Source of the DNA: Macrostomum lignano | Lineage: Eukaryota | Assembly: GCA_002269645.1 (NCBI GenBank) | Contig: NIVC01000553.1 | Coordinates: 94,554-158,553 of the forward strand | Length of the DNA: 64,000 bases | Reading direction: 5' to 3' | Part shown: piece after piece, positions 1 through 64,000 of the stretch | Layout of the letters: the number at the start of each line of letters is the position of its first letter | Position numbering within the stretch: the stretch's first letter is position 1 | Notes under the pieces: generated by a model | Databases searched by the model: none | Seen by the model: only the letters and a program-made list of their open reading frames with translations | Told to the model about the DNA's origin: nothing | Position numbers and translations under genes: made by a program

Positions 1-178
1 TTGATCTCTCCTTGGATGCCAATATTCTCATTTATATTTCATTAGATGCCGCTGTTCTCTTTGATTTTTTAGTAGATGCCGCTATTCTCTTTAATCTTTC
101 AGTAAATGCCGCCTATCTTATACCCAGTTAAGCAGGCCCGTAAATCAGTCTAGTGCAACCAACCAACTGCACCCGCAG

Positions 179-589
179 AGCTCCGAGATTGAAGAGGACG
201 ATCCCGCTGGCCACCGCAAGGCGGTGTACGTGCAGACCTGTCGCCTATTCGCCGACCTGGAGAAACTGCGCCAGAACGAGGAGACCAGAGCCGCCAATGA
301 GAGGAAGCGCAAAGCGGTAGAAGAGGAGGCGGCAAAAGAAGCCAAAGAGCACCAGCGGGAGTGGCAGAAAAATTTTGAAGAATCTCGCCACGAACGAACT
401 CAGAGTTGGAGAAGCTTTAATGCAGCTGGGCCTGCTGCTGCTTCATCTGCCCCAGCCGCTGTTCCCAGCTCCGGAGAATCATTGCCTAAAAAGAAGAAAA
501 AAGCAAAGAAAGGCAAAGGCAATCAGTTAGGCTTCGGATTTCGACCGCCGAAGCATAAAGCTGAGGAGAGGCCTCAGAATCAGAGTTGA
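179..589 (+). CDS. DNAJC8: Terminal exon of DnaJ homolog subfamily C member 8 (upstream exons outside the window)
   Basis: Acceptor ...acccgcag| at 178. Translation EEDDPAGHRKAVYVQTCRLFADLE...ERKR...REWQKNFEESRHERTQSWRSF...FRPPKHKAE matches the remembered DNAJC8 C-terminus (EEDDP..KQAVYKQT.KLFAELE...REWQKNFEESRDGRV.SWR.F...FLRPPK.K.E). Stop at 587-589. Confidence 0.9.
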   Translation, partial: SSEIEEDDPAGHRKAVYVQTCRLFADLEKLRQNEETRAANERKRKAVEEEAAKEAKEHQREWQKNFEESRHERTQSWRSFNAAGPAAASSAPAAVPSSGESLPKKKKKAKKGKGNQLGFGFRPPKHKAEERPQNQS

Positions 590-721
590 ATCCAGTTTTG
601 CCGACTTGATGATCCCAGTTTAGTGCTTTTAATTTCTCGCCGTTCTGTTATAGCTGTTGCTGTTCTTGGCTTTGTTTCAGGAAAAGGAACCTTTTCTTTT
701 GCAATAATGGCTCTATCTCCC

Positions 722-940
722 ATGAAAATCGCCCTCTCTCCTATGAGAATCGCCCTCCATCTCCTATGAGAATCGCCCTCGATCTCCTATGAGAATCGCC
801 CTAGATCTCCTATGAGAATCGCCCTCCATCTCCTATGTGAATCGCCCTCCATATCCTATGAGAATCGCCCTCCATCTCCGATGAGAATTGCCCTCTCTCC
901 TATGAGAATCGCCCTTAATCTCCTATGAGAATCGTCCTTC
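722..940. repeat. Minisatellite, 21-23 bp unit ATCGCCCTCCATCTCCTATGAGA, about 10 copies
   Basis: Direct tandem repetition visible. Confidence 0.9.
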
Positions 941-1582
941 CTTTTGCTTAAATTATTAGTTTCTAAGAAGGTTCTTAGTCATGCGATTGAACATATAATA
1001 AAAACCGCAACTAAAATCTACTAGCCTACTGCATCGTAAATTTCAAGTAGTATGTGTCGAGTTTGCTTGTTTTTCTGTATTGTGCATTTTATATTTAGTA
1101 ATACCTAATTCTGCCTATGCATATAATAAATTTAAGGTGTCATCAGCAACGTCGTTTAACTAGGAAAGGTTTAGTGTAAAAAACTCATTTTATGCTAATT
1201 TTTGTCTAAACTTCATTGCTTCATGATGGCCTAAGGCTATTTTTTTAATGAGTTTTAACTGAACTTTACAATTGTAATTTCCTTAGCACATTTGCATAGG
1301 CAATTTCGATAAAATTCTCTACTTAGAATAGCTCTGCTCAAACTTTATAGTGTTGGGCAAATTTGTTCTCAGCTAGTATGCCTTCTCCTATCGTCTGTTA
1401 AGCTGCTTGAGTTCGCTTGGTAACTGCTCAGCTTATGTCGGAGATCCAGACTTTAGTATCGAGCTCAAATTTTTAATCCTATTTTTGCTATGTGCACTTT
1501 CTGTAGGCCTGGCCTTAAAGGCACACGCTATGAGGTTAATTTGATGCATTGGCTGCTACTTCTGGGTCTACGTGTGCTTGCC

Positions 1583-2337
1583 ACCAGCCTCCCAGATCCT
1601 CAGTTGCTGGGTCAGCCTCCCAGATCCTCAGTTGCTGGGCCAGCCTCCCAGATGCTCAGTTGCTGGATCAGCCTCCCAGAGTGTCAGTTGCTGGGCCAGC
1701 CTCCCAGATCCTCAGTTGCTGGACCAGCCTCCCAGATTCCTCAGTTGCTGGGCCACCAGCCTCCCAGATCCTCAATTGCTGGGCCAGCCTCCCAGATCCT
1801 CAATTGCTGGACCAGCCTCCCAGATCCTCAATTGCTGGGCCAGCCTCCTAGATCCTCAATTGCTGGGCCAGCCTCCCAGATCCTCAATTTCTGGGCCAGC
1901 CTCCCAGATCCTCAATTGCTGGGCCAGCCTCCCAGATCCTCAATTGCTGGGCCAGCCTCCCAGATCCTCAATTGCTGGGCCAGCCTCCCAGATCCTCAAT
2001 TGCTGGGCCAGCCTCCCAGATCCTCAATTGCTGGGCCAGCCTCCCAGATCCTCAATTGCTGGGCCAGCCTCCCAGATCCTCAATTGCTGGGCCAGCCTCC
2101 CAGATCCTCAATTGCTGGGCCAGCCTCCCAGATCCTCAATTGCTGGGCCAGCCTCCCAGATCCTCAATTTCTGGGCCAGCCTCCCAGATCCTCAATTGCT
2201 GGGCCAGCCTCCCAGATCCTCAATTGCTGGGCCAGCCTCCCAGATCCTCAATTGCTGGGCCAGCCTCCCAGATCCTCAATTGCTGGGCCAGCCTCCCAGA
2301 TCCTCAATTTCTGGGCCAGCCTCCCAGATCCTCAAGT
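1583..2337. repeat. Minisatellite, 28-bp unit CCAGCCTCCCAGATCCTCAATTGCTGGG, about 27 copies
   Basis: Tandem repetition; explains the repetitive ORFs at 1490-2435; reverse complement of the array at 41125-41590. Confidence 0.95.
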
Positions 2338-3199
2338 GTCCAATGCCACACTGCTGTAATCTAAATGATAAGACATCACGACCCCAGAAGCGTTGGTGCC
2401 TACTGGATTCTACCTTGTTTTTTTGCCAACCTTGACTACCCACTGGTCTTGCGATCCACCTTGCGATGTGGGTGGGATCTAAAAGGGAAAGTTTTCCCCT
2501 TAGCAGGCGGTCCTTGAACATGCGAGGGATTCGGCCTGGGGCCATTAGTCACGGCTGCATAATCTGTTATGGTTATCTGTGCATAACCCTCCCCCCCCCA
2601 ACTGTTCACGTGGTCAGCGAGGTTGCTGGGGGAAGGTGGGATCTGCTGGAATGACAGGGACAGGTGGTGACACTCTGGGGCAGGGGACGATTCGGTAAAA
2701 CTGCAGTTTAACACAGTTTACATGAGAAATATTAAGGTTTCTCCTCACCTCGTGCCTTGCTATCATCCATATCGAACGAATTTTGCTTTTGTTGGCTGCA
2801 TGGCGGTTTGCTTCGGAAAAGTTCAAAGGGAATACGAGCTATATGTAAAATATGATGATGGCGAACTTTCCAGGAGAACGAGAATTATCGATGAAGTGAA
2901 TATTCGCGGCTTGTCATATTATACATATTTATGCTTTGCTAAAATTCTCCAAATAATGCAAGCTGAAGTGTTGATCTAGCTAAGAGAAATGACATTGCAA
3001 TGCAAACTATTCTGTGTATGCCACGTTGGGGCCGGGTCCCTTGAAGGGAATTTATCCCATTCAGCGTCTACCGAACGCTGTTTAGTGAATTCCCTTCACT
3101 TCACCTGCTGCTGGGCATGGCGAATTTTTTTCTGACAGTGTTAAAGCGGTACTGCTGCACGGGTTGTGTGCTATTTTGCTGTGTAGCTGCACTGGTAGG

Positions 3200-3512
3200 T
3201 AGTTAGATAGAGAGATAGATAGGCAGACAGATAGATAGACAGACAAATAGATAGATACATACATAGATCGATAGATACATAGATAGATCGATAGATAGAT
3301 ACATACATAGATAGATAGATCAATAGATAGATAGATAGACAGACAGACAGATAGATAGACAGATAGACAGACAGACAGACAGATAGATAGACAGATAGAC
3401 AGACAGACAGATAGATATACCGACAGATAGATAGATAGATAGATAGGCAGACAGATAGATAGATAGATAGATAGACCGACAGATAGATAGATAGATAGAT
3501 AGGCAGACAGAT

Positions 3513-3554
<42 letters not shown>

Positions 3555-3803
3555 GCAGACAGATAGATAGATAGATAGATAGATAGGCAGACAGATAGAT
3601 AGATAGATAGATAGGGAGACAGATAGATAGACAGACAGATAGATAGACAGATAGACAGACAGATAGACCGACAGATAGATAGATAGATAGATAGATAGGC
3701 AGACAGATAAATAGATAGATAGATAGATAGATAGGCAGACAGATAGATACTCGTAGATAGATAGATAGGCAGACAGATAGATAGATAGGCAGACAGATAG
3801 ATA
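3200..3803. repeat. (GATA/GACA/GGCA)n microsatellite
   Basis: Tetranucleotide repetition. Confidence 0.95.
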
Positions 3804-4644
3804 GAAGAGTTGCCCAGTCGTCAAACGCAGGCACCCCTTCCCTGATTTTAAGCCTTCTGAGCTGCCACTACGCCATTTTAATCCGAGCGGTCTCACCTAC
3901 TCTCTGCAGCCCTGTCTTTAGCGAGAATGAAATCTCGCTAAATACCGCCTCTTACGAAAAAACTTGGTAGCTATGCCAACTTTGGCGAAGTGAACTGCAA
4001 GTGCTCAGATTGACCTGCTGCTTTGGCGGCGGCAAACATGAAAGACCTGGAGTATATATACCGTATGTATAAGAAAAGCCAGGTCAAATAGTGCTCCATT
4101 CTTCCGCGGATCTTGAAATCCTCTACACACTGAATTATATCCACCTGATCCTGATCACCCTTTCCCTTGTGAGCAGTGCTCAAGTTGTAGAAGCTTGGGT
4201 TAAGCGTTAAGGCAATAAATTTTCGATTTCTTCCCTGAAGCATCCTTTGTGTGGATGGTGCACATGCGGGTGAAAGGCACACGCATCCTTATAATTATCA
4301 ACAACACTGTGCGGGTACGAACGGTGTTCTCACTCCTCCCCCCTCTCTTTCTAACTTTCAGATTAGCCAACCCCTTTAGCTGATGGTAGATTAGCGCTGG
4401 CCTAGTTCCATAATTTAATTACACGTGTGTGTTCTCAAGTTTTAATGGTGCCTAAAAATTATGACCCTGTTCAAATAATACCCCTGCTAATCAGTGTTGC
4501 GCTGTTGTAAAATTATTGCCACGTAAGTTACACGTAGGTTGAGAGGCCATGTGCCTTGTAAAGACAGATCAAGGGAGCGATTTTGACATGCAAATTGATG
4601 AATACTTGGTACGTTAAAATAAATATATAGGCAACAAAGAAATA

Positions 4645-5218
4645 GGTGAGAGGGACTGGTAGATCAGGAGAGAGTGACGGGTAGGTCAGGGTAGAGTGAC
4701 TGGTAGATCAGGAGAGAGTGACGGGTAGGTCAGGAGAGAGTGACGGGTAGATCAGGGGACAGTGACTGGTAGATCAGGAGAGAGTGACTGGTAGATCAGG
4801 GGACAGTGACTGGTAGATCAAGAGAGAGTGACTGGTAGATCAGGAGAGAGTGACTGGTAGATCAGGAGAGAGTGACTGGTAGATCAGGAGAGAGTGACTG
4901 GTAGATCAGGAGAGAGTGACTGGTAGATCAGGAGAGAGTGACGGGTAGATCAGGAGAGGGTGACTGGTAGATCAGGAGAGAGTGACTGGTAGATCAGGAG
5001 AGAGTGACTGGTAGATCAGGAGAGAGTGACTGGTAGATCAGGAGAGAGTGACTGGTAGATCAGGAGAGAGTGACTGGTAGATCAGGAGAGAGTGACTGGT
5101 AGATCAGGAGAGAGTGACGGGTAGATCAGGAGAGGGTGACTGGTAGATCAGTAGACAGTGACTGGTAGATCAGGAGAGAGTGACTGGTAGATCAGTAGAC
5201 AGTGACTGGTAGATCAGC
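4645..5218. repeat. Minisatellite, 22-bp unit GACTGGTAGATCAGGAGAGAGT
   Basis: Tandem repetition. Confidence 0.95.
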
Positions 5219-5704
5219 AAAGAGTTCATTTATTGTTTAAAAGCGACTGCGGCAGATGTTGGCATTGCCAAAACTCCCGGATTAGAAAGTGTCCTTTAGC
5301 TCGTCAACTGACGCGAAGGCTTAATGAAGCTCGCGAAGCTGAGTCTGCCGAAATAAGCGCGGGTTTACTCTAAAATATTCATAATTAAATCGATCTATCG
5401 ACTGTTTATCTCAACCCCTCGCGCGCTTCCAGTGAACACTGTCCAGTCAGTTACCATCCACAACACAGCAACCCCCAAGCCCCAAATTCGAAGTGCGCTG
5501 CGCATATTTTTATAACTCGAATGCAGAACGGGGGACTGTCGGTAGTTAGGCTGCCAGTGTCTTTTTTACCAAAAATTAGGGCGGCTTTTTGAACAAAGGA
5601 TTGCAGCGTGACGGCTCATTGGCAAAGATGGATGACATTTCTGGTAAGATCTTATTAAACTGTCTGCCCATTTTTGTAGACTTTTACTGTAGCAGACGTT
5701 GATT

Positions 5705-6285
5705 TTAGTGGCGCCGTCTCTGACTTTGACTGTTGTGGCGCCGTGTCTGACTTTGATTGTGTTGGCGCCGTGTCTGACTTTGATTGTGTTGGCGCCGTGT
5801 CTGACTTTGATTGTGTTGGCGCCGTGTCTGACTTTGATTGTGTTGGCGCCGTGTCTGACTTTGATTGTTGTAGCGCCGTGTCTGACTTTTATTGTGTTGG
5901 CGCTGTGTCTGGCTTTGATTGTGTTGGCGCCGTGTCTGACTTTGATTGTGTTGGCGCCGTGTCTGACTTTGATTGTGTTGGCGCGGTCTCTGACTTTGAT
6001 TGTTTTGGCGCCGTGTCTGACTTTGATTGTTGTGGCGCCGTGTCTGACTTTGATTGTTGTAGCGCCGTGTCTGACTTTGATTGTTGTGGCGCCGTGTCTG
6101 ACTTTGATTGTTGTGGCGCCGTGTCTGACTTTGATTGTTGTGGCGCCGTGTCTGACTTTGATTGTTGTGGCGCCGTGTCTGACCTTGATTGTTGTAACGC
6201 CGTGTCTGACCTTGATTGTTGTGGTGCCGTGTCTGACCTTGATTGTTTTGGCGCCGTCTCTGAATTTTATTGTGTTGGCGCCGTC
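5705..6285. repeat. Minisatellite, 27-bp unit GGCGCCGTGTCTGACTTTGATTGTGTT
   Basis: Tandem repetition; same family at 9650-10400. Confidence 0.95.
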
Positions 6286-6289
6286 TTTA

Positions 6290-7850
6290 GCGCCACAACA
6301 GACGCTGTAGAGCGCCACAACGGTACAGACACTGGAATATTAGCGGCACAACATGCACTGAAGAGCGCCACAACTCACTGGAGAGCGCCACAACAGGCAC
6401 TGGAGAGCGCCACAACACACTGGAGAGCGCCACAACACACTGAAGAGCGCCACAACAGGCACTGGAGAGCGCCACAAAAGGCACTAGTGAGCGCCACAAC
6501 ACACTGAAAAGCGCCACAACAGGAACTGGAGAGTGTCACAACACACTGGAGAGCGCCACAACACACTGGAGAGCGCCACAACACACTGGAGAGCGCCACA
6601 ACACACTGGAGAGTGCCACAACACACTGGAGAGTGCCACAACACACTGGAGAGCGCCACAACAGGCACTGGAGAGCGCCACAACAGGCACTGGAGAACGC
6701 CACAAAAGGCACTAGTGAGCGCCACAACACACTGAAGAGCGCCACAACAGGCACTAGTGAGCGCCACAACACACTGGAGAGCGCCACAACAGGCACTAAT
6801 GAGCGCCACAGCACACTGAAGAGCGCCACAACAGGCACTAATGAGCGCCACAGCACACTGAAGAGCGCCACAACAGGCACTGGAGAGTGTCACAACACAC
6901 TGGAGAGCGTCACAACACACTGGAGAGCGCCACAACACACTGGAGAGCGCCACAACACACTGGAGAGCGCAACAACACACTGGAGAGTGCCACAACACAC
7001 TGGAGAGCGCCACAGCACACTGAAGAGCGCCACAACAGGCACTGGAGAGTGTCACAACACACTGGAGAGCGTCACAACACACTAGAGAGCGCCACAACAC
7101 ACTGGAGAGCGCCACAACACACTGGAGAGCGCCACAACACACTGGAGAGTGCCACAACACACTGGAGAGCGCCACAACACACTGGAGAGCGCCACAACAC
7201 ACTGGAGAGTGCCACAACACACTGGAGAGCGCCACAACACACTGGAGAACGCCACAACAGGCACTGGAGAGTGTCACAACACACTGGAGAGCGTCACAAC
7301 AGGCACTGGAGAGTGTCACAACACACTGGAGAACGCCACAACAGGCACTGGAGAGTGTCACAACACACTGGAGAGCGTCACAACACACTGGAGAGCGCCA
7401 CAACACACTGGAGAGCGCCACAACAGGCACTGGAGAGCGCCACAACAGGCACTGGAGAGCGCCACAAAAGGCACTAGTGAGCGCCACAACACACTGAAAA
7501 GCGCCACAACAGGCACTGGAGAGTGTCACAACACACTGGAGAGCGTCACAACACACTGGAGAGCGCCACAAAAGTCACTAGAGAGCGCCACAACAGGCAC
7601 TGGAGAGTGTCACAACACACTGGAGAGCGTCACAACACACTGGAGAGCGCCACAAAAGTCACTAGAGAGCGCCACAACAGGCACTGGAGAGTGTCACAAC
7701 ACACTGGAGAGCGTCACAACACACTGGAGAGCGCCACAAAAGTCACTAGAGAGCGCCACAACAGGCACTGGAGAGTATCACAACACACTGGAGAGCGTCA
7801 CAACACACTGGAGAGCGCCACAAAAGTCACTAGAGAGCGCCACAACAGAC
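6290..7850. repeat. Minisatellite, 20/23-bp units GAGCGCCACAACACACTGGA and GAGCGCCACAACAGGCACTGGA-type variants
   Basis: Tandem repetition with higher-order variants. Confidence 0.95.
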
Positions 7851-8129
7851 ACCACAATTCTAGCGCCCTATATGCACTAATTTTAGTCCAAACCACTCTC
7901 TATAGGCTACAGCTTTTTATGGCCTTCGGAGACGAGACTTGGAACTGCAAAATGTGTAGACAGGCCGGGGCGAACAGAAATCATTTCTTTTCAACACACA
8001 CTCGAGAAAGGATGAGTTGGGAGAAGGAAATTGCGGACGAGCTCTCCTCTTTTGCTTTAGCGGAGGCAGGGCATCCCGTCCTGCTCTGCTTTTTAATCGG
8101 TCTGATGGTTGCTCCATCTACTTCGACTT

Positions 8130-10752
8130 TGTGGCCTGGTTTTGCTTATCCACTCTCTGGCTGCATGGATGGGCCCTCCGGGGGTCGGGACTGTTTGGAT
8201 GCGAGCTGACCATCTCCCGCCAGAGTTTGCTCAGCTCCAGGAAAAACTGGTCCAGAGTTGAACTTTAATTATACTACTATTGAGTTTAAATTGTGTTGTT
8301 TTCTGATTGAAAAAGTTCATCTTGTGTACCTGATTGTGCTTTTATTACTGGGAAGGCTCATTTTTGTGTTGATGTCGGGTATCAAGTAATAGTTTTTCCC
8401 CTCTGTGAATTTAATGATCCTAGTGGGGTTGGGAAAGCTAAAAGAGGGGAGAGGATAAAGGAGATGGATGAGAGGAAATGAGGGAGCTGGAAGACAGGAA
8501 AAAATGGAGAGGGGAAAAGAGAAGAGAGAGGAGAGAGGAGATGAGCGGAGATAGAGCAGAGACCAAAGGGTAAAGAGAGAAGAGGGGAGAGGAGAAGATC
8601 GGAGAGGAGAGGAGAGAGAAGAGGGGAGAGGAGAGGGAGAGAGTAGAGAGAGAAGAGGGGAGGGAAGTGAGAAGAGAGGAGATGAGCGGAGATAGAGCAG
8701 AGACTAGAAAGTATAGAGAGAAGAGGGGAAAGCAGAAGATCGGAGAGGAGAGGGGAGAGAGGAGAGGGGAGAGAGGAGAGGGGAGAGAGGAGAGGGGAGA
8801 GAGGAGAGGGGAGAAGGGAGAGAGAGGAGAGAGAAGAGAGGAGAGAGGAGAGGGGATAGGAGAGGAGAAAGGAGAGGAGAGAGGAGAGGGGAGAGAGAGG
8901 AGAGAGGAGAGGAGAGGAGAGAGCTAGGAGAGAGAGCCGGGAGGAGAGGGGAGAGAGTAGAGAGAGAAGAGGGGAGGGATGAGAGAAGAGAGGAGAGAGG
9001 AGATGAGCGGAGACTAGAAAGTATAGAGAGAAGAGGGGAAAGCAGAAGATCGGAGAGGAGAGGGAAGAGGAGAGAGCTAGAAGAGAGCGAGCCGGGGGGA
9101 GAGGGAGAGAGTAGAGAGAGAAGAGGGGAGGGATGAGAGAAGAGAGGAAAAGGGACAATAGCGAAAGAAAAGAAGGTAAGATAGAGAGAGATATACAATT
9201 TTATATATAATTTAGGATGCTGGAAGACATCAGAGAGATAAGGTGGAGCAGGGAAGAGAAATGTGAATGAGAATAAAGAAGTATTGCACGAGACGCCACA
9301 GAGATGTCCGCATCAGTCGCTGCAGTCCACACCCCTCAGAACTGAGCACTTGTAGGCTCGCATCAGAAGCGGCAATAAGTTCTCAATATTCCAAAAAAGT
9401 TGACTGAAAAAAACAAAGCACAAACGGATGGTAATGACCCAAGCTTTGGGTTTTTCAGTATTGCTTTTAGCTAGCGTGATGATCAATTCGTAAAAGGTGA
9501 CAGTAGACGATACAATGTCACGCAAACTAAACAAAACACTGTTGATGTCCACTGAGCTTAATGGGACTACTCAGACTCGGGGTCATCAGTTATTTTCAAA
9601 ATAGCGTCTTTTTATTGTCAGTTTTGGGAGAACTCGAAATTTTCTATTGACTTCGATTGTGTTGGCGCCGTCTGTGACTTTGATTGTGTTGGCGCCGTGT
9701 CTGACTTTGATTGTGTTGGCGCCGTCTGTGACTTTGATTGTGTTGGCGCCGTGTCTGACTTTGATTGTGTTGGCGCCGTGTCTGACTTTGAATGTGTTGG
9801 CGCCGTGTCTGACTTTGATTGTTGTGGCGCCGTGTCTGACTTTGATTGTTGTGGCGCCGTGTCTGACTTTGATTGTGTTGGCGCCGTCTCTGACTTTGAT
9901 TGTTATGGCGCCGTGTCTGACTTTGATTGCTGTGGCGCCGTCTCTGACTTTGATTGTGTTGGCGCCGTCTCTGACTTTGATTGTTATGGCGCCGTGTCTG
10001 ACTTTGATTGCTGTGGCGCCGTCTCTGACTTTGATTGTTATGGCGCCGTGTCTGACTTTGATTGTGTTGGCGCCGTGTCTGACTTTGAATGTGTTGGCGC
10101 CGTGTCTGACTTTGATTGTTGTGGCGCCGTGTCTGACTTTGATTGCTGTGGCGCCGTCTCTGACTTTGATTGTGTTGGCGCCGTCTCTGACTTTGATTGT
10201 GTTGGCGCCCTGTCTGACTTTGATTGTGTTGGCGCCTTCTCTGACTTTGAATGTGTTGGCGCCGTGTCTGAATTTGATTGTGTTGGCGCCGTGTCTGACT
10301 TTGATTGTGTTGGCGCCGTGTCTGACTTTGATTGTGTTGGCGCCGTGTCTGACTTTGATTGTGTTGGCGCCCGTCTCTGACTTTGATTTTAGCGCCACAA
10401 CAGACATAAAGGGCCGACCTTCCAGGCCCAGAAGCAGCCCAAATTTTGTCGTTAATATGCCAAGTGGCGGTTCAGCAACCCCGAGTTGGTTAACGAACTT
10501 TGACGCACTCCCGTTTCTAGCCATTAGCACCTCGAGACAGGCTATCAGTCTGGCTTGAAGTCCCATCTGGGAGTCTTGTAACACAGCAGTATATAACATA
10601 GGGTCAGGAACAGCCAGTGCTTTTATGACTTTATAGAATTCGGTTCCGCGTTCGAGCTTGACAACTTGAGGAGAAGAGAGCGACACCTCACGCAAACATG
10701 TGGCATTTTCGAGTCTAGATGATGCAACAAATTTCCCAACCAGCCTCTGCAT
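8130..10752 (-). CDS. Candidate exons of an unidentified minus-strand gene (about 10752-10410, 9551-9345, 8265-8130)
   Basis: Non-repetitive open frames with helical-protein character (VVKLERGTEFYKVIKALAVPDPMLYTAVLQ..., VDINSVLFSLRDIVSS..., STLDQFFLELSKLWREM...stop). Phases can be joined but donor sites are weak, and no family is recognised. Confidence 0.3.
8445..9195. repeat. GA-rich low-complexity (GAGAG/GGAGA) simple repeat
   Basis: Purine-only tract. Confidence 0.9.
9650..10400. repeat. Minisatellite, 27-bp GGCGCC unit (same family as 5705-6285)
   Basis: Tandem repetition, same orientation and unit as 5705-6285. Confidence 0.95.
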
Positions 10753-10934
10753 TGCATAATTAATCAGGCAGATGAAGCTGCAAGCGACAACTAGCTCGTA
10801 TATTATTAACTTGTATCAGAGTAAAAGAGACACAATATGCACTGCAAGTGAAGCTTGATGCAACCTTGGCTGTGACTTCAGATAACCTCATTGGCTTTCG
10901 CTAAGGCAAAGGTCACCCAGGGTCTGGCAAGTTG

Positions 10935-11110
10935 CATCTCTTCTCTCCCTTCTCCTCTCCTCTCCCTTCTCCTCTCTTCTCTTCTCTCCCTCTCTCTCCC
11001 CTCTCCTCTCCTTTATCTACTCCTCTCTCCTCTCTTCTCCCCATCTTATCTCTCATCGCTGTACTGTCCTATCTTTCCTTCTATCGTGTCTTCTCTCACC
11101 TCTCCCCTCT
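10935..11110. repeat. CT-rich simple repeat
   Basis: Pyrimidine tract. Confidence 0.8.
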
Positions 11111-11619
11111 ATTCTAAGATGCGTTCACAGCAATCGACAGAATCGGAGCTAGCACTGAAAAATCAGAGAACAAATACACTCTTATATCGGTCTGTTAAAT
11201 CTGAAGTGGTCAATAAAATACATCAGCTAGTTAGCAAATATCATCGGAATATATTTATATATATAGGAAGAAACGGATGCTCAGCTGGTTCCTTTTTTGA
11301 GCTGAGCCGCGCTGTCCAGGGTGGGGTTGGGAGGGAGAGAGAGAGAAGTCTCAGCAGAGCCAATGGACAGCAACTCCCATTCATGGGTTTGGAGCTATCG
11401 GCAGAGTTGTATAAAAGTATCCCTTAGTTAGCATCGTTTTCTACCTCTCAAAAGCGAAGTTGAATTTCTAAAATTCTATATTCAACAATCGTAATATAGT
11501 TTTTAGCCATAGCTTTGCTCAGCCAATGGTGGAACTGAAGATTTCTGATGTCACTGTCTATGCTGGTGAGCCTCCCTTGCTTTGTGATTGATTGCTGTCA
11601 AGTACCGCACACTCAGGGG

Positions 11620-12750
11620 CAGATGATGAGAGAGTGGGATGAGGAAAGAGTGGGATAAGGAGAGAATGAGATGGTGAGATAGTGAGATGAGGAGAGAGTG
11701 AGTTGGGGAGAGAGTGAGATGGAGAGAGAGTGAGATGGAGAGAGAGTGAGATAAGGAGAGAGTGAGATGATGAGAGTGAAATGAGGAGAGAGTGAGATGG
11801 AGAGAGAGTGAGATGATGAGAGTGAAATGAGGAGAGAGTGAGATGAAGAGAGAGTGAAATGATGAGAGTGAAATGAGGAGAGAGTGAGATGAAGAGAGAG
11901 TGAGATAAGGAGAGAGTGAGATGATGAGAGTGAAATGAGGAGAGAGTGAGATGGAGAGAGAGTGAGATGATGAGAGTGAAATGAGGAGAGAGTGAGATGA
12001 TGAGAGTGAAATGTGGAGAGAGTGAGATAAGGGGAGAGTGAGATGATGAGAGTGAAATGAGGAGAGAGTGAGATGGAGAGAGAGTGAGATGATGAGAGTG
12101 AAATGAGGAGAGAGTGAGATGGAGAGAGAGTGAGATAAGGAGAGAGTGAGTTTGTAAGAGAGTGAGATGAGGTGAGAGTGAGATAATGAGAATAAGATGG
12201 TGAGAGTGAGATTGTGAGAGAGTTAGATGAGAAGAGAGTGAGATGGAGAGAGTGAGATAAGGAGAGAGTGAGATGATGAGAGTGAAATGAGGAGAGAGTG
12301 AGATGATGAGAGTGAAATGAGGAGAGAGTGAGATGGAGAGAGAGTGAGATGATGAGAGTGAAATGAGGAGAGAGTGAGATGGAGAGAGAGTGAGATGATG
12401 AGAGTGAAATGAGGAGAGAGTGAGATGGAGAGAGAATGAGATGATGAGAGTGAAATGAGGAGAGAGTGATATGGAGAGAGAGTGAGATTGTGAGAGTCAG
12501 ATGGTGAGAGTGAGATTGTGAGAAAGGGACATGAGGAGAGAGTGAGATGGTGAGAGTAAGATAGTGAGAGTGAGATGGTGAAAGAGTGAGATGGTGAGAT
12601 AGTGAGATGAGGAGAGAGTGAGATTGTGAGAGAGTTAGATGAGGAGAGAGTGAGATGGTAAGAGAGTGAGTTGAGGAGAGAATGAGATAAGTAGAGAGTG
12701 AGGGAGAATGAGAGAGTGAGAAGGAGGGTGATGTAGGAGATGATAGAGGA
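11620..12750. repeat. GA-rich minisatellite built from GAGAGTGAGATG / GAGAGTGAAATGAG modules
   Basis: Degenerate tandem repetition. Confidence 0.9.
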
Positions 12751-13189
12751 GTATGGACACAAATTTCCCTATGTGCCAGGAACACATACAAACAAGTAAT
12801 TTAACAAAAACTGCTTTAGCAATTTTCTTCCGGAAGAGAAAAGCTTCTATCATAGATAATTTGTACCAGAAAGCAGAAAAATTGGTTGGCCAGCAGATGT
12901 TGTCTTTTAGGGGCAGAAAATTGTCACAAAATTGCTGTTTTTCTGTGTCCGACAATCCTCCCGGCAATTTTCCTTGGAGTCTCAGGTGCTTAAAATTTTT
13001 TTTGCTAGCGGCAAGAAGATTTCGCAGCTTTTATGATTGATAAACAATCTAGTTTAGCGCGAAACGACGACAGTTTTTTTCGGCTAATTTGAAATGTAAT
13101 TAATCTGATAAAACTCGCGAAATTTTATATTTCTACATTTCTACTCTAAGTAGTGCAGTTTCCCTTTTTTCCCTTTTTTCCCAATTTCC

Positions 13190-13460
13190 ATTTTTTGTCG
13201 CCAATTTCCAACTTTTATCGCCATTTGCCAACTTTGGCGCCATTTCAAAGATACCTTGGCGCCATTTGCCACCTTTGGCGCCATTTCAAAGATACCTTGG
13301 CGCCATTTGCCACCTTTGGCGCCATTTGCCACCTTTGGCGCCATTTCAAAGATACCTTGGCGCCATTTGCCACCTTTGGCACCATCTCTAATCCTTTTGG
13401 CGCCATTTGCCCCAGTTCGGATGCCACTTTTCGTATTTGGTGCCATTTCCAGTCTTTAGC
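13190..13460. repeat. Minisatellite of TTGGCGCCATTT-core units (20-22 bp)
   Basis: Repeated TTGGCGCCATTTGCCACCTT and TTGGCGCCATTTCAAAGATACC. Confidence 0.85.
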
Positions 13461-13584
13461 GCCATCTCTGTGACGCCATTCCAGCCGGATTTGGTGGTGG
13501 CTGCACGACAATTTTATCGAAAATAGAGTTTGAAAAAAGAAAAGCAAATAAATTTTTTGGATGTTTCCAAAAGTTTTCATTTTT

Positions 13585-14520
13585 ATTTTAGCGCCGCAGA
13601 CACTCATTTTAGCGCCGCAGACAGGCACTTATTTTAGCGCCGCAGGAACTCATTTTAGCGCCGCAGGCACTTGTTTTAGCGCCGCAGACAGGCACTCATT
13701 TTAGCGCCGCAGGCGGGCACTCATTTTGGCGCCACAGGCATTTATTTTGGAGCCGCAGGCACTCATTTTAGCGCCGCAGACAGGCACTCATTTTAGCGCC
13801 GCAGGCACTTATTTTGGCGCCACAGGCATTTATTTTGGAGCCGCAGGCACTCATTTTAACGCCGCAGACAGGCACTCATTTTAGCGCCGCAGGCACTTAT
13901 TTTGGCGCCACAGGCATTTATTTTGGCGCCACAGGCATTTATTTTGGAGCCGCAGGCACTCATTTTAACGCCGCAGGCACTCATTTTAGCGCCGCAGGCA
14001 CTCATTTTAGCGCCGCAGGCACTCATTTTAGCGCCGCAGACAGGCACTTATTTTAGCGCCGCAGAGAGGCACTCATTTTAGCGCCGCAGGCACTTATTTT
14101 GGCGCCGCAGGCGGGCACTCATTTTGGCGCCGAAAGCAGACACTCATTTTGACGCCGAAAGCAGACACTCATTTTAGCGCCGAAAGCAGACACTCATTTT
14201 GGCGCCGAAAGCAGACACTCATTTTGGAGCCGAAAGCAGACACTCATTTTGACGCCGAAAGCAGACACTCATTTTAGCGCCGAAAGCAGACACTCATTTT
14301 GGCGCCGAAAGCAGACACTCATTTTGGAGCCGAAAGCAGACACTCATTTTGACGCCGAAAGCAGACACTCATTTTAGCGCCGAAAGCAGACACTCATTTT
14401 GGCGCCGAAAGCAGACACTCATTTTAGCGCCGAAAGCAGACACTCATTTTAGCGCCGAAAGCAGACACTCATCTTGGCGCCGAAAGCAGACACTCATCTT
14501 GGCGCCGAAAGCAGACACTC
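13585..14520. repeat. Minisatellite, 21-bp TTTTAGCGCCGCAGGCACTCA changing to 25-bp TTTTGGCGCCGAAAGCAGACACTCA
   Basis: Tandem repetition; reverse complement of arrays at 38165-38510 and 39275-39650. Confidence 0.95.
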
Positions 14521-15086
14521 ATTTTTGCGCTTATGGCGGTATATTTTGGCGCCCAGAAACGAAAGTATTGATTTCAATAACGGGTCACCAGGTGACAAAG
14601 CATTGGCTTGTCCCCCGGCTCATCCTCGCCCCTGTCCATGTCACAAACCCTTCATCAGGACCCAAGCAACTGAGTTTGAATGGGGAAGGAGGGAGGGATA
14701 CTTCCCATGTAACACCCCTCTCACCAGCCAACCAGAGTCGTGTGTACTCACATTGAGTCAGTGCTCAACCCCTCCTTTAGCTTGCAGTCTCCCAACCCAA
14801 AATCAGCTCCTCTTTTCCAGTCAAAAAGTTCCACACAGTTGACACGCGGCCTGGGGGCGTCTGCGTCTTTTCTTGACTTTCGCAGCCTCAGTAAACAGGG
14901 GGCGGCCGCTCTTTCCGGTTTTCCGTGTCAGGTCGCTAAAAAATTGATTTTTTGAATTTGTCAGTTTCTTTTTGAAAGCTTTTTTTAATGTCAAAAAAGT
15001 TTTTCTGCAAATGAATTATTGGGAGCTGACGCGGAGGAAATCGAGGTCTTAAAGAGGCACCTCGCGTTGTGTGGCACCGGACCTTC

Positions 15087-15222
15087 ATGCATTCGGCTGT
15101 TATCATTCTGCTTGCAATGCTGTCCGCTGCCAGCCTCAATGCCAGTGGCACCGCCAGAAATGCTCTGGCTCCATTCTCTGACAATCGATACCTGATTGAG
15201 GTTGAGGTGGACTACATTCTGG
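15087..15222 (+). CDS. Probable first exon of the neuregulin-like gene (signal peptide)
   Basis: ATG at 15087, MHSAVIILLAMLSAASLNAS (hydrophobic signal-peptide pattern), strong donor G|GTGAGA at 15223. Linkage to the downstream exons is inferred. Confidence 0.55.
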
Positions 15223-15309
15223 GTGAGACTGGCTGCTGTTTCCTTGTTTTGAATCAGCTCTTTCTCGCTCTTCATCATTTCTCTTCATCTAACCCTACTC
15301 AGACTCTTT

Positions 15310-15855
15310 TCACGGAAATCTCACTCCGACTCTCCTCATCTCACTCCGACTCTCCTCATCTCACTCTGACTCTCCCCATCTCCCTCTAACTCTCCTTATC
15401 TCACTCTGACTCTCTTCATCTCACTCTAACTCTCCTTATCTCACTCTGACTCTCTTCATCTCACTCTGACTCTCCTCATCTCACTCTGACTCTTCCCATC
15501 TCACTCTGACTCTCCTTATCTCACTCTGACTCTCCCCATCTCGCTCTGACTCTCTTCATCTCGCTCTGACTCTTCCCATCTCGCTCTGACTCTCCTCATC
15601 TCGCTCTGACTCTCCTCATCTCACTCTGACTCTCCCCATCTCGCTCTGACTCTCTTCATCTCGCTCTGACTCTTCCCATCTCACTCCGACTCTCCTCATC
15701 TCGCTCTGATTCTCCTCATCTCACTCCGATTCTCCTCATCTCACTCTGACTCTCCCCATCTCACCTAAATTTGAATCCCTCCATCTCACCTCAATTTGAA
15801 TCTCTCCATCTCACCTCAATTTGAATCTCTCCATCTCACCTCACTCTGACTCTCT
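15310..15855. repeat. Minisatellite, 20-bp unit TCACTCTGACTCTCCTCATC
   Basis: Tandem repetition. Confidence 0.9.
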
Positions 15856-16166
15856 CAGAGTTGAGCAGACTTGGCAGAGTTTAGTATGCAGTGGGACCCC
15901 CCACCCCCCACTATGCCTTAACATAAGCCTTTTAAACTGTAGTACACTAGAGTCTACACAGCACTAAGATAGGGCACGCAGTGGAATTGGCTTATGTTAA
16001 GAGGACACTACTTCCAATATTAATCCCTTTTTGATTACAAAAAAAGTGGCAAAAAATATGAGAAAATCGATATTGTTTCGTGTCTTGGAGAGTATTTGAA
16101 ATTCGACACTTTCTGAGAAGCGGATAAGAAGAGATGACCGAATCTTGTACTTTTTCGACAGTTGCT

Positions 16167-16560
16167 TATGAGCTGTCTGAGTAATGTATGAGCTGTCTGA
16201 GTAATGTATGAGCTGTCTGAGTAATGTATGAGCTGTCTGGGTAATGTATGAGCTGTCTGAGTAATGTATGAGCTGTCTGAGTAATGTATGAGCTGTCTGA
16301 GTAATGTATGAGCTGTCTGGGTAATGTATGAGCTGTCTGAGTAATGTATGAGCTGTCTGAGTAATGTATGAGCTGTCTGAGTAATGTATGAGCTGTCTGA
16401 GTAATGTATGAGCTGTCTGAGTAATGTATGAGCTGTCTGAGTAATGTATGAGCTGTCTGGGTAATGTATGAGCTGTCTGAGTAATGTATGAGCTGTCTGA
16501 GTAATGTATGAGCTGTCTGGGTAATGTATGAGCTGTCTGAGTAATGTATGAGCTGTCTCA
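16167..16560. repeat. Minisatellite, 20-bp unit ATGAGCTGTCTGAGTAATGT
   Basis: Near-perfect tandem repetition. Confidence 0.95.
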
Positions 16561-16604
16561 CTGCTTTGACTGTCTATGGGCAGTCTGGGTTTCCTGAGGA
16601 GTTT

Positions 16605-17780
16605 CTGGGGTGTCAGATTTATCTCAGAAGTGTCAGAGCTATTCGTGAAGTGTCAGAGTTATCTCAAAAGTGTTAGAGTTATCTCAGAAGTGTCAGAGTT
16701 ATCTCAGAAGTGTCAGAGTTATCTCAGAAGTGTCAGAGTTATCTCAGAAGTGTCAGAGTTATCTCAGAAGTGTCAGAGTTATCTTAAAAGTGTCAGAGTT
16801 ATCTCAGAAGTGTCAGAGTTATCTCAGAAGTGTCAGAGTTATCTCAGAAGTGTCAGAGTTATCTCAGAAGTGTCAGAGTTATCTTAAAAGTGTCAGAGTT
16901 ATCTCAGAAGTGTCAGAGTTATCTCTGAAGTGTCAGAGTTATCTCAGAAGTGTCAGAGTTATTCGTGAAGTGTCAGAGTTATCTCAAAAGTGTCAGAGTT
17001 ATCTCAGAAGTGTCAGAGTTATCTCAGAAGTGTCAGAGTTATCCCAGAAGTGTCAGAGTTATCTTAAAAGTGTCAGAGTTATTCGTGAAGTGTCAGAGTT
17101 ATCTCAGAAGTGTCAGAGTTATCTCAGAAGTGTCAGAGTTATTCGTGAAGTGTCAGAGTTATCTCAAAAGTGTTAGAGTTATCTCAGAAGTGTCAGAGTT
17201 ATCTCAGAAGTGTCAGAGTTATCTCAGAAGTGTCAGAGTTATCTCAGAAGTGTCAGAGTTATCTCAGAAGTGTCAGAGTTATCTCAGAAGTGTCAGAGTT
17301 ATCTCAAAAGTGTTAGAATTATCTCAGAAGTGTCAGAGTTATCTCAGAAGTGTCAGAGTTATCTCAGAAGTGTCAGAGTTATCTCAGAAGTGTCAGAGTT
17401 ATCTCAGAAGTGTCAGAGTTATCTCAGAAGTGTCAGAGTTATCTTAAAAGTGTCAGAGTTATCTCAGAAGTGTCAGAGTTATCTCAGAAGTGTCAGAGTT
17501 ATCTCAGAAGTGTCAGAGTTATCTTAGAGGTGTCAGACTTATTCGTGAAGTGTCAGAGTTATTCGTGAAGTGTCAGAGTTATTCGTGAAGTGTCAGAGTT
17601 ATTCGTGAAGTTTCAGAGTTATCCCTGAAGTGTCAGAGTTATCTCAGAAGTGTCAGAGTTATCCCTGAAGTGTCAGAGTTATTCGTGAAGTGTCAGAGTT
17701 ATCCCAGAAGTGTCAGAGCTATCTCAGAAGTGTCAGAGTTATCCCAGAAGTGTCAGGATTGTCCCTGAAGTGTCAGAGTT
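16605..17780. repeat. Minisatellite, 20-bp unit ATCTCAGAAGTGTCAGAGTT, about 58 copies
   Basis: Columns align exactly in the 60-nt lines. Confidence 0.97.
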
Positions 17781-18489
17781 ATCCTTGGGGCATCTGACTT
17801 GTTTATAACACGCAAAATCTCTCCGCTACGCCAGACTCTTAGTCCCATGCAGCTTCATCTGTCCTCAAACTGCCAGCCAGCGGGAACAGATTGATTTTTG
17901 CAAAAATAAAGCTTTCGAGGACAAATGCTTGAAAATTAATATCGGCACCTGAGCTTCGCCAATATTCAATATATTAAAGCGGCACTGGCCATGGTGACGC
18001 ATTGCCAATCCAGGTGAAGTGGAGAGGCAGCCAGAGGTTTAACATATTTCTGCTTATAGCTAGCGGGTCCTTGCGCGAAAACATGCGGCTGATGGAGACC
18101 TGAGCTGTACCACTCACCCAAAGACTGAAATCTGCTTTTGCGAAGCAATTTCTCGGGCAAATCAAGCGTGCTGACAGAGAGACAGATGGGGAGAGAACCC
18201 CCCCCCCCCAGTCACCACCAGCCCCTACTTGTCTCGCACAGTGCACTCAAGACAGCATGTGTAATGGTAGGTCTCTCCTTAATTGATGCGACAGCGAAGT
18301 AACTGAGGTAGCTGCTTCTCATTATTTGAGCAGTGGCTTCATGTCTCATCTCAATATTGCGATGCTGTCTGCTGGGCTCTGTACTTGCTTTTAGTTCACG
18401 GTTAGGTATACTGTTTTAGTCCATCGGTCTAGGAGACTGCGACGTATCTCGTGTCTCCGGATAGTTGTTTTCATAGTGTCTAAGCTCAC

Positions 18490-19400
18490 CTCCCTTCCCC
18501 TATCCGTCTCCCCTCCCCGTCTCCCTCTCCCTCTCCCCGTCTCCCTCTCCCTCTCCCCGTCTCCCTCTCCCTCTCCTCGTCTCCCTCTCCCTCTCCCGTC
18601 TCCCTCTCCCTCTCCCCGTCTCCCTCTCCCTCTCCTCGTCTCCCTCTCCCTCTCCCGTCTCCCTCTCCCTCTCCCCGTCTCCCTCTCCCTCTCCTCGTCT
18701 CCCTCTCCCTCTCCCGTCTCCCTCTCCCTCTCCCGTCTCCCTCTCCCTCTCCCCGTCTCCCTCTCCCTCTCCTCGTCTCCCTCTCCCTCTCCCGTCTCCC
18801 TCTCCCTCTCCCGTCTCCCTCTCCCTCTCCCTCTCCCTCTCCCCGTCTCCCTCTCCCTCTCCCGTCTCCCTCTCCCTCTCCCGTCTCCCTCTCCCTCTCC
18901 CTCTCCCGTCTCCCTCTCCCTCTCCCTCTCCCGTCTCCCTCTCCCTCTCCCTCTCCCGTCTCCCTCTCCCTCTCCCGTCTCCGTCTCCCTCTCCCCGTCT
19001 CCCTCTCCCTCTCCTCGGCTCCCTCTCCCTCTCCCGTCTCCCTCTCCCTCTCCCTCTCCCGTCTCCCTCTCCCTCTCCTCGTCTCCCTTTTCCTCTCCCC
19101 GTCTCCCTCTCCCTCTCCTCGGCTCCCTCTCCCTCTCCCGTCTCCCTCTCCCTCTCCCTCTCCCGTCTCCCTCTCCCTCTCCTCGTCTCCCTTTTCCTCT
19201 CCCCGTCTCCCTCTCCTTCTCCCCATCCTCCGGAGCTCTCCCCGTCTCCAACCTCCCTCTCTCGTCTACCCTCCCTCTACCGGCAGCCCCTCCCTCTCCC
19301 GTCTACCCCTCCCTATCCCCATCTACCCCTCCCTATCTCCGTCTCCCTCTCCCTCTCCCGTCTCCCTCTCCCTATCTCCGTCTCCCTCTCCCCTCCCGTC
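18490..19400. repeat. (CTCCCT)n / CCCGTCTCCCT simple repeat
   Basis: Low-complexity pyrimidine tract. Confidence 0.95.
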
Positions 19401-19919
19401 TAAAAATAGAGAAAAAGCTGAATTGCTTTTGAATTTCAGTTAAATTCAAAGAACTTAAAATAGCTTGAACCTGAATAACTTGAATCTGAGGCTCCAAAAA
19501 AAACTTTTACAATGGCTCACTCACTGAAACAGTTTCTAACTTGCAACCAGAATTTTATTCTGGTCGAAAGGCTGCCCTGGCCACTCACTGTCCGCAGACA
19601 ACAACAGTCATAAATTGTGCATCTCCAACACAGGAGTCGGGCGCCCGCACTGGCATGCTGATAAGCCTGAGCCTTAGCTTCAGCGAGAGTTGCCGGGATT
19701 AAATTGAGTCTATTTATGAGCACACTAGCTAGCTGGCTTAGATTTTCCATGATCCTACGAGCGTGTGTCATAGACTATGAGATTAGAGCTGCCGTCCCTG
19801 CGCTCGCGAGAAGTCAGGCAACCTGGCCAGTCTTGTTATTCAAATACATTTTAAGAGGAGAGGCTTCGTTATACATGTAGCTGAGAGAACCTTCTCAACT
19901 GCTGCTCCGTTAAAGTGCC

Positions 19920-20270
19920 AAAGTCTCCTTCACTCTCCCTCTCCTCTCTGCCTCCTTCACTCTTCCTCTTTCTCCTCTTTCCCTCTCATCTCTGTCTCTC
20001 TCTCTCTCATCTCCCTCTCACCTCTCTCTCCTCTCTCCCTCTCATCTCTGTCTTTCCCTCTCACCCCCTCTCACCTCTCTCTCCTCTCTCCCTCTCCTCT
20101 CACTAACCTCTCTCATCTCTACGTCTTCTCTCCCCCCTTTCTCTCTCCTCTCTCTCTCCACTCCTCCTCTCCTCATCTCTCCCTCTCCCTCTCCCTCTAC
20201 TTTTCCCTCTGCTTCTGCCTCTTTCACTCTCCCTCTCCCTCGCCCTCTCTCCCCTCTTCCCCTGGTTCTC
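19920..20270. repeat. CT-rich simple repeat
   Basis: Pyrimidine tract. Confidence 0.85.
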
Positions 20271-20465
20271 TCTCTAACCGCTGACACAAATGGAAAACAA
20301 AGAAGAGAAAGTCGATAGCAGCCAAGCCTGCAGTAGCACTTTAAACAGTCTCAAGACCGCTGGCGCACCTGCTGGCTTAGCACAGCCTCTGTCTCCATCA
20401 TCTATTCACTATCGATCTATTTTTATTGGGCCCAACCTTTCTAATCGTGGCGCATTTCTTTGCAG

Positions 20466-20584
20466 AAATTGAAGTGGCGTATGTCAGTAAAAAACGCCAG
20501 ACAGATGAGGGTCGACAGAACGAAAGAATACCTTCTAAAAAGGCTGGAATCTTCTTCATTCTTAATACTCTCCCACCTCCAGAG
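20466..20584 (+). CDS. Possible exon of the neuregulin-like gene
   Basis: Strong acceptor tttctttgcag|; phase 1 matches exon 1; donor position uncertain. Confidence 0.35.
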
Positions 20585-20749
20585 GTCAGGAAGTCGCGCT
20601 CAGGCAGCCTCAAGCCACTGTTCATGGTTTCAGCGGGTTGCCAGGAATTTTCTCTCTTTGCCTTTTCTCCTCTCGCTTTTATAACAGTTCCGCCTTTAAT
20701 GTTCTCTAATACATTGCTTGGCCTTTGTCTGAACAGGAGTTCGATTCTT

Positions 20750-21137
20750 TCCTCCCCAGTGTCTCCTCTCCCAGTGTCTCCTCTCCCAGTGTCTCCTCTC
20801 CCAGTGTCTCCTCTCCCAGTGTCTCCTCTCCCAGTGTCTCCTCTCCCAGTGTCTCCTCTCCCAGTGTCTCCTCTCCCAGTGTCTCCTCTCCCAGTGTCTC
20901 CTCTCCCAGTGTCTCCTCTCCCAGTGTCTCCTCTCCCAGTGTCTCCTCTCCCAGTGTCTCCTCTCCCAGCATCTCCTCTCTCAGCAACTCCTCTCCCAGC
21001 ATCTCCTCTCCCAGCATCTCCTCTCCCAGTGTCTCCTCTCCCAGCATCTCCTCTCCCAGCATCTCCTCTCCCAGCATCTCCTCTCCCAGTGTCTCCTCTC
21101 CCAGCATCTCCTCTCCCAGCATCTCCTCTCCCAGTAT
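20750..21137. repeat. Minisatellite, 15-bp unit CTCCCAGTGTCTCCT
   Basis: Tandem repetition. Confidence 0.95.
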
Positions 21138-21464
21138 ATCCTTTTAGCCATAATTTTTACTTAGCAACTAAAATCGCCATACTATGTTTTCTCCGACAAC
21201 AATTTCATCTATTTTTTGCATAGGAGACAATGAATAAAAAAACACCCTTTGATGTTCCTTTAAAGATTTTTAGGTCTATATATAAAATCCGCGACAGTAT
21301 TGATTGATGCAAAATGTCACGCATGAAGGGTGCGCATGCGTATTTTGCAATATATGGATTGCCACACCTGTCAGTCTTAGGGTTATAATAGTCTGAAATA
21401 TTTTGACCTGGGTGGGGTTCTATCATCACGATATTCGCTTCCAACCCTATTCTCATCCTATTAG

Positions 21465-21985
21465 AGAGTGCTGAAACTGGGTGTCAGAGTGTGCTGAAAC
21501 TGGGTGTCAGTAGGTGCTGAAACTGGGTGTCAGAGTGTGCTGAAACTGGGTGTCAGTAGGTGCTGAAACTGGGTGTCAGAGTGTGCTGAAACTGGGTGTC
21601 AGTAGGTGCTGAAACTGGGTGTCAGAGAGTGTTGAAACTGGGTGTCAGTAGGTGCTGAAACTGGGTGTCAGAGTGTGCTGAAACTGGGTGTCAGTAGGTG
21701 CTGAAACTGGGTGTCAGTAGGTGCTGAAACTGGGTGTCAGAGTTTGCTGAAATTGGGTGTCAGAGTGTGCTGAAACTGGGTGTCAGTAGGTGCTGAAACT
21801 GGGTGTCAGTAGGTGCTGAAACTGGGTGTCAGAGAGTGTTGAAACTGGGTGTCAGTAGGTGCTGAAACTGGGTGTCAGAGAGTGTTGAAACTGGGTGTCA
21901 GTAGGTGCTGAAACTGGGTGTCAGTAGGTGCTGAAACTCGGTGTCAGTAGGTGCTGAAACTCGGTGTCAGTAGGTGCTGAAACTG
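21465..21985. repeat. Minisatellite, 23-bp unit GTGCTGAAACTGGGTGTCAGTAG
   Basis: Tandem repetition. Confidence 0.95.
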
Positions 21986-22297
21986 TAAAAATGTAAATCC
22001 GTTAACCTTGTGTAGTGGCGTGAAAAACTCTGGCAGAAATTTCCGCAGCTTGCATATCCCGGCTCCGGTTCCCACAATGCCCGATTGGGTATTAAGAAAG
22101 TTTCTACCCGATAATCGCAAGCAGAACAGTCATGAATATTGCCGTGGACCCTTGAGTACAAAATAACCCGGGCTGGCAGGATAAAATGCCCTTGTCAATC
22201 TTGTCAGCAACTCGCTAATCCACACTTGTGTTGGATTTAGGCAGATTTTAGTACAGCTGCAATCCACTGTGTTGACGGGTTGAGCAAAGAAACTGAT

Positions 22298-23370
22298 AGG
22301 TTTGAGTAGGGGATTGAGGGTTTGAGTAGGGGATTGAGGGTTTGAGTAGGGGATTGAGGGTTTGAGTAGGGGATTGAGGGTTTGAGTAGGGGATTGAGGG
22401 TTTGAGTAGGGGATTGAGGGTTTGAGTAGGGGATTGAGGGTTTGAGTAGGGGATTGAGGGTTTGAGTAGGGGATTGAGGGTTTGAGTAGGAGAGTTTTGA
22501 AGGGTTTGAGTAGGGGATTGAGGGTTTGAGTAGGAGAGTTGAAGGGTTTGAGTAGGGGGTTGAAGGGTTTGAGTAGGGGATTGAGGGTTTGAGTAGGGGA
22601 TCGAGGGTTTGAGTAGGAGAGTTGAAGGGTTTGAGTAGGGGATTTTGGGTTTGAGTAGGAGAGTTTTGAAGGGTTTGAGTAGGGGATTGAGGGTTTGAGT
22701 AGGAGAGTTGAAGGGTTTGAGTAGGGGATTGAGGGTTTGAGTAGGAGAGTTGAAGGGTTTGAGTAGGGGGTTGAAGGGTTTGAGTAGGAGAGTTGAAGGG
22801 TTTGAGTAGGGGATTGAGGGTTTGAGTAGGAGAGTTGAAGGGTTTGAGTAGGAGAGTTGAAGGGTTTGAGTAGGGGGTTGAAGGGTTTGAGTAGGAGAGT
22901 TGAAGGGTTTGAGTAGGGGATTGAGGGTTTGAGTAGGAGAGTTGAAGGGTTTGAGTAGGGGATTGAGGGTTTGAGTAGGAGAGTTGAAGGGTTTGAGTAG
23001 GGGGTTGAAGGGTTTGAGTAGGAGAGTTGAAGGGTTTGAGTAGGGGATTGAGGGTTTGAGTAGGAGAGTTAAAGGGTTTGAGTAGGGGGTTGAAGGGTTT
23101 GAGTAGGGGGTTGAAGGGTTTGAGTAGGAGGTTGAAGGGTTTGAGTAGACGGGTTGAAGGGTTTGAGTAGGAGGGTTGAAGGGTTTCAGTAGGGGGGTTT
23201 AAGGATTTGAATAGGAGGGTTGAAGGGCTTGAGTAGGGCGGTTGAAGGGGTTGAGTAGGTGGGTTGAGGGTTTGAGTAGGGGGATTGAAGGGTTCGAGTA
23301 TAAGGGTTGCAGGGTTTGAGTAGACGGGTTGAAGGGTTTGGTAGGGGATTAAAGTTGAGTAGAAGATCTT
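22298..23370. repeat. G-rich minisatellite, 20-21 bp unit GGGTTTGAGTAGGGGATTGA
   Basis: Tandem repetition, more degenerate toward the 3' end. Confidence 0.95.
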
Positions 23371-23564
23371 AAGGGTTTGAAGTAAAAAAGCTTTTTTTAC
23401 TGTGAAAAAATTATAACTTTACTGTACAAAGAATATCGATCTGAATGCTTTGCTTGCTACTCATAAGTAGATCAGTGTGAATTTTGTTAATTATTTTTGT
23501 TGACAGTCAAGAGACTCAATAGATTTTACAGTCTCAATCGATTATCATTTTGAGACAGTCTCAT

Positions 23565-23870
23565 TTTGTGTCTCAATAGATTAGCAATCCACTCTAATCC
23601 TTCATCCATATTGTGTCTCAGTAGATTAGCAATCCACTCTAATCCTTCATCCATATTGTGTCTCAGTAGATTAGCAATCCACTCTAATCCTTCATCCATA
23701 TTGTGTCTCAGTAGATTAGCAATCCACTCTAATCCTTCATCCATATTGTGTCTCAGTAGATTAGCAATCCACTCTAATCCTTCATCCATATTGTGGCTCA
23801 ATAGTTTAGCAATCCACTCTAATCCTTCATCCATATTGTGGCTCAATAGTTTAGTAATCCATTCTGATCC
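23565..23870. repeat. Minisatellite, 45-bp unit, about 6.5 copies
   Basis: GTCTCAGTAGATTAGCAATCCACTCTAATCCTTCATCCATATTGT repeated. Confidence 0.95.
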
Positions 23871-24509
23871 CTCATACTATATACAATAGCAGTCAGTTCT
23901 TTGTTTCCCTTCAATGCCCCAAGTACGCTCAGGGCCTAAGTCAATCGATTAGGAACTCAAGTCTCAAATTCTCATGCCAAGGCTGCTCCACCTTATGAGC
24001 GCCTTGAGTCTTGGCTTGCCTCCCCATTGTTTCCAATCTCCCATTTCTACATCCTTAGTCCTTCTTATTTAAGTCTCGAGGGTCGATTTTTTTTGTACAC
24101 TCTATCTGACACCCCATTGTCATCTATCTACGTGACCTGACCAATTTGATAGTCCTTGCAACTCATTGAGCATTATTCTTCTGATCAGGATCCTTTGTTC
24201 ATGCTCGCATAAAATCGACCATTCAATGGGCTGCTTGTTCAAGAATATAAGCATCTTTGTATTGTAGTTAAGTACTTTTTTACTTTTTTAGAAGTGCTTA
24301 GAAAATATGCTTAAGAATAATTATTGCGTATTAGGCAGTTTTTTTTCTTAAAATATTTATAAAATGGTTGAGCAAGTCTTAGTTTTTTTTAACGATTTAA
24401 AAAGAATGGGTCATTTAAGTCAAATTATCGTTGCTCTTTTTTTCAGATTTAATTGGCCAAGAAATTCTGCAAATGGGTGGCATCCTGACAGTGTCCCCGA
24501 TCTTCCCAG

Positions 24510-25405
24510 CACAACTCTCCTCTCTCCTCTCCTCCCCTCTCCTCTCCTCTCCTCCCTCTCCTCTCCTCTCCTCTCCTGTCCTCTCCTCTCCTCTCCTCTC
24601 CTCTCCTCTCCTCTCCTCTCCTCTCCTCTCCTCTCCTCCTCTCCTCTCCTCTTCTCTCCTCTCCTCTTCTCTCCTCTCCTCTTCTCTCCTTTCCTCTCCT
24701 CTCCTCTCCTCTCGTCTCCTCTCCTCTCCACTCCTTTTCTCTCCTCTTCTCTCCTCTTCTCTCCTCTTCTCTCCTCTCCTTTTCTCTGCTCTCCTCTCCT
24801 CTCCTCTCCTCCCCTCTCCTCTTCTCTCCTCTTCTCTCCTCTCCTCTCCTCTCCTCCTCTCCTCTCCTCTTCTCTCCTCTCCTCTTCTCTCCTCTCCTCT
24901 CCTCTCCTCTCCTCTCCTCTCCTCTCCTCTCCTCTCTCTCTCCTCTCCTCCTCTCCTCTCCTCTTCTCTCCTCTCCTCTTCTCTCCTCTCCTCTTCTCTC
25001 CTCTCCTCTCCTCTCCTCTCCTCTCCTCTCCTCTCCTCTCCACTCCTTTTCTCTCCTCTTCTCTCCTCTTATCTCCTCTTCTCTCCTCTCCTTTTCTCTG
25101 CTCTCCTCTCCTCTCCTCTCCTCCCCTCTCCTCTTCTCTCCTCTCCTCTCCTCTCCTCTCCTCTCCTCTCCTCTCCTCTTCTCTCCTCCCCTCTCCTCCC
25201 CTCTCCTCTCCTCTCATCTCCTCTCCTCTCCTCTCCTCTTCTCTCCTCTCCTCTCCTCTCCTCTCCTCCCCTCTCCTCTCCTCTCCTCTCCTCTCCTCTC
25301 CTCTCCTCTCCTCTCCTCTCCTCTCCTCTCCTCTCCTCTCCTCTCCTCTCCTCTCCTCTCCTCCCCTCTCCTCTCATCTCCTCTCCTCTCTTCTTCTCTC
25401 CTCTC
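24510..25405. repeat. (CTCCT)n pentanucleotide microsatellite
   Basis: Tandem repetition. Confidence 0.95.
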
Positions 25406-25974
25406 CTAAGAATAAGAATCGAATTTCGCCATAATGCTCAAGATAAAAATCTTTTATTAAACCTGACGCGTAATACGCAAAGTTGCTTCGCTAATCTCTC
25501 CACTCAAACTACATGTTAGCTGCTAGACTACAAGTAATCGTGTTCAAAAGCTACACAAAATAAATGTGGTTACCAAAGCTAATTCTCTTCAATTGTCTTC
25601 GATCTTTGCCTCTCAACCCGCTTGCACCTGGTGCTCCGCCCTCAGACCCGGTCAGTGCTTGATTATATAGTGGTTGTCAATTGGTTGGCTACATAGATTA
25701 TATTACTCTTGTCGTTGTACGTGAGTAGCTTAAGAAAGAGCTTGACAAAATGACCAGACAAAACTGACTCGCAGGACAGCACTTTCAGTTTTATCCCGGC
25801 TTAGTAAAACAATTGTAGCGATGAAATTCACGGAAAAATTCCGGAATCAAGGAGCATCAAATTTTGAGTTTGTTGGTGAGGCAAATCATTTTTTACTCGC
25901 TTGTTTGCTGTGCAGGTATTTGCTATCTGCTAGGCGCTACGGTCTAGTGCTAGTTCAGAGTTAAATTGAACTTG

Positions 25975-26525
25975 ATTTGACACTAAATTTGATCTGATTT
26001 CGGCGCTAAATTTGATCTGATTTTGGCGCTAAATTTGATCTCATTTTGGCGCTAAATTTGATATGATTTTGGCGCTAAATTTGATCTGATTTTGGCGCTA
26101 AATTTGATATGATTTTTGCGCTAAATTTGATCTGATTTTGGCGCTAAATTTGATATGATTTTGGCGCTAAATTTGATCTTATTTTGGCGCTAAATTTGAT
26201 CTGAATTTGTCGCTACATTTGATTTGATTTTGGCGCTACATTTGATCTGATTTTGGCGCTACATTTGATCTGATTTTTGCGCTACATTTGATCTGATTTT
26301 TGCGCTAAATTTGATCTGAATTTGTCGCTACATTTGATCTGATTTTGGCGCTACATTTGATCTGATTTTTGCGCTACATTTGATCTGATTTTTGCGCTAC
26401 ATTTGATCTGATTTTTGCGCTACATTTGATCTGATTTTTGCGCTACATTTGATCTGATTTTGGCGCTACATTTGATCTGATTTTGGCGCTACATTTGATC
26501 TGATTTTGGCGCTACATTTGATTGG
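25975..26525. repeat. Minisatellite, 23-bp unit GCGCTAAATTTGATCTGATTTTG
   Basis: Tandem repetition; TTTTGGCGCTA core. Confidence 0.95.
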
Positions 26526-26639
26526 ATTGTAACACTGAACTAGATCTTCATCACTCAAAACGCCATGGATCCTATCCTTTGCACCCTATGCAGCTATGAT
26601 TATTTAAACAACTGAAATTTCGACTTAACTCCAAGCCAG

Positions 26640-26901
26640 CATCCAGCCCACAGCGGCATCCAATCCCAATCAAGAAGATTTTCCCTCTCCTATGGGATAT
26701 TTATTGCAAGAGTACACTGCAGAGAGGTGTCGCCTATAGTTGAAGAATCCTGTTCTCAAACAGTTTTAGTATTCGGAGGAGAAAGCATGTTGGTAGAAGT
26801 TAACCCAGACACAGATTCCTCCAGCTCGCCCCATGTCTTACCGGCAAGCAAGGGCTCAACTGACGGTCAATTCGTGCACATTTTCTGGAGCCTGTTTGAA
26901 G
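26640..26901 (+). CDS. Probable exon of the neuregulin-like N-terminal (pre-Ig) domain
   Basis: Open frame ...SYGIFIARVHCREVSPIVEESC...FVHIFWSLFE with donor G|GTAAAC; several possible acceptors near 26640-26655. Confidence 0.5.
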
Positions 26902-27039
26902 GTAAACTTTTGCCTGACATCAGATCGGATGGACTGAGCATCGTTAATTGAGGATCTTCTGGAATTCAGATATCAAAAAGGGATTCCGGATTGGAGACAG
27001 ATGGCAGAGTTGTCACTGAGTAATGGATAGAGATTATCG

Positions 27040-27560
27040 ACTAGAAAAGAGATTAGACATCAGAGAGATTAGACATTGGATACATTAGATATCAGATAGA
27101 TTAGATATCAGATAGATTAGATATGACTAGAAAAGATTATATTAGATTATCGACTAGAAAAAAGATTAGACATCAGAGATATTAGACATTGGATAGATTA
27201 GATATCAGATGGATTATATATCATGGATAGATTGGATATCAGATAGATTAGATATCAGATGGATTAGACATCAGATGGATTAGACATCATATAAATTAGA
27301 TATCATATAGATTAGATATCAGATAGATTAGATATCAGATAGATTAGACATCAGATGGATTAGACATCAGATAGATTAGATATCATAGATTAGACATCAG
27401 ATGGATTAGATATTGGATAGATTAGATATCGGATATATTATATATTATATAGATTAGATATCAGATAAATTAGATATCAGATGGATTAGATATTGGATAG
27501 ATTAAATATCAGAAATAAATTATAGATCAGATACCAGTGAGATTAGAGATCAGAGAGATT
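27040..27560. repeat. Degenerate AGATTAGATATCAGAT-type minisatellite
   Basis: Imperfect tandem repetition. Confidence 0.8.
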
Positions 27561-27848
27561 CACTATACGGACTAAAAATCGGAGAAATCTGTGTAGAATA
27601 TATTATATAGACAGAGAGATCAGTTCATATCACACAGAGATGAGATATCGGAGGGAATTAAGATCAGACAGAGATATCCGACATGATGCAGGAGGGGATT
27701 AGAGTAACAGCCAAAAGTTATGGTCGCACTCCACCTGTTCAAGCATCAAATATAATTTCCCACTGCTTCACTGAACCAGAGAGAGGCTTATCGTTAAGCT
27801 GAAGGTCTTTTTACATTTTTCGATTTTGACAATAAACTTTTTTTCTAG

Positions 27849-27968
27849 GAGATTAAGAATGGCCTAAACTTCTTTTCTGGATACACTGGCATTTGTTCAA
27901 GTCTTCAAATACCCTGGATGTACTCATACTTAGGAGTAATAAACATTGCGGATGCACATCTGACTGAA
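27849..27968 (+). CDS. Probable exon segment of the pre-Ig domain, interrupted by a 32-bp array
   Basis: Acceptor ttttttctag|; EIKNGLNFFSGYTGICSSLQIPWMYSYLGVINIADAHLTE then a stop in the first array unit; resembles the C..L....YIFFL segment preceding the Ig domain of NRG2 (from memory). Confidence 0.45.
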
Positions 27969-28610
27969 TGACAAACATTGAGGATGTACATCTGACTGAG
28001 CGACAAACATTGAGGATGTACACCTGACTGAGTGACAAACATTGAGGATGTACATCTGACTGAGTGGCACACATTGAGGATGTACATCTGACTGAGTGAC
28101 AAACATTGAGGATGTACATCTGACTGAGTGGCACACATTGAGGATGTACATCTGACTGAGCGACAAACATTGAGGATGTACATCTGACTGAGTAACAAAC
28201 ATTGCGGATGTACATCTGACTGAGCGACAAACATTGAGGATGTACACCTGACTGAGTGACAAACATTGAGGATGTACATCTGACTGAGTGGCACACATTG
28301 AGGATGTACATCTGACTGAGCGACAAACATTGAGGATGTACATCTGACTGAGTAACAAACATTGCGGATGTACATCTGACTGAGCGACAAACATTGAGGA
28401 TGTACATCTGACTGAGCGACAAACATTGAGGATGTACATCTGACTGAGCGACAAACATTGAGGATGTACATCTGACTGAGCGACAAACATTGAGAATGTA
28501 CATCTGACTGAGCGGCAAACATTGAGAATGTACATCTGACTGAGCGGCAAACATTGCGGATGTGCACCTGACTGAGTGACAAACATTTCCGATGTACATC
28601 TGACTGAATA
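27940..28610. repeat. Minisatellite, 32-bp unit ACAAACATTGAGGATGTACATCTGACTGAGCG, 21 copies
   Basis: GAT at 27951 and GAT at 28591 are 640 bp (20 x 32) apart. Confidence 0.95.
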
Positions 28611-28660
28611 TCAAAGATTGAAGATCCAACCAAGAATAACCCTCAACTTCAACTTGGCAG

Positions 28661-28850
28661 CCTCCCAACCGGAAGTGGTTTTCCCCGAGAAGAACAACAT
28701 CGAGATCAATGAAGGCAAAACTCTGATTGTAAAGTGCCGCGCCAAAGGCAAGCCGAATCCGAAAATTGTGTGGATTAAAAATCAGCGAAATTTGGCTTTG
28801 AGCAACAACGTGAACGTTCAGCAGGAGGAAATCAACAGGGACGAATCGCA
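28661..28850 (+). CDS. Neuregulin-like gene, Ig I-set domain exon 1 (5' boundary may be 28624 or 28661)
   Basis: SQPEVV...EGKTLIVKCRAKGKPNPKIVWIKN is a classic I-set B-C strand motif; donor CA|GTGAGT at 28851 (phase 2). Confidence 0.85.
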
Positions 28851-29029
28851 GTGAGTTGAATTCGTTTATCTTTTTTAATCAATATAGATAGATCAATTCC
28901 CATCTTGATGACAGAGATACCTCAAGATCATAACTAGTTTTTATTTAAAAATTCCATTCAGGTCATAATGCTGTCAAGTGCTTTAGTGCCAACGTTAAAG
29001 ATTCAATTAATATCATGCAGATTTTCTTC

Positions 29030-30045
29030 AAGGTTATCTAGACTTCGTCAAGGTCATTTAAATTTCCTCAAGGTCATTTAGATTTCCTCAAGGCCACGTA
29101 GATTCCTTCAAGGTCATATAGATTCCCCCAAAGTCATGTAGCTTCTCTCAAGGTCATGTAGAATTGTAGATTCCTTCAAGCTCATTAAGATTGCCTGAAG
29201 GTCATGTAGATTCCCTTAAGGTCATATAAGATTCCTTCCAGTTCATGTAGCTTGCCTCAAGATCATTTAGATACCTTTAAGGGCATATGAATTCTTTTAA
29301 GGTAATGTACTTTCCCTCAAGTTAATTTAGACTCCTTCAAAGTCATATAGATTCTCTCAAGTTCACGTAGACTCCTTCAAGGTCATATGGATTCTCTCAA
29401 GTTCACGTAAACTCCTTCAAGGTCATATAGATTCTCTCAAGTTCACGTAGACTCCTTCAAGGTCATATGGATTCTCTCAAGTTCATGTAAACTCCTTCAA
29501 GGTCATATGGATTCTCTCAAGTTCACGTAGACTCCTTCAAGGTCATATGGATTCTCTCAAGTTCACGTAAGCTCCTTCAAGGTCATATGGATTCTCTCAA
29601 GTTCACGTAAACTCCTTCAAGGTCATATGGATTCTCTCAAGTTCACGTAAACTCCTTCAAGGTCATATGGATTCTCTCAAGTTCACGTGACTCCTTCAAG
29701 ATCATATGGATTCTCTCAAGTTCACGTAAACTCATTCAAGGTCATATGAATTCTCTAAAGTTCACGTAAACTCCTTCAAGGTCATATAGATCCTCTCAAG
29801 TTCACGTAAGCTCCTTCAAGGTCATATGGATTCTCTCAAGTTCACGTAAGCTCCTTCAAGGTCATATGGATTCTCTCAAGTTCACGTAGACTCCTTCAAG
29901 GTCATATGGATTCTCTCAAGTTCACGTAAACTCCTTCAAGGTCATATGGATTCTCTCAAGTTCACGTAAACTCCTTCAAGGTCATATAGATCCTCTCAAG
30001 TTCATGTAGACTCCTTCATGGTCATGTAAATTCCCTCAAGGTCAC
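29030..30045. repeat. Minisatellite, 40-bp unit made of two diverged 20-mers
   Basis: TTCAAGGTCATATGGATTCT + CTCAAGTTCACGTAAACTCC. Confidence 0.95.
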
Positions 30046-30128
30046 GAGAATATGCTAGTAGGTATTGAAGATGCTTAAAGTTTTTTTCGAACTTCAAAGC
30101 CTCCCAAAAAACTGCCCAAATCTTTCAG

Positions 30129-30241
30129 ACAGTTGGTTTCCACGCTGCAAATTTCTCGGATCCAGTTGAAAGATGCCGGAAATTACACCTGCAAGGCTGA
30201 GAATAACCACGGATCCATACAGAAGTGGGTCTACGTTGCGG
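30129..30241 (+). CDS. Neuregulin-like gene, Ig domain exon 2
   Basis: Acceptor tctttcag|, phase 2 joins the previous exon; STLQISRIQLKDAGNYTCKAENNHG carries the D-x-G-x-Y-x-C motif; donor G|GTGAGT. Confidence 0.92.
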
Positions 30242-30264
30242 GTGAGTTGCTGGGAAAGAGGATA

Positions 30265-31320
30265 AGATGAAATGAGGGAAAGATATATGAGACAGAATGG
30301 AATAGATAAGATAAAATTGGAGAGAGATATAGGAGGAGAGATGAGATAGATTTAAAAATAGATGAGATAAAATAGAAAAGAGATGAGATAGAATGAGAGA
30401 GAGATGAGATAGAATGAGAGAGAGATGAGTTAGAATGAGAGAGAGATGAGATAGAATGAGAAAGAGATGAGATAGAATGAGAGAGAGATGAGATAGAATG
30501 AGAGAGAGATGAGTTAGAATGAGAGAGAGATGAGATAGAATGAGAGAGAGATGAGTTAGAATGAGAGAGAGATGAAATAGAATGAGAGAGAGATGAGATA
30601 GAATGAGAGAGAGATGAGATAGAATGAGAAAGAGATGAGATAGAATGAGAGAGAGATGAGATAGAATGAGAGAGAGAGATGAGATAGAATGAGAAAGAGA
30701 TGAGATAGAATGAGAGAGAGAGATGAGTTAGAAAGAGAGAGAGATGAGATAGAATGAGAGAGAGATGAGATAGAATGAGAGAGAGATGAGATAGAATGAG
30801 ATAGAATGAGATAGAACGAGAGTGAGATGACATAGAATGAGATAGAATGGAAGAGAGATGAGATAGAATGAGATAGAATGGGAGAGAGATGAGATAGAAT
30901 GAGAAAGAGATGAGATAGAAAGAGAGAGAGATGAGATAGAATGAGAGAGAGATGAGTTAGAATGAGAGAGAGATGAGATAGAATGAGAGAGAGATGAGAT
31001 AGAATGAGAGAGAGATGAGATAGAATGAGAAAGAGATGAGATAGAATGAGAGAGAGATGAGATAGAATGAGAGAGAGAGATGAGATAGAATGAGAAAGAG
31101 ATGAGATAGAATGAGAGAGAGAGATGAGTTAGAAAGAGAGAGAGATGAGATAGAATGAGAGAGAGATGAGATAGAATGAGAGAGAGATGAGATAGAATGA
31201 GATAGAATGAGATAGAACGAGAGTGAGATGACATAGAATGAGATAAAATGGGAGAGAGATGAGATAGAATGAGATAGAATGGGAGAGAGATGAGATAGAA
31301 TGAGATAGAATGGGAATGAG
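30265..31320. repeat. GAGATGAGATAGAATGAGA-type minisatellite
   Basis: Purine-rich tandem repetition. Confidence 0.92.
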
Positions 31321-31946
31321 ACAAGCACACAGAGAGCAACAAAAAAGCTCTGCTGCTTGCGCAGGCAAAGCAATTATTGATATCCGATGCCTCAGCTACT
31401 CTCTCACGCCCCCCCCCAATCCTGTGTCGCGTCTGCTTTCAGTTCAGAGCCTGCTGTCCACAAGCAGTCCAGCAACCGACAGCCTCGCTGCAAGCGGTAT
31501 CGGTGAGAGACATCTGGCTGCTGTGTGGGCATTGATTTCTCCAAACTTTCAAACCAAAGACAAGTCAGTCCCGCATCTCTTGCTTGTTTGTCTTCTTCTT
31601 CTAGCCAAAAAGACTTTCGGTTCGTTATTGAAGTGCACATCGATTATTTTATTTCCAACTCTGATTTTCATAAATCTGTCACACTGATCTTCTTATGGGT
31701 GACATTTCGTTAAGCTCAGATTTCTCATCTAGAAAATTTTCATTCAATTAGCTAATTCCAGATTATTTGAGTTGTCTGCTAAATCGAATTTGCGAGGTAC
31801 GGCTACTTAGTGACCATTTTGTAATTAGATGCAAATTGTAGAGCTTGAGCTGACAAAGCTTCATCAACTTAATTGGATCAATATTGATTTATGGATACCT
31901 AAGGAATGAGGAATTGCAACAATAAATATTTCTCCATAATTTTCAG

Positions 31947-32019
31947 ATCCCTGTCCGCTGCAGTACTGCCTCAACAATGGGACTTGCAGCAGCTTTCGTG
32001 GCGGCATCAAGTTCTGCAA
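31947..32019 (+). CDS. Neuregulin-like gene, EGF domain exon a (C1-C4)
   Basis: tttcag|, phase 1 joins; DPCPLQYCLNNGTCSSFRGGIKFC; donor AA|GTATGC. Confidence 0.92.
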
Positions 32020-32048
32020 GTATGCTGCCCACATGTACTGCCACTGTG

Positions 32049-33075
<1,027 letters not shown>

Positions 33076-33859
33076 ATAGAGCATAGAAGCGCACTCGAAG
33101 ACCCAATTTCCAGTTTCGACAGAAAACTGTACAAACAAAGCAGAATCCCTGAAGCTGTCAGTCAGTCTGCAGCGTCAGTTCAGCATATCTAACCCCTGGC
33201 TCATTCCATCGGGAACGCACTTGTGTTTGCTATACGAGGCCTCTCAGAGGACTAATCAGTGCCTGTAAATGAAAGCTCCGTGCCCGCCCCCTTTGTCCAG
33301 CCCTGTAAAACGAGAATTTCGCAGCTGCCAGTGGACAGGCGGACCCGTGCAAATCGCATGCAGACGGGGCCCAGTAGCTTAATTAAATAATTATGCTCAA
33401 AAAGGGACGCTACGGAATAGTGTGTGTTTTAGTCGGGTCTTCCCTCTCTGGCTTGGACAAGGAGGCAGAGACAGTCAGTTGAGCTGAGTGAGAAGTGAGC
33501 TGCGCGTGTATGCAAGAGTATCTCAAACCTGAGTAGTGCTCACAGAACAGCAGACTTGTTGGAGCCTCTGTCAATTCGTCTCCACGTTTGTCCATCTCGT
33601 GCGCTGAAACTTCTGGTGTCAAGACTCTGTTTTCCCTCTGTTTGAATTGAGTCAAAAGAAAAGCGATGAAAATGCCACCTTTCGTGCGCTATGGAATTAA
33701 TAATTGCGTTTTATTGTTTGTCAGTGCCAATGGATTCACAGATGCATCGGCTGCAGCTGTATTGTTTAGAGGGTCGGCTTGTGAAGTAACAGTTTTTGTA
33801 TTTTTCATTTCAAAGAATTTTAGAAGCTAAAAAAAGTTTTGACTACTCAGACGAGGAGG

Positions 33860-34262
33860 AGTGGAGTGGGTGAAGGAGTGAGGTGGGTGAGGAAGTGAGA
33901 AAATGGGGTGGGTGAAGGACAAGGACGACTAAAGTAACGTACCTGGTATATATCGTTTAAAGTAACGTCTATTTAAGTAGTCCTTGATGGAGGAGTGAGG
34001 TGGGTGAAGGAGTGAGGTGGGTGAGGGAGTGAGGTGGGTGAGGGAGTGAGGTGGGTAAGGAAGTGAGGTGGGTGAGGGAGTGAGGTGGGTGAGGGAGTGA
34101 GGTGGGTGAGGGAGTGAGGTGGGTAAGGGAGTGAGGTGGGTAAGGGAGTGAGGTGGGTAAGGGAGTGAGGTGGGTGAGGGAGTGAGGTGGGTGAGGGAGT
34201 GAGGTGGATGAGGGAGTGAGGTGGGTGAAGCAGTGGGGTGGGTGAAGCAGTGGGGTGGGTGA
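33860..34262. repeat. G-rich minisatellite, 17-bp unit GAGTGAGGTGGGTGAGG (interrupted at about 33930-33990)
   Basis: Tandem repetition. Confidence 0.9.
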
Positions 34263-35772
34263 GAGATGATAAATTCGAGATGAACTGCTATCATTCATCT
34301 GATGAAGAAAATGAATTCATCAAAGGTAAAGCCAATCGCATGGTTGAGAAGCATTATAATGATGCAATGTAAAATATCTGGGCAGCAGGCAACACTAACA
34401 AGGCAGGGTCTTGCAGCAGGACCCAATCATTCAGAATCTTATCAAGCGCTAGCAGCTATTCTATAAAAGCGTCCTTAGATATTCCATTTTCCACACCTGA
34501 CCAATTCTTTACGGTACACAAGCGGCTAAGAGATTGTCAATAATGATGGATGATCAGAAGCAGAGTATAGACTCACAGAATGCCCTCGACCATTTCTCCC
34601 TTAGAGCTCCCCCCCCCCTGATACAGCAATTATTGTGGCTGGAGATTGTGAGCGCGCTTGATTGCCACCGCAACGCGTCTGCGTGCATGGGGGATTCTTC
34701 GTTTTTATCTCTTCGGCTTGAGCACTAGGGGGTGGGGGGGGTTGCGATGAGCATCACGCAGCAGAGATAGGGGGTGGGGGGTGTTGACGAGACAGATCGT
34801 CTTTCTTTCTTTCTTAGGCTATAGCTATAATACTTTTTTAAAATTCCCATCTTCTCGCAGCTCTCATCCTCTCCCAAAGTTCCACCGCCAACCGTTCCAT
34901 TCATTACCCATCCAGCTCCCAAGTTTCCCTCAGGCGGCATTTCCCTATGATGATGCGGCTCTTAATAATCGTAGCTTCAGGGATTATTCCATTTCAATCG
35001 GCCCTATAGGCCCCATCAATATCCGTCTCTATATATACATCTTATGGCCGGCTTAGTGATAAGAAAAGTTCAGATATTTAATGGACATGGGGACAGATCG
35101 GATCCTGCAGTGCCGATTTTCTAAGAAATGCGCGAGAGACAAATTCCGCAAAAAAAGACTGATGCCTTTAATGCTGGGTAGTTAGGCATGCGATTAGCGC
35201 TGCATTTGCAGATATTGACTACGAGCTAGTTTGGCTGATCCCCAAACTAATCCGTAAATCCTCCGAGTTTCCCTGCCCCCAACTGGCACGCAGTTGGGAT
35301 TATTGAAGCTGACTAAATTCGGCCTTTGGGTTGGCAGCTTAAAAAAAACGATTAATTATTTAGATTAATCTTTGCGATTAGAAAAAGAAAAAAACTTGAA
35401 CAGTTGGGACTTAATGAGGCCTGACTTATTCGTGTTTCAAGCCTCAACTCTTGACCCCAACCCCCAAGGCACAAAGAGTGTACATGCTACATCCTTGATG
35501 ATTAGAAAGTCAAAGGGCCACGCCACTGTACACCCTGTGTGAGCGTGTGTAATAAGTGCGTGCGTACAGTATGGTTGTGGGAAGGTGTCGCAATATGCAA
35601 TCGAGTTCGTAAGAATGAACTCAAGTAGTTTTCTGTTGCCATGACATTTACTGTGAAACATACATGCAGAAGAATATCCCAGAATCTCCCAGCCACTGAC
35701 TCATTAAAAGATTCTGAATTCACCGCAGCTGTTACAATCCCACTCCAACAAAATTTCTCCCCGCCAACGCAG

Positions 35773-35861
35773 CTGTTCGCATCCCTACCAGGGAGACCGG
35801 TGCGAGAGGAGCGCTATACCCTACAAGAATTACACAGAGTCCTGCAAGGGCAAGGTTCTGG
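35773..35861 (+). CDS. Neuregulin-like gene, EGF domain exon b (C5-C6) and stalk
   Basis: Phase 2 joins (AA+C = N); CSHPYQGDRCE has the Y-x-G-x-R-C motif of ErbB ligands; donor G|GTGAGT. Confidence 0.92.
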
Positions 35862-36139
35862 GTGAGTGATCGCGCATCCTCTTCTAACACACTGGGGGGG
35901 GGGAGGGGGTTGTCTGAATGCAAGCAATAGACATTTTATAAGACCTGGCATTTGCGTGTAAGCGTCAATCATACACTTGACTGAACGGTGACTTGAGAAG
36001 TTTCAGTTTGCTGTTTTCTGGTATACTTTTGTACGTGTATTGTGTTATATAATATATGTGTGAGTGTTTGTATTAGTCTCATTTGTTGCTTCTATTTTTG
36101 TGTGACATTCTTGCGGAATATGTAGTTAAGGAAATCGGA

Positions 36140-37545
36140 AGCAGTGGTAGACTCTTTACCTACCTGTGAATTAGTAGTAGACTCTTGTACCTACCTGTGA
36201 ATTAGTAGTAGACTCTTGTACCTACCTGTGAATTAGTAGTAGACTCTTGTACCTACCTGTGAATTAGTAGTAGATTCTTGTATCTACCTGTGAATTAGTA
36301 GTAGACTCTTGTACCTACCTGTGAATTAGTAGTAGACTCTTGTACCTACCTGTGAATTAGTAGTAGACTCTTGTACCTACCTGTGAATTAGTAGTAGACT
36401 CTTTTACCTACCTGTGAATTAGTAGTAGATTCTTGTACCTACCTGTGAATTAGTAGTAGACTCTTGTACCTACCTGTGAATTAGTAGTAGACTCTTGTAC
36501 CTACCTGTGAGTTAGTAGTAGACTCTTGTACCTACCTGTGAGTTAGTAGTAGACTCTTGTACCTACCTGTGAATTAGTGGTAGACTCTTGTACCTACCTG
36601 TGAATTAGTAGTAGATTCTTGTAACTACCTGTGAATTAGTAGTAGACTCTTGTAACTACCTGTGAATTAGTAGTAGACTCTTTTACCTACCTGTGAATTA
36701 GTAGTAGACTCTTGTAACTACCTGTGAATTAGTAGTAGACTCTTGTACCTACCTGTGAATTAGTAGTAGACTCTTTTACCTACCTGTGAATTAGTAGTAG
36801 ATTCTTGTAACTACCTGTGAATTAGTAGTAGACTCTTGTACCTACCTGTGAATTAGTAGTAGACTCTTGTACCTACCTGTGAGTTAGTAGTAGACTCTTG
36901 TACCTACCTGTGGGTTAGTAGTAGACTCTTGTACCTACCTGTGAGTTAGTAGTAGACTCTTGTACCTACCTGTGAATTAGTGGTAGACTCTTGTACCTAC
37001 CTGTGAATTAGTAGTAGATTCTTGTAACTACCTGTGAATTAGTAGTAAACTCTTGTAACTACCTGTGAATTAGTAGTAGACTAGTGTAACTACCTGTGAG
37101 TTAGTAGTAGACTCTTGTACCTACCTGTGAGTTAGTAGTAGACTCTTGTACCTACCTGTGAGTTAGTAGTAGACTCTTGTACCTACCTGTGAGTTAGTAG
37201 TACTCTTGTAACTACCTGTGAATTAGTAGTAGACTCTTGTACCTACCTGTAAGTTAGTAGTAGACTCTTGTACCTACCTGTGAGTTAGTAGTAGACTCTT
37301 GTACCTACCTGTGAGTTAGTAGTAGACTCTTGTACCTACCTGTGAGTTAGTAGTAGACTCTTGTACCTACCTGTGAGTTAGTAGTAGACTCTTGTACCTA
37401 CCTGTGAGTTAGTAGTAGACTCTTGTACCTACCTGTGAGTTAGTAGTAGACTCTTGTACCTACCTGTGAGTTAGTAGTAGACTCTTGTACCTACCTGTGA
37501 GTTAGTAGTAGACTAGTGTAACTACCTGTAAGTTTGTAGTACACA
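36140..37545. repeat. Minisatellite, 31-bp unit GTAGTAGACTCTTGTACCTACCTGTGAATTA, about 45 copies
   Basis: Tandem repetition. Confidence 0.97.
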
Positions 37546-37640
37546 ATAAACAACTGCAGGGGTAAACCTCACAAAAAGGTCAGCTAAATATAACAAATCT
37601 ACTAAATTTGACAAACCCGCAGACTGCTTCCATCGCACAG

Positions 37641-37722
37641 ACAGAATATTAACTGTAACAGGCATTGGTCTAGTAATGACTATGTTCTTCCTAATCCTGC
37701 TAATCTCCTGGTACCTGTCCAG
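37641..37722 (+). CDS. Neuregulin-like gene, transmembrane exon
   Basis: Phase 1 joins; DRILTVTGIGLVMTMFFLILLISWYLSR resembles the neuregulin TM start RVLTITGICIALL; donor AG|GTGAGT. Confidence 0.9.
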
Positions 37723-37812
37723 GTGAGTTGACTAGATATTTCTAATGTATTATTATCATAATAATACCTGAACTACGCAACGTCAACTTAAAAAAAATTC
37801 TATACTCGACAG

Positions 37813-37873
37813 ACAAAGACGCAGAGACTTCGATTTTTGGAGGCAAGCAAAACGGGAGAACGAGCGTTGCAAG
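37813..37873 (+). CDS. Neuregulin-like gene, juxtamembrane exon
   Basis: Phase 2 joins; basic stop-transfer RQRRR then DFDFWRQAKRENERCK; donor AAG|GTTTGT. Confidence 0.75.
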
Positions 37874-38164
37874 GTTTGTTCAACTGGCCGAAGCTTAGCC
37901 GCATGTTTGCAAATTTGAATCTGAGCTGAGGTAGATTTTAGATATGTACGAGCTAGTTCTGTAAAGAGAAGATTTGAAACAGAGACAACTGATAGATATT
38001 GGACGCCGACCAGAAAAATGCAAGAAAAATGTGTAGTGTAGTGATCGCAGGGTCCCCCCCGCCAGTAAAAGCTATGGGGGCATGCCAATGCTTTGCCCCC
38101 CCCCCCTACCCCTCACCCAACTTTGTGACCCGTTATGGAAATCAAGATTTTGCTTCAGGGGGAC

Positions 38165-38510
38165 AAAATGAGTGCCTGCGGCGCTAAAATGAGTGCCTGC
38201 GGCGCTAAAATGAGTGCCTGCGGCGCTAAAATGAGTGCCTGCGGCGCTAAAATGAGTGCCTGCGGCTCCAAAATGAGTGCCTGCGGAGCTAAAATGAGTG
38301 CCTGCGGCGCTAAAATGAGTGCCTGCGGCGCTAAAATGAGTGCCTGCGGCTCCAAAATGAGTGCCTGCGGAGCTAAAATGAGTGCCTGCGGCTCCAAAAT
38401 GAGTGCCTGCGGTGCTAAAATGAGTGCCTGCGGCGCCAAAATGAGTGCCTGCGGCGCCAAAATGAGTGCCTGCGGCTCCAAAATCAGTGCCTGCGGCGCC
38501 AAAATGAGCG
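38165..38510. repeat. Minisatellite, 21-bp unit GGCGCTAAAATGAGTGCCTGC
   Basis: Tandem repetition; family shared with 13585-14520 and 39275-39650. Confidence 0.95.
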
Positions 38511-38646
38511 CTGAGAACACCAATTCTGAAAATAATGTACGTGTAGGATTATTGGCTTCCTCCTCCCACAATAAAATCCATGGCGACGCTCCTGAGTGGA
38601 TGAAACGCCGACTTCAAGCAGTGGGCGCATCTCCAAGGTCTTTCAG

Positions 38647-38792
38647 TCCCTCGACAGCAATCCTGATTTGGTTATAACTCAGCAGAAGCAACACGCAGTT
38701 TCGCTTAATAATTATGAAGCTGACTGCAGACTTCGACTTACCTCGCTGAGTTCAGTTAAGCCAACGCTCTATAGACTGCAGACGTGCGCAGA
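38647..38792 (+). CDS. Neuregulin-like gene, cytoplasmic exon (acceptor 38638 or 38647)
   Basis: Phase 0 acceptor tttcag|TCC, open to donor GA|GTGAGG (phase 2), which matches the next exon. Confidence 0.55.
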
Positions 38793-39274
38793 GTGAGGAA
38801 TCAGACTCAACTGCTGCACACGCAGGCGACACTTCTGATTAGACTGTGACGACACAGCAGATGGCACGCGATGCTGCAGCTACCGCAGCGCAGAGAGACT
38901 AAGTGGACATTGAAGCTTTGGAGCCAGAGGCCAGTCAATCAAAGTAGTCACAACAGTCTGGAAGAAACACGTAACTGGGGGTCTTTGGGGGTTTGGTTGT
39001 CCATAATTAAAAAATTCGACAATTGTAGAACCTTTAATGAAAATCGTTTTTTTCGTTAGTTGTGAAGCTGCATGCGTACCAACGTTAATTGGTAAATTAA
39101 TGCTACTATTAGTAGGACTGAAGCGTTTTAAACACGCGACACAATACTCAGTTAAAGATGGCAAAACAAAAAGTTGATTATAAATTTTTTCTAGCTAAAA
39201 CAGCCAAGAGATGCTTTCTGGAGTGAGTTAGCAGTGAGACTGGCGAGTGATGCTTGGTGTGAAAGCTCAGTGTG

Positions 39275-39650
39275 GCGCTAAAATGAGTGCCTGCGGCGCT
39301 AAAATGAGTGCCTGCGGTGCTAAAATGAGTGCCTTCGGTGCTAAAATGAGTGCCTGCGGTGCTAAAATGAGTGCCTGCGGCGCTAAAATGAGTGCCTGTG
39401 GCGCTAAAATGAGTGCCTGCGGCGCTAAAATGAGTGCCTGTGGCGCTAAAATGAGTGCCTGCGGCGCTAAAATGAGTGCCTGCGGCGCTAAAATGAGTGT
39501 CTGCGGCGCCAAAATGAGTGTCTGCGGCGCCAAAATGAGTGTCTGCGGCGCCAATTGGCGTCTACAGCGCCAAAATGAGTGTCTGCGGCGCCAAAATGAG
39601 TGTCTGCGGTGCCAAAATGAGTGTCTGCGGCGCCAAAATGAGCGCTGTCA
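39275..39650. repeat. Minisatellite, 21-bp unit GGCGCTAAAATGAGTGCCTGC
   Basis: Tandem repetition. Confidence 0.95.
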
Positions 39651-39807
39651 ACACCGATTCTGAAAATAATGGACATGTAGGAATTTTTTACATGTCAGAA
39701 ATCCATAGCTGCACCCTGATCTCTCGTAGGCATCAAGTTAACAGCCACCAAGACAGTCGAGACCTTTGACAGTTCCTAGGTATATATGAGCATGCATGTG
39801 TACACAG

Positions 39808-40669
39808 ACACGAGCCCAATGCCAACCGATTCCAGAGTGTGCAAGTTGGAAGGCCGCTATGGCAGACGCAGATGTTGCAGCAGCAGCAGCACTACACCAG
39901 CTGCGGGCTGTCTGCTGCGTTACGCACCGTCGGGACAGACGTTGAGTACGACCTCTGCCAGCCCGAGTGGCCAGACTTCGCTGTCAATCAATGTGGCAAC
40001 GCCATCATTGCCGCCAACTCGTCAACTCTCTCGTTGCCGCCTCCATCCTGCCTGTCAGGCAGCGGAGCAGCTGCGGCTCGAAGTCCACCGCCGGAGCCGC
40101 CGCCGGACGCGCTGATTTACCGGCCGTTGCGCTGCCTGCCGAGCGGCGGCGGTGACGCGGGCAGGGGCTTGCAGACTCTGCCGCACCCGTCGTCAATGCG
40201 ACAGCGACAGGCGGCAACCATGGCAGCGAGAGGCCTGCAGCCGAACGCGAGTAACTCGACAGACATCGACTCGGAGATTTGGATCCGTCGAAGTGGCGGC
40301 GGGGCAGCTGTCGATATGGACGACGGTTCAAGCGAAGGAGCTGCTGGAGGGCAGCAGCAGCAGCATCTCTGCTTCTGTTCACCATCCCTGTCGAGCCATC
40401 GCAATCCACACAGACACGCCAGCAGTGACTTGGACGGCACAGACGCTCTAAGCGGCATCGAACCCGCATCCACCGTAGCTGCGGTGGGAATGAACAGCTA
40501 CTGCGACTTCCGGCAGGCAACACCTGCGGCAGCAGCAGCGGGCAAGACGCAGCGGACCAAGCAGAACCAGCCAATGCAGCTGGTTGCTACCCAGCAGCAG
40601 CACAGACTGCAGTACTACTGCCACTGCCCGGAAGGAAATGCCGATGAAGAATCGACAAGCTTATTTTGA
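39808..40669 (+). CDS. Neuregulin-like gene, terminal exon (low-complexity cytoplasmic tail)
   Basis: Acceptor tacacag|A (phase 2); GC-rich ORF to stop at 40667-40669; Q/A/P-rich. Confidence 0.75.
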
Positions 40670-41124
40670 GTTGATTGCTCGCGAAAACTTTAATTTCTTC
40701 ATTTCACCCCCTTCACATCACCTTCACCCAATTAAATTATATACCCGTTGCTCGTATGGAATAATGTTCAACTGCTCTGCCAATACTTATAAATTCAATA
40801 GCAATCGATTGAAGCAATCAGTTCCTACCTCATGCTGTTTGTTCTACAGAAGTCATTAAGTATACATTTGTAGCACCTATTACGAGTAGTATGTTTGCTG
40901 TTACTTATGCTTGCGCCGAAACACTATAGGCAGTAAAATATACGAGTACAGTAATTCTGCATGCCACCACAATGTGATATAACTGGGTCTGGCGCTAAAT
41001 GCAGCTACCTTGCGCCTAGTTAACGTTATGAACTCCTTCTTCTAGAGATGGTCGATGGTTGACGAGAATTCCTTTAGTGTGCAGTAAAATCTGAAGGCTG
41101 CGACCGGCTGTCTAAGACTGAACT

Positions 41125-41590
41125 CGAGGATCTGCGAGGCCCGGCAACTGAGGATCTGTGAGGCTGACCCGGCAACTGAGGATCTGGGAAGCTGGCCAAG
41201 CAACTGAGGATCTGGGAGGCTGGCCCAGCAACTGAGAATCTGGGAGGCTGGCCCAGCAACTGAGGATCTGGGAGGCTGGCCCAGCAACTGAGGATCTGGG
41301 AGGCTGGCCCAGCAACTGAGGATCTGGGAGGCTGGCCAAGCAACTGAGGATCTGGGAGGCTGGCCCAGCAACTGAGAATCTGGGAGGCTGGCCCAGCAAC
41401 TGAGGATCTGGGAGGCTGGCCCAGCAACTGAGGATCTGGGAGGCTGGCCCAGCAACTGAGGATCTGGGAGGCTGGCCCAGCAACTGAGGATCTGCGAGGC
41501 TGGCCCAGCAACTGAGGATCTGGGAGGCTGGCCCAGCAACTAAGGATCTGGAAGGCTGGCCCAGCAACTGAGGATCTGGGAGGCTGGTGG
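41125..41590. repeat. Minisatellite, 28-bp unit, reverse complement of 1583-2337
   Basis: CAGCAACTGAGGATCTGGGAGGCTGGCC repeated. Confidence 0.95.
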
Positions 41591-42167
41591 CGCAGCTAAA
41601 AATAAAGGTGCAAAAGTACAAGCGGAAAGTTTTTTTACTCTATCACCCAAATAGATCAGCAATGGGTAAAAAATCAATATTTTAATAGAGCAATATTTCA
41701 GACTCGTCTTATATTTATAGCATCAACATTGTCCAATTGACGCAAATGATACAAAGGATTTACAAAACATAATTAGATAATCAGTCGTTATATAAGAGAA
41801 TCGGAATTATCAGTGTGAATCGCTAGTGTGAATAGTCACAATATACTAAATCTCTAATAAAATACTATAGTAGTTGCAATAGCTAGAATATTTGCAGCAG
41901 ACTTGGCACGCCTAACAATGTCAATTAGTTCAGTCTAGTGCGCCCTGCATGTCTAACAGGCCTTTAGCCTTCTCCATCTGGTGCAGAAAGTCGTAGAACT
42001 CGGTCAAGGACAGCTCTGCAACCGAGTCAGGGAAGTGGGATAAAAGTTATGAATAAAAAACACTATTTATAATATTTCTGGCAAAGTGTACTCTGAAGTC
42101 CACATTGATTACTATTTAAGAAAAGTTATCAAAGGTAAGTCAAGATTTTCATATAGGTAAGTTAAGA

Positions 42168-42480
42168 TTGAGATGAGATGTGATGTGATGAGATTTGATG
42201 AAATGAGATGTGATGTGATGCGATGTGATGAGATGAGATGTGATGAGATGAGATTTTATGCAATGAGATGTGAGAGATGAGATTTGATGTGATGAGATGA
42301 GATGTGATGTGATGAGATTGTGATGTGATGAGATTTGATGTGATGAGATTTGATGAGATGAGATGTGATGTGATGCGATATGATGAAACTTTATATGATG
42401 AGATGAGATGTGATGAGATGTGATGTGATGAGATGAGATTTTATGCGATGAGATGTGATGAGATTAGAGAGATGAGATGA
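42168..42480. repeat. (GATGA/GATGT)n pentanucleotide microsatellite
   Basis: Degenerate 5-bp repetition. Confidence 0.9.
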
Positions 42481-42875
42481 AGCGAGCACAGTCAGAGAGA
42501 CCAAGAGGGAGTAAGTGAGAGACTGGAAGTAAGTAGGGAAATCCAGAAAAAAATTCAATTAGATGATAGCATATAGAAGGTGACAGAAGATATGATGAGA
42601 ATGGAAGTGGCAAACCAAAGCAGAAAATTGCAGATGGTACATGTATAAAAAGAGGTTAAGGAAGATGAGAACCCTTAAATCAAAATAATTAGTTATAAAA
42701 CACCAGAAATAAAAACTTGCAAAGTATCACTTTTTGTTATTCGAGACAAGGGCTGTGTGCACCCTGGCGCACTTGAAGTGACATTGTCACACAACCGGAG
42801 AGAGGCAATTGCTGCCCATTTCGCCGACTCCCCTGAGCAGGCACACAAGCGCGCGGATACGTAAGCATTCATACA

Positions 42876-43192
42876 GTAATAATAAAAAATAATAATATTT
42901 GATTACACCTGCCCCAATTGGGCCAGATGCGCAACCGACAGCTCAGCCGCAGCTATTGCGCGGCGCATCTGAAGGCTGCGTACGGCTGTTCGGTCCAAGG
43001 ACTGGGGGGTCGCCACACACCCTCAATTACCCCTGCTAATGCTGGCACCCATTTTACAGCTGGGTGAACTGAAGCAATGCAGAGTCAAGTGTCTTGCTCA
43101 AGGACACAAATTGTTCCGAGTGGGTCAAGAATCGAACCCCCAACCTTCAAATCGTGAGACCGACGCTCTAACCACTAGGCTACAGCCCCTCC
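42876..43192 (-). mobile_element. tRNA-derived CORE-type SINE
   Basis: Minus strand: A box TAGCCTAGTGG (43182-43172), B box GGTTCGATTC (43138-43129), then TGTGTCCTTGAGCAAGACACTT...CAGCTGTAAAATGGG (43110-43047) resembling the CORE domain, and an (ATT)n-like tail at 42899-42876. Confidence 0.85.
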
Positions 43193-43194
43193 AT

Positions 43195-43405
43195 ACGCGC
43201 AGGCACACAGGACTTTATTTATCGTTAGGCATGTACACTTCACTGTGCCTTGGGGGTTGGCCTTCAAGGCCGTTAACTGCACGAGCAGAGCCAAGCCGAG
43301 ATTCCAATTCAGCCCCAAATTAATGTGACTGCACTTGGAATCGAGCCTGGGCCGCTGGCACATCAGAGCGCCGCGCCAGACCACTTGGCTGCAGCAACCG
43401 CGGTG
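43195..43405 (-). mobile_element. Second tRNA-derived SINE-like element
   Basis: A-box-like CAGCCAAGTGG (43391-43381), B-box-like GGCTCGATTCC (43347-43337); body segment 43229-43260 recurs at 35457-35487. Confidence 0.55.
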
Positions 43406-44404
43406 ATTGACGCAAGTTGTGACCCTGCGCTCAAACAAAAGAGCGATCAAGACAATACAACAGGCGAGAGACAGGAAAAAATGGAAACAAAAGCCTTGCT
43501 CACCCAGAAAGACTCGCTCCCGTTCACCTGAGGAACAAGTTGAAGATGAGGCATTGCCACCTTTCTGCAGTAAGATGCTGAGTACAACTGAGGTGCGACC
43601 AACCTCGCTAGGGTCACTGCCTGCAGCTGTCACTGCAATACGCATTGAGGTATAAGACATTATAAGCACCACCTGTCAATCAAACCATAGAAATTGAGAG
43701 AACTAACCAGACAGACGCCAGTCGACATCAATAATTTGTGAGTAGTCCATGAGACAGGGAGTTGGACAACTGGAAATATAGTGTAGTGCGATTGTCAACT
43801 ATTATTAAAGTTGCGCATCCCGCAGCCAACAAGCTCATCAAGGTTTAACCTCTGTTGTAATAAAAAATCAATACACGAGCTACTTAATTTAAAGTGCAAA
43901 ATTCTAACTAGAGTAAAACGCTTATTACTTACTATTAGTAGTCGTTTGTTAGCTAGTTAACAGGTAGGTCTTAAGGCATGCCTAAGAACCCACATGCTTG
44001 TACAGCGGCTCTTGTGTCTTGTGTGATGGCCTTCATGGGTTGTGAGTCACTGGCCTACTCTGTACCTTACTAATAGTAGCAATGCATGAAATGATTCGAT
44101 TAAAAAAAACAAAATTCAAGTTAAAATGAATTGAATTTGTATGTACTTTGGCCAACAGGAATTTTAGCTGCTTTCGGCAATGTCAACGAGTACTTTAACG
44201 AGACATTTTCTAAACAAAAAATACAATAACCAAGGATAATCAGGGACAAACAACTGCATAACAAAACAAATTTTTGACAAATAACAGGACATAGTAATAG
44301 ACACTAATTTAGACACAGTCTATAAGTAATCTGACAGATTCTGACACAGTGTGTTACGATAATTTTTACAGCTAATTATGAATCTGATTGTTATTAATCA
44401 GTTT

Positions 44405-44835
44405 TAAATCAAACCTGACAGTCTGACATCAAATTTGAAGGATTGACAGTCAGAAATCAAACCTGACAGATTCTGACAGTCTGACATCAAATCTGACACA
44501 TTCTGACAGTCTGACAACAAATCTGACACATTCTGACAGTCTGACATCAAATCTGACAGATTCTGACAGTCTGACATCAAATCTGACAGATTCTGACAGT
44601 CTGACATCAAATCTGACAGATTCTGACAGTCTGAAATCAAATCTGACAGATTCTGACAGTCTGACATCAAAGCTGAGATATTCTGACAGTCTGACATCAA
44701 ATCTGACAGATTCTGACAGTCTGACATCAAAGCTGAGATATTCTGACAGTCTGACATCAAAGCTGAGATATTCTGACAGTCTGACATCAAATCTGACATA
44801 TTCTGACAGTCTGACATCAAATCTGACAGATTCAA
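44405..44835. repeat. Minisatellite, 30-bp unit TCTGACAGTCTGACATCAAATCTGACAGAT
   Basis: Tandem repetition with internal TCTGACA sub-repeats. Confidence 0.93.
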
Positions 44836-44912
44836 TTTGACAGACGCTAACAGATGTGACAAACCTGAGAAATGTGAATTAGTGAGTCTGTGAGTTCAGT
44901 TCTCAAAGATGC

Positions 44913-45332
44913 TCAGTCCTTTTTAGTCCGCCTGTCCTTAGCCTCGGTCAGCAGCCGGGCTCTCTCCTTATCAACAGTCAAGTTCATCATCTGATAGATG
45001 AGGAAGCACAGAATCACCACGCAGTTGACCAGCACCGGCACAGACCAGATAAAGGTAATGAAAAATCCAGGTGAATCGAAGTACTGCTCCCCAAATCTGA
45101 GGACTCGCCAGTGCGTCGCCAACTGACGATTGACGGCATCGGCCGCCAAGACGCTGGCTAGAAGCAGCAAAAGCAAGCCAAACAGTAGCCAACTTCTTCT
45201 GCGCAGCAACAATATCAGCAACAGGCAAACAGGATGAATGCTCAGCAATATTAACAGGCCGGGCTCCGTACGCCAAGATATTGTTGACAGGGCGGACAGC
45301 GGGCCCGAGATCTGGCTTGTGTCAATCCAGTC
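44913..45332 (-). CDS. TMEM18: Transmembrane protein 18 (139 codons after an acceptor; no in-frame ATG)
   Basis: W..EP.L..L..H...LASVLAADAVNRQLATHWRVLRFGEQYFDSPGFFITFIWSVPVLVN matches remembered TMEM18 ([42 protein letters not shown]); acceptor tttgtattacgcttcag|GAC with an upstream CCTAAT branch-like site. Confidence 0.88.
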   Translation of the reverse strand, partial: DWIDTSQISGPLSALSTISWRTEPGLLILLSIHPVCLLLILLLRRRSWLLFGLLLLLLASVLAADAVNRQLATHWRVLRFGEQYFDSPGFFITFIWSVPVLVNCVVILCFLIYQMMNLTVDKERARLLTEAKDRRTKKD

Positions 45333-46075
45333 CTGAAGCGTAATACAAAGAAATGTAAAGTTCTAATTAGGTGACGAAGCTTTTTATATTTAAATTAAGC
45401 TATAGTTACTCCCACTGTTTACCCGACCCGATGAAAACGGTACCTAAGGCCAAGAAGCGTCCCAGTCATTTGCGTCGAGCATCTTAGCATTTTATTTTCT
45501 GCGACTCTGGCGCACTCATTACAACTCTATTTAGTCTACTTGAGTTAGTAGAAAGTTAAGCTCTAACACAGCCATTCTTGGACGACTTTTTGCGACTCTA
45601 AAAATCCCGTGATGCGCTCGTTACTCAAGAGTCGCCTAATTCGTCGCATTGAAATCGTGAATCATTAAAAAGTCACAAGAGTGGCCCCAGAATCGCTAGA
45701 GTCACCAGTGAGTTGCTTGCAATGACTCTTAAGCAATTCTTGTCACGGTATCGTTTTCAACGGGCTAAAACCATGCCATGTAGTTTAAATCTTTAACTTT
45801 AAAGGACATCAAAAGCAATCCAGCCCGATCAAGGTTTACGTCCCGGATCTCAGCTCTCTTATTATTTTTCTTTTCTCCTCTCCTATCTCCCCTCTTCTCT
45901 CGCCTCGCCCCACTTCTCTCTCCTCTCATCTCCCCCTTTTCTCTTCACTCCCCTCTTGTCTCTCCTCTCCTCTCTTCTCTCTACTCTCCTCTCTTCTCTC
46001 TCCTCTCCCCTCTCCTCTCTCCTCTCATCTCCCCATTTTCTCTTCTCTCCCCTGTTGTTGTTGTTGTTGTTGTTA

Positions 46076-46900
46076 CTCCCGGCCGGTTGGATCCGGGGGG
46101 GCGTGTCTGCGCCCCTACCGTGCGGAGGAAATCGAGCGCGCGGAGGCCGTCCGTCGAGAGGACGGCCAGGGACGGGTTTGGCCCTAGGGTGCGGGCCCGA
46201 AGGTCGTCAAGGGCCCGGCAGTGCAGGAGGACGTGGGCCACGTCTTCGTCGGCGGCCCCGCAGCGGGGGCAGGTGGCGGCGGTGTCCAGGCCGATCCGGT
46301 GCCGATACCAGCGTAGGAGCGGTGAGTGCCCGTGCGCAGCTGGGCGAGGGTCACCGCGTCGGCCCGGTTAAGGCGTGGCCGCGGGGCGGCGATGGCGGTT
46401 GCCAGACGGTGGGTGGCGCAGTGCGGGTCGGCCGCGTTGGCTTCGCGGGTGCGCTCGGCGAGGACCCGGCGGAGGGCGGCCCGCGCTGACCCGAAGTCGA
46501 TCGGCGTCTCCTTCTGGGGGAGGCCGGCCGCGGTCTTGGCGGTGACGTCCGCAGCATCGTTCCGCCGGAGGTCGCAGTGGCTGGGGACCCATTGCAGCCA
46601 GATTGGGAAGCGGGCGGCGACGTGGGTCAGCAGCGTCCAGATCTCCCGGCACGCTGGCGAGGAGGACTTGGACGGTCCCTTCTCGAGGGCTCGGAGCAGG
46701 GACTGCGAGTCCGTCAGGCAGCGGAGGCCGCTCAGGGAGGCAAGGTCCGGCCTGGAGGCGACGTGCTGAAGCCCCAGCCGGAGAGCCGACTCCTCGGCAC
46801 GGAAGGAGGAAGAGTAACGGCCCGCAGCCTGCGACAGGTGGACTGGCGGCGCGGTCTTGCTGAAGATGACCGCCCCCGCTCCGCCGTTGAGGGTGCCCCG
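46076..46900 (-). pseudogene. Frameshifted C-terminus of the retrotransposon ORF: RNase H and CCHC zinc finger
   Basis: After a shift at the G4 run (46896-46899): NGGAG, SSFRAE, TDSQS, WVPSHC, RNDAAD (RNase H). After a second shift (about 46330): LRTGH..., CPRCGAADEDVAHVLLHC (CX2CX8HX4C). Confidence 0.85.
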
Positions 46901-49900
46901 GAGGCTGAACCGTCTGTCCAGAGCTCCAGGTCGGCGGGCGGGAGGCTCGCCAGCGTCTCCAGCGCGGCCAGCTTTCTGACGTGGGGCGCCTCTTCTCGGG
47001 AGGTCGCGGTCAGGAGGTCGCAGCGGATGGTGATCCGGCTGGTGTCGGACCATGGCGGCGGAGGGAGGTTTTCCTGCTCCCGGGGGAGGGTGGCCAGGCC
47101 GGCGGCGGCGCTCAGGTGCTGCGCCGAGTCGCGCCAGTTCCTACGGAAGGCCCCAGGCTCCCCGTGAGCGCGCAAGCGGGGCGTAGAGGTCTTGCCCGCT
47201 GCAGCGCGGAGCGGAGTCGGTTGTCGGTGACGGAGGGCTCGCTCGAACAGGGCTGCGCCTGCCGCCTCCGCTCTGGTCGCCAGGGGCACGAGGTCGGCCT
47301 CAGCCATGAGGGCGCCAATGGCGGTCGAGCGGCAGCAGCCAGTGATGACGCGGGCGGCCGATCGGTGCGCAATCTCGACTTCGTCCCGGCAGGAGTCGGA
47401 CGCGAAGGTGAGCCACGTGGAGGCGCCGTGGAGCGCGGCCGCCTCCGCGTAGGTGCGGTAGAGCTGGGCGAGGCGCTGGCCGTCCTGGCCCCAATCGCGG
47501 CCCGCGAGGCAGCGTAGGACGCCGGTGCGCTGCTGGAGGGCGCGGCGCCGGAGCTCGGCGTGGTGGCGGAAGGTCAGCTGGGAGTCGAGGTGCACTCCCA
47601 GGAGCCTCGGATGCAGCTCGAACGGAGCTGGCGAGTCGCCGAGGAGGATGCGCGGCTGGACCTTTCCGTTGACCTCCCGGGGGTCGAGCGAGAAGAAAGC
47701 GACGACCGACTTGGTGCGGCTCAGGTCCACCTTCCAGGTTTGGGACCAGCGCACGAGCCAGTCGGCCGCCGGTTGCAGGGCCCGCTCACACTCCCGAGGG
47801 GTGGTCCCTTGCGCGCCGAAGGTGCTGTCGTCGGCGTACGCCAGCGTGAGGCAGTTCGTGGGGGCGCCGTCCAGGAGGTCGTCCATGTAGATCACCCACA
47901 GGATCGGGGCGAGGACCGACCCCTGCGGCAGCCCCTCGGAGAACACGGTTGGCTTGCAGGCCGCACTAACCCACCGCACGAAGGCCCTCCTGTCGGAGAG
48001 AAATCCCTTGAGCCAGCGGATGAGGCACGTGGGGATCCCCTTCCGACCGAGCTTGACGATGAGGGCGGCTCTCCAGACGCGGTCGTAGGCTCTGGAGAAG
48101 TCTGCAAGGAGCAGAGCGGTGCGGGCTGCCGGCTTCTTGGCCTGGAAACCGTCAAAAATGTACTGGGCCGCCGCGGCGATGTGCTCCTCCGTGGAGCGGC
48201 CCTGACGGAAACCGGCTTGCGACGGGTGGAGAGCGTCATTTGCCTCGAGGATGTAGGACAGCCGCTCGTTCACCATCTTCTCCGCGAGCTTGCCCAGGCA
48301 GCTGAGGAGGCTGATAGGGCGGAAGCTGGATGTCAGGCCGGCTGGCTTGTCCGATTTGGGGATCGGGCGGATCTCCGCAAGGCGCCACGGGGCGGGCACC
48401 TCCCCCGTCCTCCACGAGAGGTTCAGGAGGTCCAGGAGGCAGCGGAGCCCCAGGTCGGACAGATGCTTCAGCATGATGTTCGCGACACCGTCCGGTCCTG
48501 GGGCCGAGCGGTCCGGCAGGCGCACCAAGGCGCGGCGGAGGGCGTCGGGCTGGAAGTCGGAGCAGGGGCCGCTGCGGAGGCCTTGGCAGCTGCAGGGGGC
48601 GCGGAGCGTGTGACGGGCTTCTTGGATGACCGGCCGGTCTTCCGCCTTGTTCTTGGGGAGCCTGCTGACGGCCGCGTACTCCCGGCAGAGGCAGAAAAGC
48701 GCGGCCTTCTGTTTGTCGGAGACGGCCGGTGCCCCCGTGGAGCCCTGGATGGCAGCCGACGAGGGGGTGCCCTGGGACCGTCCGTCGAGGGCCCGGATGA
48801 TCCGCCAGAGGTCGGCGGAACACAGGTCGTGACCCGGGTCAGTGATGAAATCACGCCACAGCGACTCCTTGGCGCGGCAGATGGCGTGAGCAGCCGCGGC
48901 GGCAGCAGCCTGGTACGCGGCCGAGAGCGCCGGGTCGTCCGGACTCGCGCGAAGCGCTTCGAGCGCCGCGCGGCGGGCGGTGCAGGCCGCCTCGGCTTCC
49001 GGGCACCACCAGGCGATCGGGGCGCGCCGGCAGCCTCTCGGGATGGCCGCCTTGGCGGCGCTGGTGACGGCGGACGCGAACCGGTTGGCGGCGACGGGCA
49101 CCGTGCGTGGGGGGCGCTCCGGCCAGCTGGCCAGGGCCTGGTCGAGGGTCCGCTGGAACAGGTCCCAGTCCGCCTTGTGGTAGGCGTACCGCGTCAGGCG
49201 CTTGGAGCTGGAGCGGGCCGGGCCGGAGGCTGCGATGTCGATGATGATCGGCAGGTGGTCTGAGCCGATGTGCTCCCCGGTTCGCCACTCGATCCGGTCT
49301 TGCCAGGAGGCGTGGGCGAAGGAGACGTCAGGGGAGCTCGGCAGGCCGCGGGGGCTGATCCTAGTTGGGGAGCCGTCGTTCAGAGCGACCAGGTCGTAGG
49401 TCGTCGCCCAGTCTTCGAGGGCCCTGCCCAGCTCGTCGTCGTCCGCCGAGGCGTCCCACATCCCGTGGTGGGCGTTGAAGTCGCCCAGCACCAACGAGTC
49501 CCGTGAAACGGGGATCCAGTCGGGCTCGAAGGCGTCCGTGCGGCCGTCTGCGGCGCGGACCGGCGGGAGGTAGATGTTGATCACATCCAGGGGACGTGGT
49601 AGCCGGGGGTCGTGGATACGGAGGCCCGAGGCTTCGGCGGACGTGGCGTGGGTGACGAGCTCGCCTAGTGGAAGGTCGGCGAATTGAATGCCCTCCTTGA
49701 CAAGGAAGCAGACGCCTTCGTGGTGGGTTCTGGCTGCCTCCCCGTCGCGGCCGATGTTGCGGTCCTTCCGGCCAGCGATCTGCCACCCTTTGAGGCGTGG
49801 GGCCGCTGTGTTGCCGGACAGGTTCGTCTCCTGGATGCAGGCGACGTCGGCGCCCTGCTTCTCCAGGAAGTGGAGCAGTTCCAGCTTGCGGGAGCGGAGC

Positions 49901-50460
49901 CCTGCCGCGTTGAGCTGGACGATGCGGAAAGCCGCCCCGCTGTTGTTCGGCGCCCCCGCCCGCGCTGGTTGCGCCATCAGGGGGGGCGGGGGTGCCGGTG
50001 CGGGGTTCGGGGGAGGTGGAGTCGTAGCCGTTGGCGTCTGGTGGGTGCCAGTGGGGCCTGCAGCCGCGGAGGGGGCCGGAGTCGCAGCGGGCTGCGGCGC
50101 TGAAGCGGCAGGCTGGTGGGCGCAGGTGGGACAGTGCCACGGTGCCTTGTCCCGGTGGAGCCGGTTGATAGCCGCAATAGTGAGGCGGGAACAGCGGCGG
50201 TGCCACCACAGGCCGCAGTCGGAGCAGCAGGTGGAGTAGCCCCTGGCTACCTCCTCGGCACAGCCTCCGCACGGGAAGGCCGGCCCAGGGTTGGACTCGA
50301 CGTCTCCAGCTCTGAGAAGCAGCTGAGCCAGGTGAGCTGGGAGGCCTGGCTCAGCGTGGAAAAACCCGGGGCGCTCGAAGACCCTCGCACGGGTCCGGGG
50401 TGGTGGCTGCACTTGGCCGGGCGAACCCGGACGGTCCCGCCGCGTGAAGGCGGCAGCCAT
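46732..50460 (-). CDS. Retrotransposon polyprotein: 2A peptide, PHD finger, AP endonuclease, reverse transcriptase, start of RNase H
   Basis: PHD CxxC...CxxC..WWHRRC...WHCPTC (50271-50122); APE QLNAAG, CIQET, VINIY, GDFNAH, SDHLP (about 49930-49240); RT APGPDG, FRPISLL, QAGFR, DFSRAYD, GLPQGSVLAP, YADD, LGV; RNase H begins at WTDGS. Confidence 0.95.
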   Translation of the reverse strand: MAAAFTRRDRPGSPGQVQPPPRTRARVFERPGFFHAEPGLPAHLAQLLLRAGDVESNPGPAFPCGGCAEEVARGYSTCCSDCGLWWHRRCSRLTIAAINRLHRDKAPWHCPTCAHQPAASAPQPAATPAPSAAAGPTGTHQTPTATTPPPPNPAPAPPPPLMAQPARAGAPNNSGAAFRIVQLNAAGLRSRKLELLHFLEKQGADVACIQETNLSGNTAAPRLKGWQIAGRKDRNIGRDGEAARTHHEGVCFLVKEGIQFADLPLGELVTHATSAEASGLRIHDPRLPRPLDVINIYLPPVRAADGRTDAFEPDWIPVSRDSLVLGDFNAHHGMWDASADDDELGRALEDWATTYDLVALNDGSPTRISPRGLPSSPDVSFAHASWQDRIEWRTGEHIGSDHLPIIIDIAASGPARSSSKRLTRYAYHKADWDLFQRTLDQALASWPERPPRTVPVAANRFASAVTSAAKAAIPRGCRRAPIAWWCPEAEAACTARRAALEALRASPDDPALSAAYQAAAAAAAHAICRAKESLWRDFITDPGHDLCSADLWRIIRALDGRSQGTPSSAAIQGSTGAPAVSDKQKAALFCLCREYAAVSRLPKNKAEDRPVIQEARHTLRAPCSCQGLRSGPCSDFQPDALRRALVRLPDRSAPGPDGVANIMLKHLSDLGLRCLLDLLNLSWRTGEVPAPWRLAEIRPIPKSDKPAGLTSSFRPISLLSCLGKLAEKMVNERLSYILEANDALHPSQAGFRQGRSTEEHIAAAAQYIFDGFQAKKPAARTALLLADFSRAYDRVWRAALIVKLGRKGIPTCLIRWLKGFLSDRRAFVRWVSAACKPTVFSEGLPQGSVLAPILWVIYMDDLLDGAPTNCLTLAYADDSTFGAQGTTPRECERALQPAADWLVRWSQTWKVDLSRTKSVVAFFSLDPREVNGKVQPRILLGDSPAPFELHPRLLGVHLDSQLTFRHHAELRRRALQQRTGVLRCLAGRDWGQDGQRLAQLYRTYAEAAALHGASTWLTFASDSCRDEVEIAHRSAARVITGCCRSTAIGALMAEADLVPLATRAEAAGAALFERALRHRQPTPLRAAAGKTSTPRLRAHGEPGAFRRNWRDSAQHLSAAAGLATLPREQENLPPPPWSDTSRITIRCDLLTATSREEAPHVRKLAALETLASLPPADLELWTDGSASGAPSTAERGRSSSARPRRQSTCRRLRAVTLPPSVPRSRLSGWGFSTSPPGRTLPP
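50281..50340 (-). other. 2A (StopGo) ribosome-skipping peptide
   Basis: HLAQLLLRAGDVESNPG|P fits the D(V/I)ExNPG|P consensus with a Leu-rich upstream helix; skip site between 50284 and 50283. Confidence 0.85.
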
Positions 50461-50495
50461 GGGAAGCGCGCGAGCGCGCTCCGGGAGGCGGAACC
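50404..50495 (-). ncRNA. Candidate HDV-like self-cleaving ribozyme at the element 5' end
   Basis: Manual fold: P1 GGUUCCG/CGGGACC, P2 UGGCUG/CAGCCA, P3 CCG/CGG with L3 CCUUCACG, P4 CCGGG-UUCG-CCCGG, J4/2 CCAAGUG, hairpin in J1/2. Confidence 0.65.
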
Positions 50496-50919
50496 TCCCG
50501 ACCTCTCCCCTCTTGTCTCTCCTCTCCTCTCTCTACTCTCTACTCTCTCCTCTTCCCTGTTCTCTCTCCTCTCCCCTCTTCTCTCCACTCTCCCCCCTCT
50601 CTACTCTCCCCTCTTCTCTTTCCTCTCCTCTCTGGCCAGCAGTTTTGCGCTAGTTTCAATATCTCGCCCTTAGGTTAAAAAGTTCGCCGACCTGTGCTCT
50701 AACAATTTAACCTTCGCTAAAATATAAAAATAGTAATAAAGAAATTAACTTTTTAAGATGAAAGAAAAAGCTAAGCTAGAAAATTTAACCAAACGCGGCA
50801 CTTTGGTCTGGATTTATAGGACAATTTATTAATCATAATGATTAAAAGTACATGTGATACATTGATTGATTGATAAGTTTCTGTCTGATAAGCAGCATAG
50901 CAGATTGAACCGATAGAGT

Positions 50920-51346
50920 TCAGAATTCTTCACTTCCGCTATCCTCTTCAGCGGCAGCTGATTTCGCACCGCTTCTGGTGCGACGAACTGTTGGCTTAGT
51001 TTTCTTTGATGTTGCCGCCTTTTTTGTTGTTGGCACTTTCCGTTTGATGTTGCCGCCGCGTTTGATGTCGCCGCCGCCTTCGCTATTAGCAGCATCGCCG
51101 TCTCCAACTTCGTCTGACTCAGACCTGTCAACTGGATCCTTGTCAACCAACTGGCGAATGCGCTCTTTTTTAGAGTTGAGCACTCGGGAGAATGCAGTCA
51201 GGAGATTGTCGCGTATGGCGGCCTTCTCAGCGGCAGTTCCAGTGTACTTGGCCAGCAACTGTTCGTTGCGCTGGTGCAGATCAGCCAGCTCAGCTGATTG
51301 GCTGGCCAAAGCGGCCTGAGCTGCCGCCAGGTGGGACTCCAATGAC
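50920..51346 (-). CDS. XRCC4: XRCC4 exon 2 (coiled-coil stalk and disordered tail)
   Basis: KAAIRDNLLTAFSRVLNSKKERIRQL resembles XRCC4 [26 protein letters not shown]; acceptor ctgacag|G (phase 2). Confidence 0.85.
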
Positions 51347-54300
51347 CTGTCAGAATGAGCATTGTTGAGTTGGTCAAGGTAATAACTGTATCTATATATT
51401 TCCAGTAATAGATAGAACAGGTGTACATCATCCAGTTAATATATGAGGGGTGCTACACAAATTTTCAGACTGTGTTCACAGCAGACATCAGAATTTAAAG
51501 AAGTTAAATTTTTACCTAGGGTCTTTGGCTTTTGTCTATGGCCCAAATGCATGCATGCAACATTCAATTGCATTATCAATCACATTACATTTTAGGGGCT
51601 AAATTGGCATGGCAAAATGAATTATAGAGCATATCTATATATGTCTGAGTGTATACAAGAGTTAGTAGAATTGGCAGAAATGCTTCTTACCAGTTATGAC
51701 AATGTTACTTAAAATTCATCATGGTACACATAGTCCCTGCCTCTAATAAAAAACTATAACTCTGGCACAAGAGTCTACTCTGCCTTATCGTTTAGATAAA
51801 ACAAAAATATATATTAGCAAAACTGGAAGTTTTTAGATTATTCTTTAAATTTAGATTTTTAATATAAACTTGAAACTATATTTTAAAGAATAGCTTATAC
51901 TAAAAAAATGACTTAAAGGCATATTATGTCTAATACTAATATTAGTTTTATATATCGAATTAAATAAATTTTCATTATAGAAACTTTAAACTTTTTCATT
52001 AAAGAAAAAACACAAAATAACTTAAAATAAAAATCAACTTTTAAATGCCAAATAAATAGAGCAACAAAAGTAAAAAAATGTTGTACAATAAATACTCTGT
52101 ATAGAGATGTGGTAGGCCTTTTGCCTCTGTCTTTATAAGCTAATCTAAAAGCTGCCACTAGTTATCTTCCTATATGAGGTAAACTCCACAGTAATGCCAC
52201 CAAAGTTATACTAAGGCTTTCAATATATTGCTGTCTCTTAGAACTAATTTGTAATATTTAGTTTTAACATATTTCTGGTAATACTCTATATATTGTCTTG
52301 TAATGTCTGATGTATAGTCTGGTAGTATTAATATACTATATAGCCTAAGCAGTCTTTATATGCACTAGTTTCTAATCCAGATATTACTGGGATCAAAGTC
52401 CCAGTGTCACAGCACCTTAAGTATGGCGTAGGACCAAGACCACCACACTTGGGGGAGCTAAGGGAGAAACTTGACTCAATGTGTTATTAGATGGTGCTAG
52501 AAAGGAGATGAGTGGGTAAAAGAGCCAGCAGGACAAGGCTGCAAGAAAAGAACCTATGAGAGGAATAGCAATGCTAGAAGATTGGTAGCTCCCCCTCCAG
52601 ACTCCAGATGGTGTACATGTACGCCGGAATTTTTTGGCGTACAGAGGGATCTGGCGTACACCATTGGCGTACAATTGGCGTACATAGGAGCCTGGCATGC
52701 CCCTTGGCATACAGCTTGGCGTACAAAGATCGCCAAGACAGCAGGTGGGTGGAACCAAGTTTGGCCCTTCTGTGGCCACTCTGCCTCTCCAGTGGAGAGG
52801 TTGCAGTCTGTTTGTAAAAATAGCCACCTCAACCTCCGACCCGCGCGCTGTTTTTTTGGGGGGTGGGTGAACGGGTGGGTTCACATTCAAGGCAAATAAC
52901 CCCCCCTGTGTTGGGGTTGCAATTAAATTTAATGATTCCCCCGGGATGGGGGATTGGGCTTGAGCTGAGTGTACATATCAATGTACAGTGTAAACAGAGA
53001 GGCTTCAGTTAGCTAAGACTGTGTTGAGATTCAATTGGTTTTATTATCGGCTTGCCTTTCAATTCAATAGGCAGCCCTGTGTATCTCTTGTTATTGCTAT
53101 CGCTTGTCTATTGTGAATTTTGAAAATTGTTGACTGCAACCCTGCAATATGAGTGAACAAGAGTTTGAGCCAGAGATGAGCTCTGAGCTTGAGGTTGAGA
53201 TTGAGGATAAGAGTCACACAGGTGACACAGCATACTCACAATCTCATGTGAGTGATTGTGATGATGTCATTGATCTTGTTGAAACAGCTGCTGCTACATG
53301 TACATATACATCTGCTGCTAGTGCTACTAGTGTTACTGCTTCAACAACAGCTACAGCAGAGCCTTCGACTAAGTCTAAGACTGCACCTGCTACAACAACG
53401 ACTCTAATTCCTGGTAATTAGGTTACTTATTTTTAGTTACATATAATATACTATTACCTTGTATAGTGCTACATATCACATCACATGTTACATGTATGTA
53501 TTGATTAGGCTTATAGTTGTGAACATGAACACTTCATTGAAAAGATATGCTCCCAGCTGGATCCAGTGCTGTGGCACATGCAGCCAGACCCCCAGGACTG
53601 ATTGGGCCATTATTGGCATTGGCATATTTGCAAATATACTCATATAAATGCATTGTATGCAAATGCAAATACATTTAAACTAAACTAAATTAACACTTGA
53701 ACAATACATAAAGGTTCTTCTAGACCATCTGGAGCATCTAGGCAATGCAGTGGCTGCATGGGCCCACATTACAGCACAAATGGCAGCAAAGCGACCTGCT
53801 GCTGGCCAGCCTGATGGGCAACCTTTTGCCCAGTTTTTCAAGCCCTCAGTGCTCCCTGCTGGCCCAAGCAGGACAACTAAACCATACTGTCACTTCTGCC
53901 TTAGCTGCCTACAAAGAGGCTTAGAGCCTAACAAGTGCAACATTTTTCGAAATGATGCCAGCTCATGGACCAGGCACACTTCTAGGTAAGGGTAACTGAA
54001 CTCAATAGTGCTTGTGCATGAAAAATCTGGCACATTTACATGTAGAAACACATGGGGTGTTAATTGTTACGAAAGTATTGCCACATGCTTCTCCTAGGGA
54101 ATCAAACCTGTTTTTAGTTGAAACCGTTATCATTCGATGCATTGCTCCCCAGATTTATTAATTTTTATATGAAATACGCAGAATATATGTTAAGTTAAGC
54201 ATGTAGCAATTACTCTGATGCAGGGAGACCACTGAAGTAAAACTTCTTGTATTATGCTTGTACTTGCTTTTTGACAAGAAACTTACTACTGCCTAATTGC

Positions 54301-57300
54301 ATTTAACAGGCATCACAAGGACAATTTGTTGGCCAAGTTTTTTCTGGAAGACCATAGGGAGGTCCTGCCCTATCTGCGTAGCAGGAATGAGTCTAGCAGT
54401 CAGGCCGACTGCAGTTCTAGCGCGGCGGAGACCCCTGCAGCTGAAGCTGCCGGTGTGAGCTCGTCTGGTGCCTTAGCATCTTTGCCTGCCATGCCCCCTT
54501 TACCCATCCTTCAGGCATCCTTGCCCTCTGTGTCGGCGACCTCGCGGGCCATGCTATTGCCAGCAAACTCATATCTGGCCTTGCCAGCAGTGTCGGCCCC
54601 ACCGTCGCCAAATGTGTCTGCGTCCACTCTTAATAGTACAGACAGACTAGTAGCTCCAGTGGAGCAGATGTCGGAACAGCAAGCAAAGCAGGCAAGACTC
54701 CTGGCGTGTCTCGTGGAGCAGGGCCAGGCAGGGTCAGCAGCTAGTGCTAAAGCAAGGGCCAATCAGTCAATTTCGTCATCATCGATAGCCATGGTGCAAG
54801 CGAAAACTATGGGCGAGCTGCTGGGCCACGAACATCTGGACTCGGATCCTTTGGGCAATGACACAATTGTGTATTGCAAGCCATGTATGCACCTTCAGGT
54901 AGAGGAGTGGAAAAGACAAGGCCTCCTTCCAACTCGGCATACTGTTGCTGAGGCACACCGTGCACTGTAAGTGAAATTCATCGTCACGAGCAACGAAAAT
55001 GTGTGCAAAAAGAAAACTTGTCCCAGATGTGACTCAGAATGCCATGACCGGGACAGACATTTTTTTACAAAGTTCTTGCGTCATCTTTGGACTATAGATG
55101 TACTGTGCAATTTGAGAGCAATTTATGTAAATCCCGGGGCGATTTTGCTAGAGTTAACACATTACCACTATTACTATTCCCATCCAGGAATCTGGCCTGT
55201 GACGGCACTTTGAGTATGGGCCTGCTTATCCGCGAGGATCGGATGGGCAGATGGCCACTTTGCTGGCTGGTGGCCCCGAATTTTGCTGGTTTAGATACAA
55301 TGTCAGCCAGCACTTAGATAGTTGAGTGCCGGCTTTGGAATGAGTGGGAGCGGCATGGAATCGACGTCGTGCGCAGCCTTATGCGCTGCGCTATCGCAAC
55401 GATAGAAACCATTTCGAGACACTTGTCTGCCTCTTGTCCGCATGCAAGTGTGACATTGGGCAAATCTGCCATGGGTCGTAAGTTTGCATTCTGGTGAACC
55501 TTTAATCTTTTTTAGTTAGTTTTACATGTGTGCCTAATATCTACTCAATTTTTATTGAGGAGGGATCAAAATATTCTAAAATGCATATTTTTATAATACT
55601 AATAAAACGAATACAAACTAAGTTTCCCTAATAAACTAAGTTTCTCTAATTACCTAATACACTGCGTACATCGCCTACCCTCACTATTAAGGGACTTTGG
55701 CTGTAAGATGTGGAAGCTTTTCAAGGTATGCCTGGACGTGATGACCGTTGCATTTCTCCAGAAGCCGCTTCTGTCGACTGGTCGGCTGCCCAACTTTTGC
55801 GTGACGTGTGACAAAAGCACATTAGGTAAAAGTTAGCAGATTTTCTTGTACGCTCGTAGCAAAACTGTGTTGGGACAGGATGATTTAAACAAAAGACCTT
55901 GTATTTGTCAACCTTGGTAATGTTGATGCCTAATTGAAAACAGGGCGCGTAACTAACCAGGCCGTCCTACTGTTGTGCCGATCAAGTTCTGGAGCGGCCA
56001 TCTCTATCCCAGCTGGGGCGCCTGAGGTGTATAACGCTGACATGGACAGATCAGGTATCCCTCTTTTTGTAACATGTGTACTGTTATAAAGAAGCCAAAC
56101 AGCCAGTTAAATTAATTCATATCAATTTATACTGAATAGAGTAGTAAAACCCAGCCTGCAAACAAATCGTTACTTAACAGGCCCAATTCTTGCGAAGCGG
56201 CTCTTTGACTCGCTGACCTGTTTTGCCGCCCCACTGGACCGGCTTGTGGCAGTAGTGGCCGATGGACAATACCAGTCGGATCCGTTCAAGAATGCAGTGG
56301 CCGACACGCTTTCTGACTCAGGAGGTAATGGCTCCATCCCTGTGATTTGGGACGTTGCCCATTTCCTCAATCTGGCCGTCAACGACGTGCGGAATGGGAG
56401 CGGAGAAGAGGCGACGATGCTGAAGCGATTTGTGTGTCGTGCTAACTTGTTTGCTCACCATTTTGGCCAGGGTCGAGGATTTTCGGCGCTGCAGATAAGG
56501 TTTTTATTCTTTCAACTTAAATTTGAGGGATTGTTTAAGCTGTAAATATAAATATCTTTAAATTTAGAAAGGCCTTCATGCCAATTATTCCGTCAGCATG
56601 GCCCAGAGCCCTGGACCTTTTTAATGACTGCTTAAACTTTTGTACAGAAGGGCCTTCCGCACAATTATCCACACTCATTTAAGGCCGTGTCAGAGGCACA
56701 GCGCGCGCTGTGTCCAGTTTTGCGATGCAGCGCTTTCTTTCCTCTGCAACTTCATAGTGGAAAGCTATCGAGGAAGCGTATGCCGAGCTCTACGATGCTT
56801 TCATTTCTGAGGGGTTCGACTGCTCAGACAACGCGCCGCTTCAGTACGAGCTTTTTGGAAGCGACTTTGTTTTTGACCTACTGTGCCTGCTTGACCTTGT
56901 AGAGCCAATCTGTGCCTTGATGTCACTCGCCCAGGTTTGTATTTGCTTGATTGTATTGTGATTTTTGTTCTTTTGTCTACTTAATTGCACTGTGCCATCT
57001 CAATTAGCTCTTATGTGAAAGTTTGTAATACCGTAATTACAGTAACAGATATATAACTATTGTCTAAAATAGTGGCTAACTCTACTATAGCGTGGTTACT
57101 GCTATGTGATCCGAAAGTGTATGAACTAGGTTTGTGATGAGAAGTATGCACGTCATGTGTGCACAACACTTAATCTCACCATGTTAAATAGTATTTGCGT
57201 GTAATGCTAGTTCACAAACATTGTCCCCTGCACAGGACATTCAGCTACCACACTGAAAGGTGGTTACAATGTGGCGGCAGGTTGCAGACTTTCTGCACAA

Positions 57301-57429
57301 TTGCAGTGAGGTCTTCCGCAAGGAAGATTATACGCGGTACGCACGTGTGGCCGACGGCATCCACCCTGAAGGTTCCTTCCATGGCATGCCGCTGCTGGAA
57401 GGGTGGCTGATCAAGACCCGTCCCCTCTG

Positions 57430-58000
57430 GTAAATAAACCAGATAACACCACAAGATAATTTGCGAATCTTGTCAGATTCACTACCGATTTCCTTGTTTA
57501 AGGTGCGAAACTGGTGAAACCACCAGATTCGTCAAAATGTAATTTTAGTGTTATCTGGTTAGACTGTTATCTGGTGAGTTATCTGAATTTCACCAGATAA
57601 CATGGCCCGAATCTTGCTTAGAAATCAGATTACATGACAAGATTCGCCATCAGATAATTTTTTGCTTTCTTATTTGACTGTTATCTGGTGAGTTATCTGA
57701 ATTTCACAGGATAACATAGTGCAAATCTTGTTTGAAAAACAGATAACAGTACAAGATTCGCCATCAGATAATAATTCTCTGTTATCTTGGTTGATCGAAT
57801 CTTGTTTGAATTGGAATTTCACAGGATAACATGTTTATTGTTTGAAAAACAGATAACAGTGTTATCTGGTTTGTAAGAAACTTGTGTGAATCTGAAATTT
57901 GTTGGATAACATATGCGAATCTGGTTTGCAAATCTGGTTTGCAAAGCAGATAATGGAAAAAGATTTCAATCAAGATGCCTTTGTGTTATCCGGTCTGTAA
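57430..58000. repeat. Element made of interspersed GTTATCTG/CAGATAAC and CGAATCTTG/CAAGATTCG motifs in both orientations
   Basis: Motifs recur many times on both strands. Confidence 0.65.
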
Positions 58001-58374
58001 GATCCCATTGTACTTTTCACCCAGAATTTTTTTCCAGAATTTCGTGATCTGGGCCCGATTTATTAATTGATTTCCAAGTGAAGGCTTGGATCAGCATTTT
58101 TGGCCCGGAATAGCCCCTCTTTTCTGGAAAATGTGATTCTACAAAAGTTCAAGAAAAGGGAAAAGCTGTTCCAGCTGGATTTGGAACTGGAACAGCTGCT
58201 AAATTCTGATTGCAGACCTAAATCTCAAGTTTTCCAAATGAAATTTTCTGCATGAGATTTTGGGAGTTCAGTCGGAATTCCTCAGCGATCTAGACCAAGT
58301 GATCCGGAAAATCCACAGGAATCAGCTCCCATTGACCAGAATCTTAATGAAGTTACGGATAAGACTGGTCTTCC

Positions 58375-59180
58375 GTCTGTTGTGGCTTAAGGCAGCTGCT
58401 ATGCTGACCTGCGATGGATAATCAATCCTCACTTCTGTTGTGGCTCAAGGCAGCTGATAAGCTGACCTGCAATGGATAATCAATCCTTGCTTCTGTTGTG
58501 GCTCAAGGCAGCTCCTAAGCTGACCTGCAATGGATAATCAATCCTCACTTCTGTTGTGGCTCAAGGCAGCTCCTAAGCTGACCTGCGATGGATAATCAAT
58601 CCTTGCTTCTGTTGTGGCTCAAGGCAGCTCCTAAGCTGACCTGCGATGGATAATCAATCCTCACTTCTGTTGTGGCTCAAGGCAGCTCCTAAGCTGACCT
58701 GCGATGGATAATCAATCCTTGCTTCTGTTGTGGCTCAAGGCAGCTCCTAAGCTGACCTGCGATGGATAATCAATCCTCATTTCTGTTGTGGCTCAAGGCA
58801 GCTCCTAAGCTGACCTGCGATGCATACATGCGCAACCTCCAAAATTCGGTCGGCCGTGCGACTTAGTTTTAACAAAAATGCGACGTAGTTTTTGGCCAAA
58901 AATGCGACTTGCATGTAAAAAAACCGTAAAGCAAAATTAACGCAAGTTTGGGTAAACGGCAGGAGTAACTATGACTCTCTTATTAAGCCAAAATGCTTCG
59001 TCAGCTACTTAGTACTACTACTAGGGTGTTTTTTGAGTGGGCATTTTTGCGACTTCCTTGGTTGGTCGCCAAATCGGTCGGCCGGATCGGCCGACTCGGC
59101 CGACTGTTGCGCATGTATGCTGCGATGGATAATCAATCCTTGCTTCTGTTGTGGCTCAAGGCAGCTGCTATGCTGACATG
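58375..59180. repeat. 58-bp tandem repeat (about 8 copies plus one after the MITE)
   Basis: Unit starts at 58418 and 58476 (58-bp period); a further partial unit lies near 59600-59660. Confidence 0.93.
58823..59119. mobile_element. Non-autonomous hAT-type MITE (297 bp)
   Basis: Perfect 14-bp TIR CATACATGCGCAAC (58823-58836 / 59106-59119); 8-bp TSD CTGCGATG (58815-58822 / 59120-59127). Confidence 0.92.
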
Positions 59181-60137
59181 GAAGGGGTAAAGTGCCATAT
59201 ATCAGCTAACGCTAGCGCTCGTAATGTGAGGCCGTGCCCACCCTCCCTGCAGGTGATAGCTTTGTTGGCTCTCAGACAAACTATTGCATTCTTATTGTGC
59301 TGGAGAGGTTTGACTCCCAATGGCATGTAGTCTGTCGCGGTTACTTAGTGTATCAAATTACCCTATTATCTGGTGCAGCTGGGTGTCTAGATGGAGCTGT
59401 GGCATGGTTCCAAAAGCTCCTACTGGCCCAGTTCTAAGGTAGCCTTTTCTTTTTTAAGACAGACGTTATTCTAGCTCTTGCTAGAGCATGCTCCATTGGG
59501 TTGTCTAAAGCGTCTGCAGTGTTGGTGTATGGCCACCAGCAAGGGATAATGGGACCCCGCTTCAACCGATGAATCAGAGTTGAGCAGTTGACTGAAAATG
59601 CTGACCTACAAGGGGTAATCAATCCTCGCGTCTGTTGTGGCTCAAGGCAGCTGCTAAGTGTAGTCACTTTTATTTGACTACTTGGGTCAATCTTTAATCC
59701 GAGGGGTAATAAAGCCTTGAAATTGCAAGTTGAACTGATCTGCTTTTTGGAGACACTGTAGCATCCGTAAAGTGAGGCTGTGCCCATCCTCCGTACAGGT
59801 GACAATTGAAAAATTGTTGCGCCCTGATTGTGTGTAAGAGGTTTGACTACCACTGGCATGTAGTCTGTCACAGCTGCTTAGTGTGTCAACGGGCTGAATG
59901 ATTCTATCGTCATATTTGACACTTAGAAGCATAAGTTAGCCAACCATATTGTTTGGCACAGCTGGGTGTCTAGACAGAGACTGTGGCATGGTTCCAAATA
60001 GCTCTAACTGGCCCAGTATTCAAAGCAGCTTTCCTATTAAGATAGACGCTAATCCGATTTTTGTTGGTGCATGCTCCATTGGTTTGTCTTTAAGGCATTT
60101 GCAGTTGCACCAGCTGTAAGCAGATCAAGTCAAGATA

Positions 60138-60312
60138 GTAGTCGTTATAGACTAGAGTGTCAGTAATCTTGTCGAGATTTAATAAATCCTCAAACAAGTC
60201 AAAAGAGTAGTTGTTACAAACTACGAGTGTCGGTAATCTTGTCGAAATTTAATAAATCCTTGAACAAGTCAAAAGAGTAGTAGTTACAGACTACGAGTGT
60301 TGGTAATCTTGT
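60138..60312. repeat. About 70-bp tandem repeat, 2.5 copies
   Basis: Unit starts at 60138, 60207 and 60277. Confidence 0.85.
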
Positions 60313-62429
60313 CAGCCACTTTTTCTGGAGGGTGTCACTGCTTCGAACAACGCAGTTGATGATGCCATTGGACGATCGTCCATCGCACTAGCGACATCTG
60401 CAACGCCAAGTCATTTGGATATTACCGTTGGCACACGGGATTGCGAAGACAATCATGTAAGAGTTTCCAGCGTAGTCGGGATTTCGTGGATGCAACAAAG
60501 CCAGCACGGCGCATCAGATAATACACTATTCACTTTGTCTCTGGTCTACGAGCAGCCGATCAACGAAAGCCAGTTGATTCTGGATGACGACTATGCTACA
60601 AATGACAATTCTATCAACACAGCTGACATTACTAGTGAACAGTCGAACAATCTGGCGGCGAACCGTCACTGTCTGTTAGAGCTAGATGATAGAGTGTGTA
60701 TGTACATTACTGTTTCTTTATAACTGTGTATATTTCGGAGATACTGCCTTCCATCGCCCTTTAATTTAACTTTAATAATGCAGAGTCGTTCTATTGCGCC
60801 AGCATATAATGCAAGCCCTCAGTGGTCTCATTAATTGCCTTCCGTGCGCACAACCCGATCTTTCAAACGTCTGGCTCACGCGTCAACTGCCATCAGAGTC
60901 GCATCGCAGGTTTTTGCACATGCAAGACTTGGAGCCATTCCTGTTGCGGAAGTACGTGGCCAATTTTGTTGACGCAATCAAGCACGTGAGTTTTTATTCT
61001 ATTGTATCAGGCAAAACCACCGAACTGGCCCTTGTCAATTGTATGTAAATAGCCTAAAATATGAAAAATTGGGCATGTTTCAATGTCAATTGAAATATTG
61101 AAATCCAACGACCAGTTAGAACATTTTTTCTAGCCAAGGAGTGCCCCATTGAGTCATAATGATTTGAATTTTCTTTTTAAACTGTACATTTTTCAGTTGT
61201 TGATGTATTCTAACTAAAAATACAATTGAAGCACTCGTAAAAAACTGGACCGACTGGACTTTATGATGACTTTAAAATATGTAACTGATGTCTCTCAAAA
61301 AAGACTTTAAATAACTCTTAGCTAATTGTAATATGACATCCAAAATCTCAATCAGGTTCTTTATTCTGGGGAAGGGCGTGACAGCTGGCTCGAACCCCAC
61401 ATCGAGGGTGCCTTTCGGTGCCTTTGTATTGTCCCACTGCGACTTCCAGCCGACTTCAAGAGGCGCCTGTCTGTTACAAAAGAAGACGACTCCATTGTCA
61501 AGGTTACGCTAAATGAGGAGGCTCTCCTTAAGTCCTTCTACACCAATACCTCTGTGTACTGTCGCGCTGGGAAATAAGCTTGCACCCTTCTTGACTTTGC
61601 GCTTAATTGCAGTGGTACTGGTGAGATTACTTCTTTGACATGATTGGTGTAGATCAGAGAAGCCCAAATTTAAGTTAACAGTAGAGCTATATGTACAAGC
61701 TCAACCATTCAATATAGTAGTTATACATTCATGTATTTTAATAAACCAACTACATGTACATGTATTTATACTACATGCAAAAAAGTGCTACTTAAAAACT
61801 TATTTTATTCTCTCAACAGAGGCTGTCACCAAATCGTTTTAAGGAATGATGCGCTCACAGCAAAAGTATGGCAGGCAAACCAACGAGGTCCTGCAGCGCC
61901 GTACTAAGTTGAAGTGGATGCTGCCTCCCTTGGGTAGCAACGCCTGCGAGCAGTTCTTGGCATCTGTAAGCACTGCATGCCATACTTCGTCTCTAGCCAC
62001 GCCACGCACTACATTGTTAGCAAAGTGGTGGATTGGCAAAAGGATCTAACATTGTATAGCGACTTTGTCGGCACTGCCGCAGAACATATCAACGACTAAT
62101 ACCATGCTGACATAAGTGGGAGTGGGAAAACCCATTGAAAATGAAGGCTAATTTTGAAAGTAATATAAAGTGCTTAAGTGTATGAATCTAAGTTGTGGCA
62201 AATACTAAGTTGCAAAAATTGAAAATGTCAATAACAAGTCCCAGACAGTCTTATTTCCATAGTCATATAGTGCATACATGTTTAATGAGCCTCAGAAATA
62301 TCTATCCTCAAGAATGTGGCTAGTTGCCAATGGGCAACCAAAAATAGCCATTGGCAACTGGATTTTAAGCCCCAAGGGCTAGCTGGCAACTAGATTTCCA
62401 ACCTTAAAAAAACCAGAAGGCAACTACCT

Positions 62430-62860
62430 ATATAACTTTTGCCAACACATATTCAGACAGATTTTCCAACACTTAAAATGTTGCAAAAAGTGTCGGAAAG
62501 TGTTGCAACGGTTAACTTTTGCCGACACATTTTCAGATTTAGACAGATCTTCCGACACATTTTACGACACTTAAAATGTTGCAAAAAGTATCGGAAAAAG
62601 TGTTGTAAAAGTTAACATTCGCCAACACATATTTTCCGACACCTAAATTAATGCTGCAGTGTCTGATGCTTTACTTCTGCCAACACATCTTCCGACACTT
62701 AAAATGTCATTTCTTAGAGCGAGGTCATGTACATGTAACTTTTTCCGACACTTTTTGCGACATTTTAAGTGTCGTAAAATGTGTCGGAAGATTTGTCTGA
62801 AAATGTGTCGGCAAAAGTTAACTGTTGCGACACTTTTTCCGACACTTTTTACAACTAAGG
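62430..62860. mobile_element. Foldback/MITE-like element with about 100-bp inverted arms and many CCGACAC motifs
   Basis: 62500-62601 is the near reverse complement of 62738-62833. Confidence 0.7.
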
Positions 62861-62984
62861 TAAGGCAACTAAGCGGCTCCTAGGGCCTAATTTTAAAAAG
62901 AACAATATTTTTACAGAATGTTCTAAAACATGGTAACAAAAACAAACAAATGTTTAATCAATATTTTTACTCAAAAATACTTAC

Positions 62985-63331
62985 AAAGCAACATTAAAGA
63001 TGGGCATAAAATCTTCTGATGTTAATTTCTCATTATTGATTTCAATAATATCAAATTGAATGACTTTAATCACAATATCATCAACATTCTTGCAAATTGA
63101 CACAGACTTGTTGGCACTATCAATTCGTGCAAAGAAAAGTTGCTTATCTTGTTGAACAGGTTTGAGAGTAGCAAAAAAGTCTATACCATCACTAAAAGCA
63201 CTGGAAACCTTAAGAAGAGAAACACAAGAACCTTCAATTTTCCATCCAGTGATAGAAGTTTTGGAGGCGGACAGCAAAATAAAGCCTGGTTCGGAGTCCT
63301 CTAACTTTATAGCAACGATTGTATTGTTCAT
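62985..63331 (-). CDS. XRCC4: XRCC4 exon 1 (head domain)
   Basis: ATG at 63331; KNVDDIVIKVIQFDIIEI resembles KNLKDVSFRLGSFNLEKV; donor TT|GTAAGT (phase 2) joins exon 2 to give a 257-aa protein. Confidence 0.75.
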
Positions 63332-64000
63332 GATGAGTGAGACAAAAATAGATTTAATTACTAATTCAATAAAAATATAGATTAAGATATATGGGTAAGG
63401 TAACCACTAATTCCCAGGTAAATAAATTTTCAAAAAATATAATTAAAGCTCACAAGCAGACCTCTAGCCTAAAAATATGATAGAAACTGTATATCAAGCA
63501 GAAAACTTTAAGATAATTTCTTATACCTGTTATTTGTATGCTTTTGTTCATTACCAATTTAAAGTATTATTACCAAAAAATTGTTATGGTGTTTTTTGGA
63601 AAAGGTAATTTGTTTTAGATCGATGAAGACTATTAAGCAAAAATACTTTTTTTAAAATACAAAATGTAAATAAAAAGTTTTTTTTTCTAAACTACACATA
63701 TTGACACTAGCAAACTTAACTTAATTTTTAAGTATTTGTTTAATGCAACTAAAAAATTAAACATTTTTATTCCACGAATTTTATAACGAAATGACCAACG
63801 TTCCGTACTCTGTTTCCCCATGGATATTCGTTATTGATATTCAATTTCTAAAAAAAGTTGCAAAATAAACTTGTGCTAATAAACTAATAAACTTGTACAG
63901 CTTGGATTTGCATGAAAATTTACAGAGAAATTATTACACACAAAACAATCGCCTGTGTGAAATTTCAAGTCTATCAGTCTACGCAGAGCGGAACGGCGAG

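Follow-up and report, generated by a model that had tools for sequence, protein, structure and literature searches.

The spliced-leader AUG as the probable start codon of TMEM18 in the flatworm Macrostomum lignano

Results

The TMEM18 locus

We analyzed a 64,000-nucleotide stretch of the Macrostomum lignano genome, referred to here as the window. A gene for TMEM18 lies on its minus strand, with an upstream gene of the same orientation on one side and a COMM-domain gene on the other. The features that bear on the start of TMEM18 are given below in the order in which they would be transcribed; a slash within a sequence marks a splice boundary.

50829-63331, minus strand: upstream same-strand gene, first exon MNNTIVAIKLEDSEPGF...; no Pfam match
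46058-50500, minus strand: non-LTR retrotransposon (LINE) with a 1242-aa ORF carrying AP-endonuclease and RT domains
45363-45365, minus strand: in-frame TAG, closing the TMEM18 frame 10 codons upstream of the acceptor
45333-45360, minus strand: pyrimidine-rich tract and 3' splice (trans-splice) acceptor CTTCAG/, assigned from sequence; ends in cgcttcag, with the AG at 45334-45333
44913-45332, minus strand: TMEM18 coding sequence in a single exon, 139 sense codons (DWIDTSQ...RTKKD) followed by TGA, without an initiator ATG of its own
44415-44833: 30-nt tandem repeat of the unit CTGACAGTCTGACATCAAATCTGACAGATT in 14 copies (92% identity), lying about 80 nt past the TMEM18 stop
43751-43769, minus strand: 5' UTR of the downstream COMM-domain gene, from the acceptor tttccag/TTGTCC (43770/43769) to the gene's own ATG at 43750, 19 nt on

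The TMEM18 exon opens with GAC at 45332, directly 3' of ...ctttacatttctttgtattacgcttcag, and its TGA occupies 44915-44913. Translation of the frame gives DWIDTSQISGPLSALSTISWRTEPGLL...KERARLLTEAKDRRTKKD, in which the earliest Met is residue 114 of 139 (IYQMMNL). Upstream of the exon the same frame runs back to the TAG at 45365-45363, and no ATG occurs between that stop codon and the exon. The preliminary description of this locus had the coding region begin in phase 0 at a strong acceptor with no usable Met, and the position of the GAC, the late Met and the TAG 10 codons upstream all bear this out. The acceptor itself, CTTCAG, matches [T/C]TNCAG, which is the top-enriched motif at M. lignano trans-splice acceptors (PMC8629364). 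Rfam gave no match anywhere in the window, and scanning the 600 nt ahead of the acceptor for repeats returned nothing informative.

The exon encodes a TMEM18 protein that lacks essentially only its Met

The product matches the Pfam family of TMEM18 (PF14770) with an E value of 5.8e-26 and 91.2 bits against a gathering cut-off of 26.9, and the match pairs residues 15-131 of the protein with positions 3-117 of the 118-position profile. Because the match begins at residue 15 and profile position 3, no part of the domain is missing from the N-terminus, and essentially only the Met is lacking. TMEM18 is a small membrane protein conserved across eukaryotes, and the window protein resembles its counterparts in the near-complete profile, the hydrophobic segments and the basic C-terminus (KERARLLTEAKDRRTKKD). 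The window gene departs from TMEM18 elsewhere in that one exon contains the whole protein and the genome provides no start codon for it.

The only close database match is the M. lignano protein PAA93047.1, which is 99% identical and is entered as "hypothetical protein BOX15_Mlig018444g1, partial"; PAA46156.1 and PAA92967.1 share a 90%-identity cluster with it. A library-wide HMMER search returned 565 homologues at E <= 1e-3, and the named TMEM18 orthologues among the best matches come from crustaceans, a sponge and the trematode Calicophoron daubneyi. In a MAFFT alignment, the N-termini of the orthologues lie 0-11 residues ahead of the first D of the window protein. The trematode orthologue (P0005) is annotated with a longer N-terminus of its own, MAANFTEF.... 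The preliminary description had argued from length, in that one SL-encoded Met would bring the protein to 140 aa as in human TMEM18. This argument is weak, given that the homologues are mostly about 105 to 250 aa long, but the same N-terminus is favored by two full-length orthologues in the alignment (P0010 and P0019), which start exactly one residue before the D.

The M. lignano spliced leader ends in ATG and would join the exon in frame

The spliced leader (SL) of M. lignano is of a single kind, 35 nt long (CGGTCTCTTACTGCGAAGACTCAATTTATTGCATG), and GTAAG comes after it in the gene for the SL RNA (PMC8629364). Its published 3' end is ...TTGCATG, and about 30% of M. lignano genes are trans-spliced (PMC8629364). 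An organism without SL trans-splicing, an outcome that the preliminary description had named as incompatible with its proposal, is thus not what we are dealing with. We detected neither an SL RNA gene nor the SL sequence in the window or in the paralogous loci.

That flatworm SLs ending in AUG can supply the initiator, which the preliminary description took as known, is confirmed by the literature. The source is Cheng, Cohen, Ndegwa & Davis (2006, J Biol Chem 281:733), whose results are available to us as summarized in PMC9851317, where such reading frames are termed "slORFs". According to that summary, the SL AUG of Schistosoma mansoni is in frame in 28% of the transcripts that are trans-spliced, and over 40 cDNAs depend on it (see also PMC12582326). 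The ATG of the Macrostomum SL is likewise called a start codon in PMC10468722. Our search of the literature found no paper that names TMEM18 as an SL-AUG gene or counts such genes in M. lignano.

The TMEM18 exon is in phase 0 with respect to the leader: SL ...GCATG followed by GACTGG reads M-D-W, with no stop between the SL AUG and the TMEM18 ORF. No AUG other than that of the SL could yield the conserved protein, as the first in-frame Met, residue 114, falls near the end of the Pfam domain at residues 15-131. The SL AUG would have U at -3 and G at +4. By the vertebrate-type rule, U at -3 makes for a weak initiation context.

Transcript models end at the acceptor, and one copy carries the SL 3' end

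TMEM18 is present in four assembled copies, designated L001, L002, L003 (contig NIVC01005026.1) and L004, the last of which is the window; the 20 kb surrounding TMEM18 there match contig NIVC01000553.1 at every base. Each of the four has a single-exon, RNA-seq-derived GenBank CDS that is 5'-partial and starts at the boundary of the TMEM18 exon, at either the D or the next codon, W. In the GenBank annotation of this assembly (Mlig_3_7, GCA_002269645.1), TBONE maps trimmed SL reads and cuts transcripts at those sites, after which TransDecoder calls the ORFs (PMC5730564). A CDS is 5'-partial when its ORF reaches the 5' end of the transcript model; the models therefore end at the 3' splice site. 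A trimmed SL junction would be expected to give such ends, and a cis-spliced mRNA with an upstream exon would not. Transcripts with a cis-spliced exon supplying an in-phase ATG were the other result that the preliminary description had named as contradicting it, and the RNA-seq-derived models give no sign of one in any copy. GenBank labels the TMEM18 proteins "partial" and not SL-initiated.

The acceptor AG is present in three of the four copies, and the motif [T/C]TNCAG recurs outside the window as CTTCAG in L001 and CTCCAG in L002. In the remaining copy the last five bases before the exon are GCATG, the 3' end of the SL:

L003 6828-6832, corresponding to window 45337-45333: GCATG in place of TCCAG or TTCAG, with the AG lost and a genomic ATG gained; identified from the alignment of the copies

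When the four upstream regions are aligned, L003 reads ...TATTACGCGCATG/GACTGG against ...TATTACGCTCCAG/GACTGG in its twin L002, so that GCATG/GACTGG stands where L002 has TCCAG/GACTGG. The two copies are 99.1% identical over 15.9 kb and differ by about nine substitutions outside tandem repeats, of which three fall within the 4 nt before the TMEM18 exon (TCCAG to GCATG). The GCATG of L003 opens a 140-codon ORF starting MDW. No further site at which an SL suffix precedes a long ORF was found in the compared loci.

The simplest reading of this difference is that reads from the SL junction overwrote the acceptor during polishing of a contig of low uniqueness. Assembly Mlig_3_7 was polished with Pilon using RNA-seq reads mapped with STAR; the end-to-end mode of STAR is stated for transcriptome assembly and not explicitly for polishing (PMC5730564). 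If polishing was also end-to-end, reads carrying a few SL bases would not be clipped but would be aligned despite the mismatches. Whether the GCATG is an artefact or a real conversion, it points to SL addition exactly at 45333/45332, with the AUG in frame.

Two other candidate sites were considered and rejected. One is an in-frame TAG/ at 45363 as an alternative acceptor, which would extend the protein by NFTFLCITLQ; it departs from the acceptor motif, and both the annotated starts and the GCATG of L003 lie at CAG/. A second cluster of three substitutions between the twin copies (L003 12721-12725, L002 15881-15884) was set aside as an SL footprint. It reads AAGAATTGGCAGAG against AAGCAGAGCAGAG, a difference in CAGAG that looks like slippage or an assembly difference unrelated to the SL.

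Exact look-up of six candidate products in a collection of 15 billion proteins found none of them; the six were three 140-aa variants beginning MDWID..., two SL-extended forms of 150 aa and one 139-aa form beginning DWID... with L38M. A scan of metagenome contigs for the SL junction GCATGGACTGGATTGACACAAGCC also gave no match.

Candidate upstream exons and divergence between copies

The preliminary description stated that nearby upstream ATG-donor pairs are in phase 2 and do not fit the exon. This holds for the two consensus-like donors, AG/GTACCG (exon end 45444) and GG/GTAAAC (exon end 45423), which are both in phase 2 from ATG 45490 and ATG 45469, two codons that share one frame; the frame of ATG 45481 ends in a TAG. 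The statement missed three phase-0 options, however. One runs from ATG 45490 or 45469 to CGG/GTCGGG (exon end 45428) and would leave a 95-nt intron behind a non-consensus donor. The others are the one-codon exon ATG/GTTTTA at 45774 and a 30-codon ORF in the GA repeat, from 45929 to GAC/GTAAAC at 45840. Altogether, we enumerated 449 phase-0 ATG..GT combinations in the 18.6 kb upstream of TMEM18. None of these pairs a consensus donor with a plausible exon near TMEM18, and the combinations at 46.1-50.5 kb sit within the ORFs of the retrotransposon. The option nearest to the exon was considered as a feature in its own right:

45428-45490, minus strand: candidate cis mini-exon, rejected; ATG 45490 or 45469 to the weak donor CGG/GTCGGG, phase 0

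In L001, the first ATG of this mini-exon is lost (ACG), and the stretch has a 6-nt insertion and several substitutions. The mini-exon is also missing from the GenBank models.

Divergence between copies was assessed against L001, the paralogue most diverged from the window. The exon differs at 2 of 420 nt, whereas the 300 nt just upstream of the acceptor contain 22 substitutions and 15 gap columns. Over the upstream 600 nt, the contrast with the exon (26/591 versus 2/420) has a Fisher p value of 6e-5. By this pattern of substitution, constraint begins at the TMEM18 acceptor.

A separate observation concerns the block at 45633-45932, which lies 300-600 nt upstream of the acceptor. It has 4 substitutions in 300 nt between the paralogues, compared with the 22 substitutions and indels nearer the acceptor, and it has no Rfam match. 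The block could be a promoter or another regulatory element of TMEM18, in which case the fast-evolving part could be a discarded outron.

Neighboring genes and a possible operon

The upstream gene spans about 12.5 kb in the window versus 2.8-3.7 kb in L001 and L002, which indicates large insertions inside the window copy. The raw distance from its stop (about 50829) to TMEM18 is about 5.5 kb and is due to the insertion of the LINE. This element has a GC content of 0.70 against about 0.45 and carries a (CAA)n tail, and an RNase H ORF overlaps its long ORF in a different frame. Between the upstream gene and TMEM18 it interrupts a GA-rich microsatellite; the window, L002 and L003 carry the insertion, and L001 lacks it. 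The element is context, part of a putative outron or intercistronic spacer, and stands outside the TMEM18 gene. Without the LINE and the GA repeat, the spacer comes to about 760 nt (about 240 + 520 nt).

The repeat-adjusted intergenic distance used to define M. lignano operons is less than 1 kb (Ustyantsev & Berezikov 2021, PMC8629364). TMEM18 resembles the SL-resolved operons of that study in having same-strand neighbors, a downstream gene that begins at an acceptor, and a spacer of about 760 nt, under 1 kb. It differs from them in the raw spacing of about 5.5 kb that the LINE gives the window copy. TMEM18 may on this basis be an internal operon gene, and an internal position would make its trans-splicing obligatory.

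The COMM-domain gene is probably trans-spliced too, as a second member of the same unit. In L001, its annotated partial CDS begins 1 nt past the acceptor tttccag/. At this gene an SL AUG would lie in the wrong frame, opening a 14-codon upstream ORF that overlaps the real start. Between the TMEM18 stop and the start of the COMM-domain CDS lie 985 to 2169 nt in the different copies, much of it made up of the 30-nt tandem repeat.

Proposed initiation of TMEM18 and its alternatives

TMEM18 would be transcribed as the internal gene of a same-strand unit formed by the upstream gene, TMEM18 and the COMM-domain gene, or with a short outron of its own. The pre-mRNA would be trans-spliced at CTTCAG/ (45334-45333), so that the 35-nt SL (...TTATTGCATG) is joined directly to GACTGGATT... 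and its terminal AUG becomes codon 1 of the frame. The mRNA junction expected from this is ...TTGCATG + GACTGGATTGAC, with the junction string TTATTGCATGGACTGGATTGAC. Translation from the SL AUG would produce a 140-aa TMEM18, MDWIDTSQ...RTKKD, with the predicted N-terminus (Ac-)MDWIDTSQISGPLSALSTISWR; Met-Asp termini are NatB substrates, on which the Met should be kept and acetylated. We consider it probable that the SL is added at the TMEM18 acceptor and that its AUG is the start codon. The joining in vivo and the start of ribosomes at this AUG are what we infer from the ATG-less frame, the acceptor, the sequence of the SL, the 5' ends of the transcript models and the GCATG of L003, and these together lend support to the initiation from the SL AUG put forward in the preliminary description.

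An upstream cis-spliced exon could provide the ATG instead, and a flatworm acceptor may serve cis- as well as trans-splicing (PMC12582326). The three candidates, with ends at 45428, 45772 and 45840, are all in phase 0 with open frames. A 14-codon version of the mini-exon has an uninterrupted frame in every copy, since the 6-nt indel in L001 preserves it, and several orthologues have 3-11 extra N-terminal residues, where the mini-exon would add 14-21. The donors speak against such an exon, however: GTCGGG and GTTTTA fall outside GT[G/A]AG, which is the motif most enriched at M. lignano donors (122,399 of 187,627 cis-splice-site regions; PMC8629364), and GTAAAC fits it in part. None of the three candidates appears in the RNA-seq-derived model of any copy, where the CDSs are 5'-partial at the acceptor. 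Moreover, the mini-exon stretch is about 7% diverged between copies versus 0.5% in the exon and has lost its first ATG in L001, and by our own estimate a 14-codon frame would be open by chance about half the time. We therefore give a cis-spliced start little credence. Another account accepts that the locus is transcribed and SL-spliced but leaves the SL AUG unused, the mRNA being untranslated or decaying, or being translated from a non-AUG codon or from Met 114. It draws on the weak -3 context of the SL AUG and on the "partial" status of the GenBank product. Yet the 139-codon frame is free of stops in every copy, with 1-2 substitutions in each while the flanks evolve about ten times faster, and the entire Pfam domain is intact. 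A start at Met 114 would delete essentially all of that domain. An unused SL AUG is thus highly improbable.

The remaining alternative concerns NIVC01005026.1, where GCATG/ might be a real allele with its own ATG and no acceptor, arising for example from cDNA-templated conversion by SL-spliced mRNA. The sequence does stand in the deposited assembly, and it gives a complete 140-codon ORF. We regard a real allele as unlikely, though: the match to the SL extends over just 5 nt, which fits end-to-end mapped reads with a short SL overhang, and the assembly was polished with RNA-seq. The contig is moreover a short (28-kb) near-duplicate of NIVC01000036.1, and the GenBank model there is still 5'-partial and begins after the ATG. 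That SL-spliced TMEM18 cDNA specifically converted the 5' edge of the gene in this contig, hard-wiring the SL AUG and destroying the acceptor, is a conjecture we would not favor. A real allele would also need an SL-GACTGG mRNA as its template, and it would therefore support initiation of TMEM18 from the SL AUG without replacing it.

Discussion

Initiation from an SL AUG has been known in flatworms since 2006, and TMEM18 of M. lignano is probably a fresh example of it, not a new mechanism. As in the mRNAs described by Cheng et al. (2006), the SL ends in AUG, a phase-0 acceptor directly precedes a conserved ORF that has no ATG, and the product is predicted to be full length once the SL Met is added. 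The organism differs, being a free-living macrostomid and not the parasite Schistosoma, for which the cited papers describe the mechanism. The nature of the evidence differs as well, since the TMEM18 case is built on sequence, annotation and a footprint in the assembly, in place of cDNAs or translation assays.

For TMEM18 itself the outcome is a correction of annotation: the M. lignano proteins that GenBank calls "partial" are in all likelihood complete but for the Met encoded by the SL. The evidence on polishing is possibly the more useful by-product. Polishing of Mlig_3_7 with RNA-seq seems able to write the 3' end of the SL over the bases that precede an acceptor, which erases the AG and creates false genomic ATGs. 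This may matter more to users of the genome than the start of a single gene, and if the effect is general, it would touch other trans-splice sites in the assembly. If the L003 allele is real after all, it would offer a snapshot of an SL-dependent start codon becoming a genomic one. Other M. lignano genes that are trans-spliced in frame may likewise carry a wrong "partial" label. Adding the in-frame SL ATG systematically would mend these labels and yield, for the first time in a free-living flatworm, a count of SL-AUG-dependent genes.

Follow-up and report, generated by a model that had tools for sequence, protein, structure and literature searches.

The window analysed here, a 64,000-nt stretch of the Macrostomum lignano genome, carries on its minus strand a 4.45-kb, 70% GC, single-ORF LINE inserted in a GA-rich minisatellite (Table 1). 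From 5' to 3' the element comprises a 2A sequence, a PHD-like finger, APE, RT, a frameshifted RNase H and an (AAC)7 tail; the 3' ends of its relatives consist of (CAA)n or (CAG)n. Pfam recognizes RVT_1 (2e-31) and Exo_endo_phos_2 (7e-16) in the main ORF. The 2A, predicted from sequence, has the form D(V/I)ExNPGP after a hydrophobic tract, 40-80 residues from the N-terminus, in agreement with the position given in PMC3708506. The triad that the original prediction had proposed, namely ribozyme, 2A and APE-RT-RNase H, is thus found together in one element, and a single ORF with N-terminal 2A, APE, RT and RNase H is as expected of the Ingi clade, a combination common to other RNase H clades and not diagnostic. 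The Cys/His region downstream of RNase H lies in a third frame and therefore implies a second frameshift; with two frameshifts, this copy is a dead element. No other copy of it was found within the window.

Joining the flanks restores the GA-rich tandem repeat, with a period of ~97 nt, and a paralogous repeat unit, identical over 28 nt, fixes the insertion junction. The ribozyme had been placed at the 5' end of the retrotransposon; the fold does head the LINE, but the predicted cut lies 7 nt inside the inserted DNA. The exon that precedes the element is assigned from a Pfam match below the cut-off (XRCC4_CC, E=0.0086), and an AATAAA lies near 50830.

Table 1. Features of the element, its predicted ribozyme and its flanks (positions in the window)
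Feature	Position	Strand	Remarks
XRCC4-like host gene, last exon	50920..51342	-	~420 nt upstream of element, same strand
Target-site duplication, 5' copy	50503..50510	-	GGGGAGAG
7-nt leader GTCGGGA	50496..50502	-	between target-site duplication and predicted cut site
HDV-like ribozyme (predicted)	50404..50495	-	92 nt; predicted cut 5' of G50495
P1 5' strand GGUUCC	50490..50495	-	pairs with 50433-50438; extendable to 50488 (8-bp register)
J1/2	50460..50489	-	30 nt; 8-bp hairpin at 50482-50463 (MFE of the 92-nt product)
P2 5' strand UGGCUGC	50453..50459	-	pairs with 50404-50410; first two bases are U and G of the start codon
P3, L3, P3'	50439..50451	-	GCC 50451-50449, UUCACGC 50448-50442, GGC 50441-50439; P3 common to four sequences
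P1 3' strand GGGACC	50433..50438	-	followed by J1/4 GU 50432-50431
P4 hairpin CCGGG-UUCG-CCCGG	50417..50430	-	between J1/4 and J4/2
J4/2 CCAAGU	50411..50416	-	candidate catalytic C 50416, alternatively 50415
P2 3' strand GCAGCCA	50404..50410	-	pairs with UGGCUGC 50459-50453
Main ORF	46732..50460	-	1242 aa; 60-aa leader peptide with 2A, PHD-like finger, APE, RT
2A StopGo motif	50281..50331	-	LAQLLLRAGDVESNPGP; aa 44-60; invariant across relatives
RNase H domain	46328..46891	-	shifted frame; Pfam RNase_H 1.7e-05; tblastn with P0001, P0002
C-terminal Cys/His region	46095..46331	-	third frame (tblastn)
3' tail (AAC)7	46054..46074	-	
Target-site duplication, 3' copy	46045..46052	-	GGGGAGAG

The predicted double pseudoknot and its competing leader hairpin

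The minus-strand sequence 50495-50404 accommodates a nested, HDV-like double pseudoknot with all parts present, and we consider an HDV-like self-cleaving ribozyme, 5'-terminal on a non-LTR retrotransposon, to be its best reading, with a probability of about 0.8. The pairings of the original prediction were all recovered at their minus-strand coordinates: P1 as GGUUCCG (50495-50489) with CGGGACC (50439-50433) and P2 as UGGCUG (50459-50454) with CAGCCA (50409-50404), both confirmed by sequence check, P3 as CCG/CGG enclosing CCUUCACG, and P4 at 50430-50417 with J4/2 beginning at C50416. The accompanying caveat about a shifted register was apt: a register moved by 1-2 nt suits the window and three related loci together. 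In this four-sequence register, P1 is GGUUCC/GGGACC (6 bp, lengthened to 7-8 bp by other registers), and its 3' strand comes immediately after P3'. P2 is UGGCUGC/GCAGCCA (7 bp) and crosses P1 to form the pseudoknot, with its 5' strand beside P3 and its 3' strand at the 3' end. A single unpaired base, C50452, precedes P3, as likewise in the relative L007. The remainder comprises P3 GCC/GGC, L3 UUCACGC and J4/2 CCAAGU, in which C50416-C-A-A presents a candidate catalytic C and then purines. The AUG said to lie at the start of P2 occupies 50460-50458, at the 5' edge of the helix, and the ribozyme overlaps the first 19 codons of the ORF. MFE folds yield the nested parts of the structure, P1, the J1/2 hairpin, P3 and P4 in the window and P2, P3 and P4 in the relative L009. 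P1.1 had been suspected of weakness and would be 1-2 bp at best, either the single pair G50432-C50446 or two pairs of GU with A50445/C50444.

The seven-nucleotide leader, together with G50495 and G50494, pairs with CCUCCCG (50488-50482) of J1/2 in a stable hairpin that competes with P1; this CGGGAGG/CCUCCCG hairpin becomes the MFE structure once the leader is included. The locus L002 has a comparable leader and alternative hairpin. As modelled, the ribozyme of the window copy may be slowed by this upstream competition with P1. We retain snap-back synthesis as a possible origin of the leader, as it accounts for CGGGA in the window, but it fails for the first two bases and does not cleanly explain the leader of L002.

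A stronger version of this view, less probable than the main reading yet one to be taken seriously, holds that the family ribozyme is real and that the window copy cleaves poorly or not at all, being a relic in a dead element whose leader hairpin holds an inactive fold. The two frameshifts in RNase H and the C-terminal region, the move of the MFE to the leader hairpin and the weak P1.1 all point in this direction, and such upstream helices reduce the activity of the L1Tc and CPEB3 ribozymes (PMC3185411). On the other hand, all helices and the conserved core are intact in the window copy, and J1/2 contains a stable hairpin of a type known to activate (PMC4908430). Moreover, the reading frame remains open over its first 1242 codons, which suggests that the copy is young.

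Recurrence of the fold in related elements

Three relatives, L002, L007 and L009, with 29-36% protein identity, share the fold on the sense strand, upstream of a 2A. L002, the locus of P0002, has a 20-nt core in common with the window, CGCCUUCACGCGGYGGNNCC, including an identical L3; the rest of its 5' region is unalignable, and it also completes P1, P2 and P4. L009:1177-1258 is a textbook compact HDV-like fold that begins GGUUC, has CCAAG as J4/2 and is followed by a 2A ~110 nt later; no match of its quality occurred in 450 kb of shuffles. L007:1393-1457 was found (E=0.09) by a covariance model that took its P2 and P3 pairs from three sequences, and the unmodelled P1 (GGUUCC/GGAACC) and P4 form there too. 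P1 is GGAGCC/GGUUCC in L002 and GGUUCU/AGAACC in L009. P3 is identical in all four sequences; P4 holds its position with a different sequence in the relatives. P1.1 comprises 2 bp in L007 and L009, with none evident in L002. The AUG within P2 is kept in L002 and is not found in L009 or L007.

Covariation, proposed with the original prediction as a check, bears the fold out, and this comparison with relatives is what decides the case. Across the four sequences, which are the whole covariation set and of which P1 and P4 were aligned by hand, 88/88 helix cells are paired, with compensatory changes in P1, P2 and P4 and 2-4 pair types at P1 positions 3, 4 and 6, P2 positions 2-7 and P4 positions 1-5. 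In MAFFT's own alignment, P2 and P3 are 97% paired with four doubly changed pairs, compared with 15-50% in slid controls. The conserved core consists of P3 GCC, L3 and the CAA of J4/2, the last present in 4/4 sequences (GCAAAAU and CAAAUC in the two relatives other than L009). This core overlaps coding sequence (AFTR..QVQ), and its conservation alone is thereby confounded. A scan with the core CGCCTTCACGCGGYGGNNCC returned, among the matches listed, at least 119 metagenome and 7 viral loci; these are chance matches with neither RT nor 2A, and the 126 unrelated core-bearing loci (again among the matches listed) serve as a negative control, in which none completes the fold.

All four sequences have a G-C pair at the cut site, and none has the G.U wobble that is usual there in HDV-like ribozymes. 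The wobble is not universal, as L1Tc-type ribozymes pair C1 with G (PMC4035085). The pseudoknot could instead be conserved and non-catalytic, either bound by the element's protein or serving as an IRES-like start signal, just as the R2 5' pseudoknot is bound by R2 protein and has been proposed to be IRES-like (PMC6765202). The G-C cut-site pair and weak P1.1, unlike the best-studied ribozymes, would fit this idea, as would the retention of the leader in the inserted DNA; we nevertheless judge it unlikely, as the full HDV-type topology occurs in 4/4 sequences, including C-then-AA in J4/2 and P1' abutting P3'. To our knowledge, every natural RNA of this topology that has been tested cleaves, which also counts against a non-catalytic role.

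The two kinds of search suggested alongside the original prediction gave different outcomes: a self-written RNAbob-style HDV-like descriptor, scanned over both strands, returned 50495-50404 as the best match on either strand of the window, whereas Rfam HDV-family models matched nothing in the window, in 103-211-nt cut-outs or in the relatives, at gathering scores and at E<=10. The Rfam miss is weak evidence, because the models also miss the canonical L009 ribozyme. Dinucleotide shuffles of the 70%-GC element gave 0.0037-0.0075 matches/kb at descriptor stringency, or ~5e-4 to 1e-3 for the element's first ~100 nt. One uniform descriptor recovers all four loci, each on the sense strand with a 2A no more than ~250 nt downstream, a zone that amounts to ~4 kb of search space; its other matches numbered 6 across 270 kb of real DNA, and 811 kb of shuffled sequence yielded 1. 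That the fold arose by chance in a GC-rich 5' region is very improbable: many helices form in such sequence, the MFE z-scores are unremarkable (-1.0 to -1.7), a lax descriptor matches 10 times in the window and the uniform one ~0.02 times per kb of real DNA, but the strict rate is 0.004-0.008/kb and three relatives have the fold in the corresponding position, with compensatory changes. Equally hard to credit is selection on the N-terminal peptide (M..AFTR..QVQ) with incidental pairing, for although the core falls within the ORF of the window copy and within open frames of L002 and L009, and these three frames encode similar short motifs (AFTR, QVQ/NVQQ/KVQQ), the P1 5' strand precedes the AUG, the helices change in sequence and amino acids with pairs kept (RRDRPGSPG vs RWFPVAIDSLMAA), and the whole L007 fold lies upstream of the ORF.

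The best protein matches are metagenome proteins with at most 34% identity (36% in the global MAFFT alignment). No relative exceeded 36% identity in searches that used the full ORF, the N-terminal 116 aa or a 3-sequence profile, no trypanosome protein was among the protein matches, and a protein-profile scan of viral contigs found no relative; the named relatives come from a tick, a water bug and a flatworm only. L001, one of the two closest relatives, has CAAGUGUCCAAC and other short blocks in common with the window and gives no canonical fold even at very lax settings, and the group of P0004, P0005, P0008 and P0010 has no such fold; in P0005-type copies the 2A comes only ~60 nt after the start, which immediately follows a (CAA)n tail. 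Two further candidates were left out, as their folds could not be completed: L004:2542-2661, a weaker descriptor match over an ATG, and L008, where a CCUUCACG block directly follows a (CAG)n tract.

Comparison with known HDV-like ribozymes and 2A-bearing LINEs

HDV-like ribozymes are known at the 5' ends of the LINEs R2, L1Tc, RTE and Baggins (PMC6765202, PMC3774820, PMC3185411), and their promotion of LINE translation has already been published (review PMC6765202). The R2 ribozyme of Drosophila type likewise sits at the extreme 5' end of a LINE and has a P1 of 6-7 bp, a variable P4, a J1/4 of 0-2 nt and long J1/2 inserts (PMC3774820). R2 RNA is processed from a co-transcript, as we infer by analogy for the element in the window, and the R2 ribozyme has been proposed to aid the start of translation; where the cut coincides with the R2 element end, extra nucleotides are frequent at 5' junctions, which may be compared with the leader seen here (PMC3774820). 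R2 differs in having a restriction-like endonuclease, a 28S rDNA target and no 2A, whereas the element in the window belongs to the APE-type LINEs, encodes RNase H and 2A and sits in a GA-rich repeat, with a G-C cut-site pair and an AUG inside P2.

The trypanosomatid L1Tc/ingi elements that carry L1TcRz/Pr77 ribozymes likewise join a 5' HDV-like ribozyme to a single ORF encoding an N-terminal 2A and APE-RT-RNase H (PMC3185411, PMC4035085). The P1.1 of these ribozymes is similarly weak, a single pair, and sequences on either side influence how active they are (PMC3185411, PMC4035085). The L1Tc type differs in its C1 start and in the orientation of its P1 G-C pairs (PMC4035085), and the 5' end of L1Tc begins CCCTGGCTCAGCCGG (primer, PMC4748587). 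L1Tc-type ribozymes sit in a 77-nt promoter/ribozyme hallmark of the 5' UTR, unlike the window ribozyme. The L1Tc L3 and J4/2 sequences given in the original prediction as very similar were not found in the L1Tc literature searched. We rejected a Pr77-type assignment, because the L1Tc type has C1, a different P1 make-up and a CCCTGGCTCAGCCGG start with C at +1, as against GGUUCC in the window, to which it bears no sequence resemblance.

The published CPEB3 structure is said to contain a single G-C P1.1 pair beside a U.U mismatch, which would equal the arrangement in the window. The mouse Cpeb3 ribozyme also has the L3 hexamer UUCACG, at nt ~19-24 (primer GTTCACGTCGCGGCC, PMC10919898); CPEB3 differs in being single-copy and intronic, with a G.U cut-site pair and no link to a retrotransposon ORF. 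Large ribozymes of the drz-Agam-2 type have a structured J1/2, 'P1.2', comparable to the stable hairpin in the ~30-nt J1/2 of the window, and that helix was shown to be activating (PMC4908430); in the window, where J1/2 is partly pairable with the leader, such a role would rest on analogy. A 2A in animal LINEs is itself published, including an Ingi-clade element, Ingi-1_AC of Aplysia, with a single ORF and a 2A 40-80 residues from the N-terminus, and in such LINEs a PHD finger sometimes lies between 2A and APE, as it does here (PMC3708506); ribozymes are not mentioned in that paper.

Implications for LINE expression

By analogy with R2 and L1Tc, the fold would act within a longer RNA, perhaps a transcript that runs on from the same-strand XRCC4-like gene 420 nt upstream, and would cut it just 5' of G50495 to free an element RNA with a 5'-OH. 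On this uncapped RNA, the 5' ribozyme fold may aid the start of ribosomes at the P2-embedded AUG, and the 2A would separate the first 60 residues from the enzyme, again by analogy. Ribozyme folding may also gate translation, as the original prediction suggested.

We also envision, as a rather speculative extension that we think is probably wrong as a whole, that the ribozyme, the AUG in P2, the 2A and the leader hairpin form one module. The leader/J1/2 hairpin would then leave some transcripts uncut to serve as full-length templates, with the leader seen in the inserted DNA, and others would refold to the ribozyme and be cut, giving uncapped mRNAs in which the 5' pseudoknot offers the AUG to ribosomes. 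Of the 60 codons that precede the 2A, no fewer than the first ~19 would be set by RNA structure and not by protein function, and the reason for an N-terminal 2A in such LINEs would be to rid the enzyme of that peptide. If true, this arrangement would account for the co-occurrence of 2A and 5' ribozyme in L1Tc/ingi and in the present clade.

As a further case of a known principle, the HDV-like ribozyme at a LINE 5' end, the window ribozyme is an incremental advance, and its family may have an earlier description, for example among the sea-urchin or amphioxus 'drz' ribozymes. It adds a predicted HDV-like ribozyme family that all Rfam models miss, and links such ribozymes to LINEs with 2A and RNase H, a clade that is widespread and little described and some of whose members lie in GA-rich microsatellites. 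In the literature searched, the pairing of ribozyme and 2A was confined to trypanosomatid L1Tc; it is now extended well beyond. The start codon in P2 and the P1-competing leader hairpin bear on how uncapped, ribozyme-headed LINE RNAs are translated, and the hairpin raises the question of regulated cleavage.

The ribozyme fold and the element that carries it

The 5' end of a LINE that encodes a 2A carries an HDV-like ribozyme fold at positions 50495-50404 (-) that, as judged from sequence, is real and conserved; catalysis is predicted. All pairings of the original prediction are present in the sequence, and the AUG that it had placed at the start of P2 lies at 50460-50458 (-), on the 5' edge of that helix, opening a 1242-aa ORF. 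P1.1, anticipated to be weak, amounts to 1-2 bp in the window, and none is evident in L002, the locus of a distant relative. At the cut site, window and relatives have a G-C pair in place of G.U; the wobble is also missing from L1Tc-type ribozymes (PMC4035085). An Rfam search of the candidate returned no match. In the descriptor search that had been proposed, a self-written descriptor ranked the candidate best on either strand of the window, and at the same stringency GC-matched shuffles of the element gave 0.0037-0.0075 matches per kb. MFE z-scores were unremarkable, as expected since the RNA is GC-rich; the MFE structure of the 92-nt product holds P1, a J1/2 hairpin, P3 and P4.

Features of the ribozyme fold, leaders and element
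Feature	Position (strand)	Sequence or remark
Leader	50496-50502 (-)	GTCGGGA, between purine repeat and predicted cut site
P1 5' strand	50495-50490 (-)	GGUUCC, register common to four sequences
J1/2	50489-50460 (-)	GCCUCCCGGAGCGCGCUCGCGCGCUUCCCA
P2 5' strand	50459-50453 (-)	UGGCUGC
Unpaired base between P2 and P3	C50452 (-)	C
P3	50451-50449 (-)	GCC
L3	50448-50442 (-)	UUCACGC
P3'	50441-50439 (-)	GGC
P1'	50438-50433 (-)	GGGACC
J1/4	50432-50431 (-)	GU
P4	50430-50417 (-)	CCGGGUUCGCCCGG
J4/2	50416-50411 (-)	CCAAGU
P2'	50410-50404 (-)	GCAGCCA
Main ORF	46732-50460 (-)	1242 aa
Leader peptide	ORF N-terminus, 60 aa	ends in canonical 2A, LAQLLLRAGDVESNPGP
Cys/His finger	main ORF, after 2A	
APE endonuclease and reverse transcriptase	main ORF	Pfam
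RNase H	46328-46891 (-)	frame differs from main ORF
C-terminal Cys/His region	46095-46331 (-)	third frame
L002 leader	L002:170-179	10 nt, TCGCTGGAAT, starts TCG like window leader

The spread of the coding region over three frames implies that the frame has shifted twice, at about 46870-46890 and at about 46330, and the copy is defective. The element has 70% GC, versus ~43% for the satellite-rich window, and ends 3' in (AAC)7. Joining its flanks rebuilds a GA-rich tandem repeat with a period of ~97 nt, and a paralogous repeat unit that matches exactly over 28 nt fixes the empty site. GA-rich purine repeats lie on both sides of the element (50503-50640 and 45860-46052), likewise in L002 (7-170 and 4405-4425), suggesting that insertion favours (GA)n-like microsatellites or minisatellites. 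An apparent last exon of an XRCC4-like gene (50920-51342 (-); coiled-coil Pfam match weak at E=0.0086, below cut-off) lies ~420 nt upstream on the same strand, making read-through co-transcription plausible and the gene a possible source of read-through transcripts; an AATAAA stands between the two, near 50830 (-).

Elsewhere, positions 1-34000 are unusually rich in micro- and minisatellites, with a ~1.2-kb (TCTA/GATA)n-type array at ~31.9-33.1 kb and arrays of 20-40-nt units at 1.5-12.8, 18.4-21.2, 24.4-25.5 and 27.9-28.7 kb, which create long spurious ORFs. Two more matches to a uniform descriptor, at 39905-39994 (+) and 40303-40393 (+), fall in a low-complexity ORF region, have neither retroelement context nor the conserved core, and are taken as chance.

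Conservation of the fold among distant relatives

No relative above 36% protein identity was found in the sequence collections searched, so the 5' regions of distant relatives were compared instead. L002 has the 20-nt core CGCCUUCACGCGGYGGNNCC in common with the window, the rest of the region being unalignable, and completes the fold (P1 GGAGCC/GGUUCC, P2 UGCUGGGC/GUCCAGCA, an 8-bp P4, J4/2 GCAAAAU), its ATG likewise at the 5' edge of P2. Among the matches listed, the 126 unrelated loci from metagenomes and viruses with a chance core include none that does so. A second relative, L009, contains a compact canonical fold at 1177-1258 (P1 GGUUCU/AGAACC, P2 UGUUGGAC/GUCCAACA, P3 GCC/GGC, L3 UCUUCGUU, J4/2 CCAAG), followed ~110 nt later by a 2A, the spacing of the window; folds of this quality were absent from 450 kb of shuffles. 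A covariance model restricted to P2 and P3 pairs, built on a MAFFT alignment of window, L002 and L009, picked L007:1393-1457 (E=0.09), where the full fold (1385-1456) also forms the unmodelled P1 GGUUCC/GGAACC, P4 CCAGA/UCUGG and a 2-bp P1.1.

Across the four sequences, 88/88 helix positions are standard pairs, with two to four pair types at P1 positions 3, 4 and 6, P2 positions 2-7 and P4 positions 1-5, while P3 (GCC), most of L3 and the CAA of J4/2 are constant. Covariation, which the original prediction proposed to look for in other genomic copies, is seen in these distant relatives, where counting on an unfitted MAFFT alignment gave 97% paired cells and four doubly changed pairs (slid controls, 15-50%). 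One uniform descriptor finds all four folds; elsewhere it matches six times in 270 kb of real DNA, against once in 811 kb of shuffles. All four are in sense orientation, and a 2A follows each within ~250 nt. Such a combination of invariant core and covarying helices is typical of a functional family of HDV-like ribozymes. Since coding sequence overlaps the core and the short peptide motifs AFTR and QVQ recur, conservation of the core is by itself confounded; however, the 5' strand of P1 lies outside coding sequence in the window, the helices alter amino acids yet keep their pairs, and the entire L007 fold lies upstream of its ORF, which begins 45 nt downstream, all of which argues against a purely peptide-level explanation.

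No HDV-like fold was found in L001, one of the two closest relatives, or in the P0004, P0005, P0008 and P0010 group; either the ribozyme is not clade-wide or these copies are 5'-incomplete. P0004/P0008/P0010-group relatives have other conserved 5' blocks in common, GGGGATCCGGTT and the palindrome CGTCTTCGACG (L003:2520-2660, L005:170-200, L137:110-225), with neither an HDV-like fold nor an Rfam match, and may have a different 5' structure. Some relatives are arranged head to tail (L003:2440-2500, L005:1-60, L136:1-65 and ~5300), the next copy's 5' end directly abutting the preceding (CAA)n tail; in L136 it begins only ~60 nt before its own 2A. In L009:1100-1660, a short APE-like fragment (DFNAHHDSWD) precedes the ribozyme fold; downstream come the fold's own 2A (MAGIEPNPGP) and, ~250 nt later, that of the P0007 ORF, suggesting nested or chimeric insertions. 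P0001, encoded at L001, carries an OTU-domain insertion (PF02338) in the RT-RNase H interval, and its ORF continues open far into the region 5' of the 2A. A G(G/T)GTTTTT(T) block, in the window at ~50363-50370 (cccGGGTTTTTcc), lies ~50-70 nt upstream of the 2A there and in 11/11 relatives inspected (L001-L009, L136, L137); it codes for GF(F/L) or VF(L), with a run of five or six U, at or near which the L002 frame shifts.

A leader that competes with P1

The 8-bp target-site duplication (GGGGAGAG, at 50510-50503 and 46052-46045 (-)) places the start of the inserted DNA at 50502, 7 nt upstream of the predicted cut. These leader bases and the adjoining G50495 and G50494 pair with the J1/2 stretch CCUCCCG, and the resulting hairpin displaces P1 in the MFE structure when the leader is included. 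The L002 leader also pairs with its own J1/2, in a longer hairpin that excludes P1. Two readings are considered. The leader may be extra bases added at insertion, as known for Drosophila R2, in which cleavage falls at the end of the element (PMC3774820); for the window, CGGGA would be explained by synthesis primed from a hairpin. Alternatively, it may be element-encoded and act as an off-state helix, of the kind that attenuates L1Tc and CPEB3 ribozymes from upstream (PMC3185411).

Relation to known LINE ribozymes

R2, L1Tc/ingi, RTE and Baggins are established cases of LINEs with an HDV-like ribozyme at the 5' end, and these ribozymes reportedly promote translation of the ORF that follows (PMC6765202, PMC3774820, PMC3185411). 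The Pr77 type is ruled out for the window ribozyme by its G at +1 and its lack of sequence resemblance; its L3 hexamer is that of the mouse Cpeb3 ribozyme, and the structured J1/2 is reminiscent of 'P1.2' in large HDV-like ribozymes (PMC4908430). An N-terminal 2A has been published for LINEs of animals, among them an Aplysia element of the Ingi clade, ribozymes being unmentioned there (PMC3708506); in the literature searched, ribozyme and 2A are treated jointly only for T. cruzi. New aspects here are the start codon within P2, a feature shared by L002, the competition of the leader hairpin with P1, and a possible connection in function between the 2A and the leader peptide that the ribozyme encodes.
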